Source: Elainellaceae cyanobacterium
Lineage (GTDB): Bacteria > Cyanobacteriota > Cyanobacteriia > CAZCXK01
Length of the DNA stretch: 25,542 bases
Assembly (NCBI GenBank): GCA_051117555.1
Contig: JBNPEG010000122.1
Span: 1-25,542, forward strand
Reading direction: 5' to 3'
Shown here: positions 1 through 25,542 of the stretch, in pieces
How the letters are laid out: each line of letters opens with the position of its first letter
Numbering within the stretch: the stretch's first letter is position 1
Notes under the pieces: generated by a model
Told to the model about the DNA's origin: nothing
The model's database searches: none
The model's input: only the letters and a program-made list of their open reading frames with translations
Program-made: the position numbers and the translations under genes

Positions 1-133
1 AGGTTGGGTTGAGGTACGTATAGCCCAAAGGGCATTCAAGAAAGGCGCAGCCTTGCCGAAGGCAATAACCCAACGCCCGCATGGGTTACGCTATCGCTAA
101 CCCATCCTACATTTGATTCCGCCCACCTACTTA
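1..133. repeat. Pair of GTAG-type REP-like palindromes (left copy cut by the window edge and carrying an insertion), followed by a GCCCACCTACTTA repeat end
   Basis: GTTGGGTT (3-10) pairs with AACCCAAC (67-74). Positions 81-110 on the minus strand read GTAG-GATGGGTTAGCGATAGCGTAACCCAT, a GTAG tetranucleotide plus imperfect hairpin. Confidence 0.7.
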
Positions 134-204
134 TGGCAATCCCAGATGGGTTGTGAGCGATGGGGCGGTCACACACAATTCACGAGCGGTTTAGGATCGC
201 TGTA
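132..204. mobile_element. Small MITE-like element with degenerate ~25-bp terminal inverted repeats (TATAGCAATCCTAAA-type)
   Basis: Left arm TATGGCAATCCCAGATGGGTTGTGA versus reverse complement of the right arm TACAGCGATCCTAAACCGCTCGTGA: 16/25 identical, most mismatches are transitions. TA at both ends. A related copy lies at 19083-19182. Confidence 0.55.
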
Positions 205-488
205 GACATGCATATCTGCGCGATTTATTCGTGCATACTTATATTCATGCATATTCACAGAATTATTTAAACTTCATCGCAGTGTCTTATCAGTGCTTAC
301 TTCCAGAAACTCCGGAATCGGGATATTTGAATCAGGGAGTTCGTCAACCCGATTAGTACGGATGAAACTTGTCTTCGCTAAGTGAGTTAATCAGGTATGT
401 AAAGCTGTTGCATCCTGATTTTCAACTCTCGCATCCACGACATTCTGCTTGGATACTGCCCAGACCTAACCCAAAAATTTCTTCACCA

Positions 489-3400
489 ATGGATTTGAGC
501 GAAGATTACGAGATGCTAAAGGCTGAACTTAAACAAAGTCAGCAACGGTATGCTGACCTGCTGGAGCATTTTGAGATGCAGGTCGAGCAGCGCGTTGCCG
601 AGCAGACCAGCGCCTTGCGGAAAGCAAATCAAGACCTAGACCAGGCACTCACAGAGCGCGATCGCCACATCCAACATTATCAAGCATTAGTTCAGCATAG
701 TCGAGAATTGGAAACCCTTTTTTCTGAATCTTCAGATGGGTTTTACGTAATGATGCTAGACGCGCCCATCCGGTGGGACAGCTCTAAGCATGATGATCAA
801 ATGCTTGATTATGTGTTTGAGCATATGCGTGTGGTCCGCGCCAACGACGCCGCTTTAGCCCAATACGGAGTCACGAAAGAGCAGTTCATCGGCATGAACC
901 AGCGGGATTTTTTTGCCCATGATCCTCATCAGGGTCGAACCTTGCTCAAACGCTTTTTAGCAGACGGCAAGTCTCATTCTGAGACGCTCGAACATCAGGC
1001 AGATGGAACTCCTATTTATATTGAAGAAAATTGTGTGATGCTGCATGACGTTTACGGCAATCTATCGGGATGTTATGTCGTGCAGCGAGACATTACAGAG
1101 CGCAAGCAGTTTGAAGATCATCTCAAAAATGCCTACCAGCGACTTGCGTTCCATGTTGACAATACTCCGCTTGGCGTCATTGAGTGGGATGCTCAGATGC
1201 GAGTGCGGCGGTGGTCATCTCAGGCAGAAAATATCTTGGGCTGGACAGCAGATGAGGTGATGGGGCGATCGCTCCATGAGATACCATTTGTGTTTATCGA
1301 CGATTATGACCAGGTCAAAGCGGCTAGTGAAGAACTGTTGTCAGGCGCAGTTTCATCCAATCAATTGAGCAATCGGAACTACACCAAAAATGGGTCAGTC
1401 ATCCACTGCCAGTGGTATAACTCAGTGCTGATGAATGAGTCAAATGCAATCGGCTCTATTTTGTCTATGGTGCTCGATATTACCGATCGCGTTCGGGTTG
1501 AACAGGCGCTCCGAGAAAGCGAAGAAAAGTTTCGCCAATTTGCCGAACATAGCCGAGACGTGTTTTGGATGCACGATCCGGTTCAGAAAAAAACGCTGTA
1601 TATCAATCAAGCCTATGAAAAAATGTGGGGTCAGAGTTGCGAAAGCCTCTTGGCAAACTCAAATTCGTTTCTAGATGCGATTCATTCTGAGGATCGAGAG
1701 CGCGTGCGCGTCGCCTATGAACAGGGGCGGCAGGGAGCCCCCTACGATATTGAATATCGGCTTGTTCATACCGATGGCACCCTTGTCTGGGTGCGCGATC
1801 GCGGCTTTACCATTCATGATTCGAGCGGGCATATTTATCGATTTGCTGGCATCGCTGAAGATATCACCGAACGCAAACACGAAGAACAGCGCTTGCAGTT
1901 GCAAGCCAAGCAAAACAGTCTCATCTTTCAAGTGGCTCAACGGCTCCGCCAGTCGTTGCGTCTCGATGACATTCTCAATACGACCGTCACGGAAGTGCGT
2001 CACTGTCTGAGCGCCGATCGAGTTTTGATTTATCGGCTCCAGTCTGATCAGGAAGGGCGCGTGATCGCCGAATCTACCAGTTCTCACGTGCGCTCAATGC
2101 TAGGCATCACGTTTCAAGATGAGTGTTTTCCGTCCTATTCTCATGAATTTGCCCAGATCTCGCCGGCTGGTAATCCTAATGGTCAGTCAAGTCATCAGAC
2201 CCAAGCGTGCTATGCCGATTTATTTAAGCAGTTTCAAGTGCGTGCCAATCTGGTTGTGCCGATCGCCCAAAATGATGCGTTTTGGGGGGCGCTTGTTGTT
2301 CATCAATGTCACCAGGAGCATACCTGGCAAGACTGGGAGCTTGATTTGCTTCAGCAGATTGCTGGTCAACTGGCGATCGCCATTCAGCAGTCAGAGCTCT
2401 ATCACCAAGTTCAGCAGCTTAATGATGATCTAGAACATCAAGTGCGCGATCGCACCGCCCAACTCCAACTTGCGTTTAATTTTGAAGAAACGCTGAAGCG
2501 GATTACCGATCGAGTGCGCGATAGCCTCGATGAAAATCAAATCATGCAAACGGCTGTCGAAGAACTGGCGCAGGCGCTCAAGGTGAGCTGTTGCAATGCC
2601 GCGCTATATGACCTCGATTACGGCACATCTACGATTTGCTATGAATCCACCAATTTTTCGTATTCTGAGCGCGGACGGACTGCCCGGATGGCCGATTATC
2701 CAGAACTCTACGACCAATTACTGCAAGGACAGACCTTTCAATTTTGTTCGATTACGCCGAATCCCTACCGGGGGCGGGTCGTGATGCTGGCTCAGCCTAT
2801 TCAAGATAACAAGGGCGTATTAGGAGACTTGTGGTTGGTTAATCCGATTGATAGTCCCCTGGAGGAACAAGATATTCGGCTCGTGCAGCAGGTGGCAAAC
2901 CAGTGTGCGATCGCCCTCCGTCAAGCCCGCTTATACCAAGCCGCCCAAGCTCAAGTCGACGAATTAGAACGGCTCAATCAGCTCAAAGATGACTTCCTGA
3001 GTACGGTTTCTCATGAACTCCGCACGCCCATGTCTAACATGAGAATGGCCATTCAAATGTTAGAAGTCGTATTAGCACAAGCTCAACTGGATGATTCGAT
3101 AGCCAAGCGGACAAATCAATATTTTCAAATTCTTAAAAACGAATGCCAGCGCGAGACAGCGCTTATTAATGACTTGCTCAATCTGTCGCGGTTGAGTGCA
3201 GGAAGCGAGCCGTTAATGTTGACGACATTTGCCCCTTACGTCGTTCTTCTGCAAATTATCGAGCCGTTTATTGAACGGGCACATAGCCAGCAACAACATC
3301 TAAAGGCAAATATTCCTGAAGATTTACCGTCGCTGACGACAGACTTATCTCATCTAGAAGGAATTTTAGCTGAGTTACTGAATAATGCCTGCAAATATAC

Positions 3401-3683
3401 AACCGAAGATGAAACCATCGAAGTATCAGCCACTGCCGATTCAGACGAATTAGAAATCACGGTTCGTAATTCAGGGGTCACTATTCCATCCAGCGAACTT
3501 AACTATTTGTTTGACAAATTTTATCGAGTTCCTAGCCATGACCCCTGGAAGCATGGTGGCACGGGCTTGGGGCTATCTCTCGTTAAAAAGCGAGTCGAGC
3601 ATCTCCGTGGAACCATAACGGTTGCTCTCGATCAGTCGTGGCTAACCTTCACCGTCCGCATTCCTCAAATGATACATTCGTAA
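489..3683 (+). CDS. Multi-sensor histidine kinase: coiled coil, 3 PAS/PAC, cyanobacteriochrome-type GAF (DXCF), second GAF, HisKA, HATPase
   Basis: Three PAC ends (DITERK/DITDRV/DITERK). GAF with DRVLIYR...DECF...ACY...VRANLVVPI...WGALVVHQC. H-box SHELRTP, N-box ELLNNACKY, G2 box GGTGLGL. ATG 489 preferred over TTG 369. Confidence 0.93.
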   Translation: MDLSEDYEMLKAELKQSQQRYADLLEHFEMQVEQRVAEQTSALRKANQDLDQALTERDRHIQHYQALVQHSRELETLFSESSDGFYVMMLDAPIRWDSSKHDDQMLDYVFEHMRVVRANDAALAQYGVTKEQFIGMNQRDFFAHDPHQGRTLLKRFLADGKSHSETLEHQADGTPIYIEENCVMLHDVYGNLSGCYVVQRDITERKQFEDHLKNAYQRLAFHVDNTPLGVIEWDAQMRVRRWSSQAENILGWTADEVMGRSLHEIPFVFIDDYDQVKAASEELLSGAVSSNQLSNRNYTKNGSVIHCQWYNSVLMNESNAIGSILSMVLDITDRVRVEQALRESEEKFRQFAEHSRDVFWMHDPVQKKTLYINQAYEKMWGQSCESLLANSNSFLDAIHSEDRERVRVAYEQGRQGAPYDIEYRLVHTDGTLVWVRDRGFTIHDSSGHIYRFAGIAEDITERKHEEQRLQLQAKQNSLIFQVAQRLRQSLRLDDILNTTVTEVRHCLSADRVLIYRLQSDQEGRVIAESTSSHVRSMLGITFQDECFPSYSHEFAQISPAGNPNGQSSHQTQACYADLFKQFQVRANLVVPIAQNDAFWGALVVHQCHQEHTWQDWELDLLQQIAGQLAIAIQQSELYHQVQQLNDDLEHQVRDRTAQLQLAFNFEETLKRITDRVRDSLDENQIMQTAVEELAQALKVSCCNAALYDLDYGTSTICYESTNFSYSERGRTARMADYPELYDQLLQGQTFQFCSITPNPYRGRVVMLAQPIQDNKGVLGDLWLVNPIDSPLEEQDIRLVQQVANQCAIALRQARLYQAAQAQVDELERLNQLKDDFLSTVSHELRTPMSNMRMAIQMLEVVLAQAQLDDSIAKRTNQYFQILKNECQRETALINDLLNLSRLSAGSEPLMLTTFAPYVVLLQIIEPFIERAHSQQQHLKANIPEDLPSLTTDLSHLEGILAELLNNACKYTTEDETIEVSATADSDELEITVRNSGVTIPSSELNYLFDKFYRVPSHDPWKHGGTGLGLSLVKKRVEHLRGTITVALDQSWLTFTVRIPQMIHS
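658..665. repeat. HIP1 octamer GCGATCGC (one example; about 30 copies across the window)
   Basis: GCGATCGC recurs throughout coding and intergenic DNA, e.g. 658, 1265, near 3692, 8471, 13710, 18713, 25382. Established cyanobacterial genome signature. Confidence 0.95.
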
Positions 3684-3758
3684 TGCTTTCAGCGATCGCG
3701 TCGCATTCGTGCCATCGTTCCCAAGCGGATAAATTGATCTGACAGGCAGAACCTCAAA

Positions 3759-3788
3759 TGGGGACATTGAAACAGAGCAACATCCCCA
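3759..3788 (-). terminator. Probable terminator / 3' hairpin of msrA between convergent genes
   Basis: Minus strand TGGGGATGTTG-CTCTGTTT-CAATGTCCCCA-TTT: 11-bp stem with two G-U pairs that work only on the minus strand. Confidence 0.55.
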
Positions 3789-3817
3789 AATGTACAAGAT
3801 TTGAAATTAACTGAGAT

Positions 3818-4471
3818 CTAGACGCTCAATCCGGTCGGGCAAGCGACATTAGTGCCCCCTAGCCCACAGTATCCACCTGGGTTTTTGGCTAAATACTGCT
3901 GATGATAGTCTTCTGCATAGTAAAACTCAGGTGCGTCCAAGATTTCAGTGGTGATATCTCCGTGTCCAGCCTCATGTAACGCCTTTTGATAGGCATCTCG
4001 TGAGGCTTCAGCCTGCTTTCGCTGCTGATCAGAGTAGACATAGATACCAGATCGATATTGGGTGCCTACATCATTGCCCTGACGCATTCCCTGGGTTGGA
4101 TTATGACCTTCCCAAAATATCTTCAGAAGCTGCTCGTAGCTAATCACACTTGGATCAAACACCACATGCACGACTTCGTTGTGCCCGGTCATGCCCGTGC
4201 AAACCTCTTGATAGGTGGGGTTGGGCGTGAAACCTGCCGCATATCCGACTGAGGTCGAAAACACTCCGTCTTGCTGCCAAAACATGCGCTCGGCTCCCCA
4301 AAAGCAGCCCATCCCAAACATCGCCATTTCCATACCTTCAGGGAAGGGGGGCTTGAGCGGGTTGCCGTTGACATAATGCTTATTAGGAACCGGGATGGGT
4401 TCACTACGCCCAGGTAATGCTTCATTCGGGGATGGAAGAGATTTCTTCTTGCCGAGTCCAAATAGCGCCAT
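3818..4471 (-). CDS. msrA: Peptide-methionine (S)-S-oxide reductase MsrA
   Basis: GCFWG active site, [31 protein letters not shown] and C-terminal resolving cysteines (GYCG...C). Confidence 0.98.
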
Positions 4472-4499
4472 ACGGATTTACTCCAGTTACTTCAGTATT

Positions 4500-4592
4500 T
4501 ATAGCCCTACGGGCTCAAGTTTGTGTGGTGAACTCCCGCGGCGCGGGGGCTCACACACGTTCAGAGTCCTAACGCGAGAACGTAAGGCTATA
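4500..4592. mobile_element. 93-bp MITE-like element upstream of msrA
   Basis: Terminal inverted repeats TATAGCCCTACG (4500-4511) / CGTAAGGCTATA (4581-4592), extendable to 18/24 identity. TA ends and a GC-rich internal hairpin (4528-4554). Confidence 0.65.
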
Positions 4593-4720
4593 TAAAAATT
4601 GTTAAGTCGCATCTGTATTCATTGTAAAGAGTTTCGCAGGCATCTCCGATTGCTTGGAGTGGGGGAAACCGTCATGAGCGATCGCCCCACGCTATATTCA
4701 CTGAAGCATTCTATGACCCA

Positions 4721-5563
4721 CTACAAAGGACTGGGTAGCTTAGCCCCCCAAACATCGGTCTGACTCAAATCAACCTCACTCAAATCCGCATGACTCAAAT
4801 CCGCATCCCGAAAGACGGCACGATTGAGTCGTGCTCCCCTGAGATTGACGTGACTCAAAATAGCGCCATCGAAACTGGCTTTAGTCAGGTTTGCCCATCT
4901 AAAATCTGCCTGATGAAGATTCGCACATCGAAAATTTGCACCGAATAGATACGCACTATTGAAATGAGTGCCTCCGGCGCTTGCCTCCCGAAAGTCAGTC
5001 TTGCAAAGATACGACCCAATGAATTCAGCTTCATGGAGGCTAGCTTCGCGGAAATCGGTTTCGTTGAGGTTTGCCTCGCAGAGCATCGCCTGCCCTAGAC
5101 TTGCCCGTTGCAGGTTTGCCAGACTCAAATCGGTGCCTCGCAGATTAGCGCGGTGCAGATTGGTGCCGATTAGGTTGGCACGGAAAAGATCGGCACTGCT
5201 CAAATTAATTTTGCGGAGGTCAGATCCAATCAGATTGGCATTGGCTAGGATGGCGTCAGTCAGATTGGCACCCACTAAGTTTGCCACGATCAAATCTGCC
5301 CGCTCTAGATTGGCGCGAATTAGGGTGGCACCTTGGAGATTTGCCTTGCCGAGATTGGCGTCGCTTAAATCGGCATCGGTTAGATGGGCTTGGCTAAGAT
5401 CTGCTCCGCTAAGATTAGTACGGTGAAACGAAATTCCGCCAAGCTGCATGCCGCAAAGGTCAGCACCGCTTAAATCGGGTTCAATGGTTAGGTTTTCTCG
5501 CCTCCATGATGCCCAAGTTGCTAGACCTTGTCTCAATAGAGCAAGATGCTGTGAGTTTGCCAT
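4721..5563 (-). CDS. Pentapeptide-repeat protein
   Basis: Continuous A(D/N)LxX repeats over almost the whole length. Typical N-terminus MANSQHLALLRQG...W..WR...DLSGADL. ATG at 5563. Confidence 0.95.
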   Translation of the reverse strand: MANSQHLALLRQGLATWASWRRENLTIEPDLSGADLCGMQLGGISFHRTNLSGADLSQAHLTDADLSDANLGKANLQGATLIRANLERADLIVANLVGANLTDAILANANLIGSDLRKINLSSADLFRANLIGTNLHRANLRGTDLSLANLQRASLGQAMLCEANLNETDFREASLHEAEFIGSYLCKTDFREASAGGTHFNSAYLFGANFRCANLHQADFRWANLTKASFDGAILSHVNLRGARLNRAVFRDADLSHADLSEVDLSQTDVWGAKLPSPL

Positions 5564-5599
5564 CTTGAGATTCCTTTCATGCCGAACACACACTCGTGA

Positions 5600-6241
5600 T
5601 CACTCGTTTCGTTTTTGGGATGGATCAGTTCGCCCAATAGCATTTTCCATCGCATCCAGGGCTGCGCGAGATGCAGCCATAATGTCACGCTCCTCTCCGC
5701 CTAAATAGAGTCGCCCGAAGCTGCCAACCGCAGAGATTCTGAGAATATTAATCAATGCGGCTTTCTCTGCCTCATTAGCAGCGAGGGCGGCATAAGCGGC
5801 AGGCTCGACTTCAAGCACATAGAGGGTCTGCCCAGCAAGAATCATATTCCCCCGTCGGGTGCGATTGATTAGCTGAGTGTGGTGAGCATCGATATTGCGG
5901 ATGATCTGACTCGATATGACCCGTGGCTTATGGCAATCTCGTTGCGTTAGACCAATCGCATCCAAGATGGCTCGCCCTGCCGCTTTGGTGTCACTTTGCT
6001 TGTTGGAATGAACCTCTAGAAGCCCATAAAGCCGCTCAATCATCAAGACTCCTGGGCGTACCATCGCAGACTTAAGGGCAATATCCATCAGGCGATTTGT
6101 TTCGATTCCAGGCAGAATCTCCACCCAGAGGGATGAATCGCCAGGTAACGGCAAAAACCCTTGTGCTTCGGTGCCGAGATACGCAGCGTGTTGCGGCTGC
6201 AAGCTGTCAATGTATACGTAGCTGCGAAGATCGACGCCCAA
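5600..6241 (-). CDS. ccmP: Beta-carboxysome shell pseudohexamer CcmP (BMC-T, CsoS1D-like)
   Basis: 213 aa with TTG start. [18 protein letters not shown]...[11 protein letters not shown]...[25 protein letters not shown] matches CcmP as I recall it. His18, Glu69 and Arg70 are present. Confidence 0.93.
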
Positions 6242-6504
6242 GATTAAAGTTTGTAATGATTGACTCCCTCAGTGTGCCATAAGTTGGTTCGGTTATCTGA
6301 GATTCCACGGCCAATTCAGATGTTTGATGGGTGTAAATGAGCGGGATTTAATTCAGTCCTCATGGAATCAACCAGTGCCAAACGTCTAGAAAATCTGCCG
6401 CATGATTGAGAATTATCGGCATTCCCTTGCGTGGAGATAATTAAAATCTTTTTCTCCTAGATGAAATTGCCGACGAAATGATGTTTAGCAATCATTCTTA
6501 GGTG

Positions 6505-8514
6505 CTATGCCCAACCGTTGATCTGGAACCATCCCGCCCGGTTAAGAACATCCCATGAGTAGTCTTGCCCGGTGGTGTAATAATCTACGTCTAGACCTTG
6601 TGCTAGAGCATCTAACACATTGCCTAATCCAGCATTGTAGGCAGCGATCGCCCCTCTGAGCAGCTCTTGACCGTCTAATGTGGTGTTGAAATCAAGGTAG
6701 TCATAGTTGCGAGCTAGGACTTCATCAATGGCGTAGGTGATGTTGTCTTTAGGATTGCTCCAGCGCCCCGACCCAATAAAGCTTTGATGGAAGCGATCGT
6801 CAATCTGCATGATGCCGCGACCGTGTCCGCCATCTCCAGTGCCACCCGGACCAGGAGGGCTGAGTAGTCGCCCCCACCCGGACTCACGGGAGCCGATGCC
6901 ACCAATCACAGACGGTTTGAGCCAGCTATATCTTGCAGCCGCTTGATCCGCAAAGGGTTTATAGCTCGTCCAATAGTAGGTCGGTGTGTTGGCTTCATCC
7001 AGGTGGGGCTTATAAAGCGTGTTGGTTTTAGAAATCGCGGTTTCATAGAGCCCGCCATCATTCAACACGTCTACATAATATGCAGCGACATATCCGTCTA
7101 AACTGCGCCCATTAATCGTCGTACGAACTTTGAACCATTCGTCAAAGCCGTTGAGGTATCGACCTCCGGTGACTTTTTCAACGAGCGTGAGGGGCGTATT
7201 TTGCCCAAGGCGTGCCAACTCGATGCCTGAAATATCTTTGTCGCTTCTCAAGGAGATTTTGTCGTCTGACGTAATCCATACTTTTGAGCTGATCACCCCT
7301 TGACTGAACCCCGGACTGCCTCCGTCACCTGGAATATCGGGTTTGGGAGGGGGTGCAGGCGGGGTGATGATATCGCCGATTGGGATCACGTCGGTTTCAC
7401 CCACGAGATTAACAAAACTCGAATCGGCTGCGACATAGCCCTGCTGACCATCATTCGTAACAACCTGATACCAGTCTTGATAAGAGGTGTCATTGGGCGA
7501 TCGCACCTGCTTGGCGATCGTAAAAGTTTCGCCTTGATTGAGATAGTCGATAGGAATGTTGTTGAAACTAGACGGCTGATTCCTCAGGTTTAATCCGGCT
7601 GACACGACCGAACCTGTTAGGTCAATCCGCTCTAGGGTGACATCGATAATCGATTTACCTCGATTATCAAAATACTGCACATAGAGGTCATAGTTGCCGC
7701 CCTCGCTTGGTGTCAAGAGTTGAGTCCATGCCGGATAGCGGGCTTTGCGATTGCGCCAATCGCCTGACAACTCGGTGACAATCTCATCGGTTTGGGGATC
7801 TTTGAAGAAAAAGCGCGTGCCATCATCAGACTTGCTGCTTAGCCGATAAAACGACCCGGCTTCTAGTTCAACGCGCGTCCACGCTTCCATTGCAAAGCGG
7901 TTTTTGTTGACTCCATCTGCTGGACTGCGTCGACCATAGTTGATATCGAGTTCAGCAATGATATCCCCCGATCCACCATGGCTGCCTAAATCAGCCATGG
8001 CAGCAGGATCTGAAAAATCGTAGCGTCTATAGTTTCTCAAATTGCTGCGATCGCGATTGATAAACCGAGCATTCCAGCTCCGCGTCGCGTTTTGAGGCGT
8101 ATGAGCTGCTCGCAGCTTGGCGGATGATAGGGCTTGGTTTGATGACGAATCTGACTGCCCAGATAGTTGCAACTGGTAGTCTATCGTGCCGTTCGACTTG
8201 GGCATCACGCGAAGAAAATACGTGCCTGGATCTAAGTCATTGTGGCGCAGTGACGTGTTTGATTGGCGGATGCGGCCCCGCTTGACAATTTCGTTGCGAT
8301 CGAGTCGTCCGTTGCGATTGGCATCGTCAATCAACTGGAGGGCAGCCTTACCACCTGTGGCTTGCAAATCGGCTCGAAAACTGCTGCGCTGATTGAATTG
8401 AAACGTGTAGAAATCGCGAGAATTCTTGCCGCCCAGTTCGTGCGTAACGGTGCGTGATGTGTCGGATAGGGCGATCGCCCGTGCGTGTTTTAGATCCTTC
8501 TTACTGCTGACCAT
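6505..8514 (-). CDS. Modular putative peptidoglycan hydrolase: PPC, PA14-like, two SH3b, goose-type lysozyme/GH23 domain
   Basis: PPC (DFYTF...LDPGTYFLRV...YQLQLS). PA14-like (SDDGTRFF...YFDNRG). SH3b (LNLRNQPS...WYQV...GYVAA and ISLRS...WFKV...GYVAAYYV). C-terminal SRES...GD...GIMQID...AIAAYNAG...DY..DV..RA. Confidence 0.85.
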   Translation of the reverse strand: MVSSKKDLKHARAIALSDTSRTVTHELGGKNSRDFYTFQFNQRSSFRADLQATGGKAALQLIDDANRNGRLDRNEIVKRGRIRQSNTSLRHNDLDPGTYFLRVMPKSNGTIDYQLQLSGQSDSSSNQALSSAKLRAAHTPQNATRSWNARFINRDRSNLRNYRRYDFSDPAAMADLGSHGGSGDIIAELDINYGRRSPADGVNKNRFAMEAWTRVELEAGSFYRLSSKSDDGTRFFFKDPQTDEIVTELSGDWRNRKARYPAWTQLLTPSEGGNYDLYVQYFDNRGKSIIDVTLERIDLTGSVVSAGLNLRNQPSSFNNIPIDYLNQGETFTIAKQVRSPNDTSYQDWYQVVTNDGQQGYVAADSSFVNLVGETDVIPIGDIITPPAPPPKPDIPGDGGSPGFSQGVISSKVWITSDDKISLRSDKDISGIELARLGQNTPLTLVEKVTGGRYLNGFDEWFKVRTTINGRSLDGYVAAYYVDVLNDGGLYETAISKTNTLYKPHLDEANTPTYYWTSYKPFADQAAARYSWLKPSVIGGIGSRESGWGRLLSPPGPGGTGDGGHGRGIMQIDDRFHQSFIGSGRWSNPKDNITYAIDEVLARNYDYLDFNTTLDGQELLRGAIAAYNAGLGNVLDALAQGLDVDYYTTGQDYSWDVLNRAGWFQINGWA

Positions 8515-8741
8515 AGGTGCTGCTCTAGATTCGATTGCAACGGCTCAAATCCACCGGGACGTGATTAGCTCTACCGTATGGGTTGCAATCGAATCATAGA
8601 CCTGTGAAGGTTTAGCTTTCAGAAGTGGCTACCTCGCCTCATCCTGAAACACCAATCTGCTGGGCGATCGCTCCAGTTTTTGACTCATTCAATGCATGCC
8701 ACTCTCTCAAACGGCATATCGCAATTTCTCTGACATGACCA

Positions 8742-9203
8742 TCAGCAAGAAACGAGTGAATCTGCCCGTCTTAGCACGCGCAGATCTTCTTCGTCCAAAT
8801 CCACGGGCGCACCGCTACGAATCAATTCAGCGAAATCTTCATTCGGAACCATAATGCACAGCGCATAGAGGCGATTAACTCCCGTATTTTCGATGATATG
8901 AACTCCGTTGGGTGGCACTAACACGCTGTCCCCTGCCTGAATCGGAACGGTTTTACCATCACAGATCGCGAGTCCTTGCCCCTTGAGAATAAAAAACATT
9001 TCGACTGCAAGCCGATGACGATTGGGCGGCGTTTTGCCACCCACATCGAAAATCTCAACGCAAAACGTTAACGATATATTTGCAATCATCGGATCAAACA
9101 CAAGCGCTAATCGATTCGTATCATTTGGGCTGATCCGATAGGCTTGGTAATCGCCAGGCCCCTTAAAAATAGGGATTACGCACTGTGTCGAATCATCATC
9201 CAT
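8742..9203 (-). CDS. Cupin-domain protein
   Basis: Cupin motifs GGKTPPNRHRLAVEMFFILKGQG and AGDSVLVPPNGVHIIEN. ATG 9203 has GGAG upstream and lies 14 nt after the stop of the upstream hydrolase. Confidence 0.85.
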   Translation of the reverse strand: MDDDSTQCVIPIFKGPGDYQAYRISPNDTNRLALVFDPMIANISLTFCVEIFDVGGKTPPNRHRLAVEMFFILKGQGLAICDGKTVPIQAGDSVLVPPNGVHIIENTGVNRLYALCIMVPNEDFAELIRSGAPVDLDEEDLRVLRRADSLVSC

Positions 9204-9217
9204 TCGGTTATTCTCCA

Positions 9218-10000
9218 TTAGCACTGATTGTTTTGCTCTATCGCAGCTAACAATGCAGATGAGTCTGTAACAAAACCAAAGCACTGATTCACGTTGTAGA
9301 AAGTCGCTTGCAGACAATAATCAGGAGACGTGGTCGCGGTGCAGTCTCGGACCAAAATGCAGTCATAGCCCAGAAAATTGGCATCTTGAAGAGTCGCCAT
9401 GACGCACTGATCGGCATTGACTCCGCTAAAAAACAAGGTGGTTTTGCCTAGATTTCTCAAAATGCTGTCTAGCGGAGTATCCCAAAAGCCACTCATGCGA
9501 TATTTGTCAATGCAAATATCGTCAGGCGTTTGTTCGAGTTCATCGACTACTGCGGCTGCCCAGCTTCCTTTGGTTAGGACGGGGGCATGATTTTTGGGCA
9601 ACGGATCAGCAAGTCCAATCCCATCACCCGTTGGGTTGTAAACATGCCGTAACCCGGCGCTGATGTTCAACAAATCAGGACGATTGCCCCAGTTGAGCCA
9701 AATGATTGGAACATTGGCGGTTCTCAATTCGGGTAAAAGAGTTTTGAGAGGATAAATCGGATCGCGGGCAGGCATCACATCGACACCAATATGCGCCAGC
9801 CAACCGTCGGGATGGCAGAAGTCATTCTGCATATCCACGATAATCATGGCTGATTTAGACAAATCAAGCCGCAATGTTTTCGTTTCAGTTGCCACCTGAA
9901 TGGGGCGAGGGGCCAGGGGAGGACGAGTGATATCTGCAAGCTCTGCATCCACTGACCAAGCATTAGGAGGAATACCTAGGGTTCGGAGCGATCGCGCCAT
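9218..10000 (-). CDS. Isochorismatase-family cysteine hydrolase, RutB (ureidoacrylate amidohydrolase)-like
   Basis: Catalytic triad D (IVDMQNDF), K (DKYRMSGFWDT), C (GVNADQCV). C-terminal ATFYNVNQCFGFV resembles RutB (AALFNIETFFGWV). Start at ATG 10000 assumed; alternative 10057. Confidence 0.85.
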   Translation of the reverse strand: MARSLRTLGIPPNAWSVDAELADITRPPLAPRPIQVATETKTLRLDLSKSAMIIVDMQNDFCHPDGWLAHIGVDVMPARDPIYPLKTLLPELRTANVPIIWLNWGNRPDLLNISAGLRHVYNPTGDGIGLADPLPKNHAPVLTKGSWAAAVVDELEQTPDDICIDKYRMSGFWDTPLDSILRNLGKTTLFFSGVNADQCVMATLQDANFLGYDCILVRDCTATTSPDYCLQATFYNVNQCFGFVTDSSALLAAIEQNNQC

Positions 10001-10163
10001 AGCTTTCAATGTTTCTATCAATAGAGTATGAACAACTCGATGATGCAGACTACCCATGATGACTCTACTGCTGTAGTAATCTAAAAGAGCCCAGGTCTTC
10101 AGTAGTCATCATCACGTTGGAGACGTAAGACACGATAAATTAAGACATAAGTCGAGCCAGAAT

Positions 10164-10550
10164 TTATTCGCCGCAATAAACAATCAGATCGATTTCTACG
10201 TCTGCGAACCCGGCCAGGCCGGTTACGCCAATTGCCGTTCGGCAGGGAAGACCCGTTTCAAAATAAGCCGCATAGACTTTATTGACGGCCTCATAGTATC
10301 GAAAATCTGAGATGAAGACTCGTGCCATCACCACCTTTTCAAATTCTGCTTGCATGTGATCGAGCACGAGTTTGAGATTGTCCATCACTTGTTTGGTTTG
10401 GTCTTCGATCGGGCTTTTGATCACAGTCCCTGTTGCAGGATCTTCTGAAATTTGCCCAGTTACAAACAAAAAATCGCCTGCGCGAATGGCGTGGCAATAG
10501 GGAGCAACAGGCGGTAAGACATTGTTGGGTAGAGTGACACGCTCAAACAT
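10164..10550 (-). CDS. RidA/Rid (YjgF/YER057c/UK114) family enamine/imine deaminase
   Basis: PYCHAIRAGDFLFVTGQI, N.VY..YF, PCRTAIGV (catalytic Arg retained), DVEID. Confidence 0.92.
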   Translation of the reverse strand: MFERVTLPNNVLPPVAPYCHAIRAGDFLFVTGQISEDPATGTVIKSPIEDQTKQVMDNLKLVLDHMQAEFEKVVMARVFISDFRYYEAVNKVYAAYFETGLPCRTAIGVTGLAGFADVEIDLIVYCGE

Positions 10551-10608
10551 AGTAGATAGTTCCTGATAATGGTTAATTAAGGTTCAATCGCTAAATTATG
10601 GTGCTGGC

Positions 10609-12036
10609 GTGAATTATACAATTCAGAATGTTTTGATTGCGGTTAATGACGGATATGAATGCGTCGATGTGGGCATTGCAAATGACCGAATTGCAGCGAT
10701 CGCCCCCTCGTTGCCTCCCCAAGGGACACGGATCAATGGCGAACATAAACTGCTGCTGCCTGGATTTGTGAATGCTCACACCCATACCTCAGAAATGTGG
10801 CAGCGAGGGCTACTCGCGCCTCGACCTCTAGAACTTTGGATTCTAAATTTGAGCAATTCGGAACCGCTCACGCCTGACCAGGTGTATCTCAGTTCGTTAA
10901 GTATGGCGGTTGAGACGTTGCTGTCAGGGGGCACCACGATTTTGGATCATTTGGTTTTGATTGAGGGACGTGAGCATGAATCAATCAAGGCTGCTGCTCG
11001 TGCCTATCAGGAGGTGGGTATTCGAGCATTCATTGCACCCCTGATTCAAGATCAGCCCCTCTCCGCCGGGATTCCCTCCAGCGGTCGACCCATCACCCAT
11101 GAGCCGTATCCGCTAAGCGTGCAAGACAATCTAGAGATGATGCAAACGGCGATCGCCCAGTTTCATTCTCCCGATCATGGAATTAATATTGCCGTGGGGC
11201 CGACGGGGTTTCAGCTTTGCTCAGACGAACTCTTTGAAGGCTGTATCGAATTGAGCGATCGCCATCATCTGCGTCGCCATTGCCACCTGCTCGAAACCAA
11301 AGCACAGAAGCTTTTAGCACAGGAAAAATATGGCCATAGTGCAGTTGAGCATCTCAATAAACTCGGGTATCTCGGCGCACGCACGTCGCTAGCGCATTGT
11401 GTATGGCTAGAGGACGACGAAATTCAAATCATTGCAGAAACAGGTTCTACAGTTGTTCATAACCCTCTGAGTAACTTGCGGCTCGGCAGCGGCATTGCGC
11501 CCATTCTCAAATGTCGCCAAGCGGGAGTCAATGTGGCATTTGGCTGTGATGGACCTGCTAGCAACGATGGGCAAGATTTACTCGAAACCATCAAAATTGG
11601 CGCATTGCTGCACAGCACCACCGATTTAGACTACCGCAACTGGATCACTCCCCGCGAGGCTGTTGATATGGCGTCAATGGGTGGCGTCAAAGGTCTTGAT
11701 TTGGCAGATGAGTTGGGATCTGTGACAGTTGGCAAACGGGCTGATCTCGTGTTGTATGACCTGACGACTCTATCTCTACTACCACGGACTGATCCCATTG
11801 GGTTATTGGTTTTGGGACGACCTACACAGGCAGTCCATAGCGTGTGGGTGAATGGTAGACGGATTGTTGCAGATGGCAATGTCGTAACTGTAGATGTCGC
11901 CGGACTTAGACGGCAGTTGTTTGATCAAAGCCAGTGGCGCAAGCCGATTCCTGAATCGCCTGCTATTCAATCACTAGAGAATCATTACCGGGCTGCAATG
12001 GGGCTATCGCCTTCGAAAACTAATTTGGAGCAATGA
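10609..12036 (+). CDS. Metal-dependent amidohydrolase of the SsnA/AtzA/TrzA/MTA-SAH deaminase group
   Basis: PGFVNAHTH (HxH), HCHLLE (HxxE deaminase motif), LAHCVW, HNPLSNLRLGSG, GCDG, G.V.VGKRADL. GTG start. Confidence 0.92.
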   Translation: MNYTIQNVLIAVNDGYECVDVGIANDRIAAIAPSLPPQGTRINGEHKLLLPGFVNAHTHTSEMWQRGLLAPRPLELWILNLSNSEPLTPDQVYLSSLSMAVETLLSGGTTILDHLVLIEGREHESIKAAARAYQEVGIRAFIAPLIQDQPLSAGIPSSGRPITHEPYPLSVQDNLEMMQTAIAQFHSPDHGINIAVGPTGFQLCSDELFEGCIELSDRHHLRRHCHLLETKAQKLLAQEKYGHSAVEHLNKLGYLGARTSLAHCVWLEDDEIQIIAETGSTVVHNPLSNLRLGSGIAPILKCRQAGVNVAFGCDGPASNDGQDLLETIKIGALLHSTTDLDYRNWITPREAVDMASMGGVKGLDLADELGSVTVGKRADLVLYDLTTLSLLPRTDPIGLLVLGRPTQAVHSVWVNGRRIVADGNVVTVDVAGLRRQLFDQSQWRKPIPESPAIQSLENHYRAAMGLSPSKTNLEQ

Positions 12037-12129
12037 CACCCTCATCAAGGTTGCCAATGACCCGCTCGCAACCCTTCGTAATGTGACCTCAATTACTGAG
12101 GATGATTGTTAGAGCATCGCTGATTTCAG

Positions 12130-13086
12130 CTAATCCGATGGATATTCGGCGAAGCGATCGGTCGCGTCGATCAGAGCATTGCGAATCCCTGGTTCAGTCA
12201 TCGAATGACCCGCATCGGGGACGATAGTTAGTTTCGCGTCAGGCCAGGCTCGGTAAAGTTCCCAGGCTGTTTTCATGGGGCATACGACATCGTATCGCCC
12301 CTGCACGATTACAGCGGGGAGGTGGCGAATTCGGTCAATGTTTTTGAGTAACTGGTCTTCCGATTTGAGAAACCCTTTGTTGACGAAATAGTGGCATTCA
12401 ATCCGCGCAAAGGCATCCGCAAACTGGCTGCTTCGAAATCTCTCTTTGAGTGCCGAGTCGACAAACAGCTTGCTAGTGCCCCCTTCCCATACCGACCATG
12501 CTTGAGCAGCCTCTTGCCGTACGCGGGCATCGTCGCTGGTAAGCCGTTTGTAATAGGCTGACATGAGATCGTGGCGCTCGTCTTCCGGAATGGGGCGCAA
12601 GTATTCTTCCCAAGCATCTGGAAAGATGTAGCTGGCTCCCTCTTGATAAAACCAGCGCAGTTCGCTCTGGCGCAGCATAAAAATGCCTCGCAAAATCAGC
12701 CCGGTGCAGGACTCGGGGTGAGTTTGACTATATGCCAATGCGAGGGTGCTTCCCCAACTGCCACCAAAGACCGTCCATTTTTCAATGCCTAAGTGCGATC
12801 GCAGTCTTTCAATATCGTCTACCAAATGCCACGTCGTGTTTTCTCGTAGTTCAGAGGGTGGCATGCTGTGCCCACACCCTCGCTGGTCAAATAAAACGAG
12901 TCGCCATTTTGTGGGATCAAAGTATTGCCGATAGATTGTTTCGATGCCGCCTCCAGGACCTCCGTGCAGAAACACGGCAGGTTTGCCCTGAGGATTACCC
13001 ACCTCTTCAAAGTAAAGGGTATGAAGGTCAGACACCTTCAAAAAGCCTGTATTGTACGGTTCGATGGGGGGATATAGATCACGCAT
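12130..13086 (-). CDS. pip: Proline iminopeptidase (peptidase S33)
   Basis: MRDLYPPIEPY N-terminus, HGGPGGG, FDQRGCG, GGSWGS nucleophile, GRYDVVCP, AGHS. ATG at 13086. Confidence 0.96.
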   Translation of the reverse strand: MRDLYPPIEPYNTGFLKVSDLHTLYFEEVGNPQGKPAVFLHGGPGGGIETIYRQYFDPTKWRLVLFDQRGCGHSMPPSELRENTTWHLVDDIERLRSHLGIEKWTVFGGSWGSTLALAYSQTHPESCTGLILRGIFMLRQSELRWFYQEGASYIFPDAWEEYLRPIPEDERHDLMSAYYKRLTSDDARVRQEAAQAWSVWEGGTSKLFVDSALKERFRSSQFADAFARIECHYFVNKGFLKSEDQLLKNIDRIRHLPAVIVQGRYDVVCPMKTAWELYRAWPDAKLTIVPDAGHSMTEPGIRNALIDATDRFAEYPSD

Positions 13087-13108
13087 GGAGTGGTGTCTGG
13101 GATGAGGG

Positions 13109-14275
13109 TTAGAGTCGCGATTGAACAAACGAAGATAACCGTTCAAGTCCTCTATGGATGGTGTCTATATCAGTCGCATAGGAAAACCGGACGTGATCGT
13201 CTGCACCAAAGGCAACACCTGGAATTGCGGCAACTTGTTTTTCGTCTAATAGGGCTTCACAAAATTCAAGGGATGACAGTCCTGTTTTACTAATATTCGC
13301 GAACACATAGAAGGCACCCTTTGGTGTTTGGCAGGTCAATCCTGGCATTGAATTGAGCCCGTCGATGATCACCTGTCGTCGCGTCGCAAATGCAGATAAC
13401 ATCGTTTGCACGCAGTCCTGAGGCCCTTCATAGGCAGCGATCGCCCCATATTGAGCAAAGGTACACACGTTAGACGTACTGTGTCCCTGAAGAGATGAAA
13501 CTGCCTTGATAATAGGCTGTGGACCAGCCAAATATCCAATCCGCCAGCCCGTCATCGCATAGGCTTTGGCAAAGCCATTGCTGATCAGCGTACGGTTGTA
13601 AATGTCGGGACCAATGGCACCAATGCTCAAGTGCTCTGCGCCATCATATAGAATTTTTTCGTAGATTTCGTCTGAAACAACCCAAATATCGGTGTCTACG
13701 ATGACACGGGCGATCGCCCGGAGTTCGTCTGGGGTATACACCATCCCCGTGGGGTTGGAGGGTGAATTGAGAATCAATAATTTAGTTTGGGGGGTAATGG
13801 CGCGTCGAAGTTGCTCAGCGGTAATGCGCAGCCCGGTGGATGCATCGGTTTTAACAATCACCGGGGTTCCTCCGGCTAGCTTCACCATTTCGGGATAACT
13901 TAACCAATAGGGAGATGGAATGATGACCTCATCGCCAGGCTCAATAAGAACCTGAATCAGGTTGTAGAGGGACTGTTTTCCCCCATTGGTCACGATGATG
14001 TTATCAGGTCCATAGCACAGCGTATTGTCTTTCTGAAGCTTATCTGCGATCGCCTGTCTGAGCTTGGGCTCCCCCACTGCCGGACCATAGCGAGTCTTGC
14101 CCCGATCAAGCGCTTGCTTGGCAGCAGCACGAATATGTTCTGGCGTATCAAAATCTGGCTCGCCTGCGCTAAAGCTACATACATCGATACCATCTGCTTT
14201 CATCGCTTTCGCTTTCGCAGAAATTGCCAGCGTTAACGAAGGTGCAACGTTTTCAATTCGTGCTGCCAGTTTCAT
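13109..14275 (-). CDS. aspC: Aspartate aminotransferase (class I/II PLP-dependent)
   Basis: [39 protein letters not shown] (PLP lysine). Confidence 0.92.
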
Positions 14276-14347
14276 AATTACCCCACAGTGTCATCCAATG
14301 CTGATCTAGTCACCATCCAGCTCGATAGCCTAGATATATGACTAACA

Positions 14348-14376
14348 TAAGGGACATAGCCGTCCTACGTCCCTTA
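14348..14376 (-). repeat. REP-like hairpin / possible terminator between fbaB and aspC
   Basis: Minus strand TAAGGGACGTAG-GACGG-CTATGTCCCTTA, 12-bp stem with one G-U pair. Confidence 0.5.
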
Positions 14377-14437
14377 ATACTATCCACCGCAACGAGCCGA
14401 TCAGCTCAGCGCTGCCAAATTTTAGTCCAATTAGGGC

Positions 14438-14459
14438 GTTCTGCCCGTCACAGCAGAAC
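14438..14459 (-). terminator. 3' hairpin immediately after the fbaB stop
   Basis: GTTCTGC...GCAGAAC inverted repeat 8 nt downstream of the stop. No U-tract on the minus strand. Confidence 0.35.
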
Positions 14460-14467
14460 AATTTTTG

Positions 14468-15559
14468 TCAGGCGATCGTCACATCAGAGGATAAATACAC
14501 ATCTTGAATGGCATGAAAGAGTTTAATGCCTTCTTCCATCGGGCGCTGGAATGTTTTACGCCCCGAAATTAATCCACAGCCCCCGGCACGCTTATTGATC
14601 ACGGCTGTACGTACGGCTTGAGCAAAGTCATTATCGCCTGACGACCCGCCCGAATTAATCAGCCCGGCCCGACCCGAATAGCAGTTAAGGACTTGATAGC
14701 GGGTCAAGTCAATGGGATGGTCGCTCGTCAACTCGGAGTATACCCGTTTGTCCGTTTTGCCATAACTCTGCCCTGTAGCCTGGGCAACCGCCCCGTAACC
14801 GTTGTTATTTTCGGGCTGCTTTTGCTTGATAATATCTGCTTCGAGCGTGACACCAAGATGGTTTGCCTGTCCAGTGAGGTCGGCAGACACTTGATAATCT
14901 TTATCCTGCTTAAACGCACTATTCCTCAAATAGCACCATAGAATAGTTGCCATGCCTAGTTCATGCGCTCGCGCAAATGCCCGACTCACGTCCTGAATTT
15001 GCCGAGTCGATTCTGGCGAACCAAAATAAATGGTAGCCCCTACAGCAACGGCTCCTAGGTTCCAAGCTTGCTCAACCGATCCAAACATAATTTGGTCGTA
15101 TTCATTGGGAAAGGTCAGCATTTCACTATGATTCAGCTTCACAATAAACGGAATCTTGTGAGCATACTTACGAGACACGCTGCCTAACACTCCGAGCGTG
15201 GTAGCAACTGCGTTACATTCTGCTGCGATCGCCAATTTGACAATATTCTCACTATCGAAATACAGCGGATTAGGCGCAAATGAGGCAGCCGCCGAATGCT
15301 CGATGCCCTGATCTACCGGCAAAATTGAAAGATATCCGGTATTGGCAAGCCGACCGCTGGAATAAAGCTGTTGCAGACTTCGCAATACTTGGGGCGAGCG
15401 GTCAGTCTGCATAAAAATGCGGTCAACCCAATCTGATCCGGGGAGATGGAGCATCTCTTTAGGAACTTTAGCCGTGTAAGACAATAAGCTTTCCGCTTCA
15501 TCACCGAGATAAGACTCAATCGACTGAGGTGCAGCTGATGCTGATACCGCTGTAACCAT
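14468..15559 (-). CDS. fbaB: Class I fructose-bisphosphate aldolase (FbaB/DhnA type)
   Basis: [37 protein letters not shown] (Schiff-base Lys), GLISGRK. GAGAGG RBS upstream. Confidence 0.96.
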
Positions 15560-15576
15560 AGCAATTTTCCTCTCAA

Positions 15577-15653
15577 TTCAATCTTTAGTTCATCTTTAGT
15601 TCAATCTTTAGTTCAATCGTTGTAATTCAATCGTTGTAATTCAATCGTTGATA
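15577..15653. repeat. Compound tandem repeat: 3 x TTCA(A)TCTTTAG then 3 x TTCAATCGTTG(TAA/ATA)
   Basis: Units at 15577, 15589, 15600 (11-12 nt) and 15612, 15626, 15640 (14 nt), directly upstream of the fbaB RBS. Confidence 0.95.
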
Positions 15654-15866
15654 GTGCTCGACTTCAAAACCAATGCCGTTTACTCGATCCGCAACGCCAA
15701 TATTCTGATGAAAGATCCTCAAAAACACGTCGAATAAACCATAGTGCAGGCTTCTTTCCAACCTCAGACTAGCGCGAGCTCTTCCAAATCGGGGATGATT
15801 TTAGTAACAAAAATGGCTCGTTTATACGAATCAAATCAATTCAAAGACCACATTCAAGAACCAACT

Positions 15867-16238
15867 ATGGCGTTACAGTGCACCTCAGCATGGGTTACTC
15901 TTGCAACTCCTTTATTCGAGCCACTCGTACAGTTCTATGGCCAACTCCTAAACGCTTCCCCCCATCCCTATTTGCCGAATGCTTATGCCGAATTTCAAAT
16001 CGCGGGATTGCGTATCGGTATCTTTAACCCTAACTCTGAACACCGTGCCGAATTTGGCGATCCGGCTGGCGCAGCCATGAGCCTGTGCCTTGAAGTTGAC
16101 AATCTTGACGAGGCGATCGCTCGTGTGACAGCCCTTGGGTGCTCACTCCCCTACGGCATCTCAACAGCCTCTCATGGTCGAGAAGTCTACGCTTATGATC
16201 CTGCAGGCAATCGACTCATTCTTCATCAGTCTTTCTGA
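15867..16238 (+). CDS. VOC/glyoxalase/bleomycin-resistance family protein
   Basis: QFYGQLL, YAEFQIAGLRIGIF, SLCLEVDNLDEAI, HGREVYAYDPAGNRLILH. ATG 15867 preferred. Confidence 0.88.
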   Translation: MALQCTSAWVTLATPLFEPLVQFYGQLLNASPHPYLPNAYAEFQIAGLRIGIFNPNSEHRAEFGDPAGAAMSLCLEVDNLDEAIARVTALGCSLPYGISTASHGREVYAYDPAGNRLILHQSF

Positions 16239-16313
16239 AGATGTCTCAAACCGTCCAGCGATCACGCGTTGGCATGAATGTGCGATCGGCACAGACTACT
16301 TAGGCGGATATTT

Positions 16314-16347
16314 CATCTTGAAATACACAAAATTTGTGTATAAGATG
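16314..16347 (+). promoter_or_regulatory. Putative sigma70-type promoter with a perfect palindrome filling the spacer
   Basis: TTGAAA (16318-23), 17 bp, TAAGAT (16341-46). ATACACAAA-A-TTTGTGTAT (16323-41) is a perfect 9-1-9 dyad. Confidence 0.5.
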
Positions 16348-16569
16348 GTTAACAACTAAGCAAACCATACTCAACTAATAAATATTTCAAATAATAGCCG
16401 TTTGCCATTCCGTTATGGATAGGGATGGGGGGTGCAGGGCACAGATTCCTACACCACCAGGCTTAACTCAAGTGCATGCTGCTGCACGAGAACTGTGTGA
16501 GGTGTGTTGAAATCATGCGTTGATCTATCCCCAAAGCCGTCTTGGCTAAGAGCCCCAGGAGCAACCATC

Positions 16570-16800
16570 ATGAGCAACCAAAATCCATCGTCAGACAATT
16601 TCTGCCTGAGAATGGCAGGCTGGCTTGTTAAGGGAATCTACCTCGGTTCACTGTCGTTTATTGTGCTGCACCTTGTGCTGCTTCTGTGTGGATTCGAGCT
16701 TCCAACGGAAGCATTTATGGCCTTCCTAGGCCGAACAATTGTTGCCACCTTTGCTTTGTTTTTTGTAGGAGCCTGTTGGTCGGCACTCTTCGGTAAATAA
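16570..16800 (+). CDS. Hypothetical small membrane protein (76 aa, two hydrophobic segments)
   Basis: IYLGSLSFIVLHLVLLLCGF and FLGRTIVATFALFFVGACWSALF. No family recognised and the start is uncertain. Confidence 0.55.
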   Translation: MSNQNPSSDNFCLRMAGWLVKGIYLGSLSFIVLHLVLLLCGFELPTEAFMAFLGRTIVATFALFFVGACWSALFGK

Positions 16801-17141
16801 GGCGATATTCCAGATAGTACCTCCTCGCTTCTGATCGAGTCAGGGGCGATTTTTCGCCTGAGCCCGTAAAATTTAATGACCCACAAAATTAATCTAAAAA
16901 GTGTAAATAAATATCCACCTAAATTGACATATTAAATCCATATTAAAGTTCATAAAGATTCAGTAATGCATACCTCGCAAAATGGACATCTGAAAAGACA
17001 ATCTGCTATCATACTTGAATATGCATGAAGCCAATATTGGTATGATTTAATACCGATTGGGTTCAATTAAATTTGTGTGCTCAACTCCTCAGCTTAGGTT
17101 GCTGCCGGGAGTGGGCAATTTTTAATGACTGTATGCATTAA

Positions 17142-17390
17142 ATGTCGTCTAGTAATAAAAGAAACAAGTCAACTATGTCTGCTGCCAAAAAAAAGCGACT
17201 GAATTTAGACCTATCTCCTGAATCGTATGATTTGCTTCAAAAATTAGCGGATGAAGCAGGCAAAAACATGGCAGATGTGTTGCGTACTGGGCTAGCAATT
17301 TATGGAATTGCTCAAGAAGAAAAACAGAAGGGTCGAAGTTTGGCGATCGCCAAAGATGACAAAGTCGTTAAAGAAATTCTCATTCCCTGA
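17142..17390 (+). CDS. Ribbon-helix-helix (CopG-like) DNA-binding protein
   Basis: KRLNLDLS (ribbon), PESYDLLQKLADEAG (helix A), NMADVLRTGLAIY (helix B), then a beta-rich tail. Alternative start at 17175. Confidence 0.8.
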   Translation: MSSSNKRNKSTMSAAKKKRLNLDLSPESYDLLQKLADEAGKNMADVLRTGLAIYGIAQEEKQKGRSLAIAKDDKVVKEILIP

Positions 17391-17418
17391 AGGTATGTAT
17401 TACAACCTCATACAGACC

Positions 17419-17868
17419 ATGAATCTACGCATTTTAGGCTCATTACTCGTCGTGGCTACGGTCAGTTCAGCCGTAGGTGACTGGGCTCTCCCTCGTGCGA
17501 TCGCTCAGACTCCCCCCGCTCAAACGTTTCAAACAGGGCCCTGGCAGCCGATTGCCCGCGTGAGTCCCGATCGCCAACCCGACGTCCGTCTGATCAATCA
17601 GTCTGGCTTGATCGTCGACTATTCTCTGACCACCAGTGAGTTTTCGTCTCGGCAACTGCCCCCTAACGGCAGCACCATTCTCACCGCTGTGCCGCTTCCG
17701 GCGTTTATCCTCATCAATCCTCAAAATTCCCAAGAAACTCTCTGGTATGACATCAGCGTTAACGACGAATCGAATGTTGTGACAGTCGAGCTTCAACGCA
17801 TTGATGATGCCGCTGCGGGCTACACGACACTCAACATTCAAGAGAATGGAGCGATTTACGCCTATTAA
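17419..17868 (+). CDS. Hypothetical exported protein
   Basis: Signal-peptide-like N-terminus MNLRILGSLLVVATVSSAVG...AIAQ followed by a beta-rich domain. ATG 17419 avoids overlap with the RHH gene. Confidence 0.7.
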   Translation: MNLRILGSLLVVATVSSAVGDWALPRAIAQTPPAQTFQTGPWQPIARVSPDRQPDVRLINQSGLIVDYSLTTSEFSSRQLPPNGSTILTAVPLPAFILINPQNSQETLWYDISVNDESNVVTVELQRIDDAAAGYTTLNIQENGAIYAY

Positions 17869-17964
17869 TCTGTTTAAGAGTCTGTTTAAGAGGTGGTGAA
17901 TCTTACGTTTCGATCAAGATTGAGGCTATTCAGCCATCTGCGCTGTCACAGATTGCAGCCATAC

Positions 17965-19056
17965 CTAATTTGCAAGGTCAGGGAAGACTTCTCTGACCGC
18001 AGGGTGAACGAGTTGGTAATTCTTAATATTCAATCCCAATTCCAACGCCGGATCGATGGTGAGCGCATCAATTCCCTTGTCGGCCAGCTTGAGCACATAG
18101 GGAAAAGTGCTGTTATTTAAGGCTTGAGTGGCCGTCCAGGGAACTGCTCCGGGCATATTCGGCACACCATAGTGAACAACTCCAGCTTCTTCGTAGGTTG
18201 GCTTCGTATGCGAGGTGGGGTGAAGCGTCTCAACACAGCCGCCTTGGTCAACGGCGACGTCGATGATCACAGATCCAGGACGAATTTTTTCGACTAGGCT
18301 GCGCGTTACCAGGGTCGGCGCTTTTCGCCCCGGAACTAGCACGGCTCCAATTAGCAAATCTGCATCAGGAACAGCCGCTTCAATCTGAGGAGCGCTGCTG
18401 TAGAGCAGTTCCACTCTAGAACCAAACAGAGTTTCTAAGTAGGCGAGGCGATCGAGATTAAGGTCAATAATCTGTACCTGGGCGCCCATGCCCACCGCAA
18501 TTTTCGCGGCTTCTGTGCCCACAACCCCGCCTCCCAAGATGACCACCTTACCAGGACGTACTCCCGGAACGCCGCCTAAAAGAACGCCACGTCCTCCTTG
18601 TTGGCGCTCTAAAAACCGCGCTCCAAATTGGACTGATAGCCGTCCGGCAATGATGCTCATCGGAGTGAGTAGGGGCAGCGTATGGCGATCGCGCAATTCA
18701 ACTGTTTCGTAGGCGATCGCCGTAACGCCCGATTTAATCAATGTTTCAGTCAGGTTTCGATTGGCTGCTAAGTGCAAATACGTGAATAATAGCTGTCCCT
18801 CTTGAATATAAGGATATTCAGGCGGGAGAGGCTCTTTAACCTTGATGACTAATTCTTGATTCCAGGCTGATTTCGCGTCTGGCACAATGGTGGCACCCGC
18901 CTGGTGGTAGTCATCGTCGGTAAATCCAGCTCCGAGTCCTGCCTGTGTCTCTACAAAAATGTGGTGCCCTTTATCATGAAGCACTCGAACACTGTTTGGA
19001 CTCAACCCAACCCGAAACTCCTGATCTTTAATTTCCTTCGGAACACCAATTTCCAT
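17965..19056 (-). CDS. ald: Alanine dehydrogenase
   Basis: MEIGVPKEIKDQEFRVGL, KVKEP, FTYLHLA, PMSIIAGR, GGGVVG, DVAVDQGGCVET, VPNMPGAVP. GAGG RBS. Confidence 0.98.
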   Translation of the reverse strand: MEIGVPKEIKDQEFRVGLSPNSVRVLHDKGHHIFVETQAGLGAGFTDDDYHQAGATIVPDAKSAWNQELVIKVKEPLPPEYPYIQEGQLLFTYLHLAANRNLTETLIKSGVTAIAYETVELRDRHTLPLLTPMSIIAGRLSVQFGARFLERQQGGRGVLLGGVPGVRPGKVVILGGGVVGTEAAKIAVGMGAQVQIIDLNLDRLAYLETLFGSRVELLYSSAPQIEAAVPDADLLIGAVLVPGRKAPTLVTRSLVEKIRPGSVIIDVAVDQGGCVETLHPTSHTKPTYEEAGVVHYGVPNMPGAVPWTATQALNNSTFPYVLKLADKGIDALTIDPALELGLNIKNYQLVHPAVREVFPDLAN

Positions 19057-19082
19057 GTACTACCTCGTTAATACCCTGTCTA

Positions 19083-19182
19083 ATAGCAATCCTAAATCGA
19101 GCGATCCTAATTGGTTGTGAATCGAGCTATAAGTAATGGGGTAGGCGGTACCCTACCGCTCACAGCTCACCTGAAATTGCTA
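19083..19182. mobile_element. MITE-like element of the same family as 132-204, with a duplicated left end
   Basis: ATAGCAATCCTAAATCG followed by AGCGATCCTAATTGGTTGTGA. Right arm TCACAGCTCACCTGAAATTGCTA. Internal hairpin GCGGTA-CCC-TACCGC. Confidence 0.55.
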
Positions 19183-19292
19183 AATAACTAAATAGTTTTA
19201 GCTTAAATCCTAGATCAAATCTCCCACCGTCCAGAATTCCGCACTCGAAATACTCTGTCCGTACTCAATGAACGTTTATTCTCGATAACGAG

Positions 19293-19371
19293 GTATAACA
19301 AGCCGATGAAGCAGACAGTGAGGATGTCTCGCCGGTGCCCAAGGATTGCTTGCTGCCGCTTATCTTGAACG
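19293..19371 (+). other. Solitary, truncated attC-like (integron cassette) site
   Basis: R'' GTATAAC, 5-nt spacer, L'' GATGAAGC pairing with L' GCTTATC (one unpaired base), second unpaired A, CAG/CTG stem, 6-nt spacer, then G without the expected TTRRRY. Confidence 0.5.
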
Positions 19372-19484
19372 ACCTGTGCCGACCTCATTACAGCCTACGG
19401 GCTTAGATTTAGAGGTAGAGGAGTTGACTATCGCTCAATTCTTCTTAAAAATAGTAAGAAGAATAAAGATTTGTAAATTAAATT

Positions 19485-19655
19485 ATGACTAAACCCGAAC
19501 CGTCTACAACTCCGAACGTGAGCGAGCCAAAATTTGGATTTAATGACTATGCTGAGCGCCTCAATGGCCGTGCAGCAATGGTTGGATTTGTCATTGCTCT
19601 GGTGATTGAGTATGTCACGGGGCAGGGCATTTTGTCGTGGCTTGGCCTGTACTAG
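19485..19655 (+). CDS. hli: High-light-inducible protein (HLIP/SCP, one-helix CAB/ELIP family), 56 aa, absent from the ORF track
   Basis: Manual translation MTKPEPSTTPNVSEPKFGFNDYAERLNGRAAMVGFVIALVIEYVTGQGILSWLGLY*. Contains the ExxNGRxAMxG chlorophyll-binding motif and TGQG. Confidence 0.96.
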   Translation: MTKPEPSTTPNVSEPKFGFNDYAERLNGRAAMVGFVIALVIEYVTGQGILSWLGLY

Positions 19656-19706
19656 AGCGTTATCTCACGAGTGCGTGACCCGTGCGGCAAGCACCATGGT
19701 ATTAGT

Positions 19707-19733
19707 GCGGGCGTCTTGCCCGTTTATTTCTTT
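19707..19733 (+). terminator. Probable intrinsic terminator of the hli gene
   Basis: GCGGGC-GTCTT-GCCCGT hairpin followed by TTATTTCTTT. Confidence 0.6.
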
Positions 19734-20018
19734 AATTTTGTCTTACCGGCCATGTCCGTCATTCTAGACTTTTCGCAGATAAATTCCTGGAGACACCTTT
19801 CGCAAGCAGTATGGTCTCGTTAGGAGAATATGTTGCGTGCGAACTTTTCCTCAACGATTAAACTCTCTATAATCCGCGTTGAGCTAAGCGCTAGATTAGA
19901 ATAGGAGAGCAGTTTAGAGATCTAAAGAATTATCTAAAGAATTTGGGTTTAGGAGCTTGAGCTGCTTTCAGCTTACATATCTTTGGCATTCAGCACATCA
20001 GAAGAGAGTTGAGTTGTA

Positions 20019-20321
20019 ATGAACGATCTGTGGTATCGCTTTTTGAGAGCAACCTATCGAAAGGAGCCCATTTCTAGCTTTTTTATCACAGTGGGGACTG
20101 TTGATGCTGTCATTGGTGGAATTGATAACCGTTTACCCCTTCTAACTCTCGGTCTTGGAACTATTGGGGCAGCGATCGCCATTCGCTGGTGGAAAATGCA
20201 AGGGAAAAAGCCTAGTCCGTTTCAAGAAGGGGCTCCGATTCATTATCTCCCGTCTCGATCGTCTCGTCCCCAACTGCCTACCCTAGGATCGTCTCGAAAG
20301 AATTCTCCAAATCTAGACTAG
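20019..20321 (+). CDS. Cyanobacterial-type hypothetical membrane protein
   Basis: YRKEPISSFFITVGTVDAVIGG...LLTLGLGTIGAAIAIRWW with a Pro/Ser/Arg-rich tail. Lies 21 nt before the MerR gene. Confidence 0.75.
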   Translation: MNDLWYRFLRATYRKEPISSFFITVGTVDAVIGGIDNRLPLLTLGLGTIGAAIAIRWWKMQGKKPSPFQEGAPIHYLPSRSSRPQLPTLGSSRKNSPNLD

Positions 20322-20342
20322 TCTAATTGCTTACAGATTTTA

Positions 20343-20774
20343 ATGGCACGTTCAGCAGCACCAGCAAAATCATTGAAAATTGGCGACATCGCCGCAGAAA
20401 GTGGGTTGCCTGTTAAAACTATCCGATACTACGAAGAGATTGGCTTATTAGCGCCTACGGTGGAGCGTTCTGGCGCAGGCTATCGGCTGTTTGATCCCGC
20501 TGTCCTCAACCGTTTGGCGTTTATTAAGCGGGCGCAGTCTCTCGGTTTGAGTCTCCAAGAAATTCATCAAATCTTGGGTATTCACGACGAAGGGCAGCTT
20601 CCGTGTGGCGAGGTAAAGCAGCATCTCAAAGCTAAAGTCGAATCTATCAATACGCAAATTGAGGCGCTGGAGATGCTGAGAGCCGAACTGCAAGGGATCT
20701 TATCGGGGTGGCAGGAGCAGCCAGCGCCCGATCGCATTGCACAAACGATTTGCCCTAATCTTCAATCGGAATAG
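20343..20774 (+). CDS. MerR-family (heavy-metal-responsive type) transcriptional regulator
   Basis: LKIGDIA...VKTIRYYEEIGLL...GYRLF...RLAFIKRAQSLGLSLQEI, then a coiled coil. Cys in LPCGEV and TICPNL. Confidence 0.93.
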   Translation: MARSAAPAKSLKIGDIAAESGLPVKTIRYYEEIGLLAPTVERSGAGYRLFDPAVLNRLAFIKRAQSLGLSLQEIHQILGIHDEGQLPCGEVKQHLKAKVESINTQIEALEMLRAELQGILSGWQEQPAPDRIAQTICPNLQSE

Positions 20775-20851
20775 CTCCTGCGACCGTGTCAGATAAACGG
20801 GCAGGTGTGTTAGATTGGCATCCAATTAGCCCATGGTTTTTACTCAACGTT

Positions 20852-21211
20852 ATGTTCGATCTTTCACCTGTCTTCGTTTTCTCTCGCGATCAATGCGTGC
20901 TAATTTGTGCGGCGTTGGTTCCAGCTAATCTGATTGCAACTCTACAAACATTAACCTTTGTATGGCTTGGCAAATCGCAGATCCAACAACGATGGATGGC
21001 ATCAGTAGCGAGTCTCTATGCGATGATCATGGTGCTTCATGTGCTGACGTGGTTGATGATCGGCGTCGTTATGGCACCGACCTATATTTTGCTGTTCCTC
21101 GGTAGTCTGTGTCTCTGTGTTAATGGCGGGGTCTTGATGTGGCAGAGTCAATCAAATAAAATTGCCCTACAACTTATTAGAGTCGCAGGGCAAGGGACAG
21201 TTAAACGCTAA
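20852..21211 (+). CDS. Hypothetical membrane protein (about 3 TM)
   Basis: Hydrophobic segments CVLICAALVPANLIATLQTL, YAMIMVLHVLTWLMIGVV, YILLFLGSLCLCVN. ATG 20852 preferred over GTG 20786. Confidence 0.7.
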   Translation: MFDLSPVFVFSRDQCVLICAALVPANLIATLQTLTFVWLGKSQIQQRWMASVASLYAMIMVLHVLTWLMIGVVMAPTYILLFLGSLCLCVNGGVLMWQSQSNKIALQLIRVAGQGTVKR

Positions 21212-21354
21212 ATCTACTATGGCGAAGTTTGACAAACTTCGAGTTCACTTCTGTGACGATTTTTTCAGTGTCCTCAGGTTCGCGGATACATAGAGGGTGA
21301 TATCCATTGGCTGATTCGTCTATTAGCTAATTCGCGTAATTTAGTTCGCGTAAT

Positions 21355-21771
21355 TTAGAGAAATTGACTTGCTGTCCAGCCGACAGCCAAACCAGCAAAT
21401 GATGTAATCGTCAACACGGCTAGCGATTGGGTGCGATTAAGCCCAGCATTTTGTAGATCAAGTCGAGCCAGCATCTCCGCAGCCACGAGAACCAGTATGT
21501 AGCCGAAAATATTAATCCACACGAAGGCGATCGCCACCAGCATGGCTGCGACCACCACCGACGTAAAGTAGCCTGCGTCTGATCGTAGCCAGCTATTGAT
21601 TATCAACCTAAACCCATCTGAAAATGCGGTCAGGAGTAGGGCCTGACTTAGGGCAAACACCGCAGCAAGTGCCCAGACGAGCCACGTCACGGTCGAGCGA
21701 TGTAGAAACCAGCTAAACGTGCTGTACGCTGCGAGGAGCAACGCCAAAGAAAGCCAGGGAGATTGCTTCAC
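21355..21771 (-). CDS. Hypothetical polytopic membrane protein
   Basis: 138 aa, 4-5 hydrophobic segments, GTG start, 34 nt after the stop of the upstream glycosyltransferase-like gene. Confidence 0.75.
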   Translation of the reverse strand: MKQSPWLSLALLLAAYSTFSWFLHRSTVTWLVWALAAVFALSQALLLTAFSDGFRLIINSWLRSDAGYFTSVVVAAMLVAIAFVWINIFGYILVLVAAEMLARLDLQNAGLNRTQSLAVLTITSFAGLAVGWTASQFL

Positions 21772-21805
21772 AAGGAGATCACTTGAGCATTCTACTTTAA
21801 GAGTA

Positions 21806-22720
21806 CTAGCCGATTCGCGTCTTAAGCCCCGCTTTCAATCGTTGCCATAAATTTCTTTGCATGGGAGGCTGTCTGATCTGCGGAGGCTTTGGTTCTCTAA
21901 GATAGCGGTAATGTTCCCAGATATCCCAATAAGGACATCCAGGCTCGATCCGAATCCCAGCCCAGTGAAGGTATTGAAGGGGCTGATCTAAGTGGGGATC
22001 AAACAATCGGTACTCCCTGGCTACAAAGTGAGAACTGCCTGCCCAACTGCCTGGAGCGCCTCCCGGACGACGTACAACGTTAAACCGACGTGGCACGCGT
22101 TTAAGAATCATGTAATTAATGATGGGCTGGTCTGATGTTTTCTGAGAAAAATCGAAATAGTCGGGATGCGCCGCACATTCGTGGAACACATCATAGATCT
22201 CCGATTCAGAAATCAGATTCTTTTTTGATCCCCATAGCCCGCCGTTGAAAATATCCTGTAAGTCGCTGGGTGTAAACACGTTGTCATCTAACACAGTAGA
22301 TGTAAATACGTTGGTGATGCCGCCGGTGTGTTGATAATCGGCGCACACGAAGTCGTAGCGGTCAAGATAATTTAAGATGTCGATAATCGGTTCAAACACC
22401 ACAATATCGGTATCGATATATAGAAATTCATCGAAGGCGCCAAACCAGCATGCTTGCTTGCGAAACTGGTTAGGGCGGGCAAAAAATTTATCCCCAAAAA
22501 TATCGTAGAGCTGGTTAGACAGGCGATCGATGAAATCTAGATCATCATAGACCGTCACCCCAAACGATTCGTTCAACACCTGAGCAACTGACTCATAGTG
22601 GTCATCATACGGAATCAGAACAATCGGGGTTTCTGAATCGTAGAGTCGAATGCTATTTAAGAGGGCGATCGCCTGATCGGTAACGTTGTCATTGGCCGTG
22701 ATATAGATTCCGCGAGTCAT
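21806..22720 (-). CDS. GT-A/GT8-like putative glycosyltransferase (resembles the cyanobacterial Npun_R2821/R2822 family)
   Basis: GIYITAND...ALLNSI, YIDTD (DxD), FNGGLW, SDQPIINY, YLHWAG. Confidence 0.75.
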   Translation of the reverse strand: MTRGIYITANDNVTDQAIALLNSIRLYDSETPIVLIPYDDHYESVAQVLNESFGVTVYDDLDFIDRLSNQLYDIFGDKFFARPNQFRKQACWFGAFDEFLYIDTDIVVFEPIIDILNYLDRYDFVCADYQHTGGITNVFTSTVLDDNVFTPSDLQDIFNGGLWGSKKNLISESEIYDVFHECAAHPDYFDFSQKTSDQPIINYMILKRVPRRFNVVRRPGGAPGSWAGSSHFVAREYRLFDPHLDQPLQYLHWAGIRIEPGCPYWDIWEHYRYLREPKPPQIRQPPMQRNLWQRLKAGLKTRIG

Positions 22721-22731
22721 TGTAGGTGTCC

Positions 22732-23739
22732 TTAGCGAGTCAGCCCAATTTTGCGAAGCAGGCGTTTTTGTAAGGTTGGAGGGGCGTTATATGCTTTGGG
22801 CGTGCCTGTGAATGCAGGTCGTTGGTCAGGGGCATGGAGATATCGATAATGGAGGAATATATCTCGATACGGAAACTCGATGTTGTCTCCTTCACACACT
22901 TTCGTAAATAGTTTTGACGACAGTCCGATGTAGTGAAGATAGGTCAACCGTTTGCCGTGATCGTAGAGCACATGATCGCGGTCTTCAAAATGGGACGATG
23001 TAACCGAATTTCCGGTGACGTGGGTTTCGGGGAGATGAAATGCTAAGTTACATCGGGAAATGGGCGATCGCAACGCCATATAGTTCAATACGGACTGATT
23101 GGGCGCCGCTAAATACAGCACGTCTGATTCGCCATTTGCAAGCTGATCGACTAGCCAACTGCGGCGCTCCGGAGGAAATACCCCCGTCTTTGAAGCAAAG
23201 AATCCAGAGCAAAAAATCTCCGTTTCTACCTGGGCCCGCTCAAAAATTTCGTAAAGCTTGGGAGAATTTACGTTAAAGATGTGGGTCGGGTCTTTGTGCT
23301 GAAAATCATAGACCACAAAGTCATGGTCATCGAGCGCCTCGAATACCGCATCGAGCGAATTCAGAAGCAGCGTATCGGCATCTAAATATACGAAGCGATC
23401 AAACGGAGCCTCTGGATCAAACGCCGCGTATCGATGGTTGCACTCTAGCCGATAGACGCCTGAAATTCCTTTTTGTTCGTGCCAGGTTTGCAGCGCCTGA
23501 GGATGGGTCGTCCAAACCTGGGTCGAAAACTCTTCCCAACGCGCAAAAATATCAGGTTCGTAAAGCAGCGTGACGGTATCGCGGGTTTGGATTTCTTGAC
23601 GCACTCGCTCTAGCTGATCGTTATAGGCAATCACGCAGACCGGCGTATCCTTGCCCTGATTGGCCTCAATACTGTTGAGTAGAGCAACCAGTTGGTCGAA
23701 GACCACATCATTTGCCAGGGTGTAGATACCATCAATCAT
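22732..23739 (-). CDS. GT-A/GT8-like putative glycosyltransferase, paralog of the downstream gene
   Basis: GIYTLAND...ALLNSI, YLDAD (DxD), FCSGFF, PNQSVLNY, YLHYIG. Confidence 0.75.
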   Translation of the reverse strand: MIDGIYTLANDVVFDQLVALLNSIEANQGKDTPVCVIAYNDQLERVRQEIQTRDTVTLLYEPDIFARWEEFSTQVWTTHPQALQTWHEQKGISGVYRLECNHRYAAFDPEAPFDRFVYLDADTLLLNSLDAVFEALDDHDFVVYDFQHKDPTHIFNVNSPKLYEIFERAQVETEIFCSGFFASKTGVFPPERRSWLVDQLANGESDVLYLAAPNQSVLNYMALRSPISRCNLAFHLPETHVTGNSVTSSHFEDRDHVLYDHGKRLTYLHYIGLSSKLFTKVCEGDNIEFPYRDIFLHYRYLHAPDQRPAFTGTPKAYNAPPTLQKRLLRKIGLTR

Positions 23740-23793
23740 GAGCTGATGCCTTTAGAATTTGGAGAGTAGAACGATACCGAGACAAACATTGAA

Positions 23794-24774
23794 TTATTCA
23801 AGCGTTTCCGCAAATTCGGAGAGCCAGTTGAGTAAATTAAGCTTGTGTAAGATAATCTGACGAGCTTCGGCGATCGCCTCTTTGCGGTCGTACCAAAGGT
23901 CTGGAGTTGCCGTTATCTCACGAATATAGGCCAATCCTTTCTCATCGAGGCTTGGCAATCGGACAAAACTCTCAGGCGGAATCAGCGCATCGGCAGCCGA
24001 GCCCCCGAAGTAAATCGGCAAACACCAGGCCAAAAGAGCATCCCAAAGCTTTTCGCTCACATACCAGTCATTATCCGCATAATTCTCGATCGCCAGATTG
24101 TAATAGTAGGGCGCCATACCGTGCCACTTATTGCGAAGCTCCCCACTGGGATGTGACCAGTCGGGCAAATTGCGCCCATATAGATCAAACTCTAACTCGT
24201 TAGACCGCAGCAATCGCAAAAAATCTAACCGTTTACGATGATTTTCAGTGCGATCGATGCCGGATGTAATCCAGCTACACGGGCGGATTTTTTCAGGAAC
24301 GGGTGCAGTGTTTAACTCCTGAAACGAGCGATTGACATACCAGATCGCAGGCATGTAGTTCGGGTTGGGCGCAAAGTCGTCAGGGCCTGAGACATAACCA
24401 CAATACCGCTGGGCGGCTCGATAGTGAGCCTTATGCTTGTTAATCACCTCGTCGAGCGGCGGTTCGCGCAGAAGATAGATGGTGCGCTCTTTTGGAACTC
24501 CACGCAGCAACGATTGCATATCAGCAGGCGATGTCGGCGCGGGCTTTGATCGCCGCAATTTAGACCACCACGGCTGTTTCGGCTGTGTGGGCTTTGGAAT
24601 ATTGAACTGATACAGAAGCAACATATCAGGTTGAGGCGATCGCGCCAGCATTTGAATGGTGTTCCAAACTCCGAAGTGTTCGGGTGACTGAAACCATAGC
24701 CAGTCATGAGCGCTCGGGTTGAGCCCCTGATACGAACTCAACATGCCAACCACGTGCCTGCCTCTCTTGCCCAT
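23794..24774 (-). CDS. Glycosyltransferase family 10 (alpha-1,3/4-fucosyltransferase-like)
   Basis: YNLAIENY...WYVSEKLWDALLAWCLPIYFG matches the GT10 alpha-1,3-FucT motif. Also REPP and DLYGR. Confidence 0.85.
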   Translation of the reverse strand: MGKRGRHVVGMLSSYQGLNPSAHDWLWFQSPEHFGVWNTIQMLARSPQPDMLLLYQFNIPKPTQPKQPWWSKLRRSKPAPTSPADMQSLLRGVPKERTIYLLREPPLDEVINKHKAHYRAAQRYCGYVSGPDDFAPNPNYMPAIWYVNRSFQELNTAPVPEKIRPCSWITSGIDRTENHRKRLDFLRLLRSNELEFDLYGRNLPDWSHPSGELRNKWHGMAPYYYNLAIENYADNDWYVSEKLWDALLAWCLPIYFGGSAADALIPPESFVRLPSLDEKGLAYIREITATPDLWYDRKEAIAEARQIILHKLNLLNWLSEFAETLE

Positions 24775-25000
24775 ACGTAATCTGGTGATTTGAATAAAAT
24801 GGAGCGCCTTGTGTAACCGTCTCTATCTGACAGGATGCCCCGGATGCGCAGAACAGGCTTTCAATCCCTCTCTTTGCCCAACCCAGTTATAACAACTCTC
24901 TAGGATTCCTTCCAACGCCAACGAACTCGAAGATTGCGCCGTGATGCACGATGAGCCGATTAAAAATGTGAAGATAAGAGGGATGCCACTCTCAAATCTC

Positions 25001-25525
25001 ATGAACTTGCCGACTTGGATTACGGTTTCTCGCTTGCTGAGCGTTCCATTTATCCTGTACCTGCTTAATCAGCCAACCGACCAGACTCGTTGGATTAGTG
25101 TGGGCCTCTTTCTGATTGCCGCAGGTACCGATTGGCTTGACGGATACCTCGCTCGACGACTCAACCAAGTCACCGATTTAGGCAAATTTTTAGATCCGCT
25201 GGTCGACAAACTCCTGGTGTTGGCTCCGCTCTTAGTCTTAGTTGAGCTTAATCAGATTCCAGCGTGGGGAGTGTTTTTGATTCTTGCGCGAGAGTTGGCG
25301 GTCGCTGGATGGCGCGTCAGCCAGCCCCAAATCTCGGGGGCGAATATCTGGGGCAAGTTGAAAACGGTGAGTCAAATTGTGGCGATCGCCCTATTAATTG
25401 CACCCTTGCCCCCGTCATGGACGATGCCATCCATCGTTGCATTCTGGATTTCAGTGATATTGACCTGGATCTCAGGCGCAATCTATCTGCTGCCGCGCTC
25501 CTCTCCGCCAGCGTTAGAGCAGTGA
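25001..25525 (+). CDS. pgsA: CDP-diacylglycerol--glycerol-3-phosphate 3-phosphatidyltransferase
   Basis: MNLPTWITVSRL, TDWLDGYLARRLNQVTDLGKFLDPLVDKLL (CDP-alcohol phosphotransferase motif), ARELAV, GKLKTVSQ. Confidence 0.96.
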   Translation: MNLPTWITVSRLLSVPFILYLLNQPTDQTRWISVGLFLIAAGTDWLDGYLARRLNQVTDLGKFLDPLVDKLLVLAPLLVLVELNQIPAWGVFLILARELAVAGWRVSQPQISGANIWGKLKTVSQIVAIALLIAPLPPSWTMPSIVAFWISVILTWISGAIYLLPRSSPPALEQ

Positions 25526-25542
25526 TTTGACAGTCTAGCTCT

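Follow-up and report, generated by a model that had tools for sequence, protein, structure and literature searches.

The four genes analysed here encode a candidate catabolic module whose core consists of an isochorismatase-like cysteine hydrolase, a monocupin and, in cyanobacteria, a metal-dependent amidohydrolase. We propose tentatively, at somewhat less than even confidence, that this module breaks down an amino-substituted ring derived from damaged guanine, likely passing an oxalurate-type ureide to AtzG/AtzE encoded elsewhere. The candidate substrate would be a triaminopyrimidinone/FapyG-type pyrimidine or an s-triazine carboxylate formed by its rearrangement. What is directly observed is the set of genes, the integrity of their catalytic residues, their linkage and co-occurrence, and the fusions; we favour this reading because of the linkage of the core, the co-occurrence with AtzE and HpxZ, the ureide-enzyme neighbours, the fusions and the TrzN-like motifs. 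The proposal is a hypothesis with clear limits that draws on enzyme types already known. No core enzyme reaches a curated functional model, and no description of such a breakdown route was found in the literature searched. Such an assignment would provide functions for three enzyme subfamilies, together with a likely upstream source for orphan atzG-E-H clusters, which the accessible part of PMC6219798 suggests pre-date cyanuric acid catabolism and, where atzD/F are missing, reads as older nitrogen-compound catabolism.

The window, which is the whole stretch of DNA analysed (25,542 nucleotides), carries the four open reading frames within 8742..12036, intact, uninterrupted and arranged as in the preliminary description:

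8742..9203, minus strand: cupin (monocupin; PF07883), 153 aa; core member
9218..10000, minus strand: isochorismatase-like cysteine hydrolase, 260 aa, with an N-terminal extension and in its own subfamily; core member
10164..10550, minus strand: Rid (YjgF/UK114), 128 aa, Arg104 intact; accessory insertion
10551..10608, no strand: divergent intergenic region, 58 bp between Rid and amidohydrolase
10609..12036, plus strand: metal-dependent amidohydrolase of the Trz/Atz/MtaD group, 475 aa, predicted deaminase; core member in cyanobacteria

That these four genes form a divergent unit, as had been claimed, is confirmed: reading frames and catalytic residues are intact, and Rid and amidohydrolase diverge across the 58 bp. 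An alternative cupin start at ATG 9218 gives 158 aa and overlaps the hydrolase stop (TAATG). Two longer readings were rejected: a 191-aa cupin frame from TTG is over-extended, and a 279-aa hydrolase frame was set aside, homologues starting at ATG 10000 (260 aa). Neither an NtcA box (GTA-N8-TAC) nor an Rfam element was found in the intergenic region. An alpha/beta hydrolase encoded at position 12130 of the window scores over the prolyl aminopeptidase cut-off.

The clustering recurs across cyanobacterial genera and is therefore not due to chance. Of 52 fully flanked loci, 51 have the cupin no more than 8 kb from the hydrolase; the amidohydrolase is present in 30 and missing from 22, and all three genes are found in 29. 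Rid, present in 5/52, is not a constant member and is accessory to the module. The expectation that the four genes co-occur elsewhere is supported for hydrolase, cupin and amidohydrolase and unsupported for Rid. The broader idea of an uncharacterised, RutA-independent module for N-heterocycles that recurs in other genomes is supported. The module occurs in 26 of 121 genomes sampled from the phylum (about one fifth) and in 14 of the 15 genomes of one family.

Co-occurrence was counted in 45 cyanobacterial genomes, 25 hydrolase-positive and 20 hydrolase-negative. The cupin is found in 25/25 versus 3/20, the amidohydrolase in 22/25 versus 3/20, AtzE (over its cut-off and unlinked to the module) in 23/25 versus 3/20, and HpxZ in 9/25 versus 0/20, counts in which kin are not independent and which are inflated because the hydrolase-positive genomes are larger and related. 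BiuH cannot explain AtzE, since it occurs in 8/45 genomes. Neither hydrolase nor AtzE is present in two genomes (G083 and G071) whose family relatives mostly have both; the source genome encodes AtzG-like and AtzE proteins on one contig (C177) and HpxZ on another (C11). Several counts weigh against the favoured reading. Creatininase (15/25 hydrolase-positive versus 13/20 hydrolase-negative) and CocE (15/25 versus 9/20) do not track the hydrolase, and a close GGT homologue is present in 4/45 genomes. NADAR, which supplies triaminopyrimidinone, was not detected in the source genome and is common among hydrolase-negative genomes (13/20). Entry by a deformylase is not universal, because both creatininase and CocE are missing from 10 of the 15 genomes in family f7.

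In the amidohydrolase, H57, H59, H226, E229, H263 and D314 are invariant among 26 aligned homologues, as are a P-T-G motif and E62, the Glu three residues past HxH (signature HxH-x2-E). The protein scores under every NCBIfam cut-off listed, including those for MTA/SAH deaminase (MtaD; 117 versus 779 bits), 8-oxoguanine/isocytosine/isoxanthopterin deaminase (250 versus 532 bits) and TRZ/ATZ (218 versus 540). Compared with 4f0r, 4dyk, 4dzh and 3lnp, it lacks the W-P-x-E Glu and the P-H His, which we take to be the binding residues of MTA/SAH deaminases; with both specificity motifs missing and a score far under the cut-off, it is not an ordinary MTA/SAH deaminase. The Gln(+3) that accompanies P-C-S or P-T-T in 3hpa, 7ww2 and 2paj, and that also occupies this position in AtzA and AtzB, is likewise missing. 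Among the solved relatives inspected, only TrzN shares Glu(+3) together with P-x-G, and this Glu may have a functional role. Identity to TrzN, AtzA and AtzB is 22-27%, and the best Foldseek matches are purine/pyrimidine deaminases and AtzA/TrzN (22-29% identity). The closest plasmid relatives, at 30-33% identity, are neighboured by genes for nucleoside hydrolase, nucleoside deaminase, BMP-ABC, creatininase, cytosine deaminase and RidA.

The cysteine hydrolase contains a PF00857 domain (129 bits, cut-off 27) and a triad, D56/K166/C199, that aligns with RutB, placing it among the Asp-Lys-Cys enzymes. Its sequence assigns it to a separate subfamily, neither RutB nor BiuH: it scores 136.9 bits with the RutB equivalog TIGR03614 (cut-off 377.95) and 116.7 with the BiuH model NF050097 (cut-off 370), and the T-R-E-G-H, K-P-G-K (replaced) and Q-G-G insertion of BiuH are absent. 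A true BiuH, 34% identical to it, is encoded elsewhere in the genome (G000:C250, score 413). Orthologues of the hydrolase in proteobacteria and Streptomyces are 52-61% identical.

The cupin, whose predicted structure has a pLDDT of 92.6, has the site N62-x-H64...E69...H103 (numbering of the 154-residue query). H64 and E69 are at least 90% conserved among 30 diverse homologues, and the first metal-His position is mostly Asn in cupin homologues. Among 35 cupin-anchored loci, the hydrolase is missing in 13 and CocE is the most frequent partner (26/35), which counts against the favoured reading.

Outside cyanobacteria, hydrolase orthologues lie among a recurrent set of genes. The Paraburkholderia locus combines BMP-ABC with hydrolase, amidase, AtzG-like, AtzE and hpxZ; the Rhizobium and Variovorax loci hold BMP-ABC, hydrolase, amidase and a GGT-like gene; that of Roseomonas holds hydrolase, cupin, creatininase, ABC, amidase, hpxZ and CocE; and that of Pantoea holds creatininase, BMP-ABC, cupin, hydrolase and an amidohydrolase. 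The BMP-type ABC transporters are of the nucleoside type. Two features weigh against our reading: the amidohydrolase of Pantoea is no orthologue (26% identity, Gln at +3), and on the replicons examined Rhizobium, Paraburkholderia and Variovorax have the hydrolase without the cupin. Fusions, most of them single sequences and several with partial domains, join the hydrolase to an amidase (P0298) or a creatininase (P0297, P0299), and the cupin to an AtzH-like domain (P0186) or a pterin-4a-carbinolamine dehydratase domain (P0202; a cluster of 10 members, 7 full length).

Nitrogen scavenging in cyanobacteria, as had been suggested, is unsupported, because NtcA boxes are not enriched and a transporter gene occurs in 1/80 loci. 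A scan restricted to the exact consensus, covering 300 bp upstream on the hydrolase side, found boxes in 4 of 76 regions against 6.4 expected by shuffling, and none at 9991-10700 of the window. Given this lack of enrichment, damage control and nitrogen scavenging are equally plausible.

In the proposed breakdown of a damaged-guanine ring, the amidohydrolase would swap a ring amine for oxygen with release of ammonia, and the cupin would rearrange or open the electron-rich ring, in either order. The Asp-Lys-Cys hydrolase would cut the terminal ureido amide of the ring-opened acid, and AtzG/E, plus HpxZ or a GGT-like enzyme where present, would finish the breakdown. Rid would be an optional addition that hydrolyses an imine by-product. 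The azacitidine cupin AzaA converts GTP-derived 4-hydroxy-2,5,6-triaminopyrimidine into an amino-s-triazine carboxylate (PMC13749301), a reaction that would link a guanine-derived pyrimidine with Atz-like enzymes. AzaA is a biosynthetic protein of 101 aa with canonical His/His/Glu/His ligands, whereas the module cupin has 153 aa and N-x-H...E...H, the two being compared by length and ligands. With little confidence, we suggest a catabolic counterpart of azacitidine ring formation, in which the cupin would make a natural s-triazine carboxylate from the guanine damage products FapyG and triaminopyrimidinone, the TrzN-like enzyme would deaminate it to oxonate, and the cysteine hydrolase and AtzG/E/H would dismantle the product. 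If true, this would be a new purine-damage pathway present in cyanobacteria and soil bacteria, and possibly also in green algae, and it would name a natural substrate class for atrazine- and cyanurate-degrading enzymes, with a natural s-triazine for the Atz enzymes.

Four other accounts were weighed. Breakdown of pterin or lumazine, in which the amidohydrolase would deaminate a pteridine, the pyrimidine ring would be opened and the hydrolase would take off the ureido group, is unlikely. Cyanobacteria make pteridine glycosides, and the P0202 fusion fits this route, as do the linked genes for creatininase (1/80 loci) and FAD-oxidoreductase (3/80); against it, the amidohydrolase has neither the Gln(+3) nor the P-T-T of 2paj, presumably an isoxanthopterin deaminase. 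The characterised pterin route, that of Cupriavidus, runs through a molybdenum dehydrogenase, an isomerase and a prFMN decarboxylase (PMC12391406), and that source names no cupin, isochorismatase, creatininase or cyanobacteria.

Loosely clustered, separate house-cleaning hydrolases, with only hydrolase and cupin truly paired, would account for an amidohydrolase that is divergent, missing from 22/52 loci and present without the hydrolase in 3/20 genomes. The same holds for certain lineages in which the cupin has CocE but no hydrolase as partner, for the double cupin found in green algae, and for the lack of a shared upstream motif among the loci when inspected by eye. Genome-level co-occurrence of all three genes plus unlinked AtzE, and repeated linkage or fusion with the same few ureide enzymes in distant phyla, argue otherwise, and we regard this account as improbable.

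We give a slim chance to a RutA-free pyrimidine route through ureidoacrylate, in which the hydrolase would play the part of RutB and Rid would clear 3-aminoacrylate. RutB is the hydrolase's best PDB and NCBIfam match, and the hydrolase has RutB's R-x-S-G-F past the catalytic Lys and no BiuH C-terminal insertion; identity is only 32-35%, however, and the N-G-W loop of RutB is W-G-N. At the position of the E. coli RutC Arg, Rid retains R104, which we take to be the counterpart of RidA R105, the imine deaminase Arg; it is kept in 11/11 module-linked Rids, the window's included. Rid scores 104.4 with TIGR00004 (cut-off 106.25) and 65.8 with the RutC model TIGR03610 (cut-off 169.1). Profile comparison confirms that rutA/F/D are absent from the window, and a search of the genome, which is 100% complete, likewise yields no canonical Rut pathway: the best RutA match reaches 33.9 bits (cut-off 498.3) and passes the NtaA/DmoA model instead, the best RutF match is 23%, and no RutD or RutE orthologue was found. 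No RutA exceeds the cut-off in any of 45 other cyanobacterial genomes. Because RutA was not found and hydrolase and Rid score far under the RutB and RutC cut-offs, this is not a Rut operon, and we know of no plausible hydrolytic opening of uracil without RutA or a reductase. Two earlier suggestions are unsupported: a four-gene unit with Rid clearing an enamine, since Rid occurs in 5/52 loci and a near homologue in 3/45 genomes (in 2 of them away from the module), and Rut-like aminoacrylate chemistry, since it is amidases of the AtzG/E/HpxZ type, and not RutD/E, whose occurrence follows that of the hydrolase. Least probable is a xanthinase-type hydrolytic purine route, in which the hydrolase would remove the ureido group of 4-ureido-5-imidazolecarboxylate, arguably a ureidoacrylate analogue, and the amidohydrolase would deaminate the aminoimidazole: BMP-type transporters do adjoin orthologues, but the accessible part of PMC12507026 reports the pathway from Clostridia and Bacilli, the recurring neighbours showed no UbiD-type decarboxylase, and the AtzG/E/HpxZ link is left unexplained.

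Returning to the damaged-guanine reading, the module can be set beside three known systems besides azacitidine biosynthesis. First, it resembles the E. coli Rut pathway in an Asp-Lys-Cys isochorismatase-like hydrolase adjoining an Arg-bearing Rid, but has no RutA/F/D/E/R orthologue, usually lacks Rid, and has a deaminase-type amidohydrolase, a cupin and AtzE-type amidases as partners. Second, the 8-oxoguanine, isocytosine, isoxanthopterin and MTA/SAH deaminases share the fold (TM 0.66-0.74) and metal ligands of the amidohydrolase, whereas their specificity motifs (Gln+3 with P-C-S/P-T-T; W-P-x-E with P-H) are absent from it. Third, triazine and ureide catabolism (TrzN/AtzA/AtzB; BiuH, TrtA; AtzG-E-H; Klebsiella HpxWXYZ) draws on the same enzyme superfamilies. 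The module differs from it in the 23-27% identity to the triazine enzymes, in a hydrolase without BiuH motifs, and in a conserved cupin that is not part of these pathways in the accessible published accounts; it shares with it the TrzN-like Glu(+3)/P-x-G, the strong co-occurrence with AtzE, and the linkage or fusion with amidase, AtzH/HpxZ and GGT-like enzymes.

The conserved unit consists of three genes, encoding a cysteine hydrolase, a cupin and an amidohydrolase; because of the locus and genome co-occurrence counts, Rid is regarded as accessory and AtzE as the best unlinked partner. The four open reading frames of the preliminary description are present and uninterrupted, among the following features of the window:

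5600–6241, minus strand: carboxysome protein CcmP, over the cut-off of its curated NCBIfam profile, with no other ccm genes close by in the window
6505–8514, minus strand: SH3-domain protein of 669 residues with a weak C-terminal SLT transglycosylase match, adjoining the cupin downstream
8742–9203, minus strand: cupin
9218–10000, minus strand: cysteine hydrolase
10164–10550, minus strand: Rid
10609–12036, plus strand: amidohydrolase
21806–24774, minus strand: two proteins of the Npun_R2821/R2822 family, each scoring above cut-off, plus a GT10 fucosyltransferase-like gene

Homologues place the hydrolase start at ATG 10000 (260 residues) and the cupin start at ATG 9203 or ATG 9218, the latter overlapping the hydrolase stop. 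The products carry Cupin_2, Isochorismatase, Ribonuc_L-PSP and Amidohydro_1 Pfam domains, and all four fall short of the curated NCBIfam cut-offs. The module's neighbours in the window (CcmP, the SH3/SLT protein, a prolyl aminopeptidase, a class I aminotransferase and a class I FBP aldolase) are absent from the top neighbour clusters of related loci. CcmP, together with the relatives, assigns the source genome to the cyanobacteria.

Among the best 80 of at least 589 places with the hydrolase, a sample that leans to close relatives (many Microcoleus), the cupin is found in 72, the amidohydrolase in 42, CocE in 35 and Rid in 11, with HpxZ (6), an FAD-oxidoreductase (3), creatininase (1) and an NMT1-type binding protein (1) as rarer partners. 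In the 52 of these loci that are fully flanked, 28 being left out as short, the counts are 51 for the cupin, 30 for the amidohydrolase, 29 for CocE and 5 for Rid. The module had been described as a four-gene unit: the hydrolase, cupin and amidohydrolase do recur together (29/52), but Rid is not constant, and all four genes meet in 5/52. Loose clustering of genes that do not form one pathway we consider unlikely. Anchoring on the cupin in metagenomes (35 loci with full flanks from the best 80 of 198) recovered CocE in 26, the hydrolase in 22, the amidohydrolase in 11 and Rid in 6. In a Symploca MAG (L055:5057–7730), a GoxA/LodA-like oxidase and its maturase, both below cut-offs, lie directly upstream of the hydrolase.

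Across 121 genomes of the phylum, including the source genome (6.06 Mb, completeness 100%), the hydrolase occurs in 26, the cupin in 29 and the amidohydrolase in 26. Partners were followed in 45 same-class genomes, 25 with and 20 without the hydrolase, leaving out 75 further hydrolase-negative genomes. AtzE is present in 23/25 hydrolase-positive versus 3/20 hydrolase-negative genomes, HpxZ in 9/25 versus 0/20, BiuH in 8/25 versus 0/20, CocE in 15/25 versus 9/20, creatininase in 15/25 versus 13/20, NADAR in 24/25 versus 13/20, a close GGT in 3/25 versus 1/20 and a close Rid in 3/25 versus 0/20; Fisher values on these counts overstate the association, because kin are not independent and hydrolase-positive genomes are larger. 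Hydrolase and AtzE are missing together in two within-family losses (G083 and G071), while G059 and G107 retain the hydrolase and lack AtzE. All 8 BiuH-positive genomes have the module's hydrolase. NADAR (PF08719), found in 37/45 other genomes, has no match in the source genome at 1e-15. There, the CocE/NonD hydrolase (L098:3245–4930) and a creatininase-family protein (L095:4422–5264) are unlinked and nearly match in distribution; all 24 CocE-positive genomes fall among the 28 creatininase-positive ones (of 45), and the two form a possible second pair with no assigned function.

Outside cyanobacteria, 20 plasmid records carry hydrolase orthologues at 53–62% identity over most of their length, and gene context was taken from the annotation of seven, one a fragmented Pseudomonas record. 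A Paraburkholderia plasmid combines BMP-ABC, hydrolase, amidase, AtzG-like, AtzE and hpxZ genes; Rhizobium and Variovorax plasmids combine BMP-ABC, hydrolase, amidase, TetR and GGT-like genes; a Roseomonas plasmid carries hydrolase, cupin, creatininase, ABC, amidase, hpxZ, CocE and LysR genes; and a Pantoea plasmid has creatininase, LysR, BMP-ABC, cupin and hydrolase genes plus an amidohydrolase not orthologous to the module's. In Streptomyces, where amidase, AtzE and BMP-ABC-type partners are missing, the hydrolase stands at the end of a plasmid cluster that looks biosynthetic (L091:1897–12774: two ATP-grasp ligases, an iron redox enzyme, a PLP aminotransferase, LysA and a methyltransferase). 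The cupin is present on 2/5 replicons tested. Fourteen long hydrolase homologues include two creatininase and four amidase fusions, of which P0298 alone has a hydrolase domain that is nearly complete as well as a second member.

Most partner enzymes seen on plasmids and in fusions also occur, scattered, in the source genome. Contig C177 (L100:3972–7203) holds in one run AtzG-like, AtzE, a second Rid and an FAD oxidoreductase; this Rid has no catalytic Arg at the aligned position. Contig C250 (L095:4422–13002) groups a BMP-type ABC transporter, BiuH over cut-off, a second isochorismatase-like hydrolase, a GST-like gene and creatininase, and genome G017 has the same BMP-ABC/BiuH/creatininase cluster ~7 kb from the module. 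Two further Trz/Atz-group amidohydrolases with no assigned function lie on C92 (L096) and C150 (L097), in stretches that touch contig ends, beside a Rieske oxygenase, a PuuE-like deacetylase, a 2OG-Fe dioxygenase and a BMP-type ABC transporter; the two stretches may be one nucleoside catabolic cluster.

The cupin (model pLDDT 92.6) has an N-x-H...E...H site, with His instead of Asn in some members, and its PDB sequence matches are generic. Forty relatives scanned include one AtzH-like fusion (P0186, from an actinobacterial MAG), one pterin-4a-carbinolamine dehydratase fusion (P0202) and many double cupins. Three eukaryote-like double cupins (P0135, P0137 and P0149, the last in a cluster including Tetraselmis striata) have N-termini that by eye look like transit peptides. 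Pterin breakdown, for which a single dehydratase fusion in 40 might be cited, is about as improbable as loose clustering.

The hydrolase keeps its triad (D56/K166/C199). It is 34% identical to the genome's own BiuH, whose motifs it lacks, and 32% identical to RutB, with which it has R-x-S-G-F after the catalytic Lys in common; this shared motif suggests a ureido acid as substrate. A Rut-like route would accommodate that likeness, yet we give it a low probability, below that of pterin breakdown. The genome has no canonical Rut pathway: the best RutA-model match there, an NtaA/DmoA monooxygenase, scores 33.9 against a cut-off of 498.3 bits, and none of the 45 other genomes searched has a match over this cut-off. 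With the E. coli proteins as queries, RutE and RutR had no match, and those of RutA (25%), RutD (30% over 84 residues) and RutF (23%) were weak; the Rut pathway itself was rejected.

The amidohydrolase (model pLDDT 78), whose metal and catalytic residues are invariant in aligned homologues, matches purine/pyrimidine deaminases and triazine hydrolases in sequence and fold at 22–29% identity. An adenosine/MTA deaminase was rejected, the W-P-x-E and P-H motifs of those structures being missing. Three positions after the HxH motif, 3hpa, 7ww2 and 2paj have Gln, with P-C-S or P-T-T, whereas the module's enzyme has Glu and P-T-G; among the alignments compared, TrzN is the only solved relative that likewise has Glu and P-x-G, and 3/4 of the nearest plasmid relatives aligned also have this Glu. 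Gln at this position binds a ring carbonyl, and Glu would favour an amine there.

The reading we favour, tentatively and at somewhat less than even confidence, is that the substrate is a guanine-derived aminopyrimidine or triazine, which would be deaminated, undergo a ring step catalysed by the cupin and then ureide hydrolysis, giving an oxalurate-type ureide for AtzG/E. A xanthinase-like route is the least likely of the named alternatives, a little behind the Rut-like one, and what remains falls to another substrate class. For this guanine-derived route, AzaA offers a possible chemical link between the breakdown of guanine and Atz-like enzymes: as shown in PMC13749301, this 101-residue cupin uses O2 and water to turn 4-hydroxy-2,5,6-triaminopyrimidine into 5-azacytosine-6-carboxylic acid, and the conversion also proceeds spontaneously; the ligand set of AzaA differs from that of the module's cupin, so that the likeness is an analogy. 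Among other sources, PMC6219798 supports the view that AtzH is an amidohydrolase that decarboxylates and that atzG-E-H clusters represent nitrogen catabolism of older origin, PMC12623156 proposes that enzymes it does not identify lead oxidised-guanine products to oxaluric acid, and PMC7948467 links triuret to urate oxidation. Linked transporters point to a role in uptake in proteobacteria. In cyanobacteria, NtcA boxes are not enriched upstream of hydrolase loci and linked transporters are missing, so that control of damage inside the cell is suggested no less than nitrogen scavenging.

Full-text searches yielded no description of a hydrolase/cupin/amidohydrolase cluster; subscription papers on the hydrolase family fall outside this scope and may mention it. 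The BiuH/TrtA clusters of nitrifiers are related, and the text portions of PMC12625717 do not name the module's hydrolase clade, which its supplementary trees might include. The routes in PMC12391406 and PMC12507026 are other than the module's. The parts of the module are all known enzyme types; their combination, which appears to be new, has no assigned function.
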